The translations under genes and the position numbers were made by a program. A stretch of 63,017 bases of DNA, the filler included, from Basidiobolus ranarum (Eukaryota): assembly GCA_040143965.1 (NCBI GenBank). It is 40 parts of 40 records of this genome, joined end to end, with 100 filler letters (N's around TTAATTAATTAA, not from the genome) between each part and the next. Parts side by side here need not be neighbours in the genome. Positions count along the whole stretch, not along the records: positions 42,657 to 44,132 come from JASJQH010011944.1; 39 more parts are not named here. The stretch is one strand, 5' to 3'. Positions 1-63,017 of the stretch are shown piece by piece. The notes below the pieces were generated by a model. It worked only from the letters and a program-made list of their open reading frames with translations. It was not told the DNA's origin and made no database searches. Every line of letters starts with the position of its first letter. The first letter of the stretch is position 1.

Positions 1-1484
1 GAAGCAATGGTCACAACCATAACAGGAAGAAAAATCAAATACCTACACAATGATAATAGAACTGAATTTAGCAATGAAGCCATGACTAGCTTTTTTCAAG
101 AAATGGGAATTCAGCAGCAATTTACTATTCCATAAAGTGCAGAACAAAATGGAGTTGCAGAAAGGTTCAATAGGACTTTAGTAGAGAAAGCATGTACAAT
201 GCTTATTGATTCAGATTTACTCAAGACCTATTGGGGTGAAGCTTATTTAACAGCTACATATCTCCAAATTATAGTCTAACACATAGCAACCATGACTCTA
301 AAACTCCTGTTGAAATCTGGACTGGAAACAAGCCTAATTGGAATCTCCTTTGAATATTTGGATCAATAGTATATGCTCATGTTCCTAAATCTCAGCATAG
401 GAAATTGGACAAAAAGCCAATTAATTGTATCCTATTAGGATATCTGAACAAAGGCCATTGTCTCCTAATTGCTGACACAAATCAATCATCAACTACTGAG
501 ATACTATATTCATTGAAGAAAACCTCAAATCTTGTAATCAAAGAAATTTGATTTTGGCTGAAAATCAATTTTTTGATAACTCAAATTTTGAGTTAACAAG
601 TTCTGAAACCAATCTTGAGCTAACAAGTACTGAAACCAACTTGGAAAATGATACATTGGAAATAGATACAGGAATTATGCCAAATTTGGAATCAGAAACT
701 ATCTATCAACATTATCCAAATTTAGAAAATATCACATCTGAGACAGGGTCTAAAGCATCAGCCACCAATGAATATATGACAAAGCTCAAATCATTACCAA
801 TCCCTGTGGTGAATATTCCTAGTAGAAAACCAATAAGCAATAATCCTGTCTCAAACTTCACTATGAGAACTGAAACCAAGGAGAACAAACTATCATATGA
901 TATTCTGGAGTCAAGCAGCTATATGAGCAGTGAAACATTAGGTGGCACTGGAAATGCACCATTTTATACCAGATAAGCTGATAATTACTCTGAGGATACT
1001 GATAATTTGGAACCAGCTTCTGGGAATCAGCATATTGTCTCTGCCAATGAAAATATGGTAAACAGAAAAAGGATGTTCTTCCAGCCAATCAGGTATCAGG
1101 AAGTTGGGTTCAGAAACAAGACAGTAATTTTCTGACCAATCATATATCTAAAAAAGATCCTACACTCAATTTGGCTGATATTGGATACAATCAATTATTG
1201 GAAGTATGCAATCAATCATAACAAGTATTCAATCAATCACAAAACTCAGGCAATCAGGTCTCAGAAATCCTACCAAGTGGAAATCAGAAACATCCTGTAA
1301 GTGAAACATCCAACCATTCTACCAAAGACTTTGGATGTCTCCTATCAGAGCATGAAATGAACAGATTCAATTCAGTGAAAGGGTGGAATATATCTGCACA
1401 TATAGCATTTTCTGAACCAGAAAATTTGAGACAAGCTCTGAAATCTGATGAAGCAGCAGAATGGAGAAAAGCCACTGATGATGA
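1..1484 (+). mobile_element. Degenerate Ty1/copia pol fragment (integrase core, linker, start of RT region)
   Basis: Translates as IKYLHNDNRTEF..., EQNGVAERFNRTLVEKACTML..YWGEA and, at the end, AFSEPENLRQALKSDEAAEWRKA. Contains stops and frameshifts. Confidence 0.92.
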
Positions 1485-1584
1485 NNNNNNNNNNNNNNNN
1501 NNNNNNNNNNNNNNNNNNNNNNNNNNNNTTAATTAATTAANNNNNNNNNNNNNNNNNNNNNNNNNNNNNNNNNNNNNNNNNNNN

Positions 1585-1807
1585 ATTGTAATCCCCCAAT
1601 TACATAGTAAATCAATGGTTGAGCAAAGTTCAACCAAAACACCATCAACACCATCAACTTCCAAAATGGCTACTTTGCCCACTATTGAATAACCTTCCAT
1701 AGAAAATTTAGATAGAATTATTACAACAAGGTAATCACAGGTGATTTACATGCATTGATAAGTAAAAACTAGGAAGTTGCAATACAGGCCATAACAAGCA
1801 ATAACAC
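1585..1807 (+). mobile_element. Fragment of ORF2 of the CACTA-like (CCCTA) element
   Basis: Matches 59150-59380 and 4753-4960 (VEQSSTKTPSTPSTSKMATLPTIE). Confidence 0.8.
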
Positions 1808-2578
1808 TGTATTTGTTTTAGGGAGTGAGCAGCAACTATAACTGCAATATCCTAAGGGTTTTGTGAGGTGTCCAAAAGGTGTACTAATGACAAAAGAACA
1901 TACTGGCTTCAATGTCCTTTGAGAATGCTCAGATAAAAAGGGTATATCCAATCAAAAACAACTGTAAACTCAGCCAGCAGGGTATTGAACAAGGATGCAC
2001 TGGTAGTGATTTATCCAAGGATATAAAACGTTCCTTGCCTATGCAGACAAAGCTAGGGAAAAAAATATAAAGTATCAGAAATACATCACCTACCTGTCAG
2101 CACTTTCTTTGAGCCAGTCAATTCCTTTCAAGTCACACAATAGCCTGTAACTGCCTCTATTAGTTTCTCTTGAGCTTCCTCTGCAAAGGTCTTGTGAGCG
2201 GTGATGAAAATAAGGGGTTAACACAAGTAGTAATTGTTAGCTGAAAACCAGGATATTTTTATTTGAAAAGATATAGCTCCTATTTATACTTTTCTGAAGG
2301 TAGCAATGATTACAAATAAGAATTTCCAGAAAATTCCAGAGAATTCTATTGGTGGGAATCTGGGGTTATGATATCACCATAAATCATAAGAATAGTAATC
2401 CATTGAATGTTCCACAAAGTTGTAGAATAATCCAGAAAGTGATGGAATGTTCTGGCAAAATCCAGTTTTGATTGTTCAAAATTCAATCAAGCATCAAATA
2501 TTCCAAGAATTTTGGGAAATGTTCCAGAAGATTGTAGAATTTTTCAGAAAATAATAGGTCTAATGTGGGTTAATATTA
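1808..2578 (-). repeat. LTR-like repeat family A, inserted in CACTA ORF2
   Basis: The reverse complement aligns with 5350-6236. It has TATAAATAGG and ends in ...AAACAAATACA at the junction with ORF2. Confidence 0.7.
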
Positions 2579-3068
2579 GACTTGTTCCATTGGACCCAGT
2601 CAGATCAGGCCACTCAATCTAGCCTGCTAGCACACCATCTGGCACAATCTGTCAATTACCATGGCTGGGTCCTATAACACTTGATTGGACACTACAAGGA
2701 ACAATATGACACTATCCCACCACAATGGACATGATGATTTGATTGGAGATATTGTGCCAGCCTGTACCTAGTTACCCTATTTAGTATTGCCAAATTACAA
2801 TTTTGGGTAACTAACAAAGCAAGTTCATCAACTAGTTCGCAACTTACAACTTACTGAATGTGCAACAATAAACAATTTATACTGTAACTTACCCAATCAA
2901 ATATATAACCAACACATTCACATGCCTTGAGGCCAATCACTTGTCCCTCACTAACACAGTATCCTGATTTTCAATTGGGCACAACAGCTCCTGCATTACA
3001 AAACACCAGTAGTTTTAGCACACTGGTGACAAATCACAGCAGTCAATCATGGATCAAGCTGCAGTATG
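2579..3068. mobile_element. Probable end of a Harbinger-like element interrupting LTR family A
   Basis: Begins GACTTGTTCCATTG, matching the TIR of the MITE at 49783-49954, and shares the TGGCACAATC subterminal motif. Confidence 0.45.
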
Positions 3069-3168
3069 NNNNNNNNNNNNNNNNNNNNNNNNNNNNNNNN
3101 NNNNNNNNNNNNTTAATTAATTAANNNNNNNNNNNNNNNNNNNNNNNNNNNNNNNNNNNNNNNNNNNN

Positions 3169-3844
3169 TATCAATCCTGAAATCAACTCACTTAGAGACC
3201 GCTACCATCTGGGTTACGCAGATCGACTTACTGTATCACCTGTTGCGTTTCTCTCTCATACTTCAAGTTCTAAAGATACAACAAACTGGTCTAAGTATAC
3301 TGCGAGGGCAGATCAACCACTGTCTTAACGAATATGAATAAATACCAGATGATGCCTCATATCCATCAGCAGCCCAACAATATAATGAAGCACTCCCGTA
3401 GTATTAGACGTCAGTCCACTGTAAGTCTACAACTCATAAAGCAAGTATCGAAAAAGCTTTACTCCACCCTGTCCATAGACTATCGTAACTTGGAGGATGC
3501 TAGTCAGGTTGACGGTATATTAATGCTCACACAGGATATACTAGATTCAGGACTTCTCCGCAAAATTGATGGTATGTAATGGAATAGAAAGCAGATTCAG
3601 TGCCACAGAATATATATTAACGTGAGATATTTTAGAGCTAAGCCACGCACAAGACGCTCTTTTTGACTCGCTAAACATGCTCATCTCCGATTGGGAACTG
3701 GAAGATTATGATGCTGAAGATGTGTTTGATCACATTCTGGCCACTGGCTCCCGAGTGGAAATGTCTATTCCAGAGTGGGTCAGTTGGGATCAAGCAGAGA
3801 TAGATATGGAGATTGAACTCAGTTTGTTTACCAGAAAAATGTAA
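3169..3844 (+). pseudogene. 3' part of an intron-containing gene of unknown family, with the upstream part disrupted
   Basis: GTAAGT..TAG and GTATGT..TAG introns join YRNLEDASQVDGILMLTQDILDSGLLRKID to LSHAQDALFDSLNMLISDWELEDYDAEDVFDHILATG...LFTRKM*. There are stops upstream. The 5' part is paralogous to 4480-4652. Confidence 0.5.
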
Positions 3845-4354
3845 AAGAGAATCTAGACTTCTTGAGCTTACCAGTGTAAATATAATAAATATTCATGACC
3901 ATCTACTATCACTAATCGTGATCAAAGCACCTGAGTTCAAATTCTAGCCACTAATCGAATCACTGCATTCATTTGAATAAAACTAACATGATATTGACCC
4001 ACAATTACAATCATAACGTTTGTAAATTTACTGTGAATCAAAGTTATTTTAGGTGATAGTCGAACCACACACTCGATGTATTGACGAATCAGATACAAGT
4101 GTTTTGTGGGTTTAAAATTCATAAGTAATCTTTATTGCAAGAATGACTTTTAACTATACTTTAACTGAAAATACTTCTGTGTTGTGATGGAAGACTGGTT
4201 CATCAGGGTCTCAGATGACCATAAGTCCAAAAAAAGAAACCAACCGTTAAAAGAGCCTGAAGACATGCCATAACAAAAGTTCGTATCAAATCAGGTACAA
4301 CTCTTTAGAAGTGCTTTCATAAGTAAGATGGAGTACAATGGAGGAATGTTTAGA

Positions 4355-4652
4355 TAAGAGACATCTATTTGTAGCAAGTTTTGTACATTAACCCTGATCT
4401 CAACTAATTCAAGGATACTGTCCCAGATCAACAAACAGTGTAACCCGCTGCGTTTCTTAAGGTTAGGATAGATGTTTGGGTGAGGGATATCTATTTGTCG
4501 GAGGTTTTGTATATCAACCCTGAAATCAACTCACTCAACCCTGAAATCAACTCCCTTAACGATCACTATCTTTTGAGTTACCCAGATCCACCAGCTGTGT
4601 CACCATTTACGTTTCTCCCTCACACCCCAGGTTCTACAGATACGACACTTGA
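4355..4652 (+). pseudogene. Second, degenerate copy (5' part) of the same unknown gene
   Basis: The motif RDIYLxxVLYINP(D/E)(L/I)N occurs at ~4357 and ~4483, and YINPEINSL again at 3169. There is a 21-bp tandem duplication at ~4515-4557. Confidence 0.5.
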
Positions 4653-4752
4653 NNNNNNNNNNNNNNNNNNNNNNNNNNNNNNNNNNNNNNNNNNNNTTAA
4701 TTAATTAANNNNNNNNNNNNNNNNNNNNNNNNNNNNNNNNNNNNNNNNNNNN

Positions 4753-5172
4753 GTAAATCAATAGTTGAGCAAAGTTCAACCAAAACACTGTCAAGACCAT
4801 CAACTTCCAAAATGGCTACTTTGCCCACTATTGAACAACCCTCCATAGAAAATTTGGATAGAAATATTACAATAAGGGAATTGCAGGCAGAACACCATAA
4901 TGATTTGTGTGCAATCATAAGTAAAGCTATGAAGTTGCTATAGAGGCCATGTCAAGCAATAATGCTGCAATATTGCAATTAATGCAGTGTTTGGAAGCAA
5001 CTAGTCAACAGTTAGAGAGTCACTCAACAATGATACAAGACCTTCAGAATGCTGTTCTTGAGCTACAGCTACATGCTGCTCCCTTCATCCATTCTCATAT
5101 GGGATTTCAGTCAATCCCACACCATACATATGAACATCACCGTGACAATCTAGTAGAGCAGAATATGTGTTG
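4753..5172 (+). mobile_element. CACTA-like element ORF2 fragment (coiled-coil region)
   Basis: ILQLMQCLEATSQQLESHSTMIQDLQNAVLELQ..NLVEQNMC, collinear with 59167-59590. Confidence 0.85.
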
Positions 5173-6236
5173 GTGCAGTGGGGTAGCATTGCTACCCACT
5201 GGCAGGTTGACTTACTTCCACTCCAAGCTCATATCATAACTATTACACAATTTCTATTTTATTATCCTTATTTTAATTACCCATATTTTCTAGCCAATCA
5301 TATCAGAGTATTAGTATTATCCCCCATTACTTCAGATTTATCAGTATTAACGCACATTAGCCCTATTATTTTCTGGAAAAATCTACAATCTTTCAGAACA
5401 TTCCACAAGATTCTTGGAATATTTGATGATTGATTGTGTTTTGACCAATCAAAAATTGATTTTGCTGGAATATTCCATGACTTTCTGGATTATTCTACAA
5501 CCTTCCGGAACATTCCATGGATTACTAATCTTATGATTTATGACAATATCATAACCACAGATCCCCACCAATAAAATTCTCTGGAACTTTCCAGAAACTC
5601 TCATTAGTAATCATATGTACCACCAGAAAAGTATAAATAGGAGCCATATCTTTTCAAATAAAAATCATTCTGGTTTTCAACTAACAATTACTACTTGTGA
5701 TCACCACTTATTTACATCACTGCTTACAAGACCTTTGAAGAGGAAGCTCAAGAGAGACTACTAGAGGCAGTTACAGGCTACTGTGTGGCTAGAAAGGACT
5801 TGGCCAACTCAAAGGAAGTACTGACAGGTAGGTGTTATATTTCTGATAATTTATATTTTTTCCCTAGCTTGGTGTGTATAGGCAAGGAACTTTTCATATT
5901 CATGGATAAATCACTACTAGTGCATCCTTGTTCAAGACCCTGCTGGCTGAGTTTACAGTTGTTTTTGATTGGATATACCCTTTTTATCTGATCATTCTCA
6001 AATGATGCTGAAGCCAGTATATTCTTTTGTCAGGTGCCATCATATTATTCAACAGAAAGCTGGACATTGCATTGTGGTTTATCAGTCCTTAGACATTTCT
6101 AGAGGCTTGATTCCCTTTCACAAGGCCCAAGAGGCAAGAGACAGACCCATATTACAGTACATCCCAGAGTTATTCAACCATGGTTATTGCACCCTTTGGA
6201 CACCTCACAAAACCCTTAGGATATTGCAGTTATAGT
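5173..6236 (+). repeat. LTR-like repeat family A (second copy), inserted in CACTA ORF2
   Basis: Starts with TG where ORF2 homology breaks. TATAAATAGG is at ~5632. Homologous to 1808-2578, with ~150 extra bp. Confidence 0.7.
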
Positions 6237-6336
6237 NNNNNNNNNNNNNNNNNNNNNNNNNNNNNNNNNNNNNNNNNNNNTTAATTAATTAANNNNNNNN
6301 NNNNNNNNNNNNNNNNNNNNNNNNNNNNNNNNNNNN

Positions 6337-6800
6337 TATGAGGACTTGGTGCTAGATGTTGACCTTGGTTAGTCCAGTACGAATGGTTATATATCAGAAG
6401 TTGAAGAAGAAGACATTGGTTTTGTTATGGACTCTATGATATTGGCAAACACTAGTCCACTCATAACACTTACTGTAAAGGAAGCAGCTTTGATTCTTGA
6501 GGAGTGGAGAGTTCAATCCAATCTTAGCAACCAAGTATTTATTGGTTTTCTTACCCTTTTACCACAGTTGATTGGCAACTGTTGCTTGCCACAGACCTGG
6601 TACAAGTGGAAAACACTTATCAATTGTATGACCCATAATCCTTCAGCAATTAAACTACCTTCATGTCCAAATAGTTGTATGGCTTTCACCAGTGATCTGA
6701 AAAACCTGAAGTCATGCACTGTGTGCACAAAATTGGCTATCCCTGAATCAGGTAAATATTGTTCATATTTGGCTTACATACCGTTGATTCCTCATCTCAA
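6337..6800 (+). mobile_element. CACTA/EnSpm-type transposase, N-terminal fragment
   Basis: LPQTWYKWKTLI...SCPNSCMAFTSDLKNLKSCTVC...LAYIPLIPHL matches the CxNxCxxF..CxxC..YxPL signature preceding the Transposase_21 domain. Confidence 0.85.
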
Positions 6801-6833
6801 AGTGTCACAACAAGGCACTGGACAAGGACTGGA

Positions 6834-7819
6834 CCCTAACAAAAATAAAATTGATTAGATCCAGATAGGATCCACCCTCCAATAGAGCAAAGCCATCAGA
6901 GAACCATCACAATATTGGTAGCTTGCATTCTGCCAGGGATTTTGATGGTGTGCTGGTGGTTTCTTGATGGTATTTTGATTGTATTCATACATGTAAAAAT
7001 ATTAATCCTCAAATTTGGCATGCATTATTCAATATCTCGCAATTTTTGCAAAAATATAATCTTTAAAAGGCAAATGACAATTTCCCATGGAGCATCATTT
7101 CAACCCAGGTGTGCTCCATTGGGAACACCCAGAATGTATAGCAAGGGCCTATAATCTCTAAGCATTGTGAAAGATGCAGAAGGGAATGTATTGAATACAG
7201 GTATAGATTCAGTCTATCTTTGTTAAACCTGTAATAAAGTTTCTCATATCCAATTACAAAATCTTTGCACAGTTGGTGTATCTGCCTGAGATCTGCCAAT
7301 GTGAGTTGATGCCATAAGAATATATTAACAGTATTGACAAACAACTTGTATGTTGCCAATACTTGCCAGGCAGAAATCTTTTCAAAATTCCACTTGAATA
7401 TATACAAATCCAGTACTTCCAGTCTTTGCATTTGAATGAATGCCTAGATGAGTGGATTTTGAAGGGAGTCTTGATACAACATGATGGTGTCCTAACATTT
7501 TCAAGCATTTTCCCAATGGAGTTAAGCTTTGATCCTATCTTGAATGGCTCATTTATATGGAATTTTTGACAATATAGCTGAGTAAGTTGTATTGGAATGT
7601 TGTTGAATAGTAAGCACATAGTGCCTAATGGGAGGCTCTGGCTTCAGCTAATCCCCATTAGCAATATAATCTTAGGCTTATGGCTAATACCAAGTTTGAT
7701 GTTTGACAGACTATTTGGTGAATTGATATCAGTGATCATGTTGAAATCTGACCGGGCTCTTGAAGGTAAAATCATGGAGTTTAGTTTTATATTAGACTTG
7801 TTTCATTTTATTGAGCCAG
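6834..7819 (-). mobile_element. CACTA-like element right end with transposase C-terminal region (internally deleted)
   Basis: Terminus CCCTAACAAAAATAAAATTG at 6834. Motifs SFKCKDWKYW and IHSLLHLSQCLEIIGPCYTFWVFPME (HxLxH..GP...W.F.xER of CACTA transposases). Confidence 0.9.
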
Positions 7820-7919
7820 NNNNNNNNNNNNNNNNNNNNNNNNNNNNNNNNNNNNNNNNNNNNTTAATTAATTAANNNNNNNNNNNNNNNNNNNNNNNNN
7901 NNNNNNNNNNNNNNNNNNN

Positions 7920-7986
7920 TAGAGTAAAGGAGGTCCCAGGTTCAAATCCTGGCCAGACCATTATTTCTCCCTAAATAATTACAACA
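7920..7986 (+). repeat. Partial copy of the tRNA-containing LTR-like repeat (T-arm/B-box, acceptor 3' strand, terminus)
   Basis: CCAGG-TTCAAAT-CCTGG-CCAGACCA followed by ...CAACA. Matches 22170-22236. Confidence 0.8.
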
Positions 7987-8695
7987 ATAAGTGCACAAAA
8001 GTGCCTTTAGTCTTGCCCACTGAGTCCACTGGCTGTGTTTTGCCTCAAAGTTTTGGTGAAACTGACAAATGTCAAGATACTATGCAGTTATCCCAGTAAT
8101 CTGACCAGAATGATGTAGGTAGAAATGCAGCTTTTGTAAGACCGGTATGTTCAGACAACTTTGAGGACATGCTGCTAGATGTTGACCTTGGTTATTCCAG
8201 TACCAATGGTAGTATGTCAGAAGTTGAAGAATAAGATAATGGTTTTGTTACAGACTCTTTGTTACTGGCACGCATTAGTCCACTCATAACAATTACTGTA
8301 AAGGAAGCAACTTTGATTCTTGAGGAGTGGAGAGTTCAATCCAATCTTACCAACCAGGTGTTTATTGGTTTTCTTACACCTTTACCACAACTGATTGGCA
8401 ACTGTTGCTTGCTAGAGGCCTGGTAAAAGTAGAAAACACATGTCAATCATGTGACCTATTACCCTTCACTAATTCACCTACCCTCATGCCAAAATGGTTG
8501 TTTGGCTTTCACCCGTGATCTGAAAAACCTGAAGTCATTTAGTGTTTGCACACAATTGGTAATCACTGAATTAGGTATATATTGTTCATATTTGGCTTAC
8601 ATATCATTCATTCCCCATCTTAACATTTGGATGAAATCACCCAAATATAAATCATTAATCCAAACTAAAGTACTTGCTGTAAAGCTGATGGTATT
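7987..8695 (+). mobile_element. CACTA-type transposase N-terminal fragment
   Basis: LPSCQNGCLAFTRDLKNLKSFSVC...YLAYISFIPHL, paralogous to 6337-6800. Confidence 0.85.
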
Positions 8696-9333
8696 CCTTA
8701 ACAGAACTTGGAGGATTGTTATTGTGGCAAACCAACAAAATTTCAATCCATTTGGGTTTGACAGTTTACTCACCATCATAACATAGTCAAGTTAGGCTTG
8801 ATTTTAATAAATTTTTTCAGTTTCAGAAGTGAAATAGCAAGATCTTGCAAAATAGTTACACATGATTGGCCACAATCACAGAGAACTATGGATCAATGCA
8901 TACACAAAAATATAACTCAAATTTTACACATTTTTCCATTGAAGGCTAATTTGTCACCTTTGAAATCCCTAGTTTCCATGATATATTGTCCTGTATACTT
9001 TTATAGAGTTCTTCATACCCAAGGTTTAGCTCATACCCAACACAAGTTTGTATCAATATCTCCATCAAAGCCCATCATTGTATTAACATTGCTGAATCAA
9101 CATTCTTCCAGCTATCTGGTGGATACCCTGCAATATTGTGCCACTCTGTATTAAGTTCTTCCCAGATATCTGCATGGTCAACACCAGACTGAATGTCAAG
9201 CTGAATGTTCTTCTTCTGAAGCCACTTTCTGCACACATGCATTGCATTTTTCCCTTCATACTTTTGAAAATACTGTTAAAGCATTTTACTAATTTCTTAT
9301 GTCCTTGTAGTGTTACACTGCAGAGGTTGCTTT
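8696..9333 (-). mobile_element. CACTA-like element left end with ORF2 C-terminus, nested in another copy
   Basis: Terminus CCTTAACAGAACTTGGAGG. Collinear with 23105-23389 and 57061-57690. Confidence 0.8.
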
Positions 9334-9401
9334 TATTGAAACTATTAAGGGAGAAATATTGGTCTGGGCAGGATTTGAACCTGGGACCTCCTTAACTCTT
9401 G
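9334..9401 (-). repeat. Partial copy of the tRNA-containing LTR-like repeat
   Basis: TATTGAAAC...GGTCTGGGCAGGATTTGAACCTGGGACCTCC matches 22170-22236. Confidence 0.8.
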
Positions 9402-9501
9402 NNNNNNNNNNNNNNNNNNNNNNNNNNNNNNNNNNNNNNNNNNNNTTAATTAATTAANNNNNNNNNNNNNNNNNNNNNNNNNNNNNNNNNNNNNNNNNNN
9501 N

Positions 9502-9675
9502 CATTCGGTGACACACTTACCGGTGAAAGGGTTTCCCTTTCCTACATGTGGACGAGGATTCAGCCGCTAGGATGCGGTGAAAAGACATGCTCGTAAATGT
9601 TCTGGAAAAGCCAAGTCTGAGAAAGTCAAGGGAAAGAAAGTGAAGTCTGATTCGAAATGGCCATCCCCCTTCTGA
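9502..9675 (+). pseudogene. C2H2 zinc-finger protein C-terminus, disabled
   Basis: HSVTHLPVKGFPFPTCGRGFSR*DAVKRHARKC: the first Cys is replaced by Phe and there is an in-frame TAG in the recognition helix. Confidence 0.7.
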
Positions 9676-11083
9676 ACCCTCCCATCCCAAAATTTGTCAG
9701 TCATTCTTAATCAGGACTCTCATCCTGGGCCGAATTTACACGGAATTTCCTTAAGATTTTTGTAAATGCCATCGTGGGAATCTCTATCTAGTGATCTTCA
9801 TTTCACCATCCAATATTCCAAAAGATCAGCAACCCTTTTCATTCCGGCATGAAGACATTTTGTAATAAGCATTGTATAGAACTTTTCATTGATTGAGACC
9901 ATATTATTTATCGAATTTTCATTAATTGGCCCCCATAATAAACATAGTCCTTATATTGTCATTCGAATACATCCTTCGCAAGCTCCTCTTAAAGACAAAG
10001 AACACCCCCTCCATCTTCTAGCTGATTCTAAAGTGTGGAAGGCACATGCTAGTATCTCAGTTTGGTTAGAATTAGCCAACATGTTTAGGTTTAAGAACAG
10101 ATGGTATCAGATTTGAAACTGATCATCTAAGCTAGGCTGGAAGGAGCACTCAACCGGTTATAAACGGTTCTGATTTCTTGCCAGTGTTCGAGACCTGAAA
10201 CTCTAAACGGTATGTTGGGGATTAATTTATGGGATATTGTATATGTGATCAATACATATGATTATTAAACCGAGTGGCCGCGAACTTCTATCTTTCCCCT
10301 GGTTCGTAAGTGAACACCGCCCACTATCCTTGAATAGAGGTAGGGCTAGAGCGGCAAACTTTCTTCAACGTAGAATGAATAAACCAAGGGGCACCTACTT
10401 CCCACCGCCAAAACCTAGTGGAATGTGTGCTGAGCCACTAGGCGATATATTCCTTATCATGATCTATATCTAACTCCTGGAGTTGAACCAAGTGAAACAT
10501 TTGAAACCAGATCATCACAGGTCACTCCACTTCGTTGCCAAGTATACCAGATACCTGCAACCAGATGAAACCATCCACTTGGCCATAGTTGCCAAGTAGT
10601 GACTCTAAAGTTCACTCAAACCACTGTCTTACACAGAAGCTGAAAGCTCTTACTGAGTGAAGACTCTCCGTAAACTGAAGATCAGCCGCTTCGATTGCAG
10701 CCTGCGCACCCTTTAACTCTGTGGATATGCTTGCCTAAAAGAAATATGCCTCCAAATGAAATGTTATTAATGTCCAAATACCACAGAGCAGAGCTTGTCG
10801 AGGCGAATTCTGTAGCCGGTTATCTGTGACATACTAGAAATCGCCGTATCGATTAAGACATCCGCATTTGGCATCGTCCTCCCAAATGTATATTGCATTG
10901 CTACTCTAGTAGTCATGTGGGAGTGAAGTGCAATCTGTTATCGTGTGGTTCATCTGTAGCGGCTTCTCTTCCTAATATGACAANNNNNNNNNNNNNNNNN
11001 NNNNNNNNNNNNNNNNNNNNNNNNNNNTTAATTAATTAANNNNNNNNNNNNNNNNNNNNNNNNNNNNNNNNNNNNNNNNNNNN

Positions 11084-11204
11084 GAAGAAGGTCGAATCTC
11101 ACAGTGACAAGATCAATCTTGTTGAATTGATGATGGACTGGTTGGATGCTCCTGAGAACTTGGTCAAGCAAGCTGAGGCTTCTGCTGCTCTTAATCGCTC
11201 TTAA
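11084..11204 (+). CDS. PDC: Pyruvate decarboxylase-like protein, C-terminal end
   Basis: KKVESHSDKINLVELMMDWLDAPENLVKQAEASAALNRS* resembles the fungal PDC C-terminus (I.L.E.M....DAP..L..QA..AA.N). Only 39 aa are visible. Confidence 0.72.
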
Positions 11205-11646
11205 TACTTTAACTTTTGCTGTATAACTTCTAGAATGTAATATATAAATATCTTCGCCAATAAATGGACAAAATTTATCGTGGACACTTTTAAAACACCC
11301 CGCAATAATGGGCATACATATTTGCCAAATTCACAGTTGTCAGGATCCTTCAAACGCTCCTAATTACGTATCCCTGAAATAATATTCACGATATACTAAC
11401 TAAGGCGGAAGTTTTAGGGCATTGTGACTAGTGAGAGGCCTAGTTCTATTCGTTAAAGTCATGACATTGGATACCAGACTCGGTTATTTGTAGTTTGAAA
11501 GGTGTGCTTTCCACTGCACTAAAAAATTATAAAACAGGTTTCAATATGCTTAAGATAATGATCCCAAGTCTAACATTAAAGTGAAACAAGCCTTTTTCTT
11601 TTTTCAATAAGATTATAGAAGATACTAACTTGATATATGGCAATAT

Positions 11647-11960
11647 CTATTGAAGTATTTTGGGGAGTTGTTGGAAGTAATTTGGAGAACTAGAAGAATT
11701 TGTAATTTTCACTTACTGGTTTATTGGGTGCAAGTTGACATTTATACTTTTGTCAAGTAGATAAGCTAATGTATAGAGTACGAAGTTTGAGAAAATCTTT
11801 TGCACAAATGTTCTGGGACCTTCCTTAACACATTCTATGCGCGTGTTGCTTACCCCTTGACACAACTAGAAATCCCAACTCAATATATGAATAAGTGAAA
11901 ACAATGAATTCTTTTTAGTTCTCCAAACCACTTCCAACAACTCTCAAAATACTTCAACAA
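11647..11960. mobile_element. Fold-back MITE with ~130-bp inverted arms (Tc1/mariner-like)
   Basis: TATTGAAGTATTTTGGGGAGTTGTTGGAAG... is inverted at ...CTTCCAACAACTCTCAAAATACTTCAACAA-TA. Related arms occur at 23728-23896 and 62836-63017. Confidence 0.75.
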
Positions 11961-12375
11961 TAGGAACAAGTTAATGATTGAAAAAGCTGCACTCAGAACT
12001 GATTCATAAACCTAATTGACTTTTACTCTTGGTAATTAATGAGTCTAGCAGGTAAGCAACATTGAATTACGATAACGCATCCACCCGATACTTCTGAGTA
12101 GATATATAAACAATTAGACCACTAGACATATAGATCTAAAGACATCATACGATAGCAAAAAGCAGCTAAATAACCACTGTAATGTATGAAATGTCACTAA
12201 TACAATTAATTGAGCTTTAATACTCGCACTAACATATTGAATATATTTCAAAAATCTATTTACTCATTACCTAGAATGTGAGGAAAACTAGTGGGTAAGT
12301 ATGAAACATAATGTATATGGGATTGAAATTATTTATTCATGTAATAGTGTTATATAATACAAATCGATTGCCTAA

Positions 12376-12565
12376 CTAATGGTTGTGCATATCAAGAACA
12401 ATACGTCCGGCGATCTTGCCGGCATGCATATCTTCATATACTTGAGGAATGGTTTCCATATCTTGGACCTTGTAGTGACACTTGACCTTACCGCGAGCAG
12501 CAAAGTCGAGAGCCTCAGCAAGATCTTGACGGTTACCAACAATAGAACCACGGATGGTCAAACGT
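12376..12565 (-). CDS. ADH: Zn-dependent alcohol dehydrogenase (ADH1-like), C-terminal end
   Basis: TIRGSIVGNRQDLAEALDFAARGKVKC...VYEDMHAGKIAGRIVLD*. Confidence 0.93.
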
Positions 12566-12665
12566 NNNNNNNNNNNNNNNNNNNNNNNNNNNNNNNNNNN
12601 NNNNNNNNNTTAATTAATTAANNNNNNNNNNNNNNNNNNNNNNNNNNNNNNNNNNNNNNNNNNNN

Positions 12666-13710
12666 CTGCATCTTTCACAATGCTTAGAGATTATAGGCCC
12701 TTGCTGTACATTCTGGGAGTTCCCAATGGAGCACACCTGCTGTGAAATGATGCTTTGTGTGAGATTGTCAGTATTACTATATGCTAATTTGATTAACAAT
12801 GTATCAGCAAAATCAGTGATGGATGTAACGCAATGGGTTAAGGAGACTGCAGAGTATATTAACCTGCCAACAAAGGGCTCTTTTCAATGTGCTCTTGGGT
12901 TTTTGCATTGTTTGCGCACAATAACAGCAGCAAAGCCCAATCCATGGACACAGAGTAAGTACCTTTATAATTGGATTAATTTGCTTGTGTGATAATCTGA
13001 TGGTATTTTTAGGAAAGCTGCAAGACAGACTTCTTGGTGAGATAGATGGAGATAGGCAGTATTATTGTTTTAGCCATGGGGTAATCTATTCAAGCAATGA
13101 CACATCTACTTGTGGCTGGATATTTGTTGACTGCAAGTTGGGGATATATTGGCTGAATTGTTTACAGAAATTTGCCAAAATCCAAGAACATATTCTCATT
13201 GTGAATGGTAACAAGAGTCAGCTATTTGCCAAGTGTCAGTGCTATTCAAAATTTCAGATGTTTAGCAATTTTTCCACCATTAATTTGCTGGTAAAACATA
13301 TGATGTTGTTGAGTTATATCTAATCAGTCAAATATGTGCATATGTAGAGCCTAAACACAATAAGATTCTTGTATTTTTTGATTCTTATTATGGCCGGAAT
13401 ATAGAGCCTAAATTATCTAATTATAGGCATGCATATTAATTCAAAATCCTATAGCAGTAAACCCAGTAATTTGCCATTAGAAAATTATATTTTTGCAAAA
13501 ATTGCTGGATATTGAATAATGCATGCCAAATTTGAGGATCAATATTTTAACATGTTTGACTACCATTAAGATACCATCAAGAAACCGCCATTACACCTTC
13601 AAAATCCCTGGCAGAATGCAAGCCAACAATATTGAGACAGTTCTCTGATGGTTTTGCTATTTTGGAGGGTAGATCCAATCCGGATCAAATCAATTTTATT
13701 TTTATTAGGA
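12666..13710 (+). mobile_element. CACTA-type transposase C-terminal region and right terminus
   Basis: LHLSQCLEIIGPCCTFWEFPMEHTC. Ends ...ATTTTTATTAGGA, a degenerate reverse complement of CCCTAACAAAAAT. Confidence 0.88.
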
Positions 13711-14147
13711 ATATCTGAATCTGGAATTGCAGATCTGTGTAATGGTGTGAAGAATTTGGTACATGGAACAGTAGAGCCTATGCTCACTGGCTCCTTTGCT
13801 TTTCCCTTGGGTTTACTAACTTCCTGCTCCTTGAGTACTTCTTTAGCTGCTTTTCTTTCTTTTCCAAGTCAATAATTGCATACATTTTTGAGATGTTTCA
13901 TGAATAGGCCTATACTAGCCCAATTGCCATTTGCTTGCAAAAACCCAGGATAAGTCACATGAAATAAGTCAAGAACCTTCAGAGTAATGCCTGGTTTTTG
14001 GTTTTTCCACAATTGACTCAAATCCAGGTGATTTCAGGCAAGATTCCGCACAGTTTCCAAAATGTTAAACCACTCATCATCAGAGCAAGTGACGGCAGCT
14101 CTGACATTCAGAGTCTTTTGGTTTGCCGGTTTTCCTATGAGATTTCT
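13711..14147 (-). mobile_element. CACTA-like ORF2 fragment (target of the nested insertion)
   Basis: HLDLSQLWKNQKPGITLKVLDL...NGNWASIGLFMKHLKN, collinear with 57910-58298. Confidence 0.82.
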
Positions 14148-14247
14148 NNNNNNNNNNNNNNNNNNNNNNNNNNNNNNNNNNNNNNNNNNNNTTAATTAAT
14201 TAANNNNNNNNNNNNNNNNNNNNNNNNNNNNNNNNNNNNNNNNNNNN

Positions 14248-15728
14248 CCGAGCCACGGCCCGAAGGGACCGTCAAAGGGGCCCCGATTGGCCCCCCATGA
14301 TTGGCCTATAGATCTACAAGAAGGAAAACAACCACCATTTGGGTCCATATATGGGCTGATCCAGCCAGAACTCAACATTCTGAAAGAGTATATTGCAGAA
14401 ACTCTGGAGAAGGGATTTATTGAACATTCAAAGTCCCCAGCAGGCTCTCCAATCTTATTTGTTAAGAAAAAGGATGGATCCCTCTGTCTCTTTGTTGATT
14501 ATCACAGCCTAAATAGCATTAGATTCAAAAATTGGTACCTCTTGCCATTAATCAACTCACCCTTGGATCAGCTTGCTTCAGCCAAGGTGTTTACAAAGAT
14601 TGATCTAAGTAGTGCTTACAATCTTGTAAGAATCAAACCAGGAGACCAATGGAAAACTGCCTTTCAAATTTGTTATGGACACTTTAAATACAATGTCATG
14701 CCATTTGGACTTACCAATGCCCCTGCAGTCTTTCAACACAAGAAGAATGATATTTTCAGAGAGTATCATGACCAATCTGTGGTAATATGCATTGAAAATA
14801 TCTTGGTCTTCTCAAGCTTTCAAGAATAACATAATATTCATGTTTCCCAAATCCTAAAAAAGTTGATTATCACTGGGCTCTATGCTAAAGATGAGAAATG
14901 TGAATTTGATCAAGCTCAAGTTGAATTCTTTGGATATAACATCAGCCAATCAGGCATCTCCATGGACCCTGAGAAGGTTGAATCTGCTCTGTCTTGGGAT
15001 ATTCCCAAGAATGTGAAGGATGTCCAATCTTTCCTTGGATTTGCAAACTTTTACCAGCAGTTTCTCAAGAACTACTCCAACATATCCACTCCATTAACAA
15101 ATCTTATAAAGAAAGAACTCCCATTCCACTGGAACCCTTCTTGTCAACAAGCATTTGTAACTTTAAAGAGGGCTTTTACCTCATCACCAATCCTGGCACA
15201 TCCCAAGCCAGACAAGCCATTTATTGTTGAAGCTGATGCATCCAACTTTGCTCTAGGAGCAGTACCATTACAGTTTGATGAGGACAACTTACTGCACCCT
15301 GTTGCCTTTTACTCAAGCAAGTTCTCTGCCACAGAAATCAACTATGACAGCTATGCCAAGGAAATATTAGCAAATATTGCTGTGTTTGAATAATGGCAAC
15401 AATACTTAGATAGAGCAAATGACAAAATCACAATTTATTGTGATCACCAGAATCTTTTGTATTACAGTACAACCAAAGTCCTCAACCATCATCAACCAAG
15501 ATGGTCATTATTTCTTGGCAGTTTTGATTTTGTCATTACATTCAACCAGGTAGCTGGCAAGGAAAGCCTGCTCCTGATCATGTAGATCAGAATATCAGCC
15601 TAAAGAAGGGGATGAGGACTTTGGCCCATAAAATACTATCAGGAAAATATGGGCTGTTTGGAGGAACTTTAGAACAGTGGACTTGTGAATAGCTTTGTGA
15701 GATAATTATTTATTGTCCAGAAATAAAG
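14248..15728 (+). mobile_element. Degenerate Ty3/gypsy (Tf2/Tcn1-like) RT-RNase H
   Basis: [76 protein letters not shown]. Confidence 0.95.
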
Positions 15729-15828
15729 NNNNNNNNNNNNNNNNNNNNNNNNNNNNNNNNNNNNNNNNNNNNTTAATTAATTAANNNNNNNNNNNNNNNN
15801 NNNNNNNNNNNNNNNNNNNNNNNNNNNN

Positions 15829-16272
15829 AAAATTAGCGTTTCCAATCTGTGCATTACGGAAGGCAAAGACGGTACCTATCGTGGCGGTTTAAGAAATGCC
15901 ACTCTGCCAGGCCTTGTCAGCTTGGTTTGCCCTACCCAATGTAAAGACGTTTTGGTTAGTGGTGTCACAGAAATAAGGAAGAGTGAATCCATTTATTCTC
16001 ATAAAAATGGCTTCAGGGTAAATGTGAACTCGAGTTCATGCCTTGAGGAGTATATAACACGCCACCTATTATACATTGGAAGTCCAAACAACAAAGAACA
16101 AACTTACGTTGCTTGTAGCTCAAATACATTCTCAAAGGAAGAGGATCATTGGAATCTAGTCTTCTATATAGATGGAGGAGTTGCAGCCAAGTCATCGGAG
16201 GATAAAGGGATAAATTTAGGCCCGTGCTATCTGCTTCTCTCCCTTTTACTTCTTTTCTGGTTTTCTTATTGA
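15829..16272 (+). CDS. C-terminal part of an unknown Cys-containing protein with a hydrophobic tail (possible GPI or TM anchor)
   Basis: The frame is open from the contig start (ISVSNLCITEGKDG...) to ...GINLGPCYLLLSLLLLFWFSY*. CpG is not depleted. Confidence 0.6.
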   Translation, partial: KISVSNLCITEGKDGTYRGGLRNATLPGLVSLVCPTQCKDVLVSGVTEIRKSESIYSHKNGFRVNVNSSSCLEEYITRHLLYIGSPNNKEQTYVACSSNTFSKEEDHWNLVFYIDGGVAAKSSEDKGINLGPCYLLLSLLLLFWFSY

Positions 16273-17408
16273 GTTCATTTATTGACAATGGCCTTTAGTA
16301 GCACCATTGACAGAATACCTAAATAATCATCTGTTTACTCGCACTAAATATCTCTACAATATCATCAAATGTTAACAAATTCACGAGAAATCACAGCCTA
16401 GCGAGCATCAGTTTGTTTAAAGGGTAAGTAAAGTTGCATTGTGCGCCTTATCTTACCTTAGAATCACAAATGAGTAACTGAATAACATCTTTTATTACAC
16501 ATTTACACTGTTCATTGTGATAGTATTATATGTGTTATTTACGTGTAAAACTTATTGACTCGCCACATTATTTAGAATCGATGGGGATTGGTAGTTCGTA
16601 CGTGAACAATGGTTATCTTCACACACGCAAATGAAAAACATTCATTTATGCACATCATTCAAATCCGCTTACCATATGCTCTTTATTGCACTACAGGTAG
16701 TGATAAATACTATCCTGCTTGTTGCTTTGAATGTTTGAGAATCACGCTAGAAAGTTAGATAGACCAATTACACTGAGTTACATACATTGCAACACTGGTT
16801 TCTAACCAACAGGATGAAGGTGAATTTTCTCAAATAGCTGGAATTGCTACTTTGTATGCAAAGCATATCAAACACTACTCCTACGAGCTGCGTTCTATGA
16901 ATTCTATGGCCACCATCTATAACAAAGAATGGGGATGTAAGATCTTTGATAAAAACCACTAATCTGACACATTTGGCTTGGCATATCTGGCCAGTATTCT
17001 AATACTCTCACACTAGAACTCACTGAAAAAACCGGAACGCTTGGTTACTTTCCATCGTGCTTTTAAATATACTGTAGCATTTGTTCATTCAGCCCAGGAG
17101 AAGTAGTTTGATGTTTGTAATATGGAAGTACAATAAGTTTTACTAAACTCTTAATTCACCATAATCCGTATTTATAGCCAAACTCAATTCCTCATCCTAT
17201 ATTCAACTCAATCAAGATGAAATTTTCACAACTACTTGGCGCATCAATCATCTTTCCAACACTTTTGCTTGGCGCTCCAGTTCAACTGATTACTGTTGTC
17301 AAACGACANNNNNNNNNNNNNNNNNNNNNNNNNNNNNNNNNNNNNNNNNNNNTTAATTAATTAANNNNNNNNNNNNNNNNNNNNNNNNNNNNNNNNNNNN
17401 NNNNNNNN

Positions 17409-18888
17409 TATGAGTGACTGATACTCCTCTGCCATTGCAGCACTCCAAAACTTTGTGTTGGGACTCTCCATAGCCTCCTGTACTGATTTGGGTTCATCAG
17501 AAAAGGCTAAATTAGCACTAGGCTCCTTTTGGCTAGTGTGAGAGTAGTAATCAGGTGGAGATCTCATCCAATTGGATCTCCTAAGATGGGAAATTGGCAC
17601 TACAACTTCTGGTACCAATTTAGGCAATGAAACCACTTCATGCTTGGCTGAGGACACTGCAGGTGAGAGATTTTCAATGTTTTTCTCACTGATCAGGATC
17701 TGGTGAGAAAAAGAAGAATTTTCATCAATTTTTGGTTGTTTTTCTTGATCCTGGATTGTTTTGATTGAAAATTTTTCTTCTTCAGCAAATTCCACATCCC
17801 TTGACTTGATTAGCCTCTTATTTTCAGTGTTATATAGCCTTTACCCATTTGTTCCATCCTAATATCCCAAAAAAAGACATTTCTGGCTTTTTCGGTCTAA
17901 TTTTAATCTCTTCTGGTCTGGAATCATTGCATATGTGGTACTTCCAAAAGCTCTGAGCTTAGCCACATACTTCCAAAGACTCTGAGATTAGCCATATCAG
18001 GTTTACTTCCAAACCAAGCTTGATAAGGTGTCATAGCCAGTAGAGACCTAGAAGGACATCTATTCCTCATATATACTGCAGTTGCAACCAATTCAGCCCA
18101 GAACTGTTTTAGTAAATCTTGATCATGAACCATTGTTCTTGCCTTTTCCATTATGGATCTGTTTGCACATTCTGCTACTCCATTCTGCTGTGGAGAATAT
18201 GGCACTGTAGTCTGCTGTTTTATGCCATGTGCTGAGCAGAAGTTAGAGAAGAGTTTTGAAGTATATTCCCCTCCATGATCATTATGGATAATCTTAAGTT
18301 TTAGACCTGTTTCAGTCTCTACCATGGCTTTGAACTTCTTGAAGGTATCAAAGGCTTTGTCCTTACTGGCCAGAAAGTATACCTAAGTATACTTTGTCTT
18401 AGCATCAATAAAGGTCATAAAATACCTTTTTCCGCCTAAGGATTTTCTCTGCATTGGGCCACACAGATCTGGGTGTAACAGGCCCAATTTTTGATCAATT
18501 TTGCTCATTCCAGAGCCCACAAATGGCTGTCTGTGTTGCCTACCATATAGGCAACCTTCACATAGCTCCAGATCTGGTGGAATTACAAAATTTAGTCCCA
18601 AAACCATCTTGTTTTTGATTAAATTTCTCATATTTTCAGCTCCTGGATGACCCAATCTCCTATGCCCAATTTCCAGTCTATCTCTTCAGCTGTGGCAGTA
18701 TTAACTTGTTCATATATTGGCCTAATATAATGAAGTTTATACAAGCTATTTTGCTTAGCTCCAGAAGCTACGTAATTCCCTTTTTGATCCCTGATTGTAC
18801 AGCCATTTTGATCAAAATTAAAGCAATATCCCTCAGATGTTGCTTTACTCACTGATAACAAATTTTTTGCTATCCCAGGCACATATAG
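17409..18888 (-). mobile_element. Degenerate Ty1/copia GAG-pre-integrase, integrase and linker
   Basis: GHPG..CEGCLYGRQHRQPF, DLCGPM, DHGGEY, PYSPQQNGVAE, FWAELVATAVYMRNRCP, EPKSVQEAM. Confidence 0.95.
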
Positions 18889-18988
18889 NNNNNNNNNNNN
18901 NNNNNNNNNNNNNNNNNNNNNNNNNNNNNNNNTTAATTAATTAANNNNNNNNNNNNNNNNNNNNNNNNNNNNNNNNNNNNNNNNNNNN

Positions 18989-19505
18989 ATTCAGGGCCTC
19001 TTTTACAGTCTGGGGCTCATGTATTTGAGCTGTGCAGGCATAGGCTCAGTTTTTGGACTCATTGATATAGTAAGCAGGGCTATTTCTGATCCAATTTGAT
19101 CTCCTGGTTTGGGATAAAGGTACTACAACTTCTAGCATTGTATTAGGCACTTCAGGAGGCAAAATTTTGATTGAGTGGTCCACAGCAATGCTATTTTCTT
19201 CATTGTTTTGGTGTGAATCAATTTGAACAATTGGATCAGGAGATAAATGATTTTTGTCATCATCTGAGGTCATTTTGGGTTAAACTCTATCATTTTCCAT
19301 AAATAAAACATCCCTGGACTTGATTAACTTGGAAATTTTGATATTATAGAGTCTGTAGGCCTTATCTGAATACAATAACCCAGAAATATGCATTTCTTAC
19401 TTTTTGGATCAAATTTAAGCCAATTTTTGGTCATAATTTTGACATAAGCAATATATCTGAAGATCCTCAAATGTTTTACATCAGGTTTAACTCCAAACCA
19501 AGCTT
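18989..19505 (-). mobile_element. Ty1/copia post-integrase fragment (second family)
   Basis: QAWFGVKPDVKHLRIF..KFDPKSKKCIFLGY..EPQTVKEAL. Confidence 0.85.
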
Positions 19506-20468
19506 GCATATTTTGAGTTACCAATTCTTCTGTTAGTTTTGCATCAATTGACTTGTTGCAGGGCACAAAGTAGGCCATTTTTGTTAGACGGTCAATAATG
19601 AATAGAATTGAATCATATTTAGCAGACTAGGTCAGATCAGTTATGAAATCCAGGGATATGGATTTCCACTGCTGATCAGCAATTGGAAGTGGCTGTAGAA
19701 GGCCATAGGGCTGATGTCTTGGAGTCTTCATTCAAGCACAAGTATCAAAGGTGGAAACATAAGTCTTGACAAATGCAAAAATTTTGGGCCATGAGTAATC
19801 CCTGGATGCCAACATATATGATTTGGCAATACAAAAGTTTCCCACAAGTAGTTAGCCATGTCCTTCCTGCATGATTTTGAGTCCTAAAGTGTGGTCTGGA
19901 ATATAAAGGTGCTACTCATAAAACAATAGATCATTGATGATAGAGAAAAGGCATTACATGTTCAAGCATGAGAGACCTTTGGGTGTATCCTGGGCTTTTT
20001 TGAATAATATTACCAATGGGTCTTCAGATTGAAGTTTGTGAATGTCTTCAGGACATGTGCTTGAACTAGGCAGGGAAAGAGCAGTATCATTCATTTGATG
20101 TTGGTTGGGCTTCAGTAAGGAAGTATTTTGTTGGAGAATGGCCTCATCCCCTCCTTTAGGTTGCTATTCTGCTCTATGTGATGAGACATCAGGCTTTCCT
20201 TACTGGCTACCTGGCTCATATGTAATCACAAAATCAACATTGGCAAGAAGTAATGACCATCTTGCTTGATAGTGATTGGGAACTCTGGTTGTACTAAAAT
20301 ACTGAAGATTCTCATGATAACAATAGACTGTGATTGTTTGATTTGCTCCATCCAAGAACTGTTGCCATTGTTCAAATGCAGCAATATATGCTAACATCCC
20401 CTTGTCATAGATGTCATAGTTGAATTCTGCTGCAGAGAACTTTCTTGAGTAAAAGGCAACAGGGGGCA
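19506..20468 (-). mobile_element. Degenerate Ty3/gypsy RNase H-integrase
   Basis: [64 protein letters not shown]. Confidence 0.92.
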
Positions 20469-20568
20469 NNNNNNNNNNNNNNNNNNNNNNNNNNNNNNNN
20501 NNNNNNNNNNNNTTAATTAATTAANNNNNNNNNNNNNNNNNNNNNNNNNNNNNNNNNNNNNNNNNNNN

Positions 20569-21577
20569 ATATTGGCCATTGCTATACATTCTAGAAGTTC
20601 CCAAAGGGGTGTACCTGCAGTGTAATGATGCTTCCTGTGAAATTTTGAGTAATACTGTATTCAATATAACTCACATTGTGTCAGCAACATCAGTGTTAGA
20701 TATTAAGCAATGGGTTAAGAAGACTCCAGCCTATATCAATCTTCCCACACAGTGCTGAATTAAATGTGCTCATGGGCTTTGCATAGTTTGAGTACAACAA
20801 TAGCAAAAAACCCAATTCATCAAGACAGAGACAGTATCTCTGTAGGTCAGACTATTTTGTTTGTGTGATAATGTGATGATATTTGTGGGCAGTTACAAGA
20901 TGGACATCTTGGAGAGATTAATTGAGTAACATGGTATTCTTGTTTTAGCCCTGAAGTAATCCATTCAAGCAATGATACATCTACTTGTGGCATGACATTT
21001 GTTGACTGCAAGATGAGGATATTTTGACTGAATTCTTCAAGGAATTTTGGAAAAATCCAAGAACTTATTTTTGTCACCAATGGTAGCAAGAGTCAGCTAT
21101 TGGCCAAGTGCCAGTGATACTCAAAATTTCCAATGTTTAGCAATTGTTTACAATTCGTTTGTTGGTAAAGCAGAACAATGTTGCTGTGTTGTATCTGATC
21201 AGTCAAGTATGCACATATGTAGAGACTACATACAACAACATTCTTTTATTTTTTGATTCTAATTATGGCTCAAGTACAAAGACCAAGATATCACATTACC
21301 AGCATGTATATTAATTTGAATTCCTACAGCAGTAAACCCAGTAATTTGCCATTTTAAAATTGGATTTTTTTGTTGGAAATTCAATAATGGATGCATAATA
21401 TTACAACTAATATTTCACCATAAGTAGTCACCATCATAATATCTTTAAGAAGCCACCATTTCACCATCATCATATCTGGCAGAATGCAAGCCACTGATAT
21501 TGTGACAATCCTCTAATGGTTTTGTGCTCCAGAAGAGTGGTTTTGATCCATCTAAATCAATTTTATTTTTGTTAGGG
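20569..21577 (+). mobile_element. Diverged CACTA-type transposase C-terminus and right terminus
   Basis: Collinear with 12700-13710. Ends ATTTTTGTTAGGG. Confidence 0.82.
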
Positions 21578-22048
21578 ATATTTCAAGATGTGTATTCAGA
21601 CCCCAACCAAAATGAGAACCCTGAAGATTTGTAAATATGGAAGAACCAAGCAGGCAGTGACCCATGAGTCTAATCAAATCAAATCTGTCAAAGAAACTGC
21701 ATTTAATTATTTTAGTTTTATGTTTCCTGATGTAATACTGTTCATTGGGCAGAAAGAGATATCAAATCCAATTAATTAACAATTGTTGAAATAGGCATTG
21801 CCTAAACACCTATATAGTCATATTTCTTAGTCCTTAGTTATCTAATATTTCACTAAGGTAATCACCATTATTATCAATATGAATTTATTTAGTTTTTTTA
21901 CCAACTTTCAAGTTCTCAGTTGTAAAGATTTTTCAAACTTGTGCTAGAAGCCCCAAACTTTGCACTCATGATCTTGGGACCATTATTCTTAAATGCTACA
22001 CATTAGTTTGCTTATATATTGACTGAACCATAAATGTCTACTTTCTTC
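21578..22048 (+). mobile_element. Possible Tc1/IS630-like transposase C-terminal remnant plus inner part of the TIR
   Basis: KQAVTHESNQIKSVKETAFNYFSFMFPDVI weakly resembles a Tc1 C-terminus. 21947-22048 (GAAGCCCCAAACTTTGCAC...) is related to the MITE arm at 62836-63017. Confidence 0.45.
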
Positions 22049-22169
22049 NNNNNNNNNNNNNNNNNNNNNNNNNNNNNNNNNNNNNNNNNNNNTTAATTAA
22101 TTAANNNNNNNNNNNNNNNNNNNNNNNNNNNNNNNNNNNNNNNNNNNNCATTGACTGGGGCTCATAACC

Positions 22170-22451
22170 TGTTGAAATTTTTTAGGGGGAAATATTGGTC
22201 TGGCCAGGATTTGAACTTGGGACCTCCTTCACTCTAGCAAGGTGCTCTAACTACTGAGCTAGCAGTCCTTGTATGCTATGCCCATATTGCTAGAGAACCT
22301 TAACCTAGTCTGTCAATGTATGGTAATTTGACATTTCAGCTTTACAAGCAACTGATTGGCCTCAGACTTTGTGTTCAGATGCAGTCACCATACTCCATAT
22401 TTTCCACTTTGGGAGTTGCTGCTTGTACCACAAGTCACCAGACTTTCAACA
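22170..22451 (-). mobile_element. 282-bp LTR-like element (TGTTGAAA...TTTCAACA) containing a tRNA-like gene
   Basis: Perfect 8-bp inverted termini with TG..CA ends, flanked by copia sequence. Partial copies at 7920 and 9334. No TSD seen. Confidence 0.75.
22196..22268 (-). tRNA. 73-nt tRNA-like sequence (pseudo-tRNA, nominal anticodon AGA) inside the repeat
   Basis: GGACTGC TA GCTC AGTAGTTA GAGC A CCTTG CTAGAGT GAAGG AGGTC CCAAG TTCAAAT CCTGG CCAGACC A. Canonical spacing, A and B boxes and a perfect D stem, but four stem mismatches elsewhere. Confidence 0.7.
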
Positions 22452-23104
22452 AAGTCTCCTCAACTGAGCCTGAGTTAGTTTCATTGTCTAAATTGGTACC
22501 AGAAGTTGTAGAGCCAATTTCCCATCCTAGGAGATCCATGTGGATGAAATCTCCACCTGATTACTACTCTCACACTAGCCAAAAGGAGCCTGGTGCTAAT
22601 TTAGCCTTTTCTGATGAACCCAAATCAGTACAGGAGGCTATGGAGAGTCCCAACACTAAGTTTTGGAGTGCTGCAATGGCAGAGGAGTATCAGTCACTTA
22701 TAGATAACCAAACTTGGACTTTGGTTGAGTTACCTGATGACCAAAAATCAATTGGCTGCAAATGGGTGTTTAAATTTAAACAGCAAGCAGATGGATCTGT
22801 AGAAAGATATAAAGCCAGACTTGTGGCTAAAAGATACTCTCAAATGGAAGGAGTGTACTACAATGAAACATTTGCTCCTGTAGTAAAGTTTAATTATATC
22901 AGAACCATACTAGCAGTAGCAGCAAAACACAGCTTAAAAATCCATTAAATGGATGTTAAAACTGCTTTTTTGAATAGGGACTTGAAAGAGGATATATTCA
23001 TGGATCAACCAGATGGCTTTGTGGATCCTGAGCACCCTGAGGATGTGTGTAAGCTTCAAAAATCACTTTATGGACTTAAACAATCACCCAGGGCCTGGTA
23101 CACT
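22452..23104 (+). mobile_element. Ty1/copia RT N-terminal fragment
   Basis: [57 protein letters not shown]. Confidence 0.93.
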
Positions 23105-23389
23105 CCCTAACAGAAATTTGAGGATTGTTATCATAGGAAAACAGGCACAATTTTAATCCATTTTGGATTGACCATTTACTTACCATCATAAAATTGTCAA
23201 GTTAGATTTGATTTTAATCAATTTTTTCAGTTTCAGGAGTGAAATTTCAAGATGTCACAAAATAGTTGCGCATGATTGGCTAAAATCTCAGAGAACTATG
23301 GATCAACACATGTGTGAAAAACGTAACTCAAATTTTACACATTACCACTTGAATGCTAATTTGTCACCTTCAAAATCCCTAGTCTCTTT
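23105..23389. mobile_element. CACTA-like element left terminus
   Basis: CCCTAACAGAAATTTGAGG interrupts copia RT. Matches 8696 and 57061. Confidence 0.82.
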
Positions 23390-23627
23390 TGTTGAAGTTT
23401 ATTGTCTTTATCATATTTGTTATCTCTATCTTTGTACACCTAACTATTTCATATATCACATATAAGTTAGTTAACATTAATTAGTCAAATATAACTTAGC
23501 TGAAAATTGGAGCATGTATTATATATATATGTGAATAATGTGAGAATTAGCAATTCCATATTGGAAATTTCAAACTCGTCCAAATTGCCCCAAAGATAGC
23601 TCATTTTACTCCCACAGATGTTCTGAA
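23390..23627 (+). repeat. LTR-like repeat family F (TGTTGAAGTTTATTGTC...)
   Basis: TG start, with an inverted copy at 59972-60124. Confidence 0.65.
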
Positions 23628-23727
23628 NNNNNNNNNNNNNNNNNNNNNNNNNNNNNNNNNNNNNNNNNNNNTTAATTAATTAANNNNNNNNNNNNNNNNN
23701 NNNNNNNNNNNNNNNNNNNNNNNNNNN

Positions 23728-23896
23728 TTTGCACACATGTTCCTGGGCCTTCCTTAACATATTCTACATGTTAGTTTGTTTACATCTTGCCAAAACTTTA
23801 AATGTCATCTTTCTACTCAATAAATCATCAAGTGAACACCCGCAAGTCCTCTACTTCTCCACACCACTTCCAACAGGCTCCCAAATACTTTAACAA
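23728..23896. mobile_element. Arm/TIR of the Tc1-like MITE family, followed by TA
   Basis: Reverse complement of 62836-63005. Ends ...AAATACTTTAACAA-TA. Confidence 0.75.
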
Positions 23897-24790
23897 TATT
23901 TACATCCTCTGAACTTGAATATACTGGTCATCAAGTTAAGTATGGATATGATCCAGTATTGTCACAATATCTGAAAAGATTAATGTCTTGATTGTCACTT
24001 TGTTTAGATTAGGATTTAAGCTAAATAAATTCACACCATATGGTTCTTTTCATACCCCTAACCCTAGGCTCTTCACAAGCTACTGGCTGTTACTCCCCCT
24101 ACTACCTTGGCTCCCAGTTGCCTACTTCTCCTCAAAATGTTTGGTTTCCAGTTCTATAATTTGGCTTATCTCTATTTTCTCTCACTTCTTAGGACTTCAT
24201 CAGACTTGACAGATTTGTTGTTTGGTGTATCACTTCCCTAGTTTCTCATCTGCCTGAGTGGCCTTACAGACATGCCATTCTTGGGGTTTTTGATTTACTT
24301 CCATGTAGTCTTAGAATTCTCTGCCTCAAGACTAGACTCTTCATCAGTATTTGCAAGAGTTGGAACCCTCTGATTTAGTCCTGGAGAAGCACCCACTTGA
24401 CTGATTCTTCTTCTTGCTGGAGAATACTGCTAGGAGATCATCAAGTCAGAAAGTTTGCTTCCTTTATAGAAAAAGCTGAGAAGCCCTCTCTTGCCTACAA
24501 AGAATACTTGGTGGACCTTTGGCAGCAATATCTTCAAAAACACACTCCCTTTATGCTTTATGTTAATCCTAGTCTCATTCCACTAATTTCCATTGTTGAC
24601 AAACCATTTTTACCTTTGTTATTCCTCCCACTCCACTTAATAGTGTCTTAGACTCTAATGACTTAACTTTTCTACTTTGCAACATTCATACCAATACTCC
24701 TGATCTCCATGCAATAGTTAAGAAACAACAAAAGTAGTAATGGCTTCTTTGTTTTGTTTGAAATGAAGATTTCACCTGTTGGTGATCAAG
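23897..24790 (+). repeat. Repeat family E (gypsy-associated 3' region/LTR) with a degenerate SCW..DLWQQYL ORF
   Basis: 24325-24787 matches 26321-26785 inverted. 23900-24012 matches 55657-55770, downstream of a gypsy chromodomain. Confidence 0.65.
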
Positions 24791-25206
24791 TGATAGATCT
24801 TCTGTGCTCAATGTCACATCCCCAATCTGCATTATATGCCCAATTAGATCCTTATTCTTACAAGAATATGTGTATCTTAATCCCAGATCAATTGTGTCAT
24901 TCAAATATTTGAAAAACCATTTAACTGCTGCATAATGCTCAGATCCTGGGTTTTGCACATGTTGGCTGACTCCTCCCACTGCAAAAGAGATATCTGGTTG
25001 TGTTCCAGTTATAGCATAGATCAAACTACCCGCCATAGATTGATAAGGGAACCCAGGGCTTTCAAATAACATATTTTAAGCCATATTTGGCCAATTTTCA
25101 TCATTTTTGATGGGATTTTTGACTAGTTTCACACCTGGATCCATGGGAGTTGCTACTGGCTTACAATTCTCCATCCTGTAACATCTGAGAATGTCTGAGA
25201 TGTATT
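24791..25206 (-). mobile_element. Ty1/copia RT C-terminal fragment
   Basis: PVATPMD..FPYQSMAGSLIYAITGTQPDISFAVG..PGSEHYAAVK..ADWG. Confidence 0.88.
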
Positions 25207-25306
25207 NNNNNNNNNNNNNNNNNNNNNNNNNNNNNNNNNNNNNNNNNNNNTTAATTAATTAANNNNNNNNNNNNNNNNNNNNNNNNNNNNNNNNNNNNNN
25301 NNNNNN

Positions 25307-25755
25307 GTATGGGTCGTATCAAGATTCAATTAATGGGTTTCATGATGCTTACCATTATCTTTGTCATTCTGTCTGCTGGCTTCGAAAAGATCCGTGACAC
25401 AGCATTGGCTCTTTTCATTGCTCTCTTCACTCTCGCCCAGTTCTTCTTCAATTTTGGTCCTAACACTACCACTTTCGTTCTTCCCTCGGAAGTGTTCCCA
25501 ACACGCTTCCGTTCCACCGCTCATGGTATCTCAGCAGCTTCTGGTAAGCTTGGTGCCATTATTGCCACCTTTGGCTTCAATCAGCTGGTCGAGATCGGGG
25601 GTGCCGATGGTGAACATGCCTTCCTCCCACAAACATTGGGCATCTTTGCTGGTATCATGTTCCTTGGTTTCCTGACCACCTTCTGGATCCCAGAGACCAA
25701 GGGCAAATCTTTGGAAGAGATCTGTGACGAGATCGAGAATTCCGACAAGAAATAG
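25307..25755 (+). CDS. PHO84: Inorganic phosphate:H+ symporter (PHO84 family, MFS), C-terminal part
   Basis: GRIKIQLMGF, QFFFNFGPNTTTFVLPSEVFPTRFRSTAHGISAASGKLGAI, IPETKGKSLEEI. Confidence 0.95.
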
Positions 25756-26304
25756 ACTTCTGAATGTGTATAATGAGTGGCACTCTTCTATACAAGATTG
25801 TTTCTACTGATTACTCCAGCCACCCTATTTTTATTATATCTTGTTCCATCCAAACGCATTACCTTCCATTCTACATTACGTGCAGTTATTCTTCATCCAC
25901 TCACCAAATTCTCATAACTTTGTACAGAAATATCCAAATCTATCTCACCCATTTTCCATACAGTTAACCAGCTAAATGTTTAAAATCTAGAAGTAGTTAA
26001 TCTTATCGTCAAATAAACCACTTGAAATGTAAATTTTGGTAATGATGGTATGCAACGTAGGTAGAGCAAGTCGGATTACTAAATATGAGCAAGGAACTCC
26101 ATATTTAATCAATTAACAAACGTGACCATACAATATAGAGATAATAGTAAGTTCAGTGAAAGAAACTGCTTCCATTCCTTCCTATATCATACCTTCACCA
26201 GAAGGTACATACTTTGAACTAGATTATCATTGGCCTTGGCACAGATAAACTGTAAGAGTGATTCTCACGAAATAGGGCTGGCAAACTAATATAAATATTG
26301 AAGG

Positions 26305-26785
26305 GTTAGGGGGGGAGACAGTCACCAACAGGTGAAATCTTTATTTCAAACAAAGCAAAGAAGCCATAACTACTTTTGTAGCTTCTTAACTAATGTATGG
26401 AGATCAGGAGTATTGGTATGAATGTTGCAAAGTAGAAAAGTTAGGTCAGTGGAGTCTAAGACACTATTAAGTGGAGTGGGAGGGAGTAACAAAGGTAAAA
26501 ATGGTTTGTTAACAATGGAAATTAGTGGAATGAGACTGGGATTAACATAAAGCATAAAGGGTGTGTGCTTCTGAAGATATTGCTGCCAAAGGTCTACCAA
26601 GTATTCCTTGTAGGCAAGGGAGGGCTTCTCAGCTTGTTCTATAAAGGAAGAAAATTTTCTGACTTCATGATCTCCTAGCAGTATTCTCCAGCAAGAAGAA
26701 GAATTAGTAAAGTGGGAGCTTCTCCAGAACTTAATCAGAGGGTTCTGACTCTTGCAAATTCTGATGAACAGTCTAGTCTTGAGAT
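26305..26785 (-). repeat. Repeat family E copy, with a purine tract (AGGGGGGGAGA) abutting its terminus
   Basis: Inverted homology to 24325-24787. DLWQQYLQKHTPF reads on the minus strand. Confidence 0.65.
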
Positions 26786-26885
26786 NNNNNNNNNNNNNNN
26801 NNNNNNNNNNNNNNNNNNNNNNNNNNNNNTTAATTAATTAANNNNNNNNNNNNNNNNNNNNNNNNNNNNNNNNNNNNNNNNNNNN

Positions 26886-27420
26886 CCGCATTCAGGGCAA
26901 CGATCGATATCGTGACCCTTCTCTACGGTAATCCAGATGTTTTCATGTGTATCAGAGGGGAAACCGGAGCATCCAATAAAACGGAAATCATCACAGGTCT
27001 TGACCAAAATAGGATCTTTCTTGGTACCCATATGAGTCAAAGTCAAAGGTTGCAAATCGAAGAACTCTTTGCCTTCCATTTTGGCTAAGATTTCGAAACG
27101 TTCCAAACCAGTAGCTTGCTCAACATCGGTAGGAATAGTACCGGCTTTGGCACCAGGACCCAACATAGGCTCAACCTCCTTATGGTGATCGTCATGGCCG
27201 TGAGCTAAGTAGAAAACGAGTTAGAGCGTGAAAATTAAATTGTAGAAAGCGAATTGAGTCGCTATCTGGATTTCAAAATAAACTGGGGCAATAAATAAGA
27301 CAAACTCTTACCACCAAGACGAGCGGGAAGAACGGAGAAAGCCTTGACTTGAGTTCTGGATAAAGCGTTAGCTCTGACGACAGAGGTGATAGCAGCGCGA
27401 CGAATAGCAGCGAAAGACAT
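26886..27420 (-). CDS. COX4: Cytochrome c oxidase subunit 4 (fungal Cox4/COX5B). Exon 1 27420-27312, intron 27311-27205, exon 2 27204 to contig end (3'-truncated)
   Basis: Mitochondrial presequence MSFAAIRRAA.... GTAAG..CTAAC..TAG intron. GPGAKAGTIPTDVEQATGLERFEIL..IGCSG..H..RCPECG supplies the Zn ligands. Confidence 0.95.
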
Positions 27421-28463
27421 TTGGTTTATAGATTGTATGGAGCCAAAGGTGTACTTAAAAAGGAACGGTGGACAGAACGAGGTTCTCGAGGACAAAAAAA
27501 CTAATGGAGTCGAACAAACAGACTTGTTTAGTGTGAGTAATCTTAACCACGATCGAAAAAATTTGGGGTAATAAGCAGGGGTTAGCTTCCCTTGGGGGAT
27601 TTTTCCTACACTGAATATTGATCTCATGGATTTTTATTAAGCCCTGTAATATTCTGTACATGAATGGTATTAACTCAAATTTAGCATTTATCCAGCATAG
27701 CTAGCTCGCCGTACCCCACACACTACTTGTCCCCACAATGACTTGAACCCACCCGTGCAAGACCATTGACACTTATTACAAATTCAGGGATGGTAATTTT
27801 TATTGCTTGTACACCTAGGACACATACACACCAGCAATCGCTAGTCACGACTATTCGCGAGCTTACCAAAAATTGCATCCACGAGTCATTACAATAACGA
27901 GCATTTACAATCAATATCAAGCAACTCTGTACATTAGTATGGAGATACATTAGCTGAGGTTGCACACTCTCCAGGGAATTAGTGGTTATATTGATAATCC
28001 AATTAGTCAAATTAGTTAAGCCATTTTTGATTTAAACTAAAAGTTACCAGAGTTGCTTAAATTGAAGTTTATACTGACAGCCACCAACATTGTTTAAATG
28101 AGGATAATTTTAAATGTAAACAATATATTATTGACTCAAAGATTTTATATCTAGTCGGATAAATTCTATATCATCTAAAAGGCGAAGAACAGATTCAGTT
28201 AGACGTTACTTTTTTCCCTTGGAACTAAGCATACACTCTTTATACGAATTCCCAAGATTTTTCCTTACCATCAATGTACCCAACCCCCTCTATCGATTTT
28301 TATTTGACCCACTGGAACTCACGGGAACATAGATAAAAATTTCAAAACGTTAAAATAAACTTGNNNNNNNNNNNNNNNNNNNNNNNNNNNNNNNNNNNNN
28401 NNNNNNNTTAATTAATTAANNNNNNNNNNNNNNNNNNNNNNNNNNNNNNNNNNNNNNNNNNNN

Positions 28464-29941
28464 GAAAGTATAAATTTTATCAGTTTTTGGCTGTTTTTCT
28501 TGATCCTGAATTGTTTTGTTTGAAAATATTTCTTCTTCCACAAATTCCATGTCCCTTGACTTGATTAGCCTCTTATTTTCTGTCTCACATAGCCTTTACC
28601 CTTTTGTTACATCACAATATCCCACAAAACAACATTTCTGGCTTTTTGTTCTAATTTTGATCTCTTCTGGTCTGGAATCAATGCATATGTGGTACTTCCA
28701 AAAACTCTGAGATTAGCCACATCAGATTTACTTCCAAACCAAGCTTGATAAGGTGTTATAGCCAATAGAGACCTAGAAGGACATCTATTCCCAGTATGTA
28801 CTGCAGTTGCAACCAATTCAGCCCAGAACTGTTTTGGTAAATCTTGATCATGAAGCATTGATCTTGCCTTTTCCATTATTGATCTGTTTGCACATCTGCT
28901 ACTCCATTCTGCTGTGGAGAATATGGCACTGTAGTCTGCTGTTTTATCCCATGTGTTGAGCGGAACCTAGAGAAGAGTTTTGCAGTATATTCCCCTCCAT
29001 TATCAGTACAGATAATGTTAATCTTTAGACCTGTTTCAGTCTCCACCTTTGCTTTGAACTTCTTCATGGTATCAAAGGCTTCATCCTTACTGGCCAGAAA
29101 GTACACCCAAGTATACTTTGTCTTATCATCAATAAAGGTCATAAAAGACCTTTTTCCACCTAAGGATTTTGTCTGCATTGGACCACACCAATCTGAGTAT
29201 ATCAGTCCCAATTTTTGATCGATTTTGCTCTTTCCAGAGCCCACAAATGGCTCTCTGTGTTGCCTACCATATTGGTAACCTTCACATAGCTCCAGATCTG
29301 GTGGAATTACAAAATTTAGTCCCATAACCATCATGTTTTTGATTAAATTCCTCATATTTTCAGCTCCTAGATGACCCAATCTCCTATGCCAGATTTTCCA
29401 GTCTATCTCTTCAGCTGTGGCAATATTAGCTTTTTCATATAGTGGCCTAATATAATGAAGTTTATACAAGTTATTTTGCTTAGCTCCAGAAGCTACAAAA
29501 TTCCCTTTTGGATCCCTGATTGTGCAGCAATTTTGATCAAAATTAAAGCTATATCCCTCAGATGTAGCTTTACTCATTGATAATAAATTTTTTGCTATCC
29601 CAGGCATATATAGCATGTTTTTCAGTGTCAAATACATGTCCCTGGAGATGCCCCCAAGATCCACTTCAATTTGTCCTATTCCCAGAGCTTCTAGTGGCTG
29701 GTCATCTCCCATATAAATCTTCTTGTTTATGTCACTTTTGAGTGTCTTAAACCAGTTTTTTTTATTAGAAAGTGTTGAGAGGCTCCAGAATCAGTATACC
29801 ACAACCTACAGTCTTGTTCAGAGGTCACTCATAGGGCAGAAATGAATAAAACTTCCTCTTTGGTTGAAACCTGATTTGCTTGTTCTGACTTCTCATTTTT
29901 GTTGTAATTTCTTGATTTGCAATCTTTTATCTGGTGTCCTG
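28464..29941 (-). mobile_element. Degenerate Ty1/copia zinc knuckle, protease and integrase (same family as 17409-18888)
   Basis: GHQIKDC, WYTDSGAS, KNLLSMSK, WHRRLGH, DNGGEY, PYSPQQNGVA. Confidence 0.95.
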
Positions 29942-30041
29942 NNNNNNNNNNNNNNNNNNNNNNNNNNNNNNNNNNNNNNNNNNNNTTAATTAATTAANNN
30001 NNNNNNNNNNNNNNNNNNNNNNNNNNNNNNNNNNNNNNNNN

Positions 30042-30155
30042 GTCTCCCTGAATCATATTCAGCCCTTGTACTCACTTTGGAAGCAATTGGGGACAAGCTT
30101 ACTCAGCATTATCTGATCTCTTGTCTATGTCAAGAAGAATTTAAAAGGAAAGTCA
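30042..30155 (+). mobile_element. Copia gag fragment
   Basis: Close match to 35416-35525. Confidence 0.75.
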
Positions 30156-30490
30156 ACAGAAAAGAGAAGATATATCCATTTTCTGTTTAGAGAATAGAGA
30201 AAGTCTACAAATATATAATGCTACAATCATCATATTTATATAAATGATTGAAATAATTCACATTTTTCATTCGTTCATACTAGATTACAGAACCCACCAG
30301 TTGATATATTAGATGATCAATACTATAAGCGGGAAGCACTGTCTCATTCGTCCAATGAACAGATTCGTAGATTAAAAATTGATGTCATCCGTATGAGATT
30401 TCTTAGAATGGAATAAGCGTCATTAGAAGTAATAAAAGTGAAAGCAGCCCTCACCACATCCAAAAAAATCCACTTCTATCCCTTGACTCC

Positions 30491-31519
30491 ATGTCCACGT
30501 TTGAAGCTTTTGATTCCTTAGAATCACTCGGGTTGATTGATTCAGGCTCCGCACATAAAATTCGCAAGGCTATTAGTCGAGAAACTCCAGACGTATTTAC
30601 TTACAAAGGAACTGCTCTACAAACCATCTCTAAGTATGTGTTATTCTATACTCTTTATACTGGTCTCTTAGCCTCCGGATACGGTAAACGTCGTCTTTTA
30701 CCTACCTTTAGTAATAGTGTGGCTTCAGTACTTTCTACTGTGACTGGCTTACTTCTGGCCTTTCGTATGAACAACGCATATGATAAATACTCCGAAGGTA
30801 GAAAATTATGGTGTAATCTAACCCTGAACGCAAGAAACTTTACCCGCTATGTTTGGGTTCATGTAAAACCTGACCACAGTGTTAAAGGAGGAAGTAAAGA
30901 AAAAATTTACAAACATAAAGTGGTTCTCATGAAGTTAGCGGTAGCTTACATGCTGGCAGTAAAGCACCAATTAAGAGAGGAAAATGGTTTTGAATTTCCC
31001 GAAGTACACAAAGCTTTACCAAAAAAATTCGTAGACTCTTTGGCCGATAGAGAAAAAGGTGGTTGGAAAGAAGAAGAGAATGCCCCCCTAAGAATTGGTC
31101 ATATGTTGGATACTTATATAGAGTATCTTCATTCGCGAAAAATCTTGGACGATTCTCAATTTAACGTCTTGGTGAACTATGTTAATTCCTTTGTTGATAT
31201 CTTTACAAACCTCGAACGGGTCTTAACCACCCCTATACCATTATCTTATCATATGCATCTCAAACAGATCATTACACTATATTGCCTCGCATTACCGCCC
31301 ACTCTGATTGAGCAGCTTGGCTATTGGGCCGTTCCTGTGATGGCCGTTGCATCCTTCACCTTCTTTGGGATAGAACAGATCAGTTCGTAGATAGAGAATC
31401 CATTTGGGAAAGGAGAAAATGACTTGGCTACTGATGAATTCTGTGATGACATAAAATACGATGTGGAGTCCATGGTCTCTAGAAAAAACATTAATCCTGA
31501 AATATGGACCGATCTTTAT
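30491..31519 (+). pseudogene. Bestrophin/UPF0187-family anion channel gene with in-frame TAG at 31388-31390; the frame continues to the contig end
   Basis: GLLLAFRMNNAYDKYSEGRKLW, LERVLTTPIPLSY, FFGIEQISS*IENPFGKGENDLATDEFC. Confidence 0.85.
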
Positions 31520-31619
31520 NNNNNNNNNNNNNNNNNNNNNNNNNNNNNNNNNNNNNNNNNNNNTTAATTAATTAANNNNNNNNNNNNNNNNNNNNNNNNN
31601 NNNNNNNNNNNNNNNNNNN

Positions 31620-32005
31620 GGTATCTTGACTGTGGTCGTGGTGCTTGGATCAGTGACAGCCAAGGTAATTCATGGTGTGATCCTTACAAGAGCTGGCAAA
31701 TTGTTTACAACTATGATCTCACTGCCAACATGACCAAGGAAGAAGGTAAACTTGTCCTTGGTGGTGAAGTCGGACTTTGGGCTGAACAGATTGACGGTAT
31801 CAACATTGATAGTGTATTGTGGCCCCGTGGTTCAGCTGCTGCTGAAGTGTTGTGGTCTGACATCAAACTTGCTGATGGTACTATTCGCAAGACTGGCGAT
31901 GTCTTCCCTCGTATCAATGAGCAAAGAGCTCGCTTAGTTGATCGCGGTATTGGTGCTGTACCTTTACAACCATTGTGGTGTGCTCGTAACCCTCGTAATT
32001 GTTAA
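31620..32005 (+). CDS. GH20 beta-N-acetylhexosaminidase, C-terminal part (copy 1)
   Basis: YLDCGRG..WCDPYKSWQIVYNYD..VLGGEVGLWAEQID..LWPRGSAAAEVLW..PLQPLWC. Confidence 0.95.
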
Positions 32006-32566
32006 GTTTGCTGTACATTATAGTTACCAATAGCAATATTTGAATAAATTATATTTAATCGTAACTTCAGCAATGACTTCTTTAACGAGATTATCTTCAG
32101 TTAAATTATAAAAAGAAATTCTATCACTACACTGTGATTGGAATTGGGGATAGAGTGGGGTGGATGTACTTTGTTAGATAGCCATTGAAATTTGAATATA
32201 ATGGGTAGTATTCGTGCTCGACGTTTTCGCCCAAAGTCGGAATTTGATGTAACTTATGTTGATCGGAATAACTATTCTGTGATGTCAGGGTAGTTTGTAT
32301 CCTTAAGCGGTAAGTCTGCTGATAGACGTGTCACATTTTCATATTAGTTCGATATTCTCATGAAAACTCAATTTATACATTTTAGGATTCGAAATGCAAC
32401 TCAGACGAGTTTTCGGTTACAGATGTAACAGAAAGTAAATCGATTGAATTGGATACTGAGTTACTCATCAAGAACTCCGAATTTTTCCACGCAATAATAT
32501 ATATAGAGCAAGTGATTCTCATCATTTCAGCAGTAGAGTTTAAATTTATTAGTTAATCTTTAATCA

Positions 32567-33097
32567 ATGGTTGCCATCAAACTCCTTACCACTATCTCAC
32601 TTTTGGCCGCCAGTTCCGTAGCTTGGGTGTGGCCCTTGCCTGCAAAGATGGATGTTGGCCACAACATCATCCGTTTGAGCAGAAGTGAACTCGACATTTC
32701 TATCAAAACCCCAGCTGGTGCTGATATCCTTGAGAGAGCCGTCCATCGCTACAAGAAGTTGATCTTCACCAAAGGTGAGTTCAGTTCCCTCCTTAACCCA
32801 GTTGAGAAGACTGTGTTCCCCATTCCTACTACTTCTGTCCCCGTTCATCAGCTCGCACCCAAGGGCAAGTACCCTACACTGACTGGACTCAGCATTCAGG
32901 TCAGTGGCCACAACACCAAACTCAATCTCGACACCGATGAGTCGTACACTATCGATGTTCCTGCACGTGGTGGCAAGGCTACCATCAAGGCCAAGAGTGT
33001 GTACGGAGCTCTTCGTGGTCTTGAATCATTCTCCCAATTGGTCAAGTGGACTGCAGAGGCCAACCAGTTCCGTATTCCATTCGCCCCAGTCTCAATC
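32567..33097 (+). CDS. GH20 beta-N-acetylhexosaminidase, secreted, N-terminal part (copy 2)
   Basis: Signal peptide, VWPLP, DESYTIDV, AKSVYGALRGLESFSQLV. Confidence 0.95.
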
Positions 33098-33197
33098 NNN
33101 NNNNNNNNNNNNNNNNNNNNNNNNNNNNNNNNNNNNNNNNNTTAATTAATTAANNNNNNNNNNNNNNNNNNNNNNNNNNNNNNNNNNNNNNNNNNNN

Positions 33198-33430
33198 GCA
33201 TAGGCCCAAATTAGGGACTCAATGATATAGTAAGCAGGGCTATTTCTGATCCAAATTGATCCTGTGGTTTGGAATAAAGGTACTACAACTTCTGGAATTG
33301 TATTGGGCACTTGAGTAGGCAAAATTTCAGTTGAAGTGTCCACAGGAATGCTATATTCTTTATTGTTTTGATTTGAATCAATTTGAAAGATTAGATCAGG
33401 AGAAAATTGATTTTTGAAATTATCAGAGAT
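33198..33430 (-). mobile_element. Copia linker fragment (second family)
   Basis: Matches 19036-19270. Confidence 0.75.
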
Positions 33431-33812
33431 TGTCTTAATTCTGATCTTGGCATACTGATCCACTGCAAATAGAACTCCTCTATTATTAGATTATGACATC
33501 ATATCTGCTGTGCCATCCCTTTTTGGCAATCTTGTGTTAGTTCATCCAGAATACCTTATATGGAAGTCATGTTCTTTGGAACATTCCATGAAACCTAACC
33601 AATCATGTCATCCCACACATAGTGTATTTCTGCCAAGACCTTCCATCAAAGGTCACCTGATCATCCTTACATCATCCCTCTTTGTATTGGTCCTTGTAGT
33701 CCCCAACGCCCAACTCTTGACCTTGCCACAGTATATTCCCTAGTCAGTATAGTATGTTTCACCTTGCAATATCTATATAGGCCCCATGTATTCCTTGATC
33801 AGACCTCAGTCT
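33431..33812. repeat. LTR-like repeat family C (TGTCxTxATTCTGATC...)
   Basis: An inverted copy at 50532-50709 ends in ATCATGACA. Confidence 0.65.
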
Positions 33813-34674
33813 GATGATTATACAAGATATACTTGGGTCTACTTTATGGAAAGAAAAGGAGAAGCTCTCTCTATCTTTAGGGATGTTGCAACACTTGTGG
33901 AGACTGACACTGGAACTAAAATCAAGAAAACACATACTGATAATGGTGGAGAATATACTTCAACACTATTTAAGCACTTTTGCAAAGTTCATGGAATTAA
34001 GCAAGAAACTACTGCCACCTATGCATCTCAACAAAATGGAGTTGCTGAACAAGCTAACAGGCCTATAACAGAAATGGCAAGATCTAAAATAAATGCACAA
34101 AATTTATCTCATAACTTTTGGGCAGAATCTGTTGCTATAGCTGTATATCTGAAGAATAGAAGCTTTAATAGAAGTCTGTCTAACTCTACACCACATCAAG
34201 ATTGGTTTGGACTTAAACCTGATTTAAAACATTTGTGGATCTTTGGATGCAATGCTTATGTCAAAATTTGATCCAAAAAGTAGAAAATGCATATTTATAG
34301 ATTACTGTACTCAAACTATGACCTATAGACTCTATGATACCAGAATTTCCAAGTTAATCAAGTCCAGAGACATTTTGTTTTATGAAAATGAAAAATTTTC
34401 ACCCAAATGATCTCAGATCCTGATACAATCATTGAAATTGATTGAAACCAAAACAATGAAGAAAATAGCATTCCTGCAGAACCTTCAACCAAAGCTTTGC
34501 CTACTGAAGTGCCCAATACAATGCCAGAAGTTGTAGTGCCTTTATCACAAACCAGGATATCAAATTGGATGAGAAATAGCCCTAATTACTATATCAATAA
34601 GTCCTGCAAATGGGCCTATGCCTGCACAGCTCAAATACATGAGCCCCAGACTGTAAAAGAGGCCCTAAATAGCT
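33813..34674 (+). mobile_element. Ty1/copia integrase (second family)
   Basis: DDYTRYTWVYF, TDNGGEY, QQNGVAE, FWAESVAIAVYLKNRS, EPQTVKEAL. Confidence 0.93.
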
Positions 34675-34774
34675 NNNNNNNNNNNNNNNNNNNNNNNNNN
34701 NNNNNNNNNNNNNNNNNNTTAATTAATTAANNNNNNNNNNNNNNNNNNNNNNNNNNNNNNNNNNNNNNNNNNNN

Positions 34775-34903
34775 AAACAATTGATTTACTTTTCTACTAT
34801 ATAAGTCACCATATACTCTTAAGAAAAAAGTAACTAAAACACACTATCATAAGTTGCTTGTAATACTCAAAGTCTACCCCCATTATATCAAAATCCTCCA
34901 ATA
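34775..34903 (+). repeat. 3' end of a copia 5' LTR (family B), followed by PBS TGGTAGCAGC at 34904
   Basis: Copies at 50810-50940 and 51895-52005. Ends CTCCAATA (CTCCAACA in the 51895 copy). A tRNA-iMet-like PBS follows directly. Confidence 0.85.
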
Positions 34904-36251
34904 TGGTAGCAGCAAGTGAATTAGACTCTTCTTGCCAAAAGGAGAATACTAATATTCCAACATTCAATGGGGAAGATTTCCATGAATGGAAATTCAAGAA
35001 GCAACTTGTGCTTGAAGGGAAACATGTCTGGGAAGTAGTTCAACCAGATGAGGAAGAAGAAACTTCTCAAGAAGAAAGTACAGATTCCAACACTGAAACA
35101 AAGAAGCCAGGGCAACCTTCAAAGAAAAAGACAGATTGGCATTTAGAGAACTATGTCTAAGATTGGGATCACCACAACTTATGCTAGTCAGAGATGCTAA
35201 CTCTGCCAAGTATGCATGGGAAGTCCTAGTGAAACATCATGAGCAAAAAGGGCTTGCTGACTTGATGATGCTGCTAAGAAAATTCTTAAACTCTTGTATG
35301 TTTGAGGATCAGATATTATCACATATGTAAATGGTGTCAAGAAACTTGCCCAACAACTGGAATCAGTTAATTATGAAGTGCCTGAAATGAATATAATTCG
35401 TACCATAATCAATGGTCTCCCTTAATCATATTCAGCCCTGTACGCACTTTGGGAGCAATTGGGGATAAGCCCACTGAGCATTATCTGATCTCTCATCTAT
35501 GTCAAGAAGAATTCAAAAGGAAAGACAAAAGTCAGCTTGCAGATGTAACAAAAACTACACAGACATCTTATTCTAAAAATAGCCAACCAGAAAGGAGCAT
35601 TGTGAAATGTTACAAATGTGGAAAACTGGGACAGATAGCATGTTACTGCAGATCAAAGAAGAAATGGGTTTCAAAGAAAAAGGAAGCAAAAAACACCACT
35701 AAAAGAGGAAATAAACACTATGTACATGTGGCAACCTATAAATTAGGAAATAACTCTGCTGATGTATGGATTCTAGATTCTGGTGCAAGTAATCATATGT
35801 GTCACAATAGAAACATAATGCATGACTATAAGGAAATAGAACCTCTGGACATTGCAGTAGCTGGAAGAAACAAACTGGTCGCATATGGAATGGGAGAGGT
35901 CACACTTGACATACAAATAAGTAAAACCCAAGGTGAAACAGTAACCTTGGAAGATGTCTTATATATTCCATCATTTACAACAAATCCGTTTTCAATTGGA
36001 GCAATTGAAAAGAAACATTATGATGTCAAATTGAGCCAAGGAAAAGCACCCATATACAAATCAAAGGACTTGATAGTAGCAACTGGAACAAGAATTGGGA
36101 ATCTACATCACCTGGATATTGCACTGATAACTGCAACTGTTTCTAACTTTGCTACAATTACTTCTGGAAACTTGATGACTTGGCATCAGCGCTTGGGTCA
36201 TCTAAACTATAATAGTGTGAAACTATTATATAAAAATAGCCTGTGTACTGG
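34903..36251 (+). mobile_element. Ty1/copia gag, zinc knuckle, protease and GAG-pre-integrase, frameshifted
   Basis: IPTFNGEDFHEW, CYKCGKLGQIACYC, WILDSGASNHM, WHQRLGHLN. Confidence 0.95.
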
Positions 36252-36351
36252 NNNNNNNNNNNNNNNNNNNNNNNNNNNNNNNNNNNNNNNNNNNNTTAAT
36301 TAATTAANNNNNNNNNNNNNNNNNNNNNNNNNNNNNNNNNNNNNNNNNNNN

Positions 36352-36701
36352 CTCTCCACTCCTCAATAATCAAAGCTGCTTTCTTTATGGTAAGTGTTAT
36401 GAGTGGACTAATGTTTGCCAGTAGCAAAGAGTCTGTAACAAAACCTTTGTCTTCTTTTTCAACTTCTGATATACTACCATTGGTACTGGAATAACCAAGG
36501 TGAACATCTAGCTGCAAGTCCATGAAGTTGCCTGGACTTACTGTCTGACCAAAGTTGCATTTCTACCCACGTCATTCTGGTCCTATAGCTGTTGTAACTC
36601 CACAGTATCTTGACTTTTGGCAGTGTTAACAAAACTCTGAGGTAAAGTACACTCAGTGGACTCAATGGGCAAAACTAAAGTTGATTTTGTGCACTGATTA
36701 C
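36352..36701 (-). mobile_element. CACTA-type transposase N-terminal fragment
   Basis: Reverse complement of 7987-8335 (ISPLITLTIKKAALIIEEWR). Confidence 0.82.
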
Positions 36702-37828
36702 CCCTGACAAAAGTAAAATTGATTTGATCTGGATTGGATCCACCCTCCAAAAGAGCAAAATTGTCAGAGAATCATCACAATATTGATGGCTTGCATTCTG
36801 CAAGGGATTTTGATGGTGTGATGGCAGTTTCTTGTTGGTATTTTGATGGTGTTCATACATGTTAAAATATTGATCCTCAAATTTGGCATGCATTATTCAA
36901 TATCTGGTAATTTTTGCAAAGTATCATTTTTGAATGGCAAATTACTGGGCTTACTGCTGTAGGAATTCAAATTAATATGCATGCCTTTATTTAGATATTT
37001 TAGGCTTGGTATTCCAGCCATAATGAGAATCAAAAAATACAAAGATCTTGTTTTGTTTAGTCTCTTTGTATGCACAAACTTGACTGATTAGACATTACTC
37101 AACAACATCAAGGTGCTTAACCAGCAAACTAGCAGTGGAAAAATTGCTAAACGTCTGAAATTTTCAATAACACTGACACTTGGCAAATAGCTGACTCTTG
37201 TTACCATTCACAATGAGTATACGCTCTTGGATTTTGGCAAATTTCCACCAAGAATTCAGCCAATATATCCCTGACTTGCTGTCAACAAATGTCTGGCCAC
37301 AAGTATATGTGTCATTGCTTGAATTGACTACCCCATGGCTAAAACAGTAATACTACATATCTTGATCTATCTCACTAAGAAGTCTGTCTTGCAGCTTTCC
37401 TAAAAATACTGTCAGATTATCAAACAAACAAACTAGTCCAATTATACAGGTATTTACTCTGTGTCCATGGATTGGGCTTTGTTGCTGTTATTGTGCCCGA
37501 ACAATGTGAAAACCCATGAGCACATTGAAAAATGCTCTTTGTTGGAAGGTTAGTATACTCTGGACTCTCCTTAACCCGTTGCATCACATCCTTCACTGAT
37601 TTTGCTGATACACTATTAAGCAGATTAGCATATGTTAATACTGACAATTTCACAAGGAGAATCATTTCACCACAGGTGTGCTCCATTGGGAACTCCCAGA
37701 ATATATAGCAAGGGCCTATAATCTCTAAACATTGTGAAGGATGCAGCAGGGAATGTATTGAATACCGGCATAGATTCAGTCTATCTTCTTTAAACCTGTA
37801 ATAAAGTTTTTCACATCCAATTAAAAAA
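36702..37828 (-). mobile_element. CACTA-like right terminus and transposase C-terminal region
   Basis: CCCTGACAAAAGTAAAATTG terminus. IHSLLHPSQCLEIIGPCYIFWEFPMEHTCGEM. Confidence 0.9.
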
Positions 37829-37928
37829 NNNNNNNNNNNNNNNNNNNNNNNNNNNNNNNNNNNNNNNNNNNNTTAATTAATTAANNNNNNNNNNNNNNNN
37901 NNNNNNNNNNNNNNNNNNNNNNNNNNNN

Positions 37929-38727
37929 GGGCTGCTATGTTTGTTCATTTGTTGAGTGTCCCTTGCAGCCCACTAAATGTTGCAATTTACAACAAAAAAC
38001 TGTGGAATCCAGAATTTTGCCAACATTATTTACAGAGTGTGCTTCAACTTGGATTACTGAGGGTGGGTCAATGGATTAGCTGTGGATGGTGTTTTTGGAA
38101 TGTGGCCCTAGGAGAGACACATGAAATACATTGTGGGCTTTGAAAAGGTCTTGGAATTCAAGGCGAAAAGCTGCTAAACTGATTCGCTTCATAATCTTAA
38201 AAGCCCCTAGTATTTTATGATCAAGTTTGTCATAAGGTCTAGTGATCTTGATTTTTCTTTGGATTAGCCATACAAAATCTCCTGGCTTGAAATCTAAATT
38301 TGGGATTCTTCTCTTATGAGTAAATACATATATTGGGAGTGGGCATGCTCCAATTTAGATATTAATTGCTTGTAGATGTCCTTAAAAAAAGTAGCATGAT
38401 CTGAGGCAGCAGGGCAAGGTTGATTGGATGGTAAGTGAATTGTGAAACAAGGATGGAATCCACATTTTGCAAAGAAAGGAGTTTGTTTTGTTAAGGTTTA
38501 ATAATATCTGTTCTAAGCTAATTCAGCAAGAGGCAAAAGTTGTGACCAATTGTTTGATTATATTGGACAGTGAATTGCAAATATTGTGCCAAACTTGGTT
38601 ATTTATTGTATTTGGCCATCAGATTAGGTATGGATGGCAATGGAAAGATTGGCCAAGATACCCAAGGTTTGAAGGAGGCTTTTCCAGAATATGAAGCCAA
38701 ACTGAGGTCATTGGTTGGAGATGATAG
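37929..38727 (-). mobile_element. Degenerate Ty3/gypsy integrase C-terminus, GPY/F module and chromodomain (chromovirus)
   Basis: SDGQ, FKPGDFVWL..KLDHKILGAFKI..HNVFHVSLL..VGKILDS..LQHLVGCKG. Confidence 0.85.
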
Positions 38728-39404
38728 CCCTAACAAACATAAAATTGGTTTGATCCTGATTGGATCCACCCTTCTGGATTGCAAAACTGCAAGAGAAACA
38801 TCACATAATCAGTGGTTTGCATTCTGACAGGGATTTTGATAGTGAGATGGTGGCTTTGAGACAGTATGTTGATAATATTCATACATGTCAATGTATTGAT
38901 CCACATATTAAGCATGCATTATTTAATTTTGGGCGAATTTTGCAAAAATCAAATTTTGAAATGGCATGTTACTGTGTTTACTGCTGTAAGAATTCCAATT
39001 AATATGCATGCTTTTATTTAGATATTGTAGGCATCATATTCCAGCCATAACAAAAGTCAGAAATATAAGAATCTGATAGTGCATAGTCTCTACATAAGTA
39101 CATTCTTAGCTGATCAGACATAATTCAACAACAGCAATATGCTTCACCAGCAAACTAATGGTGGAAATATTGCTATACATCGAAAACTTTTAATAGCACT
39201 AACACTTGACAAACAGCTAACTCTTGTTACCATTCACAATGAGAATAAGCTCTTGGATTTTTGCAATCTTCTATAAAGAAATTAGCCAAAATATCCCTAA
39301 ATTGCAGTAGGCAAATGTCATGCCTCAGGTAGATATGTCCTTGCTTAAATAGATGACTAAATAGCTAAAACAATACTACTGTCTATTTTGATCTTTCTCT
39401 CTAA
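38728..39404 (-). mobile_element. CACTA-like right terminus and transposase tail
   Basis: CCCTAACAAACATAAAATTGG. Collinear with 36702-37378. Confidence 0.85.
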
Positions 39405-40884
39405 NNNNNNNNNNNNNNNNNNNNNNNNNNNNNNNNNNNNNNNNNNNNTTAATTAATTAANNNNNNNNNNNNNNNNNNNNNNNNNNNNNNNNNNNNNNNN
39501 NNNNTGGATGTGTCGTATAGGCTAGAGGGTGATGCACATCCCTACAAAACCTAAGGGAGTTGCTAAAGATAACACTGGCCTGGTCCTGAATAGCGATACC
39601 AAAACTATTGGAGCGCAACGCTTCACTAAGCAACCCATTGAAGCACTACACTAAAGCGTCCGAATGACCAATTTCGTATAAAGCTGGAAAGTAATAATTC
39701 TTATGGTTTTGTATGTTCCCATATATCTGTTTCTCATGGTAAGTAGAGTGCAAACTTTAGGGCCCATTCACAACTTCATTCACAACTTCTCTTTAGATAG
39801 CCTTATCCATGCTTGGTTTCTTCAATACGTATCAGTCATAATTGCCTCTTATTTATCAGATGTCTTAAAGTTGAAAGGATCGTAAGTCAAAATCATAGGT
39901 TAGGGTACAAAAGATCAACAGTTTATTCTAATCGCTCCATTATATATATATTTATATCTAGAATTGCCCTGTTTCAATCCTAGGCAATTGATCCAAAATC
40001 AAATGCAGCAAATCGAATTCACTTTGACAAACTCTCATCGAGTTTGAGTTTGGGGCTAGGTAAGTAAGAGCATGAGGATGAGTATTGGTGTGGGTGTAGG
40101 TGTGGGAATGAGCTGTGGGTAAAATGTGGGACCCCAAACTGTCGTTTTAAAGGCTAATGAGCTCTATGCTGACTAATCCATGTTCCAAGCAGCAAATACT
40201 TACATTGCCAGTGGAGATATGCATTGTCAAAATGATGTTTCAATATAATGATTTTTCGTGCAAGAAAGGTAGGGACTAGCATTCCAACATTCCCTAAATT
40301 TGAACTAATGTTACCCAGAGTGTCCTACTAATATTCTCTACATTTAGTCATATTCCTTAGTACCGCAAGACTGTATTGATGGTATGATATGATATCGTAT
40401 GAGTAGGTGTATTGTACCATATTGGTTTTCAATTTCTGCTTTAGTGAGCTATGAGCGTAGTTTAACTGACACATGCTTTTGTCATGGTTAAGACTTTTGC
40501 ATACATACTTATACTATTAGAGTCGCACACCAGTGAAGTATCGCTCTGACTGGATCTCCTTATTTGAAGTCTATTCAGAAATATAGGACAATACTATTAA
40601 TTGTCGAATGCTTCACTATCATATACTAGCTTGAACACTATATACTGAGAAATATAGACTTTTATTCTAAATATATTAATCAGTTGAGTTATTATGAGCT
40701 ATACAGGTGTATACCTTAAACATGGCCAGAGCTATGCTAAGTACTTGAAATTTGTTTTGAGCATTGTAAAATATCTATATATAAAAGCTATACTGAGAGG
40801 TTCAAATATATTTGAAGAACTCCATCTCAACTTAAATAATTGTTGGATAATTAATCTTTATTCAACATTATAGTTAACTTTAGT

Positions 40885-40980
40885 TATGATACATATATCA
40901 GAAACAGAAAGCAACGTATCTATAGCCCCTATATTCTAAATAGGAATATCTCTATATCTATACAACAAGTATGTCTTATT
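40885..40980 (+). repeat. 5' portion of LTR family B
   Basis: Matches 62747-62833 and 50710-50762. Confidence 0.65.
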
Positions 40981-41080
40981 NNNNNNNNNNNNNNNNNNNN
41001 NNNNNNNNNNNNNNNNNNNNNNNNTTAATTAATTAANNNNNNNNNNNNNNNNNNNNNNNNNNNNNNNNNNNNNNNNNNNN

Positions 41081-41362
41081 TTCCTTGTGTTGGAGGCTAT
41101 GGAGAAAGCGGGTATGGAAGCAGGCCTTAATCCAGACACAGCTTCATCACTCGCGATTCAAACATGTCTAGGTGCAGCTAAAATGGCAGCAGCAAGTGAG
41201 GATTCCGTGGCCGAACTTCGTCGTAAGGTTACCTCACCCAATGGTACAACTGATGCTGCTATCAAGACGATGATTAAGGGAGATGTTCCCAAGTGGGTTG
41301 GCAATGGTGTACTTGCTGCTGATAAAAAGTCCAAAGAGCTTGCTAAAGAACTTGGAAACTAA
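41081..41362 (+). CDS. PRO3: Pyrroline-5-carboxylate reductase, C-terminal part (copy 1)
   Basis: LAIQTCLGAAKM..ELRRKVTSPNGTTDAAI..A..KSKEL. Confidence 0.93.
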   Translation, partial: FLVLEAMEKAGMEAGLNPDTASSLAIQTCLGAAKMAAASEDSVAELRRKVTSPNGTTDAAIKTMIKGDVPKWVGNGVLAADKKSKELAKELGN

Positions 41363-42055
41363 CTACAAATTTGCCATGTACTATACAATTTGATGTAATA
41401 ACATTTACTGTACATTATCAGATATGCAACGATTACTATAAACCAACACATGCTTATTCAATTCTATAAATCCAATAATTAAATGAAGTTTCACTTCAAC
41501 AACATAATATTCCCCATCCCAGTTATCCCAATGCGGCAAGTAAACAAAATTAGTGTAGTCTATCGAATAAATGAAATCAATTCTAAAAGTAGAAATTCCA
41601 TGGGGAGAATGCGGAAAATATAAGCACTGAATGAATTCTGTTTTGGAATTTTACTTGTTTTCTTCTTTCCTAATGAGCCAGTAAGATAATATTAACCAGA
41701 AGGTGTACCACCGATTTCCGATTCTCGATGGTTACTAGATCCAATGGATTGCTCTGGATAGATCAGGTTGGGATGATATTCCATGTGGAGATCATTCAAC
41801 CGTTTCATCGGTGATATCATTTTAGAAGGAACCCAAAGTAAGTGCAAAATGAAGGCCTATACATGTTCTCGTTCGGATCAATCCCCTATCGTACATATTA
41901 GGAAATTAATTGATATAAGCTCCAACTGATATATTACTTTATCAGTGTCGAGATTAACAAGATATAAAAGGGTGGTCGTAGTTGGACAAAAAAATCATTT
42001 CCAACTCGTACTATTTCGTAAACCAACTCTCTTATTTCTTTTTTTCCTTTCAATA

Positions 42056-42457
42056 ATGACTTCCAGAATCTGTCAACGTATTTCCTTTATCGGTGGTGGT
42101 AATATGGCTGAGGCTATTATCGGTGGACTTATTGCCAATAAGTATACCCCTCAGTGTGTTACCGTATTCGATCCAAGTGTAGAAAGACAAACTGAACTTC
42201 GTCAAAAATATGGTGTCACTATTGCTGCCGATGGAAACTCTGCTATCTATGGAGATGAGGAGAACGGTGATCACAGTGCTGATATCGTTGTTCTTGCTGT
42301 GAAGCCACAAGTCTTAAAACAAGTCGCTTTTGGAATTTCAAAGGCCGTTCGTACAGTGCAGCCATTAGTAGTGAGTATCGCAGCTGGAATCCGAACCCAA
42401 TCTATGGAACGCTGGTTGTTGAGTGGTAGCGAGGATGGCCATCAATCAGCCAACTAA
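42056..42457 (+). pseudogene. PRO3: Pyrroline-5-carboxylate reductase, N-terminal part (copy 2), apparently truncated
   Basis: ISFIGGGNMAEAI, VVLAVKPQ, VVSIAAGI. The stop comes before the expected RxMPNTP motif. Confidence 0.8.
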
Positions 42458-42656
42458 AATAGCTTTCTTTAAAATCAAGTAATGAAAATAGCTAAAGCTT
42501 GAGGTTGTAGAGACGCAAACTTATCAAACTTATCTGTTGCGAAATTCATAACCTAGNNNNNNNNNNNNNNNNNNNNNNNNNNNNNNNNNNNNNNNNNNNN
42601 TTAATTAATTAANNNNNNNNNNNNNNNNNNNNNNNNNNNNNNNNNNNNNNNNNNNN

Positions 42657-42931
42657 GCGTTACCCCACCACTGAGTGTGTTGGCAGGTGAGTTGGTAGTA
42701 GCGAGCATCGGCCCAGTCAGTGCACTGGCCATTGTCAAAACGAAATTGGAGAGAACACGAGTCAAAGCTGGTGATATCGCCGAGTATGCTCTTCTCAGCC
42801 AGTATCTCGGTGTGGTCGGATAGCGGAGTGACTGAGGTAGCACTTGGAGCAGGAAGAGCTTGAACCGCCAAACTTAAGAAAGCAGTGGCGGTAAGGCAAA
42901 TGTAAGAAATACCAAACGAGATTTTGACCAT
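42657..42931 (-). CDS. Secreted CHAP-domain (Cys/His amidohydrolase-peptidase) protein, N-terminal part (copy 2)
   Basis: Signal peptide MVKISFGISYICLTATAFLSLAVQA. GQCTDWADARYYQLT..WWGNA is the catalytic Cys motif. Confidence 0.85.
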
Positions 42932-43937
42932 TTTAATTTTGTTTTGTGGTGTAGTTAATTGTGAGTTTAATGGTGATATGAGTTCAGTCTTTATATCTTA
43001 ACAATCACTTCATCTAGCAAATGTCTATCCAATGATTTACGGATTCCCATCAAAGTGAATCCTCTTTAACTAAGTTTTCAACCCAGATATTTTCAGTTCC
43101 CGATCATCATTGCCATATGTGGGAATATTATTAAATATGGTAAGGCCAGTCTAAATATGGATTTTAATCGATGCTAAGTTACTGAAGATTAGAATAAATA
43201 TACCATATATGGCTCATGTTTCCCAAGTGTGACAGGATAACAACAATTTTCAAAAGGCTAGATCAGTTCAGATTAGATCTACTCCATACTGAAGTTGCAG
43301 AGAACTCCATAGTTCATTGAAATGCGAGCCTTTTTAATATACGATGGGATAAATGAGAAATGTCACTGGTTTACTCTTGAATCTAATATAAACTACATGA
43401 TTGTTGTTATTAAAAAGATGAGTAACAAGAAAGCTGATACGGTAGAATACTCTAGAAATTTGAAGATATCTTCATTGATTATGAAATTTTGAATGAAGTA
43501 TGAATAGTTTGTGAAAAAAGGTGTACCGTTACTGTAAATAAACTAGATTATGGGTTCAATTGATTCTGACTATAAATTTTAATTTCTTCTACGGAGTGTT
43601 ATAAAAACAGGAGGAAACCAGCATTTGGTATATTATTCAGAATACCGAGAATACATGTAAACATTTACCCACAATATCTATTTGTGGCTGTACAAAGCAA
43701 TGTTACTTAATACAGTTCTAGAGAAGTTGGAGAAATAGTCTTGTTAACCTTTCTATTAATGCCAGACTAGGGTTTCGCAAATAAGCATCCAATGTGGCAA
43801 ATAATTAATTAACGGTATATTTATTTTGTAAATAATACATTCTAATTGTTCTATAGTAAGAATACAAAGAAGGAATAAGTAATGCAAAATAGCTAGTGAC
43901 CTGCTTTTTTGTGGGTATCTAGAGTCAGGAGTAGTAT

Positions 43938-44132
43938 CTACTCATACCAGATGAATGATACTCCTTCACCCGTGTTGAATGTGACGTAAGTGGTGATATA
44001 AGGGCCTCCTTCTCCATCGATCTTGTAGTTCCAGTTACTCGTGTATACACTTCCATCATCATTGATGCTTTCAACTACGGCAACATGGCCATATGAGTCA
44101 CATCCCTGATATCCTGGCTGGATAGCAATGAT
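43938..44132 (-). CDS. CHAP-domain protein, C-terminal part (copy 1; absent from the ORF track)
   Basis: IIAIQPGYQGCDSYGHVAVVESINDDGSVYTSNWNYKIDGEGGPYITTYVTFNTGEGVSFIWYE*. YGHVAVVE is the catalytic His motif. Confidence 0.88.
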   Translation of the reverse strand: MIAIQPGYQGCDSYGHVAVVESINDDGSVYTSNWNYKIDGEGGPYITTYVTFNTGEGVSFIWYE

Positions 44133-44232
44133 NNNNNNNNNNNNNNNNNNNNNNNNNNNNNNNNNNNNNNNNNNNNTTAATTAATTAANNNNNNNNNNNN
44201 NNNNNNNNNNNNNNNNNNNNNNNNNNNNNNNN

Positions 44233-44977
44233 CTATAATCTGGACTCATTTGTGTGTGTAAAAATCTGATTGTACTTGTTGGAAAGCTGTAAGACAGACT
44301 TTTTTGGTGAGATAGATCATGATATGCAGAACCATTTTTTTAGCCATGTGGTAATCTATTCATGCAATGACACATCTACTTGTGGCAGGACATTTGTTGA
44401 CTGAATATTGGGGATATTTTGACTGAATTCTTTACAGAAATTTGCCAGAATCCAAGGGCTTATTCTCATTGTGAACAGTAAAAGAGTCCACTATTTGCCA
44501 AGTGTCAGCGCTGTTCAGAATTTTAGATGTTTAGCAATTTTTCCACCATTAGTATGTTTGTAAAGCATATTAATGTTGTTGAGTTATGTCTGATCAGTCA
44601 AGTATGTGCATATGTTGAGACTAAACATATCAAGATTCTTGTATTTTTTGATTCTCAACATGCCTGGAACACAAAACCTAAAATATGGAAATAAAGGCAT
44701 GCATATAACTTGAATTCCTATAGTAGTAAACCCAGAAATTTGCCACTTGAAAATTAGATATTGTAAAAATTGCCAGAAATTGAATAATGCATGCCTATTT
44801 TGAGGATCAATATTTTAATAAGTATAAATGCCATCATAATACCATCAAGAAACCACCATGACCCCATCATATCCCTGGCACTATGCAAGCCACCAATATT
44901 GTGATAACCTTCTGATGGTATAGCAAACCAAAAGGGTGGATCCAATGCAGATCAAATCAATATTATTTTTGTCAGGG
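44233..44977 (+). mobile_element. CACTA-type transposase tail and right terminus
   Basis: Collinear with 12965-13710. Ends TTTTTGTCAGGG. Confidence 0.85.
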
Positions 44978-45707
44978 TTTTACTCTCCTTCCTCATCTAC
45001 TCTCAGATCTCCCTTCAATCAAACGCAAAATACAGCTCAAGCAGATGACCCTATGCAAATTGATGCAACTCAATTCAGAAAGCTCAGCCCTGAGGAGAAA
45101 TATCAGCACCCACAAGCAAATCTATTTCTCTACTATAAAGCTCCTGGACATGCAGCCAGAGCCTCTCCAAATAAGAATCATGAATTTAAAATCAACAATA
45201 GGCAAGTAGAAGAGAACTCTTCACAACTATTAGAAAACTTCAATGCCCTGCTGCAATCATGGGAAATATTGATGCAAACAAGAGAAGCTATGCCTATATT
45301 GTGGAGCTCCTGGACATGTAGCAAGAACATGTCCAAAAACCAATCCTGGATTTAAGATCAGGAATATGCAAGTAGAAGAAAACTCTTTCCAACCATTGAA
45401 AACTTTAACACCCAGCTGCAATAATTGATATGCAGTTGAGCCAACTGTCTTCAAAAATGTTTCTTCATCATACACTGCAATCTCTGCAGTCATTCAAATT
45501 ATTAAACCTGCCTATGACACTCCAGCTATCAGATTCCAAGTCGTAAACACAACTGCACTTTTGATTCAGGTGCTTCCTTCTATTTTGTTGACTCTGGCTT
45601 TGTCAAATCCAACTCTATGCCAACAATCAAGAAATCTAGTCCAGTTCTCGTAGAAGTAATTGATAGAAGGCTGTTATCATTGGGTGCTGTAACACATGAG
45701 ACAACCT
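44978..45707 (+). mobile_element. Degenerate Ty3/gypsy gag end and protease
   Basis: DPMQIDA..LSPEEK...NLFLYYKAPGHAARASP (eroded CCHC), a frameshifted ALLDSGAS-like motif, and VEVIDRR..VTHET. Confidence 0.85.
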
Positions 45708-45807
45708 NNNNNNNNNNNNNNNNNNNNNNNNNNNNNNNNNNNNNNNNNNNNTTAATTAATTAANNNNNNNNNNNNNNNNNNNNNNNNNNNNNNNNNNNNN
45801 NNNNNNN

Positions 45808-47282
45808 CTCCATTTTGCTGTGGAGTATAAGGTACAGTAGTTTGTTGCTTAATTCCATCTTTAGAGCAAAAACTAGCAAAGTCTTTATAGCAGTATTCTC
45901 CAGCATTATCCCTCCTTAGTACCCTTATTTTGTGTGCTGATTCTTTCTCTACCATTGCTTTGTAGTGTTTGAATGTAGCTAAGGCTTCAGATTTTGATTT
46001 GAGAAAGAAAACCCAAGTATATCTTGTTTTGTCATTAATAAAGGTCATTAAATACCTTTTCCCACCCAGTGAGACATTTTTCATGGGCCCACATAGGTCA
46101 GAAAGAATCAGGGAAAAATTCAGGGTGGATTTGATCTCTCCAGAGCTTGAAAATAGCTTTCTGTGATGTTTTCCATATATGCAACCTTCACACAGATCCA
46201 ATTTAGTGGTATTTCTAATTTCCAAGCTTGAAACAAGATGATCTTGGATCATTTGGGTCAGTTTTTGTTCCCCAATATAGCTTAATCATCTATGCCATGT
46301 TTGATAATGTATTTCACCAGTTTTGGTGAAGCTTACATGCTCAGAATGCAATTTATTGATACTTAGCTTGTATAAGTTTTGAGTTTTGATCTCAGTGGCT
46401 AATTTGGTAGTATTCTGATCTGTGATAGTGCATCCAGCCTTACTGAGCACAAAATTTAATCTTTGAGTTATTGCTTGGCCTACTGAGAGTAGATTCTGGG
46501 CTATATTTGGTACATACAGTACATCATCTAATTTTGCAGATGGTGTAGCTGAATTTTGGTCTAAAACAAGTACAACTGTGCCCTTACCAACTGCATCTAG
46601 TGCATAGTCATCACCTAGATAGACTTTCCTTGTTTGAATTGGTTTTAAGCTGGAAAACCAACCTTTCCTGTTTGATATATGCTGGGAAACTCCTGAATCA
46701 ATGTACCACATTTTTAGCTTTTTGGCAAAAATCCTTTTTCAGCAATCATTGATTAAATGGCTTGGTGTCTTGCAATACTCGCAGATGATTAATTTCCTAA
46801 TAGGGGCACCATTATTGAAGCCTGTTAGATGTTTTACAGCTCCAAATAGTGCCTGTTTTGCATTATTTTGCTGAGAATTAGATCTCCTTAATTCTTCATT
46901 CAAAAGCCTAGCACCAACATATTCCTTTGTTAATGGCTCTGATCTTGATTCTAGTACAATTATGAGGTTCCCAAACTTGTGTGGGAGGCTCCCAAGTAGT
47001 GTCATGACTAAGTCATCTTCATTTAGAGGTACTCCAATGGATGAGAGCGTATCTGCCCTAGTTTTTATCCAATTTATATGCTTAAGCATAGCATCATCAG
47101 GATTCATCTGAATTGAGAATAATTTTCACCAAAGATATGTCCTATTAGCCAGACTTTTAGTCTCATATAGTCCCTCCAGTGTTTCCCAAGCATTTTGGAT
47201 GTTTTTAGCTGATTGAATGTGCCTCAATTGAGAATCTCTGAGATGTAGACAAAGTGTAGAGAGTGCTTTCCTCTGCTTCTTG
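45808..47282 (-). mobile_element. Ty1/copia gag, protease and integrase (third family)
   Basis: LLGSLP, CEYCKTPSHLINDC, WYIDSGVSQH, CEGCIYGK, DLCGPM, DNAGEY, PYTPQQNG. Confidence 0.95.
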
Positions 47283-47382
47283 NNNNNNNNNNNNNNNNNN
47301 NNNNNNNNNNNNNNNNNNNNNNNNNNTTAATTAATTAANNNNNNNNNNNNNNNNNNNNNNNNNNNNNNNNNNNNNNNNNNNN

Positions 47383-48857
47383 AAAATTCCAGCTGTATCT
47401 GAGCCCTATTCAACCAAAATTTCAGTCCCAATTACATCAAAGGATGATTCAGGACCCAGAAGATCATCCAGAAGGAGAAATAAGCCAGGAAACTGGTGGA
47501 ACACTTCCAATGATGATGTATATGCTTATGCAGCATTCTGTGACAAGCCACAGACTCTAGATCAAGCTTTGGAGTGTCCAGAATCAAAATTATGCAAAAA
47601 AGCAATGTCAGAAGAGTTATCTTCACTTCATGACAATAAAACACGGGTTTTAAGTCCTCTTCCATCAGGGAGAAAGCCAATAGGTTGCAAATGGGTCTAC
47701 AAAGTCAAAAACTGAGCTGATGGAACCATAGAAAGGTACAAAGCAAGATTAGTTGCAAAAGGCTATTCCCAGACTCCAGGAGTTGATTTTAATGAAACTT
47801 TTGCTCCAGTAGCTAAGTTTAGCTCCATTAGATCAATCCTGGCACTCTCAGCCATCCATAACCTTGATCTACATCAAATGGATGTAAAAACAGCCTTTCT
47901 GAATGGAAATCTAGAAGAAGAGATCTATATGGAGCAACCGGATGGATTTATTGACCCAAAACATCCTGATATGGTCTGTAAACTGCAAAAATTGCTCTAT
48001 GGACTCAAGCAAGCACCCAGGGCATGGTACAACAAGATAGATACCTATTTGGAATCTCTGGAATTCCAAAAATGCACAGCAGATCACAGTATTTACATCA
48101 AAACAACCGGAAATAGGATCCTTATCTTGGCACTATATGTGGATGACTTAATCATAGCCACAAATGATCTAGAAGCACTTAATCAGACAAAAAGCAGCTT
48201 ATCAAACCAATTTCAGATGACTGATATGGGTGAATTAAGTTATTTTCTTGGAATCCAAATCAAGAGAGATAAACCCAATCAGAAAATTATGCTGAATCAG
48301 TCTAGATACATCCTAGACATCCTAAAACGCTTCAACATGGAGAATAGCAAGCCTGTATCAACACCAATGGATCCCAATGTGAAATTAATCAAAATTTCAT
48401 CCGATTTGGCCCAAAATAGCTCAAATCAAAGCCAGGAGTTCCCTTATTAATCCATGGTTGGTAGTTTAGAGTGTACAATGGTTGGAACACATCCAGACAT
48501 TGCTGTAGCAGTGGGAACTGTCAGCCAATACCTCAAAAACCCAGGATCTGAGCACAAAACTGCAGTAAAACAAATATCCAGGTATTTGAGGGGAACTGTA
48601 GATCTAGTTCTGGAATACTCTGCCACTCCTGATGCACAAAACTTTGAAGTCTACAGTGATGCAGACTGGGGAAGAAACCTTGATGATAGAAGATCAACAA
48701 CTGGATACACTTTTCTCTAAGGTAATGGAGTCATAACTTGGAATAGTAAGAAGCAACCAACCGTAGCTCTTTCCACTACAGAAGCAGAGTATATGGCTGC
48801 CTCTGCTACTACACAAGAAGCTATGTGGTTAAAGAAGTTATTTACAGACTTAGGACA
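47383..48857 (+). mobile_element. Ty1/copia RT-RNase H
   Basis: [54 protein letters not shown]. Confidence 0.96.
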
Positions 48858-48957
48858 NNNNNNNNNNNNNNNNNNNNNNNNNNNNNNNNNNNNNNNNNNN
48901 NTTAATTAATTAANNNNNNNNNNNNNNNNNNNNNNNNNNNNNNNNNNNNNNNNNNNN

Positions 48958-50431
48958 CTCCTTTGCTTTTCCCTTGGGTTCACAAAATTCCTGCTAATTA
49001 AGTACTTCTTTAGCTGCTTTTCTTTCTTTTCCAAGTCAAAAATTGCATACATTTTTGAGATGTTTCATGAATAGACCTATACTAGCCCAGTTGCCATTTG
49101 CTTGCAAACACCAAGAAAAAGTCACATGAAATAAGTCAACAACCTTCAGAGTAACACCTGGTTTTTGGTTTTTCCACAATTGGCTCAAATTCTGGTGATT
49201 TTGGGCAAGATTCTTCACAGTTTCCAAAATGTTACACCACTCATCATCAGAGCAGGTGATGGCAGCTCAGACATTCAAAGTCTTTTAGTCTGCTGGTTTT
49301 CTTATAAGACTTCTACTTTCATGAGCCCAAGCAATTTGGATTGTTCTGTAGTCTTCATGGTCTAACACATATTCTGCTCTGTTAGATTGTCATGGTGATA
49401 TTCATATATATGGTGTGGAATTGCTTGAAGTGCCATATGAATATGGACAGAGGAGGCAGCATGTTGCTCTAGCTCAAGTACAGTATTCTGAGGGTCTTGA
49501 ATTGTTATTGAATGACTCTCTAAATGTGCACTATTTGCTTCCAAATGCTGTATTAATTGCATTATTGTGGCATTATTGCCTGTGATGTCATGTACAGCAA
49601 CTTTGTAGTTTTTATTTATGATTGCATACAAATCATTATGGTGTTCTGCCCGCAATTCCCTTGTGGTAATAATTCTATCCAAGTTTTATTTGGAGGATTG
49701 TTTAATAGTTAGCAAAGTAGCTATTTTTGAAGTTAATAATTTTTAGTGTTTTGGTTGAACTTTTCTCAACTATTGATTTACTGGACTTGTTCTCTGTGAT
49801 GGTGCCAGATTGTGCTGTATGTATCATATGGGATAAAGTATTCTAAAACTTATGCAGCACAATTTGGCACCCTTTGCCATGATCAATGTCAATCAAATTT
49901 ACTTTAATATATTGATTCAAGGTCTGATAAATCCTGGCACAATGGAACAAGTCCACTATGTAAAGTAGGGATTACAATCCCTTCACTTGCACTATTGCCG
50001 GAAAGGAACACATCTGGTAAGTTGATTAATGCTTCATCATTACTTGAGTTAGTTTCTGGTAGGTTAATGCCTTCCAAAGTGGATGGTGGACCACTAGATT
50101 ACTCATCAATCAAATCCTCTGTCCTTGTTGGTTTTGTTCCTTTTGTGCCAGCAGGCTGTGGCTTTTAAGCCAATTTTGACTTAGACTTTGTACACTTTTG
50201 CATTGGCATTGAAATTTTCAGATGGTCAGCTAGGTGTATTGAAATTACTTAGAAACAGCTTGTAATGAGCAAAAATTGCCATGCATTGCCAGAAATATCT
50301 TGTAAATCCTCTGCTTACTCATCAGTGACACCATCTCAGAATCAGCTGATGATATTGATGAGCTATACCTAAAATACAACCCTTACATAGCAGGTGTTCT
50401 TTTTTTACAATATCCCTCTCATGCCACAATA
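48958..50431 (-). mobile_element. CACTA-like ORF2 (ATG 50209, minus), intergenic region and transposase start (ATG 50421, plus)
   Basis: Reverse complement of 58695-59871, with the same head-to-head spacing. Confidence 0.85.
49783..49954. mobile_element. 172-bp PIF/Harbinger (Tourist)-like MITE with 3-bp TSD ACT
   Basis: ACT-GGACTTGTTC...GAACAAGTCC-ACT. The empty site is visible in the ORF2 copies near 1605 and 59168. Confidence 0.85.
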
Positions 50432-50531
50432 NNNNNNNNNNNNNNNNNNNNNNNNNNNNNNNNNNNNNNNNNNNNTTAATTAATTAANNNNNNNNNNNNN
50501 NNNNNNNNNNNNNNNNNNNNNNNNNNNNNNN

Positions 50532-50940
50532 ACATGATTGGTTAGGTTTCTTGGAATGATCCAAAAAACATGACTTTCATATAAGGTGATCTGGATGGAC
50601 TAACACAAGATTGCCAAGAATGGATGGCACAGCAGATATGATGTCATAATATAATAATAGAAGAGTTCTATTTGCAGTGGATCAGTATGCCAAGATCAGA
50701 ATCATGACACCTATATTCTAAATAGGATTATCTCTATATCTATATAACAAGTATGTCTTATTACCCCACTTATCTATTATATCATATTAAACAAACTCCT
50801 GAATATCTCAAACAATTGATTCACTTTTCTACTATATAAGTCACCATATACTCTTAAGAATAAGGTAACTAAAAAGCACACTATCATAAGTTGCCCCTGT
50901 TACACAAAGTCCACCCCCATTATGTTAAGATCCTCCAATA
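50532..50940 (+). repeat. LTR family C end (to 50709) nested in LTR family B (50710-50940)
   Basis: Homology switches from 33431-33608 (inverted) to 40928-40980 and 34775-34903. Confidence 0.7.
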
Positions 50941-51894
50941 ATTTTGTTGAGATGACTAGGCAGCAATGGTTGCTTGCTTTATTCCATGAACTTTGCAAAA
51001 GTGCCTAAATAGTGTTGAGGAATATTTTTTACCTCTATCAGTGTGTATTTTGTTGATTTTAGTCCCTGTTTCAGTCTTTTCATGTGTTTTAAAATCTCTG
51101 AAGATAGAGAGAGCTTCTTCTTTTATTTCAATAAAGTAGACCCAAGTGTTTCTTGTATAACTATCAATTAATGTGATGGAATACCTTTTTCCACCTAAAG
51201 ATAAATTTTGAATAGGTACACACAAATCTGAATGAATTAGATCCAAATGTTTGACAGATTTGATTAAACCAGAGCTCCTGAATGGTTGCCTGGCTTGTTT
51301 TACAAATATTCAACCCTCACAAATTTCCATTTTGGTTGAGGAGTTAATTTGAATTCCAGAAATTTTGCAATTTTTGATCATTTGGCTACAATAATCAAAT
51401 CCAATATGTCCAAATGTCTTATGCCAAAATTGAATACTTTTTTCATTGGAATAACTTGTGTTTACACATAGACCTCTTGGATTATATGCAAGTTTGTATA
51501 ACCTCTGATCCTTTACTCCCAATGCTAAATAATTCCCATTTTGATCAGTGATGGGGCATCCTGACTTAACAAAATTGAATTTTAGCCCTTCTGATGTTGC
51601 CTTGCATATAGATATTGAATTCTTGCCAATATCTGAAACATGTAGTACATCCTTAAGAGTATACACTTTCTCTTCCAAAGCTCCAGTTATATTCACTTGA
51701 GTTGTTATCATTCCAATAGCATCCAACATGCATTCATCTCCCATGAAACCTTTCTAATTGGATTTCTTCATAATCCAGAAATCAATTTTTTTCATTTGTG
51801 AAATGTTGAGAGGCTCCAGAATCAATATACCATGTCTGAGAATCCTTGTTGGTAGTTATAGATAGAGCAGATATAAGCAAGTGATCTTCTGTTG
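50941..51894 (-). mobile_element. Ty1/copia protease-integrase fragment
   Basis: WYIDSGAS, LKDVLHV, WHKTFGH, CEG, IHSDLC, DSYTRNTWVYF. Confidence 0.9.
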
Positions 51895-52005
51895 TGTTGG
51901 AGGATCTTGACATAATGGGGGTAGACTTTGAGTATTAGAAGCAACTTATGATAGTGTGTTTTAGTTGGTTTATTCTTAAGAGTATATGGTGACTTATATA
52001 GTAGA
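51895..52005 (-). repeat. LTR family B terminus
   Basis: TGTTGGAGGATCTTGAC..., the reverse complement of 34792-34903. Confidence 0.8.
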
Positions 52006-52546
52006 NNNNNNNNNNNNNNNNNNNNNNNNNNNNNNNNNNNNNNNNNNNNTTAATTAATTAANNNNNNNNNNNNNNNNNNNNNNNNNNNNNNNNNNNNNNN
52101 NNNNNGTCCTCTTGTATTAGAGAGTTAGAAGTGAGTGGCATGAAGTAAAGGAGTGTCGATCCCCCCCCCCCCCAATTGAAGTTACTACAAGATATAAAAT
52201 GGGGGAATTTCTTATGGAAGGAAACTTATTTTGGTAGTGTTTATCGATTAATAATAACCTGCCAAATTATTCACCATACATATTGAATTTCTGGATAAAT
52301 TTCCTGATACCTAGTCAATTCCGAACAAGTGGAAATCTAGTCACAATTTATGCACTCGATGAGGATTATTGAAAAGTATCTCCCATACAATAAGTCTCTG
52401 AAAAGAATTCTTTATTATTTCAAAGAAAGAGGGATCCCTTCTTGGCTCTATATTCGCGCCCGTCAAGGGGATACAAGTAAAGGAAGATGGTAGTGGAGCA
52501 GTAGCAAATTGACTACTTAGTAAAGAGGAGGGGATAAACTCACAGG

Positions 52547-52794
52547 CTAAAACATGTGCTCAAAGAAGGAGAAAACCGCCGAACCGCCCACAACAAACAG
52601 TAGGAAACCGACAATATAAACACTAGGTCCGCTCTTCTCCTCCTCTTCTTCTACCTTGATCTTCTGGCCGCGCTTGGTGATTCTTCTAGCATACTCGTTG
52701 TTCTTTTGGCGCATGGTTGGAGCGGTGGCCTAAACAGAAGATTAGTTCACCCAAAGGGGACTGTTACTATTTCAATCCTAGGAATAGTTACCAT
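52547..52794 (-). CDS. YSY6: RAMP4/SERP1/Ysy6 small ER membrane protein, 61 aa. Exon 1 is the ATG only (52794-52792), intron 52791-52730, exon 2 52729-52547
   Basis: MATAPTMRQKNNEYARRITKRGQKIKVEEEEEKSGPSVYIVGFLLFVVGGSAVFSFFEHMF*, with a GTAAC..CTAAT..TAG intron. Confidence 0.88.
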
Positions 52795-53285
52795 TTTGAT
52801 TGTAGGTTAAAGGTGTGGTGTGGTGGCAGTTTCAGGTGATGGGAAATAGGTTGCGTAGTTCAGGGATAAGGAAGCCACTTGGCCTTTTAACCGTTGAAAC
52901 TTTAAATGAATAGATCCCGTGACCACAAGCATTATCACTAATCAAGCTCAACTATCTAGTATGCTTCTATGGTTGCTGTTTGAGCACCATGCAGCACTCT
53001 TTAATAAGTTCGACTCTATTCCTGTTTCATCACGAAGATTCACTCTCCGCAGATCACTGGCTGGTTTATTAAATCATTTCATGTAATTCAAGTATCCCTC
53101 ATGCACAATCTGCGCTCATTTATTTATGTAGGAGCAAGACAAACAATGCTAGCCAATTCAAATCCCTGGCTAACATCTACACCAATTGTAGGGGCGATCC
53201 TTGGCAATCAACGAATCCCTTCCATCAGGAGCAAGGGGGACGAGCCAGTGATCAGAGAGCTCAAACTCACTGCTAGAGTGGACGG

Positions 53286-53579
53286 TTAGTCAAGCATATC
53301 CAGCAGGCGAGCTGTCCGCTGTATCTGCAACGGGAGCGTTTATACTTCATCATCAGCCAACCTCACCCCTAATAGGTTAACCAGTCCTACTTTAACAAGA
53401 TGAGAGGTTGGCTTCTTGGATACCCCAAAAAGCTTCTTGAGAAGTTGGAGAAAAAATGCATTTTCTTTCCCTATAGTTGTTTCCAGACCAGCGGCAAACC
53501 CGTCTCGCAGAAGTAGACGTGCTGTCTCTGCCACGGCGCTCACATCTCTCCACACTAGGGGGCGATGGCTTGCCGGGGG
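53286..53579 (-). CDS. C-terminus of an unidentified host gene, probable intron 53390-53325
   Basis: Open frame ..WRDVSAVAETARLLLRDG..KKPTSHLVK. A GTAGGA..TTGCAG intron gives in-frame IQRTARLLDMLD*. CpG-rich, host-like composition. Confidence 0.5.
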
Positions 53580-53718
53580 NNNNNNNNNNNNNNNNNNNNN
53601 NNNNNNNNNNNNNNNNNNNNNNNTTAATTAATTAANNNNNNNNNNNNNNNNNNNNNNNNNNNNNNNNNNNNNNNNNNNNTAAGTCTAACATCATAGATAT
53701 ATATGGTAGTTATGTATT

Positions 53719-55152
53719 ATGTCAAAACAGATTCTTCCTGATTCACAACCTACTTTGGTACAGGAAACCACCACTTCCAAAATTTTGCACACACAGTCAA
53801 ACAAAGGTGTGGGTGGTGCAAAGCAGCACATGCCTAATGATTTTACAGAAGCCCAGGTATCCACTATGAATTCTTGCTTGCATTTATGGAGGTTATTAAT
53901 AAACTTGACAGATGCTGGGGAAGGGGGCATTAGACAAAAGTAGAGGCAACTTTTGACCCTGCTATGGAGAGAATACTATATCTTCATCTCTTCAGAAGTC
54001 TGCAAGAAATGTACAATAAGACTCATGAGGATAGAATGCGTGAACTGAGAAATAGGAATTTGGATGTTGAATCTGCAAAGACATGATTACAATTGTATTT
54101 TTGCTTGTATGGACCAGAAGCAACAGTTGCAGCCTCAACTTTAGAGACAAAAGAGGTTCTCAATAGATATCTAGCACTACTCAACAAGACTTTGCAGCAA
54201 CTGTTGATGGAGGTTGCAGAGTTCAAAACAATGTTTCAGGACACTATGGCAAGAGTAATCAACAGCAGTGTAAAGAGAAAAGCAAGACAATTTATTGAAT
54301 CAGAAGATATTCCCAAATGCAAATTGGAGTAGTCTAAACCATTGCAGAGATGTACCAGATCACTCCAAAGCAAAGAGACTCCTGACAAGGTATCTATTTC
54401 ACAAGAAGAATCTACCCAACTCACCACTAGAACTGAGATAACACCTCCAACAAGGGCAAGAGCCCAACAAGTTGGTTCAGCAGTACACATTGACAGCAAT
54501 GCCAGCTTGGAACAGTCCATGATGTTTCTCCCCTTTTTCATGAAGAGCAAGCAGTCAATGAAGAGCCAGAAAGAGGCCAGCCCACATTCTCACGCATCAT
54601 AAAACGCAATTTACCTGATTCAACCAAACCATACAGTGAGCTTTTTACATCTGGAAAAGAGTCAGCTCCACGGAGCATGCCACCAGAAAGACATACCGGT
54701 TTAACACATATTGCTGCACAACAGCAACAAAGGCCAACTGCAAGAATTATTGAACCTTCCACTTTGTTGGATGAAGATCTGACACCTGAGAGCAATCTAC
54801 TGAGATGGCAATCCATTACAACACCTATCCGCACAAGACCAAGACAATGGGTGTTTGAGAGAGATAATGAAGCTCTTACTGAACTTGAAGAAGCCACAAC
54901 AGGCAAACACAAACATCAAGGTAGACAATATGCCCCAATGCGTTCCACCATGCAATAGAGGTCATGGTGGCTAGTCAAAAGAGACAAAGGTTCTACCATG
55001 GTTGAAGAGGCAAGAACAGCCAAATGCAAAGCTCAAGGTATATTACTTGCTCCAACATGTACTGGAATGCAACCATGGCAACAGCCAGTAGAAAGAGATG
55101 AAGCTTTCACTGTGGTTGAAGAAGCAATAAACACCAAACACAAACCACAAAG
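53719..55152 (+). pseudogene. Long degenerate ORF of unknown, probably transposon, origin with ~36-aa tandem repeats
   Basis: Consecutive broken plus-strand ORFs with CpG depletion. Three units resemble W..ERD..T..EEA..K.K.QG at 54835-55152. Confidence 0.5.
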
Positions 55153-55252
55153 NNNNNNNNNNNNNNNNNNNNNNNNNNNNNNNNNNNNNNNNNNNNTTAA
55201 TTAATTAANNNNNNNNNNNNNNNNNNNNNNNNNNNNNNNNNNNNNNNNNNNN

Positions 55253-55380
55253 TAATCGACTGGAAGGGAAACATAACAAAAGATCAATCATGGGACCTAG
55301 CAACAAATTATTCCAATTCTAAGGAACTTTGCCAGGAGTTTCATGAAGCCTACCCAAAAAAACCTGCAGAAATCCACTGA
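55253..55380 (+). mobile_element. Ty3/gypsy chromodomain C-terminus (end of pol)
   Basis: IDWKGNITKDQSWDLATNYSNSKELCQEFHEAYPKKP*. Confidence 0.8.
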
Positions 55381-55770
55381 TTAAGAAGTGGCTAGCCACA
55401 CCATCTTCAAATCAACTATCATGCTGGAAACTGATACAAGATGGCCCTCTTGTTTCTGAATTAGCTTTATAACTACATGAAACAAAATAGCCCAAAATTG
55501 TTGCTATAGACTTCCAGCTAGACCTTTGGAAGCAATATCTTACCTCCAAGACACCTTTTTTGATCCCCATTATTCCAGATTTTGGTCCTATTGTCCATTT
55601 GGTTTATACTGAGTATTTTCCTTTCTGCCTACCACCTCTGCCCCTTGACACTATATTTACATCCTAAGAACTGGATTACATTGGTTATCAAGTTAAGTAT
55701 GGATATGATCCAGTTTTGTCATAATATCTTAGAAGATTGATATCATGATTGCCACTTTGTATAGATTAGT
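55381..55770 (+). repeat. Gypsy 3' region with a degenerate SCW..DLWKQYL ORF (family E paralog)
   Basis: LSCWKLIQDGPLVSELA..DLWKQYLTSKTPF. The 3' part matches 23900-24012. Confidence 0.6.
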
Positions 55771-56825
55771 ACATTGGGCTACTCTTCCAGTGAGTTGTAC
55801 TTGTATCACATAATGTCTAGCAGGAATGTCTTATTTAGAAAGAATATCTTTTCGCTTGATAATTTATTTTATTACCATAATAAAAGCATCCATTTTAGAG
55901 TTAAAATCAATTCCCGATATTGGTCATCGATGCTGGTGATAAACTTATCACTAAAGAATTGGAGCAGTACTATCCTAATATTACTGTCTTGACCCTAGGT
56001 CCTAATATTAGTATTGATGAATAATTTGATAGCTTTGCGATTCAGTAGCTGGCTGTGAAGTATCGATATGTTACGACATACACCGGCATAGTGTTCATAT
56101 TATCCTAGACAACAGTCACTAATTACCATACACATACAATTACCAGACACGTACCAACCTTTTCTTGATGAAATTCTTCATATGAGTGCAATACAACTTC
56201 CACATATTTAAATAGTACTTTAATCTTTCATATTAAAAGAGCATGTAGAACAGCTTAATGGTTAGAATTGAAGATTGGGAGTGGTGCCCTTGTGATTACA
56301 TTATTAGTGGCCATGGAGACCAGTGCCGCATATACTTAAGTAGTTGTGCTCAGACTGCCTTGAGTCTTTCACTGTAGTTTTGAAACTATCCATGGAAAAC
56401 CTCGGTAAAATGTGTCTAAAACACCAAATATTTATATAACAACGAGAACTCCACGACTAGACCATGGAGCCTTAGTAGTCAAATTAAAGTCAAACTAGGT
56501 ACATTCAACCCTTTAACCCAACAATGGCACAATAGTCGAAGTGAAAATTATCAATTATGAGTCATATATTTTCTTTCTTCCGAGGTGAGCACTCAAGTAA
56601 CCAAAAAGTAATTGTACGATCAGTAACAATCAAAACGATGATGCTTTAACATCAAAGCTATTTGTACTAGTACATGTTTGCGAATTAATGGTTTTTTATG
56701 CTTTTAGTGTTGTTAGAAAACAATANNNNNNNNNNNNNNNNNNNNNNNNNNNNNNNNNNNNNNNNNNNNTTAATTAATTAANNNNNNNNNNNNNNNNNNN
56801 NNNNNNNNNNNNNNNNNNNNNNNNN

Positions 56826-57060
56826 CTTAGGCTTACAGCTAATACCAAGTTTGATATTAGACTGACTAGTTAGTGAATAGATATCAGTTACCATGTTGAA
56901 ATCTGACTGGGCTCTCGGCAGTAAAATCATGGATTTTAGTGTTGTATTTAGATAGTTGTAATGTGTATGCCTGATAGAGTAAACTCCATTGATTTGACAA
57001 AATCTACAGAAAGATAGTGCATTGTGGCCTCAAAAACCTCCAAGTTTACTGATGGCAAGA
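56826..57060 (-). mobile_element. CACTA-type transposase core fragment
   Basis: LAISKLGGF*GHNALSFCRFCQING matches the DxPAxxK..GH....CxxC motif. Overlaps 7675-7800. Confidence 0.85.
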
Positions 57061-58298
57061 CCCTTACAGACATTTAAGGATTTTTATTGTAGGAAAACCT
57101 TTACAAATTTAATCCATTTTGGATTGATTGTTTACTTACCATCATGAAATTGACAAGTTAGATTTGATTTTAATCAATTTTTCCAGTTTCAGGAGTGAAA
57201 TTTCAAGATCTTGCGAAATAGTAGCACATGATTAGCTACAATCTTAGAGAACTATGGATAAATATATGTGCAAAAAATGTAACTCAAATTGACACATTTA
57301 CCACTTGAACACTAATTTATCACCTTCAATATTCCTAGTTTCCTTGATATATATTTTCCTGAATATTTTATAGAGTTCTTCATACCCTGGGTTTAGCTCC
57401 TATCCAACACAAGTTTGTATCAATATCTCCATCAAAGCCAACCATTGTATAAATGTTGCAGAATGAACATTCTTCCAGATATCTGGTGGATATCTTGACA
57501 TATTGTGCCACTCTGCACTAAGTTCTTCCTAGATATCTGCATGGCCAACACCGGACTGAATGTCAAGTTGAATGTTCTTCTTCTGAAGTAAATTTCTGCA
57601 TAATTGCACTGTGTTTTTCCCTTCACACTTTTGAAAATACTCCTCAAGCACTTTGACTACTTTCATACATACTTGTAGTGTGATACTATGTAGGATGTTT
57701 TGTGGTGCTTGTATGGCTTGTTACATGCCTTAAACTCTGGGGCTAATTTCAACACTTTGAAAAGTACTAGTAGAGGTTGGAGAGCCATGAGTTTTATTTG
57801 CTAGTGCTTTGGCTTGTTGAGAGGTGCCAGGTGTTGGATAAACTTCCAAATTTAGCACTCTTGCAACTGGTGTTCCTGGTTCCATGGTGAAGTTAAGCTT
57901 TTTTACCAGTATATCTGATTTTGGAAATACAGATCTTTGTAATAGTATGAAGAATTCAGTAAGTCAGACAGTAGAGCCAGAACTCACTGGCTCCTTTGCT
58001 TTTCCCTTGGGTTTACCAACTTCTTGCTCCTTGAGTACTTCTTTAGCTTCTTTTCTTTCTTTTCCAAATGAATAATTGCATACATTTTTGAGATATTTCA
58101 CAAATAGGCTTATACTGGCCCAATTGCCATTTCCTTGTAGCAACCCAGGATAAGCTACATGAAATATGACAAGAATCTTCAGAGTAATGCCTGGTTCTTG
58201 GTTTTTCCACAATTGGCTCAAATCAAGGTGATTTTTGGCAAGATTCAACACAGTTTTAAACATGTTAAACCATACATCATCTGAGCAAGTGATGGCAG
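57061..58298 (-). mobile_element. CACTA-like left terminus and C-terminal half of ORF2
   Basis: CCCTTACAGACATTTAAGG at 57061. ORF2 (HLDLSQLWKNQ..NWASI..LKN) reads toward this end. Confidence 0.85.
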
Positions 58299-58398
58299 NN
58301 NNNNNNNNNNNNNNNNNNNNNNNNNNNNNNNNNNNNNNNNNNTTAATTAATTAANNNNNNNNNNNNNNNNNNNNNNNNNNNNNNNNNNNNNNNNNNNN

Positions 58399-59871
58399 TT
58401 GACCAAAGTTGCATTTTGACCTATATCATTCTGGTCATATAACTGTGGTAACACCATTGTATCTTAACTTTTTGCAGTTTTACCAAAACATTGAGGCAAA
58501 TTACAGTCAGTGGACTCAATGGGCAAAACTAAAGTAAATTTAGTGCACTTATTACTGTTGTTATACACCAGGCTTTGTGCAGCTAGTGGCTTTGTACAGT
58601 GACTGTGCTTGTGATTAATTTTTCTATGAAGCCTCTGGCTTTCATGGCACAAGAATTTGTGACAATAATAGCAGGGCCTCTTTGAATGTTTGCACTATGG
58701 CATGAGAAGGATATTGTAGAAAAAAGAACACCTCCTACCCAAGAGTGGTATATTAGATAGAGCCCATCAATATCAGCAGCAGATTCTGAGATGGTGTCAC
58801 AGATGTGTCATCAGGAGATTTACAAGATATTTCTGGTAATGGATGGCAATTTTGGCTTATTATAAGCTTTTTCTAAGCAATTTCATTACACCCAGCTAAT
58901 CATCTGAAAGTTTGAATGCCATTCTAAAACCAATCAAAATCTAAATCAAAATTGGCTTCCAAGCCAAAGCCTGTTGGCACAAAAGGAAAAAACCAGCAAG
59001 AACAGAGGACTTAATTGATGAGCAGTCTAGTGATCCACTATCTACTTTTGAATGCATTAACATGCTGGAAACTAACTCAAGGAATAATGAAGCATTAATC
59101 AGTTTACCAGATGTGTTCCTTTCCAGTGATAGTGCAAGTGAAGAGATTTTAATCCCCCAATCATGTAGTAAATCAAAGGTTGAGCAAAGTTCAACCAGAA
59201 CACCATCAAAACAATCAACTTCCGAAATGGCTACTTTGCCCACTATTGACCAACCCTCCTTATAAAATTTGGATAGAATTATTACAACAATGGAATCACA
59301 GGCAGAACACCATAATGATTTGAATGCAATTGTAAGTAAAAGCTACAAAGTTACTATACAGGCCATGACAAGCAATGATGCCACAATAGTGCAATTAATG
59401 ATGCATTTGGAAGCAACTTGTCAACAGTTAGAGAGTGCCTCAAGATTGATACAAGATCTTCAGAATGCTGCACTTGAGCTACAGCAACATGCTGCTCCCT
59501 CTGTCCAATCTCATATGGGATTTGAATCAATCCCATATCACACATATGAATGTCACCATGACAATCTGGCAGAGCAGAATATGTGTTGGACCATTAAGCC
59601 TACACAATGACCCAAAATTGCTTGGGCACATGAAAGAAGAAATCTCAAAGGAAAACCGACAAACCAAAAGTCACTGAATCTTGGAGCTGCCATCACTTGC
59701 TCTGATGATGAGCAATTTAACATTTTGGAAACTCTGTGGAATTCTGCCCAAAATCACCTGGATTTGAGCCAATTGTGGAAAAACCAAAAACCAGGCATTA
59801 CTCTGAAGGTTCTTGACTTATATCCTGTTGCTAATCCTGGGTTTTTGCAAGCAAATGGCAATTGGGCTTGT
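58399..59871. mobile_element. CACTA-like element centre: transposase start (ATG 58703, minus) and divergent ORF2 (ATG 58916, plus)
   Basis: The minus strand reads MP*CKHSKRPCYYCHKFLCHESQRLHRK and runs into sequence matching 7987-8140. The plus strand carries the ORF2 fragments seen in the ORF track. Confidence 0.85.
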
Positions 59872-59971
59872 NNNNNNNNNNNNNNNNNNNNNNNNNNNNN
59901 NNNNNNNNNNNNNNNTTAATTAATTAANNNNNNNNNNNNNNNNNNNNNNNNNNNNNNNNNNNNNNNNNNNN

Positions 59972-60124
59972 CACATAATTCACATATATATATAATATAT
60001 GTTCCGATTTGCAGCTAAGTGATATTTGACTAAATAATGTTGACTAACTAATATGTGATATATGAAATAGTTAGGTGTATAAGGATAGGGATAACATATA
60101 TGATAAAGACAATAAACTTCAACA
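59972..60124 (-). repeat. LTR-like repeat family F
   Basis: Reverse complement of 23390-23542. Confidence 0.65.
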
Positions 60125-61444
60125 GTTTGGAGTTAAACTTGGTATAACACATATGAGGACCTTTGCATGCATTGCTTATAAAAATAGTATTACTAAAAGT
60201 TGGTCTTGATATAAACCAAAAAGTAAGAAATGCATCTATCTGGGTTATTGTACTCAATCCGAGGCATTGTAGTGTGGGATAGGGGTGTTAACTTAAGTAT
60301 TCAGAAGAAAGCTAAATTTCTCTAAAAATCTCCAGCAAAGTTGAATTTTTATACTGGAGGCTTAAAAATATTGACAGGATATACATTCTTCACTTTAGCA
60401 TTAAAGGGTAAAGACACACTCTAGTATGTCAATAGCTTGAAGACTTTCTGCAACAAGATTATTTTGATGGTAGAATTATCAAGACTTGCACACAGTAGCA
60501 TCTAGTACTACTACAGCTGTGTGCCAAATTTGAAGAGAATCCATTAATTGGTCCAAAAGTATCACTAATTCTGTGAACATCTTGAGGTCCTGAATTCCTG
60601 TGTCTCAAATATATGCTAGTGTTAATTTTGGCAATGGCAAATTTGAAATGGCTCTAGCTCCACCAATAGTTCCTTAAATCTTATGATTCTTACATGATTA
60701 ATAAGCTCTAAGATTGGAGATTTGGAGAGGAGTTAAAAGTGTTCTAATCAATTAAGTGGCATTGCTATTGTGAGTGGTCACAGATACTAGTCTTATCCCC
60801 AATCTCTAAAAATGTTGGAATGTAGCAATATGTAAAATTCTTTCTACTCAAGATATGCATGCTATTGTTGGAATATTTCCAACACTACAGCATAAACCCT
60901 CTATGATACAAAAATTTGAAGTAAATCAAGTCCAGGGATGCTTTGCACAATGAAATGGAAAATTTCACCCAAGATAATCTTGGATAATAACAAACATCCA
61001 TTTTCTCCTGATCCAATTATTCAAATTGATTCAAACCAAAACAATGAAGAAAATATGATTGCTGTGGACCTGTTAACCAAGGTTCAGCCTACCAAGGTGC
61101 GAAAAACAATGCCAGAAGTTGTGATACCTTTATGCCAAACAAGGAGATTGAATTGGATCAGAAATGGCCCCATTTACTGTATCAATGAGTCCCAAATTTG
61201 AGGCTAAGCATGCGTAGCTCAAATGCATGAGCCCCAATCTGTTAAAGAGGCCCTGAATGGCCCTCACACAAAATTTTGGTGATCTTCAATGGTGGATGAG
61301 TACCAGGCTTTGATTGACAATCACACTTGGGTTTTATCTACTTATGTGATGGTAGAAAACCTATGGCCTGCCAAAGGGTGTTAATAGTTGAGTACAGCTC
61401 TGATGGCAATATAGAAAGATACAAGGCTTAACTGGTAGCATAGG
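60125..61444 (+). mobile_element. Ty1/copia post-integrase to RT fragment, interrupted at 60268-60889
   Basis: KCIYLGYC...EPQSVKEAL..DEYQALIDNHTW..ERYKA. Collinear with 34220-34674. Confidence 0.85.
60268..60889. mobile_element. 622-bp insertion (solo LTR or non-autonomous TIR element) with 4-bp TSD GCAT
   Basis: GCAT-TGTAGTGT...ACACTACA-GCAT. The flanks rejoin as copia sequence. Confidence 0.8.
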
Positions 61445-62746
61445 NNNNNNNNNNNNNNNNNNNNNNNNNNNNNNNNNNNNNNNNNNNNTTAATTAATTAA
61501 NNNNNNNNNNNNNNNNNNNNNNNNNNNNNNNNNNNNNNNNNNNNCTTATATAATTCCACCTTTACATTTGGGGACCTTCATTCCCACCGGTCGCAATATC
61601 ATTAATATCATGAAAAGATACAAACCAACTTTGCTAGTACTTGTGCCATGGATGCCCATGGCTTCTATATAAAATGAATATTTGGGGAAGTGAAACCACT
61701 TGGGAGGTATTTAGGAATAAATCTCCGGATTTCTATATTTATCGTCAAGACACCGATACCGCAGGAATTTTACCATTTGCCACGTTAAATAACGCTGTCA
61801 ATATATTTGGTATAAAAAAGGGAATTAGATGGCTGCATATAAATAATCTAGGATGGTAATTGTCCTAAATGGGAGGGTTTCGCTTGAGAAGGATTTTGAA
61901 AGGAGAGTGTTACATATTTATACTACTTTCGACTCTTGGATTTCCGACCTAATTCTCTGAATTGGGAAATTCTACCTAGATTACTTTGTATTTTATAAAT
62001 ATATTAGCATAAACGGAGGCATTGCTCGGCTTTTATTGGCGATAGAGATGCTAGTGTTCTTCGAATGAAATGTCGGTATTGATAGGTAGGCCCAATCGTT
62101 CTAATTTTCAACCTTTAGTCTACTCATGTTACCCTTAGTTATTACAAAGGTTATTTTCATGTTCACACCAGGTACACTGCTGACCTCTTAACATGATTGT
62201 ATGGTTATGACGAGATATAGAGTAATACCTTGTAAGTTATTTGGAAGATGTAGATTCGTACAGATCTCTCACATGCGTGAGACACTACTCTTATCCGCAA
62301 TGCTCATTGTCCTATAGTTTTTCTTCAACTCCCTGAGATGTTTAGCATATGCACAATGCCAATAAAGAGCATATATATATATAAGTCTTTATCTGATTCT
62401 TCATCTGAGCACTCATTGTCTATCAATATTGCCATATCCCAGTCTGCTGTCTAGTTATAGTTAGACTATAAATATCTTACTTTTATCTCAATAGCCAGAA
62501 TTCTTTGACAAGCAATTTACTTTTTACAGGTGTTGCAGATATGAAGAAAGTTGCTTGTTGAGAAATGCTTGAATTATTTCAAGATATATGGCATATACTT
62601 AGTCAGCTCTTCACCTTGCAGAAAAGCTAGGTGCATGTCTTCTATTTGTTCCACAATAAAGTCTATCTTGTGATAATTCCAACTGTTCAGTCATTTTGGT
62701 ATATGTTGGATAATTAGTCTTGTTCAACATCTTATTTAACTCTAGG

Positions 62747-62833
62747 TGTGATACATATATCAGAAACAGATAGCAATATATCTATGGCCTCTATATTCTA
62801 TTTAGGAATATCTCTATATCTCTATAACCAGTA
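62747..62833 (+). repeat. 5' portion of LTR family B
   Basis: TGTGATACATATATCAGAAACAG. Matches 40885-40975. Confidence 0.65.
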
Positions 62834-62835
62834 TA

Positions 62836-63017
62836 TTGTTAAAGTATTTGGGAGCCTGTTGGAAGTGGTTTGGAGAATTAGAGGAATTGGTGGTTTTCAC
62901 TTGTCAATTTATTGAGTAGAAAGTTGACATTTATAGTTTTGTCAAGATGTAAACAAACTAACATGTAGAATATGTTAAGGAAGGTCCCAGGAACATGTGT
63001 GCAAAGTTTGGGGCTTC
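62836..63017. mobile_element. Arm/TIR of the Tc1-like MITE family, preceded by TA and inserted in LTR B
   Basis: TA-TTGTTAAAGTATTTGGGAG.... Inverse of 23728-23896. Confidence 0.75.

What the first reader, a model, noticed from the sequence alone, without database searches (positions are those of the whole stretch)
42657..44132. Tandem secreted bacterial-type CHAP amidase genes in a fungal genome: candidate horizontally acquired antibacterial system
Seen: the minus strand carries the end of one gene (YGHVAVVES...SNWN...GVSFIWYE*, 44132-43938, missed by the ORF track). About 1 kb downstream a second gene starts with a signal peptide and GQCTDWADARYYQLT..WWGNA. Neither fragment has an intron. 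The spacer is AT-rich with a TATAAA-like box upstream of the ATG, like the other host contigs. Known: GQCT and GHVAVV are the catalytic Cys and His motifs of CHAP domains, which are mostly bacterial and phage peptidoglycan hydrolases. Inference: a domesticated, duplicated, secreted wall-lytic enzyme used against bacteria or to feed on them.
Basis: partly seen in the sequence, partly recalled or inferred. Interest (0 to 1): 0.78.

Follow-up and report, generated by a model that had tools for sequence, protein, structure and literature searches.

The report
Basidiobolus secreted CHAP amidase gene pair
A short contig from a Basidiobolus-type fungus holds the end of one gene and the start of the next for a secreted, bacterial-type cell-wall-cutting enzyme, from a large gene family that this fungal genus seems to have acquired once from soil bacteria; it is real but belongs to a family already present in public genomes.

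Summary
Window 42657-44132 is one whole 1476-bp contig; the window is 40 short contigs joined by artificial linkers. Its minus strand carries the last 64 codons of a CHAP gene (catalytic His), a 1006-bp AT-rich spacer, then the first 91 codons of another CHAP gene (signal-peptide-like N-terminus, catalytic Cys). Together they miss only about 23 residues of a roughly 179-aa protein.

The closest relatives, up to 90.6% identical, are 41 'Peptidase C51 domain' protein clusters of Basidiobolus meristosporus and B. ranarum, many with consecutive locus tags. A neighbouring contig's P5C reductase is 79-82% identical to Basidiobolus, so the host is a Basidiobolus-lineage fungus, not a contaminant.

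Basidiobolus proteins and both fragments form one clade (100/100 support). All 9 organism-named outside relatives are Ktedonobacteria/Chloroflexi. That fits one old bacterial transfer followed by expansion.

Two other host-gene contigs show the same tail-spacer-head layout. This looks like how the assembly breaks tandem near-identical copies, so copy number is unresolved.

Peptidoglycan cleavage and an antibacterial role are inferred, not shown. Similar cases are in print (Saprolegnia CHAP family, Aspergillus CwhA). No paper found pairs Basidiobolus with 'CHAP domain'. Verdict: new member of a known kind, moderate interest.

The parts
43941..44132 (-). 3' end of CHAP gene copy 1: last 64 codons, cut at the contig end. 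Catalytic His codon at 44087-44085, conserved Glu at 44072-44070, Asn33 and Asn35 at 44036-44028, subclade-specific Cys at 44102-44100.
   Evidence: Translation. Pfam CHAP 28.3 bits, E 2.5e-6, profile positions 52-80 of 81. 90.6% identity to P0007 residues 116-179 and 89.1% to P0004 residues 118-181. Codons verified.
43938..43940 (-). TAG stop codon of copy 1
   Evidence: the homologs end at the same residue
43820..43825 (-). AATAAA hexamer about 113 nt after the stop; a possible polyadenylation signal (inference)
   Evidence: a consensus match only
42932..43937 (-). 1006-bp AT-rich intergenic spacer (31.2% GC) between copy 1 and copy 2
   Evidence: composition. No CHAP remnant by tblastn. No Rfam match at E<=1, no tRNA, only one weak 29-nt direct repeat, no ORF of 60 aa or more.
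42990..42995 (-). TATAAA box 64 nt upstream of the ATG of copy 2 (possible core promoter; inference)
42857..42931 (-). Start codon and predicted signal peptide of copy 2 (residues 1-25, MVK + hydrophobic stretch + AVQA, then LP)
   Evidence: Hydropathy maximum 2.03. A25-L26-P27 are invariant in 9 full-length paralogs. The cleavage site is inferred from the -3/-1 rule, which is recalled; no signal-peptide predictor was available.
42758..42856 (-). Variable Ser/Thr/Pro-rich linker (residues 26-58) between the signal peptide and the catalytic domain
   Evidence: Poorly conserved columns in A1. The equivalent residues of P0004 are modelled with pLDDT 53-59.
42657..42757 (-). First third of the CHAP domain of copy 2 (residues 59-91), cut at the contig end. 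Catalytic Cys codon at 42724-42722; subclade-specific Cys59 at 42757-42755 and Cys83 at 42685-42683.
   Evidence: 94% identity to P0004 over 34 tree columns. The Cys column is conserved in 37 of 37 Basidiobolus and 75 of 77 bacterial rows.

Best explanation
The contig is the junction between two head-to-tail neighbouring copies of a Basidiobolus-specific family of small secreted CHAP (peptidase C51) enzymes. It holds the tail of the upstream copy, its 1-kb intergenic spacer with eukaryote-style signals, and the head of the downstream copy.

Shown: the family membership, the fungal (Basidiobolus-lineage) host, the presence of the catalytic Cys, His and Asn positions, the hydrophobic N-terminus, the same-strand tail-to-head order, and the single well-supported Basidiobolus clade whose named outside relatives are all Ktedonobacteria/Chloroflexi.

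Inferred: one ancient transfer of a Ktedonobacteria-type CHAP domain into the Basidiobolus lineage. The long bacterial N-terminal region was replaced by a eukaryotic signal peptide and short linker. The gene then expanded to about 20 clusters per genome, largely by tandem duplication. The contig ends where neighbouring copies become identical in the conserved core, so the assembler collapsed that core.

Inferred mechanism: the protein enters the ER through its signal peptide and is cleaved after Ala25. It is released as a single-domain papain-like amidase/endopeptidase of roughly 150 residues. Its Cys-His-Asn/Asp centre cuts the peptide part of bacterial peptidoglycan, either the MurNAc-L-Ala amide bond or a stem/cross-bridge peptide bond. 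This would let the fungus kill, hold back or digest bacteria in gut, dung and litter.

The confidence given covers the identity and origin of the locus. For the antibacterial peptidoglycan-hydrolase role alone I would say about 0.6.
For: Structure of the window: 40 contigs, and the finding is one of them.

CHAP identity: Pfam hit above the gathering score for the tail. Profile hits to 5 solved CHAP chains (5t1q E 9.8e-12, 2k3a E 1.8e-11). The AF2 model of the closest B. meristosporus paralog has pLDDT of 94 or more from residue 61, and its top Foldseek hits are all CHAP domains (5t1q, rmsd 2.3-2.8 A over 115 columns).

Catalytic columns: Cys in 37/37 Basidiobolus and 75/77 bacterial rows; His in 36/37 and 76/77; Asn152 in all 114 rows. 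The window carries all of them.

Family: head and tail align to columns 1-93 and 118-181 of a ~179-aa family, with 90.6% and 89.1% identity for the tail. Of the best 120 of 237 profile hits, 41 are Basidiobolus clusters (21 B. meristosporus, 20 B. ranarum), on contigs up to 268 kb. All 9 organism-named others are Ktedonobacteria/Chloroflexi.

Trees: 41 Basidiobolus rows + both fragments + 1 unnamed row form one clade, SH-aLRT 100 in 149 rows and 100/100 in 88 rows. Both fragments fall inside a 17-row Basidiobolus subclade at 98/92.

Host: a neighbouring contig's P5CR is 79-82% identical to Basidiobolus and the next hits are 48%. Coding GC of 0.44-0.50 lies within the host genes' 0.40-0.51.

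The B. ranarum partial proteins P0016 and P0017 end at contig ends inside the core. Their cores are identical to each other and to P0010, with different N-termini.

Secretion: 31 of 41 Basidiobolus proteins and the window head pass a crude N-terminal hydropathy test, against 22 of 79 bacterial or unnamed rows.
Against: No activity, expression or secretion data exist for any family member.

The window head alone has no Pfam or NCBIfam hit.

About 23 core residues of each copy are unseen, so neither gene is shown to be intact.

The contig carries no other host gene, so linkage to the fungal genome is by likeness only.

The same tail-spacer-head layout occurs for P5CR and GH20. P5CR gave only one close hit in each reference Basidiobolus. 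An assembly artefact common to such contigs is therefore not excluded.

The tree is unrooted with a midpoint root. The branches that nest the fungal clade among bacterial rows have only 86-89 SH-aLRT.

The position of the third catalytic residue holds Asn or Asp where staphylococcal CHAPs have Glu. This is shared with the bacterial relatives.

The CHAP family also includes non-peptidoglycan amidases such as Gsp amidase, seen as weaker fold hits.

Both DNA-collection scans returned no related locus.
Confidence: 0.78

Rival explanations
1. Assembly artefact: there is only one CHAP gene here. The tail-spacer-head order would come from a rotated graph cycle, a chimeric join or a mis-join in a very fragmented short-read assembly.
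For: 3 of the 6 contigs with recognisable host genes show the same layout (CHAP; P5CR residues 207-299 then 1-131; GH20 catalytic tail then N-terminal domain). P5CR gave only one close hit in each reference Basidiobolus. Head and tail of the CHAP contig nearly complete one gene, missing about 23 residues.
Against: No contig has end-to-start overlap of 12 nt or more or any internal self-similarity, so none is a closed cycle. The missing parts differ widely: about 23, 75 and about 265 residues or profile positions. This fits breaks at the borders of identical cores rather than one mechanism of rotation. Tandem CHAP neighbours are indicated in two independent assemblies. B. ranarum contigs also break inside identical cores. 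Short contigs are expected to be enriched for such junctions.
Confidence: 0.12
2. Bacterial contaminant contig binned with the fungus.
For: CHAP is mainly a bacterial and phage domain. The contig holds no other host gene, and neither fragment has an intron.
Against: The nearest relatives at 89-91% identity are Basidiobolus proteins on contigs of 24-185 kb, whereas bacterial relatives reach only about 57%. A 1006-bp gene-free spacer at 31% GC with TATAAA and AATAAA is not bacterial in style. The N-terminus matches the fungal paralogs, not the long bacterial N-terminal regions: a median of 71 against 171 residues before the catalytic Cys.
Confidence: 0.02
3. A real fungal CHAP family, but not antibacterial. 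The enzymes would act on the fungus's own wall or secreted proteins, on small amide compounds (as Gsp amidase does), or would only salvage muropeptides as nutrients.
For: The CHAP family includes glutathionylspermidine amidase and trypanothione synthetase-amidase, which appear as weaker fold matches (E 0.013-0.057). There is no wall-binding domain, such as SH3b or LysM, that would target bacteria: only PF05257 is recorded for all listed members. The family-specific change of Tyr to Asp next to the catalytic Cys (37/37 Basidiobolus against Tyr in 68/77 bacterial rows) could mean an altered substrate.
Against: The best sequence and fold matches are peptidoglycan hydrolases (5t1q, 2k3a, phage phi812, PcsB, LysGH15, LysK). 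The proteins carry signal-peptide-like N-termini, whereas Gsp-type amidases are cytoplasmic (that last point is recalled). Fungal walls hold no known CHAP substrate (recalled).
Confidence: 0.15
4. One or both copies are decaying pseudogenes in a rapidly turning-over array.
For: Large tandem families commonly hold dead copies. The core of both copies is unseen. The N-x-T site found in the linker of most paralogs is D-H-T in the window head.
Against: Both visible pieces are open, gap-free against the homologs, and keep every conserved catalytic and structural residue. Coding GC stands well above the spacer.
Confidence: 0.08

Closest known systems
Basidiobolus 'Peptidase C51 domain-containing' hypothetical proteins (e.g. 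B. ranarum K7432_004553 = P0007; B. meristosporus K493DRAFT_299142 = P0004)
   Same: Same family and same subclade. 90.6% and 89.1% identity over the tail and 94% over the visible domain part of the head. Same signal peptide + linker + single CHAP layout, and the same extra Cys positions.
   Different: Neither is identical. The signal/linker region is only 49-61% identical, and P5CR is 79-82% identical, so the window comes from another Basidiobolus-lineage genome. These database entries are uncharacterised.
Ktedonobacteria CHAP-domain proteins (Thermogemmatispora, Dictyobacter vulcani, Tengunoibacter tsumagoiensis, Ktedonobacteraceae MAGs)
   Same: Nearest non-fungal relatives: 50-60% identity over the catalytic domain, with the same Cys, His, Glu138, Asn/Asp150 and Asn152 columns.
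   Different: Bacterial proteins are longer, with a median of 171 residues before the catalytic Cys against 71. They have Tyr where Basidiobolus has Asp74, and Gly/Ala where the window's subclade has three extra Cys.
Solved staphylococcal and phage CHAP domains (S. aureus SAOUHSC_02979 5T1Q, S. saprophyticus 2K3A, phi812 9EUM, LysK CHAPK 4CSH, LysGH15 4OLK, PcsB 4CGK)
   Same: Same fold and same Cys/His motifs. The model of P0004 superposes at 2.3-2.8 A over 115 columns with about 30% identity.
   Different: Those act as autolysins or phage lysins and usually carry wall-binding or other modules. They have Glu where this family has Asn/Asp. Bond specificity cannot be carried over.
Saprolegnia parasitica secreted CHAP family (7 genes, proposed bacterial transfer; PMC3681718, passages read)
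   Same: A eukaryotic, secreted, repeatedly duplicated CHAP family proposed to come from bacteria.
   Different: An oomycete, not a fungus. No sequence comparison with it was made here, so it is presumably an independent acquisition. It too is uncharacterised biochemically in the passages read.
Aspergillus fumigatus CwhA (secreted SH3b + NlpC/P60 endopeptidase that cleaves peptidoglycan; PMC12332128, abstract start and passages read)
   Same: A secreted fungal Cys-His peptidase of bacterial type, shown to be antibacterial; the functional precedent for the proposed role.
   Different: A different Pfam family (PF00877 plus the SH3b domain PF08239), not CHAP, and a single gene rather than a roughly 20-member family.
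Other eukaryotic antibacterial genes of bacterial origin: GH25 lysozyme transfers (PMC4241558, listing and abstract start only) and tick Dae amidases (recalled, not looked up)
   Same: The same logic: a bacterial wall hydrolase taken over by a eukaryote.
   Different: Different enzyme families and hosts.

Membership tests
CHAP domain (Pfam PF05257; MEROPS C51) | Significant match to the family profile | tested here: met
   The tail scores 28.3 bits against a gathering score of 26, E 2.5e-6. The head alone gives no hit, but all 10 of its homologs carry PF05257. A profile of 9 full-length paralogs hits 5 solved CHAP chains.
CHAP domain (Pfam PF05257; MEROPS C51) | Catalytic Cys at the start of the first helix | tested here: met
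   Cys70 of the head (42724-42722) lies in the column conserved in 37/37 Basidiobolus and 75/77 bacterial rows. It aligns with the Cys of GQCT in 5t1q and 2k3a. In the model, helix 72-84 starts at that Cys.
CHAP domain (Pfam PF05257; MEROPS C51) | Catalytic His in the GHVA-type strand | tested here: met
   His16 of the tail (44087-44085); the column is conserved in 36/37 and 76/77 rows and aligns with GHVAFVE / GHVAYVE of 5t1q and 2k3a.
CHAP domain (Pfam PF05257; MEROPS C51) | Third polar residue (Glu/Asp/Asn) about 17 residues after the His, followed by Asn | tested here: met
   SNWNY in the tail aligns with SESN / SEMNY of the solved chains. The first position is Asn or Asp in 37/37 Basidiobolus and 72/77 bacterial rows, and the second Asn is in all 114 rows. 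The geometry was not checked because no coordinates were available to me.
CHAP domain (Pfam PF05257; MEROPS C51) | Papain-like alpha+beta fold | tested here: met
   Tested on the closest full-length paralog, P0004, not on the window's cut genes. pLDDT is 94 or more for residues 61-181, and 20 Foldseek hits at E<=0.001 have CHAP domains at the top.
CHAP domain (Pfam PF05257; MEROPS C51) | A complete, uninterrupted domain in the window's own genes | tested here: inconclusive
   About 23 core residues of each copy lie beyond the contig ends, and no other contig of the window holds them.
CHAP domain (Pfam PF05257; MEROPS C51) | Amidase or endopeptidase activity on peptidoglycan | not testable with these tools
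   Needs enzyme assays.
Gene of bacterial origin fixed in a fungal genome | Physically part of the eukaryotic genome | tested here: inconclusive
   The window contig holds no other gene. Indirect support: paralogs in B. meristosporus lie on contigs of 83-268 kb, composition is host-like, and the spacer is eukaryote-style. No whole genome or reads were available.
Gene of bacterial origin fixed in a fungal genome | The eukaryotic sequences form one clade nested among bacterial ones, with no wider eukaryotic distribution | tested here: inconclusive
   One clade at 100/100 support. Nesting depends on a midpoint root and on branches at 86-89 SH-aLRT.
Tandem duplicated gene pair | Two members adjacent on the same strand | tested here: met
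   The tail (stop at 43938) and the head (ATG at 42931) lie on the minus strand of one contig, 1006 bp apart. A mis-assembly is not excluded.
Secreted protein (classical signal peptide) | N-terminal basic residue, hydrophobic core and a small-residue cleavage site | tested here: inconclusive
   MVK + a 20-residue hydrophobic stretch + AVQA|LP. Hydropathy maximum 2.03, with 31 of 41 paralogs at 1.8 or more. ALP is invariant in 9 paralogs. This is only a crude heuristic; no dedicated predictor and no experiment.

The most novel reading that the evidence does not exclude
Basidiobolus turned a single Ktedonobacteria-type CHAP domain into an arsenal of about 20 secreted peptidoglycan hydrolases per genome. 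The arsenal would sit in tandem arrays whose catalytic cores are kept identical by gene conversion or very recent duplication, while signal/linker regions and surface residues diversify. One subclade, which includes the window's genes, gained three extra cysteines for stability outside the cell. This would be a fungal counterpart of an innate antibacterial effector repertoire, tuned to the dense bacterial communities of amphibian and reptile guts and dung. It has not been described in print, as far as my searches reach.
Probability: 0.3. Interest if true: 0.6.

Novelty: new member of a known kind. Interest (0 to 1): 0.38.

Why it matters
If the enzymes are active, Basidiobolus would hold one of the largest known eukaryotic families of a bacterial-type cell-wall hydrolase. 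That bears on how a gut- and dung-dwelling fungus competes with or feeds on bacteria. It also adds a non-metabolite class to the bacterial gene transfers already reported for this genus, and it offers small, single-domain, probably disulfide-stabilised lysins that could be tested as antibacterial enzymes. For the scan itself there is a practical lesson: in this assembly, short contigs with the tail of a gene at one end and the head of a like gene at the other are a recurring signature (3 of 6 host-gene contigs). They should be read as junctions of collapsed duplicates, or as artefacts, before being called special.

Tried and rejected
Whole-genome search and laying the genome: no genome is held for this window.

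DNA context of relatives: the search for related loci with the paralog profile found 0 confirmed loci in genome contigs (40 pattern matches) and 0 in metagenome contigs (61 pattern matches). Spacing and introns of tandem relatives could therefore not be read at the DNA level.

The protein atlas returned only generic bacterial CHAP clusters (scores 0.93, Actinomycetota/Bacillota most common), which confirms the domain but says nothing on the donor.

Earlier findings were not open. Supplementary tables of Tabima et al. 2020, which may list these genes among the 806 transfer candidates, were closed.

Closed cycle or circular contig: rejected, since there is no end overlap of 12 nt or more within or between the 40 contigs and no self-similarity.

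Hidden features in the spacer: no Rfam match at E<=1 and no tRNA. There is one 29-nt direct repeat at 76% identity (42954-42982 / 43974-44002), taken as chance.

NCBIfam gave only sub-threshold matches for the tail and none for the head.

No complex prediction was run, as no binding claim is made.
Full report
WHAT THE WINDOW IS. The window is not one stretch of a chromosome. It is 40 contigs of 1484 down to 1473 bp, sorted by length and joined by N44-TTAATTAATTAA-N44 linkers. The finding, 42657-44132, is exactly one of them: 1476 bp at 36.5% GC. Everything about linkage and copy number therefore has to be inferred.

THE OBSERVATION. On the minus strand, 44132-43941 is an open frame of 64 codons ending in TAG at 43940-43938. 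After 1006 bp of 31.2% GC spacer, ATG at 42931 opens a 91-codon frame that runs off the contig end. The tail passes Pfam's own threshold for CHAP (28.3 bits against 26, E 2.5e-6, profile positions 52-80 of 81). The head has no Pfam or NCBIfam hit by itself, but a homology search with it returns 10 proteins, all from Basidiobolus and all carrying PF05257 (7 B. meristosporus, 3 B. ranarum; E 1.3e-23 to 5.4e-12). TATAAA lies 64 nt before the ATG and AATAAA about 113 nt after the stop. The spacer holds no CHAP remnant, no Rfam match, no tRNA and no meaningful repeat.

HOW THE TWO PIECES RELATE. Aligned with ten full-length Basidiobolus proteins of about 165-219 aa, the head fills columns 1-93 and the tail columns 118-181. 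By tblastn the head matches residues 1-92 and the tail residues 116-179 of the 179-aa P0007. Together they lack only about 23 residues, and those are the most conserved stretch of the family. The tail is 90.6% identical to B. ranarum K7432_004553 (P0007) and 89.1% to B. meristosporus K493DRAFT_299142 (P0004). The head's signal and linker part is only 49-61% identical to any paralog, while its visible domain part is 94% identical to P0004. Because the tail lies upstream of the head on the same strand, a linear genome needs at least two copies, head-to-tail.

THE HOST. The neighbouring contig carries a P5C reductase whose N-terminal part is 79% identical to B. ranarum and 82% to B. meristosporus. 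The next hits, from chytrids and bacteria, drop to about 48%. The coding GC of the CHAP pieces (0.443 and 0.502) lies inside the range of six other host coding pieces of the window (0.399-0.507). Eleven of the 40 contigs carry Ty1-copia or Ty3-type retroelement domains. The assembly is therefore a Basidiobolus-lineage fungus distinct from the two sequenced species named above. A bacterial contaminant is very unlikely.

THE FAMILY AND ITS ORIGIN. A profile of nine full-length paralogs found 237 proteins at E<=1e-3 among 8000 scored candidates, of which the best 120 were listed. Forty-one are Basidiobolus clusters: 21 from B. meristosporus CBS 931.73 and 20 from B. ranarum, 133-296 aa long, on contigs up to 268 kb. 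Of the other 79, nine carry an organism name and all nine are Ktedonobacteria/Chloroflexi: Thermogemmatispora argillosa and T. sp., Dictyobacter vulcani, Tengunoibacter tsumagoiensis, four Ktedonobacteraceae and one 'Chloroflexi bacterium'. These share 50-60% identity with P0004 over the catalytic domain only.

The tail searched against 1.84 billion representatives gave 137 hits at E<=1e-3, 29 at E<=1e-10 and none at E<=1e-30.

The first tree held 149 rows: 41 Basidiobolus, the two fragments as separate rows, 71 of the 79 other hits (the 8 shorter than 150 aa were dropped), and 35 of the new hits (every third of those 150-450 aa long). It used 121 columns. All Basidiobolus rows, both fragments and one unnamed protein (P0123) fall in one clade, with SH-aLRT 100 and a stem of 0.89. 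A careful search on 88 of those rows (61 left out) gave 100/100 for the same 44-row set. It placed both fragments in a 17-row Basidiobolus subclade at 98/92. The bootstrap had not quite settled.

The tree is unrooted. With a midpoint root the fungal clade sits among bacterial rows next to Dictyobacter, but those branches have only 86-89 SH-aLRT. This pattern fits one transfer from a Ktedonobacteria-type donor followed by expansion inside the genus. The donor and the direction remain inference.

Tabima et al. 2020 (passages and section 17 read) list 806 transfer candidates in B. meristosporus CBS 931.73, 61% of them without introns and with host-like composition. One NRPS-like gene there has a 'GNS bacteria' best hit. 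Their main text has no occurrence of 'CHAP', 'peptidoglycan' or 'Chloroflexi'.

TANDEM HABIT AND WHY THE CONTIG ENDS WHERE IT DOES. In one search many paralogs share a contig length and have consecutive locus tags. In B. ranarum these are K7432_005993/005994/005995 (19,377 bp), 012408/012409 (7,726 bp), 005503/005504 (20,895 bp) and 016307/016308 (3,253 bp). In B. meristosporus they are K493DRAFT_302510/302513/302515 (122,520 bp).

Two B. ranarum partial proteins, P0016 and P0017, stop at contig ends at the same residue inside the core. From the first domain Cys onward they are identical to each other and to P0010, while their signal and linker regions differ. This is the same situation as in the window. 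Neighbouring copies share a stretch of identity in the core that a short-read assembler collapses, which leaves the unique tail-spacer-head junction as a short contig.

A CAUTION. The same layout recurs in the window. Contig 41081-42556 holds P5CR residues 207-299, then 696 bp, then residues 1-131. Contig 31620-33097 holds the end of a GH20 catalytic domain (profile 266-347 of 348), then the GH20 N-terminal domain (profile 1-130 of 130). That makes 3 of the 6 contigs with recognisable host genes.

None of the 40 contigs has end overlaps of 12 nt or more, and the three contigs have no self-similarity, so they are not closed cycles. The missing parts also differ widely in size. I read them all as junctions of collapsed tandem duplicates, which would be enriched among short contigs. 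However, P5CR gave only one close hit in each reference species, so a systematic assembly artefact is not excluded. I give that about 0.12.

WHAT THE PROTEIN IS LIKE. In a 114-row alignment (37 Basidiobolus, 77 bacterial or unnamed), the catalytic Cys is kept in 37/37 and 75/77 rows and the His in 36/37 and 76/77. Glu138 is kept in 36/37 and 75/77, position 150 is Asn or Asp in 37/37 and 72/77, and Asn152 is kept in all rows. The window has all of them.

A profile search of solved structures aligns GQCT and GHVAVVE with the same motifs of S. aureus SAOUHSC_02979 (5t1q, E 9.8e-12) and the S. saprophyticus CHAP protein (2k3a, E 1.8e-11). It aligns SNWNY with their SESN / SEMNY, so Asn/Asp replaces their Glu.

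AlphaFold2 on P0004 with that alignment gives pLDDT of 94 or more from residue 61 to the end and 53-59 before it (mean 83.6, pTM 0.68). Foldseek's top matches are CHAP domains: 5t1q at rmsd 2.3-2.8 A over 115 columns and about 30% identity, then phi812, 2k3a, phage Andhra, PcsB, LysGH15 and LysK. Gsp amidase and trypanothione synthetase appear as weaker matches.

Three features are specific to the fungal clade. First, the N-terminal region is short: a median of 71 residues before the Cys against 171 in the bacterial rows. Second, Asp follows the Cys-Thr in 37/37 Basidiobolus rows where 68/77 bacterial rows have Tyr. Third, three extra Cys (61, 85, 128 in P0004 numbering) occur in 13-14 of 37 Basidiobolus rows, where the bacterial rows have Gly or Ala. 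The window's head and tail carry all three extra Cys.

By a crude hydropathy test, 31 of 41 Basidiobolus proteins and the window head have a hydrophobic N-terminus, against 22 of 79 other rows. Ala-Leu-Pro at the predicted cleavage site is invariant in nine paralogs.

HOW IT MOST LIKELY WORKS. Shown: a CHAP-family domain with its catalytic residues, preceded by a signal-peptide-like segment and a disordered linker, encoded by at least two same-strand neighbours in a fungal genome. Inferred: secretion through the ER and cleavage after Ala25. Also inferred: a single-domain papain-like amidase/endopeptidase that attacks the peptide moiety of bacterial peptidoglycan, and a role in competition with or feeding on bacteria in gut, dung and litter. 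Which bond is cut cannot be told from sequence. The lack of a wall-binding module and the Tyr-to-Asp change leave room for a different substrate (rival at 0.15).

COMPARISON WITH WHAT IS KNOWN, AND NOVELTY. The genes are members of a family already deposited as hypothetical 'Peptidase C51 domain-containing' proteins in two Basidiobolus genomes. A secreted, repeatedly duplicated CHAP family of proposed bacterial origin was reported in the oomycete Saprolegnia parasitica (7 genes; passages read). A secreted fungal peptidoglycan endopeptidase of the related NlpC/P60 type, CwhA of Aspergillus fumigatus, has been shown to be antibacterial (abstract start and passages read). GH25 lysozyme transfers to eukaryotes are also in print (listing only). 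Tick Dae amidases are recalled, not looked up.

Full-text searches found 0 papers holding both 'Basidiobolus' and 'CHAP domain' and 0 holding 'Basidiobolus' and 'Ktedonobacter'. Broader searches and a paper on family expansions in early-diverging fungi (passages) gave nothing on this family. The library lacks most subscription journals.

The size of the expansion, the Ktedonobacteria-type relatives and the cysteine-bearing subclade therefore appear undescribed. The kind of thing is known. Verdict: a real feature, a new member of a known kind, of moderate interest.

Noticed in passing
whole window (1-63017): The window is 40 unrelated contigs of 1484-1473 bp, sorted by length and joined by N44-TTAATTAATTAA-N44 linkers. 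Neighbourhood across a linker means nothing.
   Followed up: yes
window 41081-42556 (+): The contig carries the tail of a P5C reductase (residues 207-299 of 299, at 41081-41359), then 696 bp, then the head (residues 1-131, at 42056-42448). This is the same tail-spacer-head layout as the CHAP contig, although only one close P5CR hit was found in each reference Basidiobolus.
   Followed up: partly
window 31620-33097 (+): The contig carries the end of a GH20 hexosaminidase catalytic domain (31622-32002, profile 266-347 of 348), then about 560 bp, then a GH20 N-terminal domain (32564-33097, profile 1-130 of 130). This is a third tail-to-head contig.
   Followed up: partly
11 contigs, e.g. 14248-15728, 28464-29941, 45808-47282, 47383-48857: Fragments of Ty1-copia and Ty3-type retroelements (RVT_1, RVT_2, rve, gag_pre-integrs, Pol_BBD, RNase H) lie on 11 of the 40 contigs. 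23 contigs gave no Pfam hit for pieces of 75 aa or more.
   Followed up: no
proteins P0010, P0016, P0017 (B. ranarum K7432_016307, 016308, 017710): Two partial proteins end at contig ends at the same core residue. Their catalytic cores are identical to each other and to a third paralog, but their signal/linker regions differ. This suggests very recent duplication or gene conversion of the core.
   Followed up: partly
alignment A3, P0004 positions 61, 85, 128; window codons 42757-42755, 42685-42683, 44102-44100: Three extra cysteines occur in only 13-14 of 37 Basidiobolus rows (the subclade holding the window's genes), where bacterial relatives have Gly or Ala. They may form disulfides, leaving an odd one out; the pairing was not determined.
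   Followed up: partly
B. meristosporus K493DRAFT_349802 (P0012): This CHAP paralog's number is two away from gene model 349800. Tabima et al. list 349800 as an NRPS with a 'high GC Gram+' best hit among transfer candidates (Table 3). Both may lie close together on the 160,813-bp contig, which would be a possible cluster of transferred genes. Numbers need not reflect position.
   Followed up: no
window 42954-42982 and 43974-44002: A 29-nt direct repeat at 76% identity, 1020 bp apart. One copy lies just upstream of the ATG of copy 2 and the other inside the coding tail of copy 1. Probably chance.
   Followed up: no
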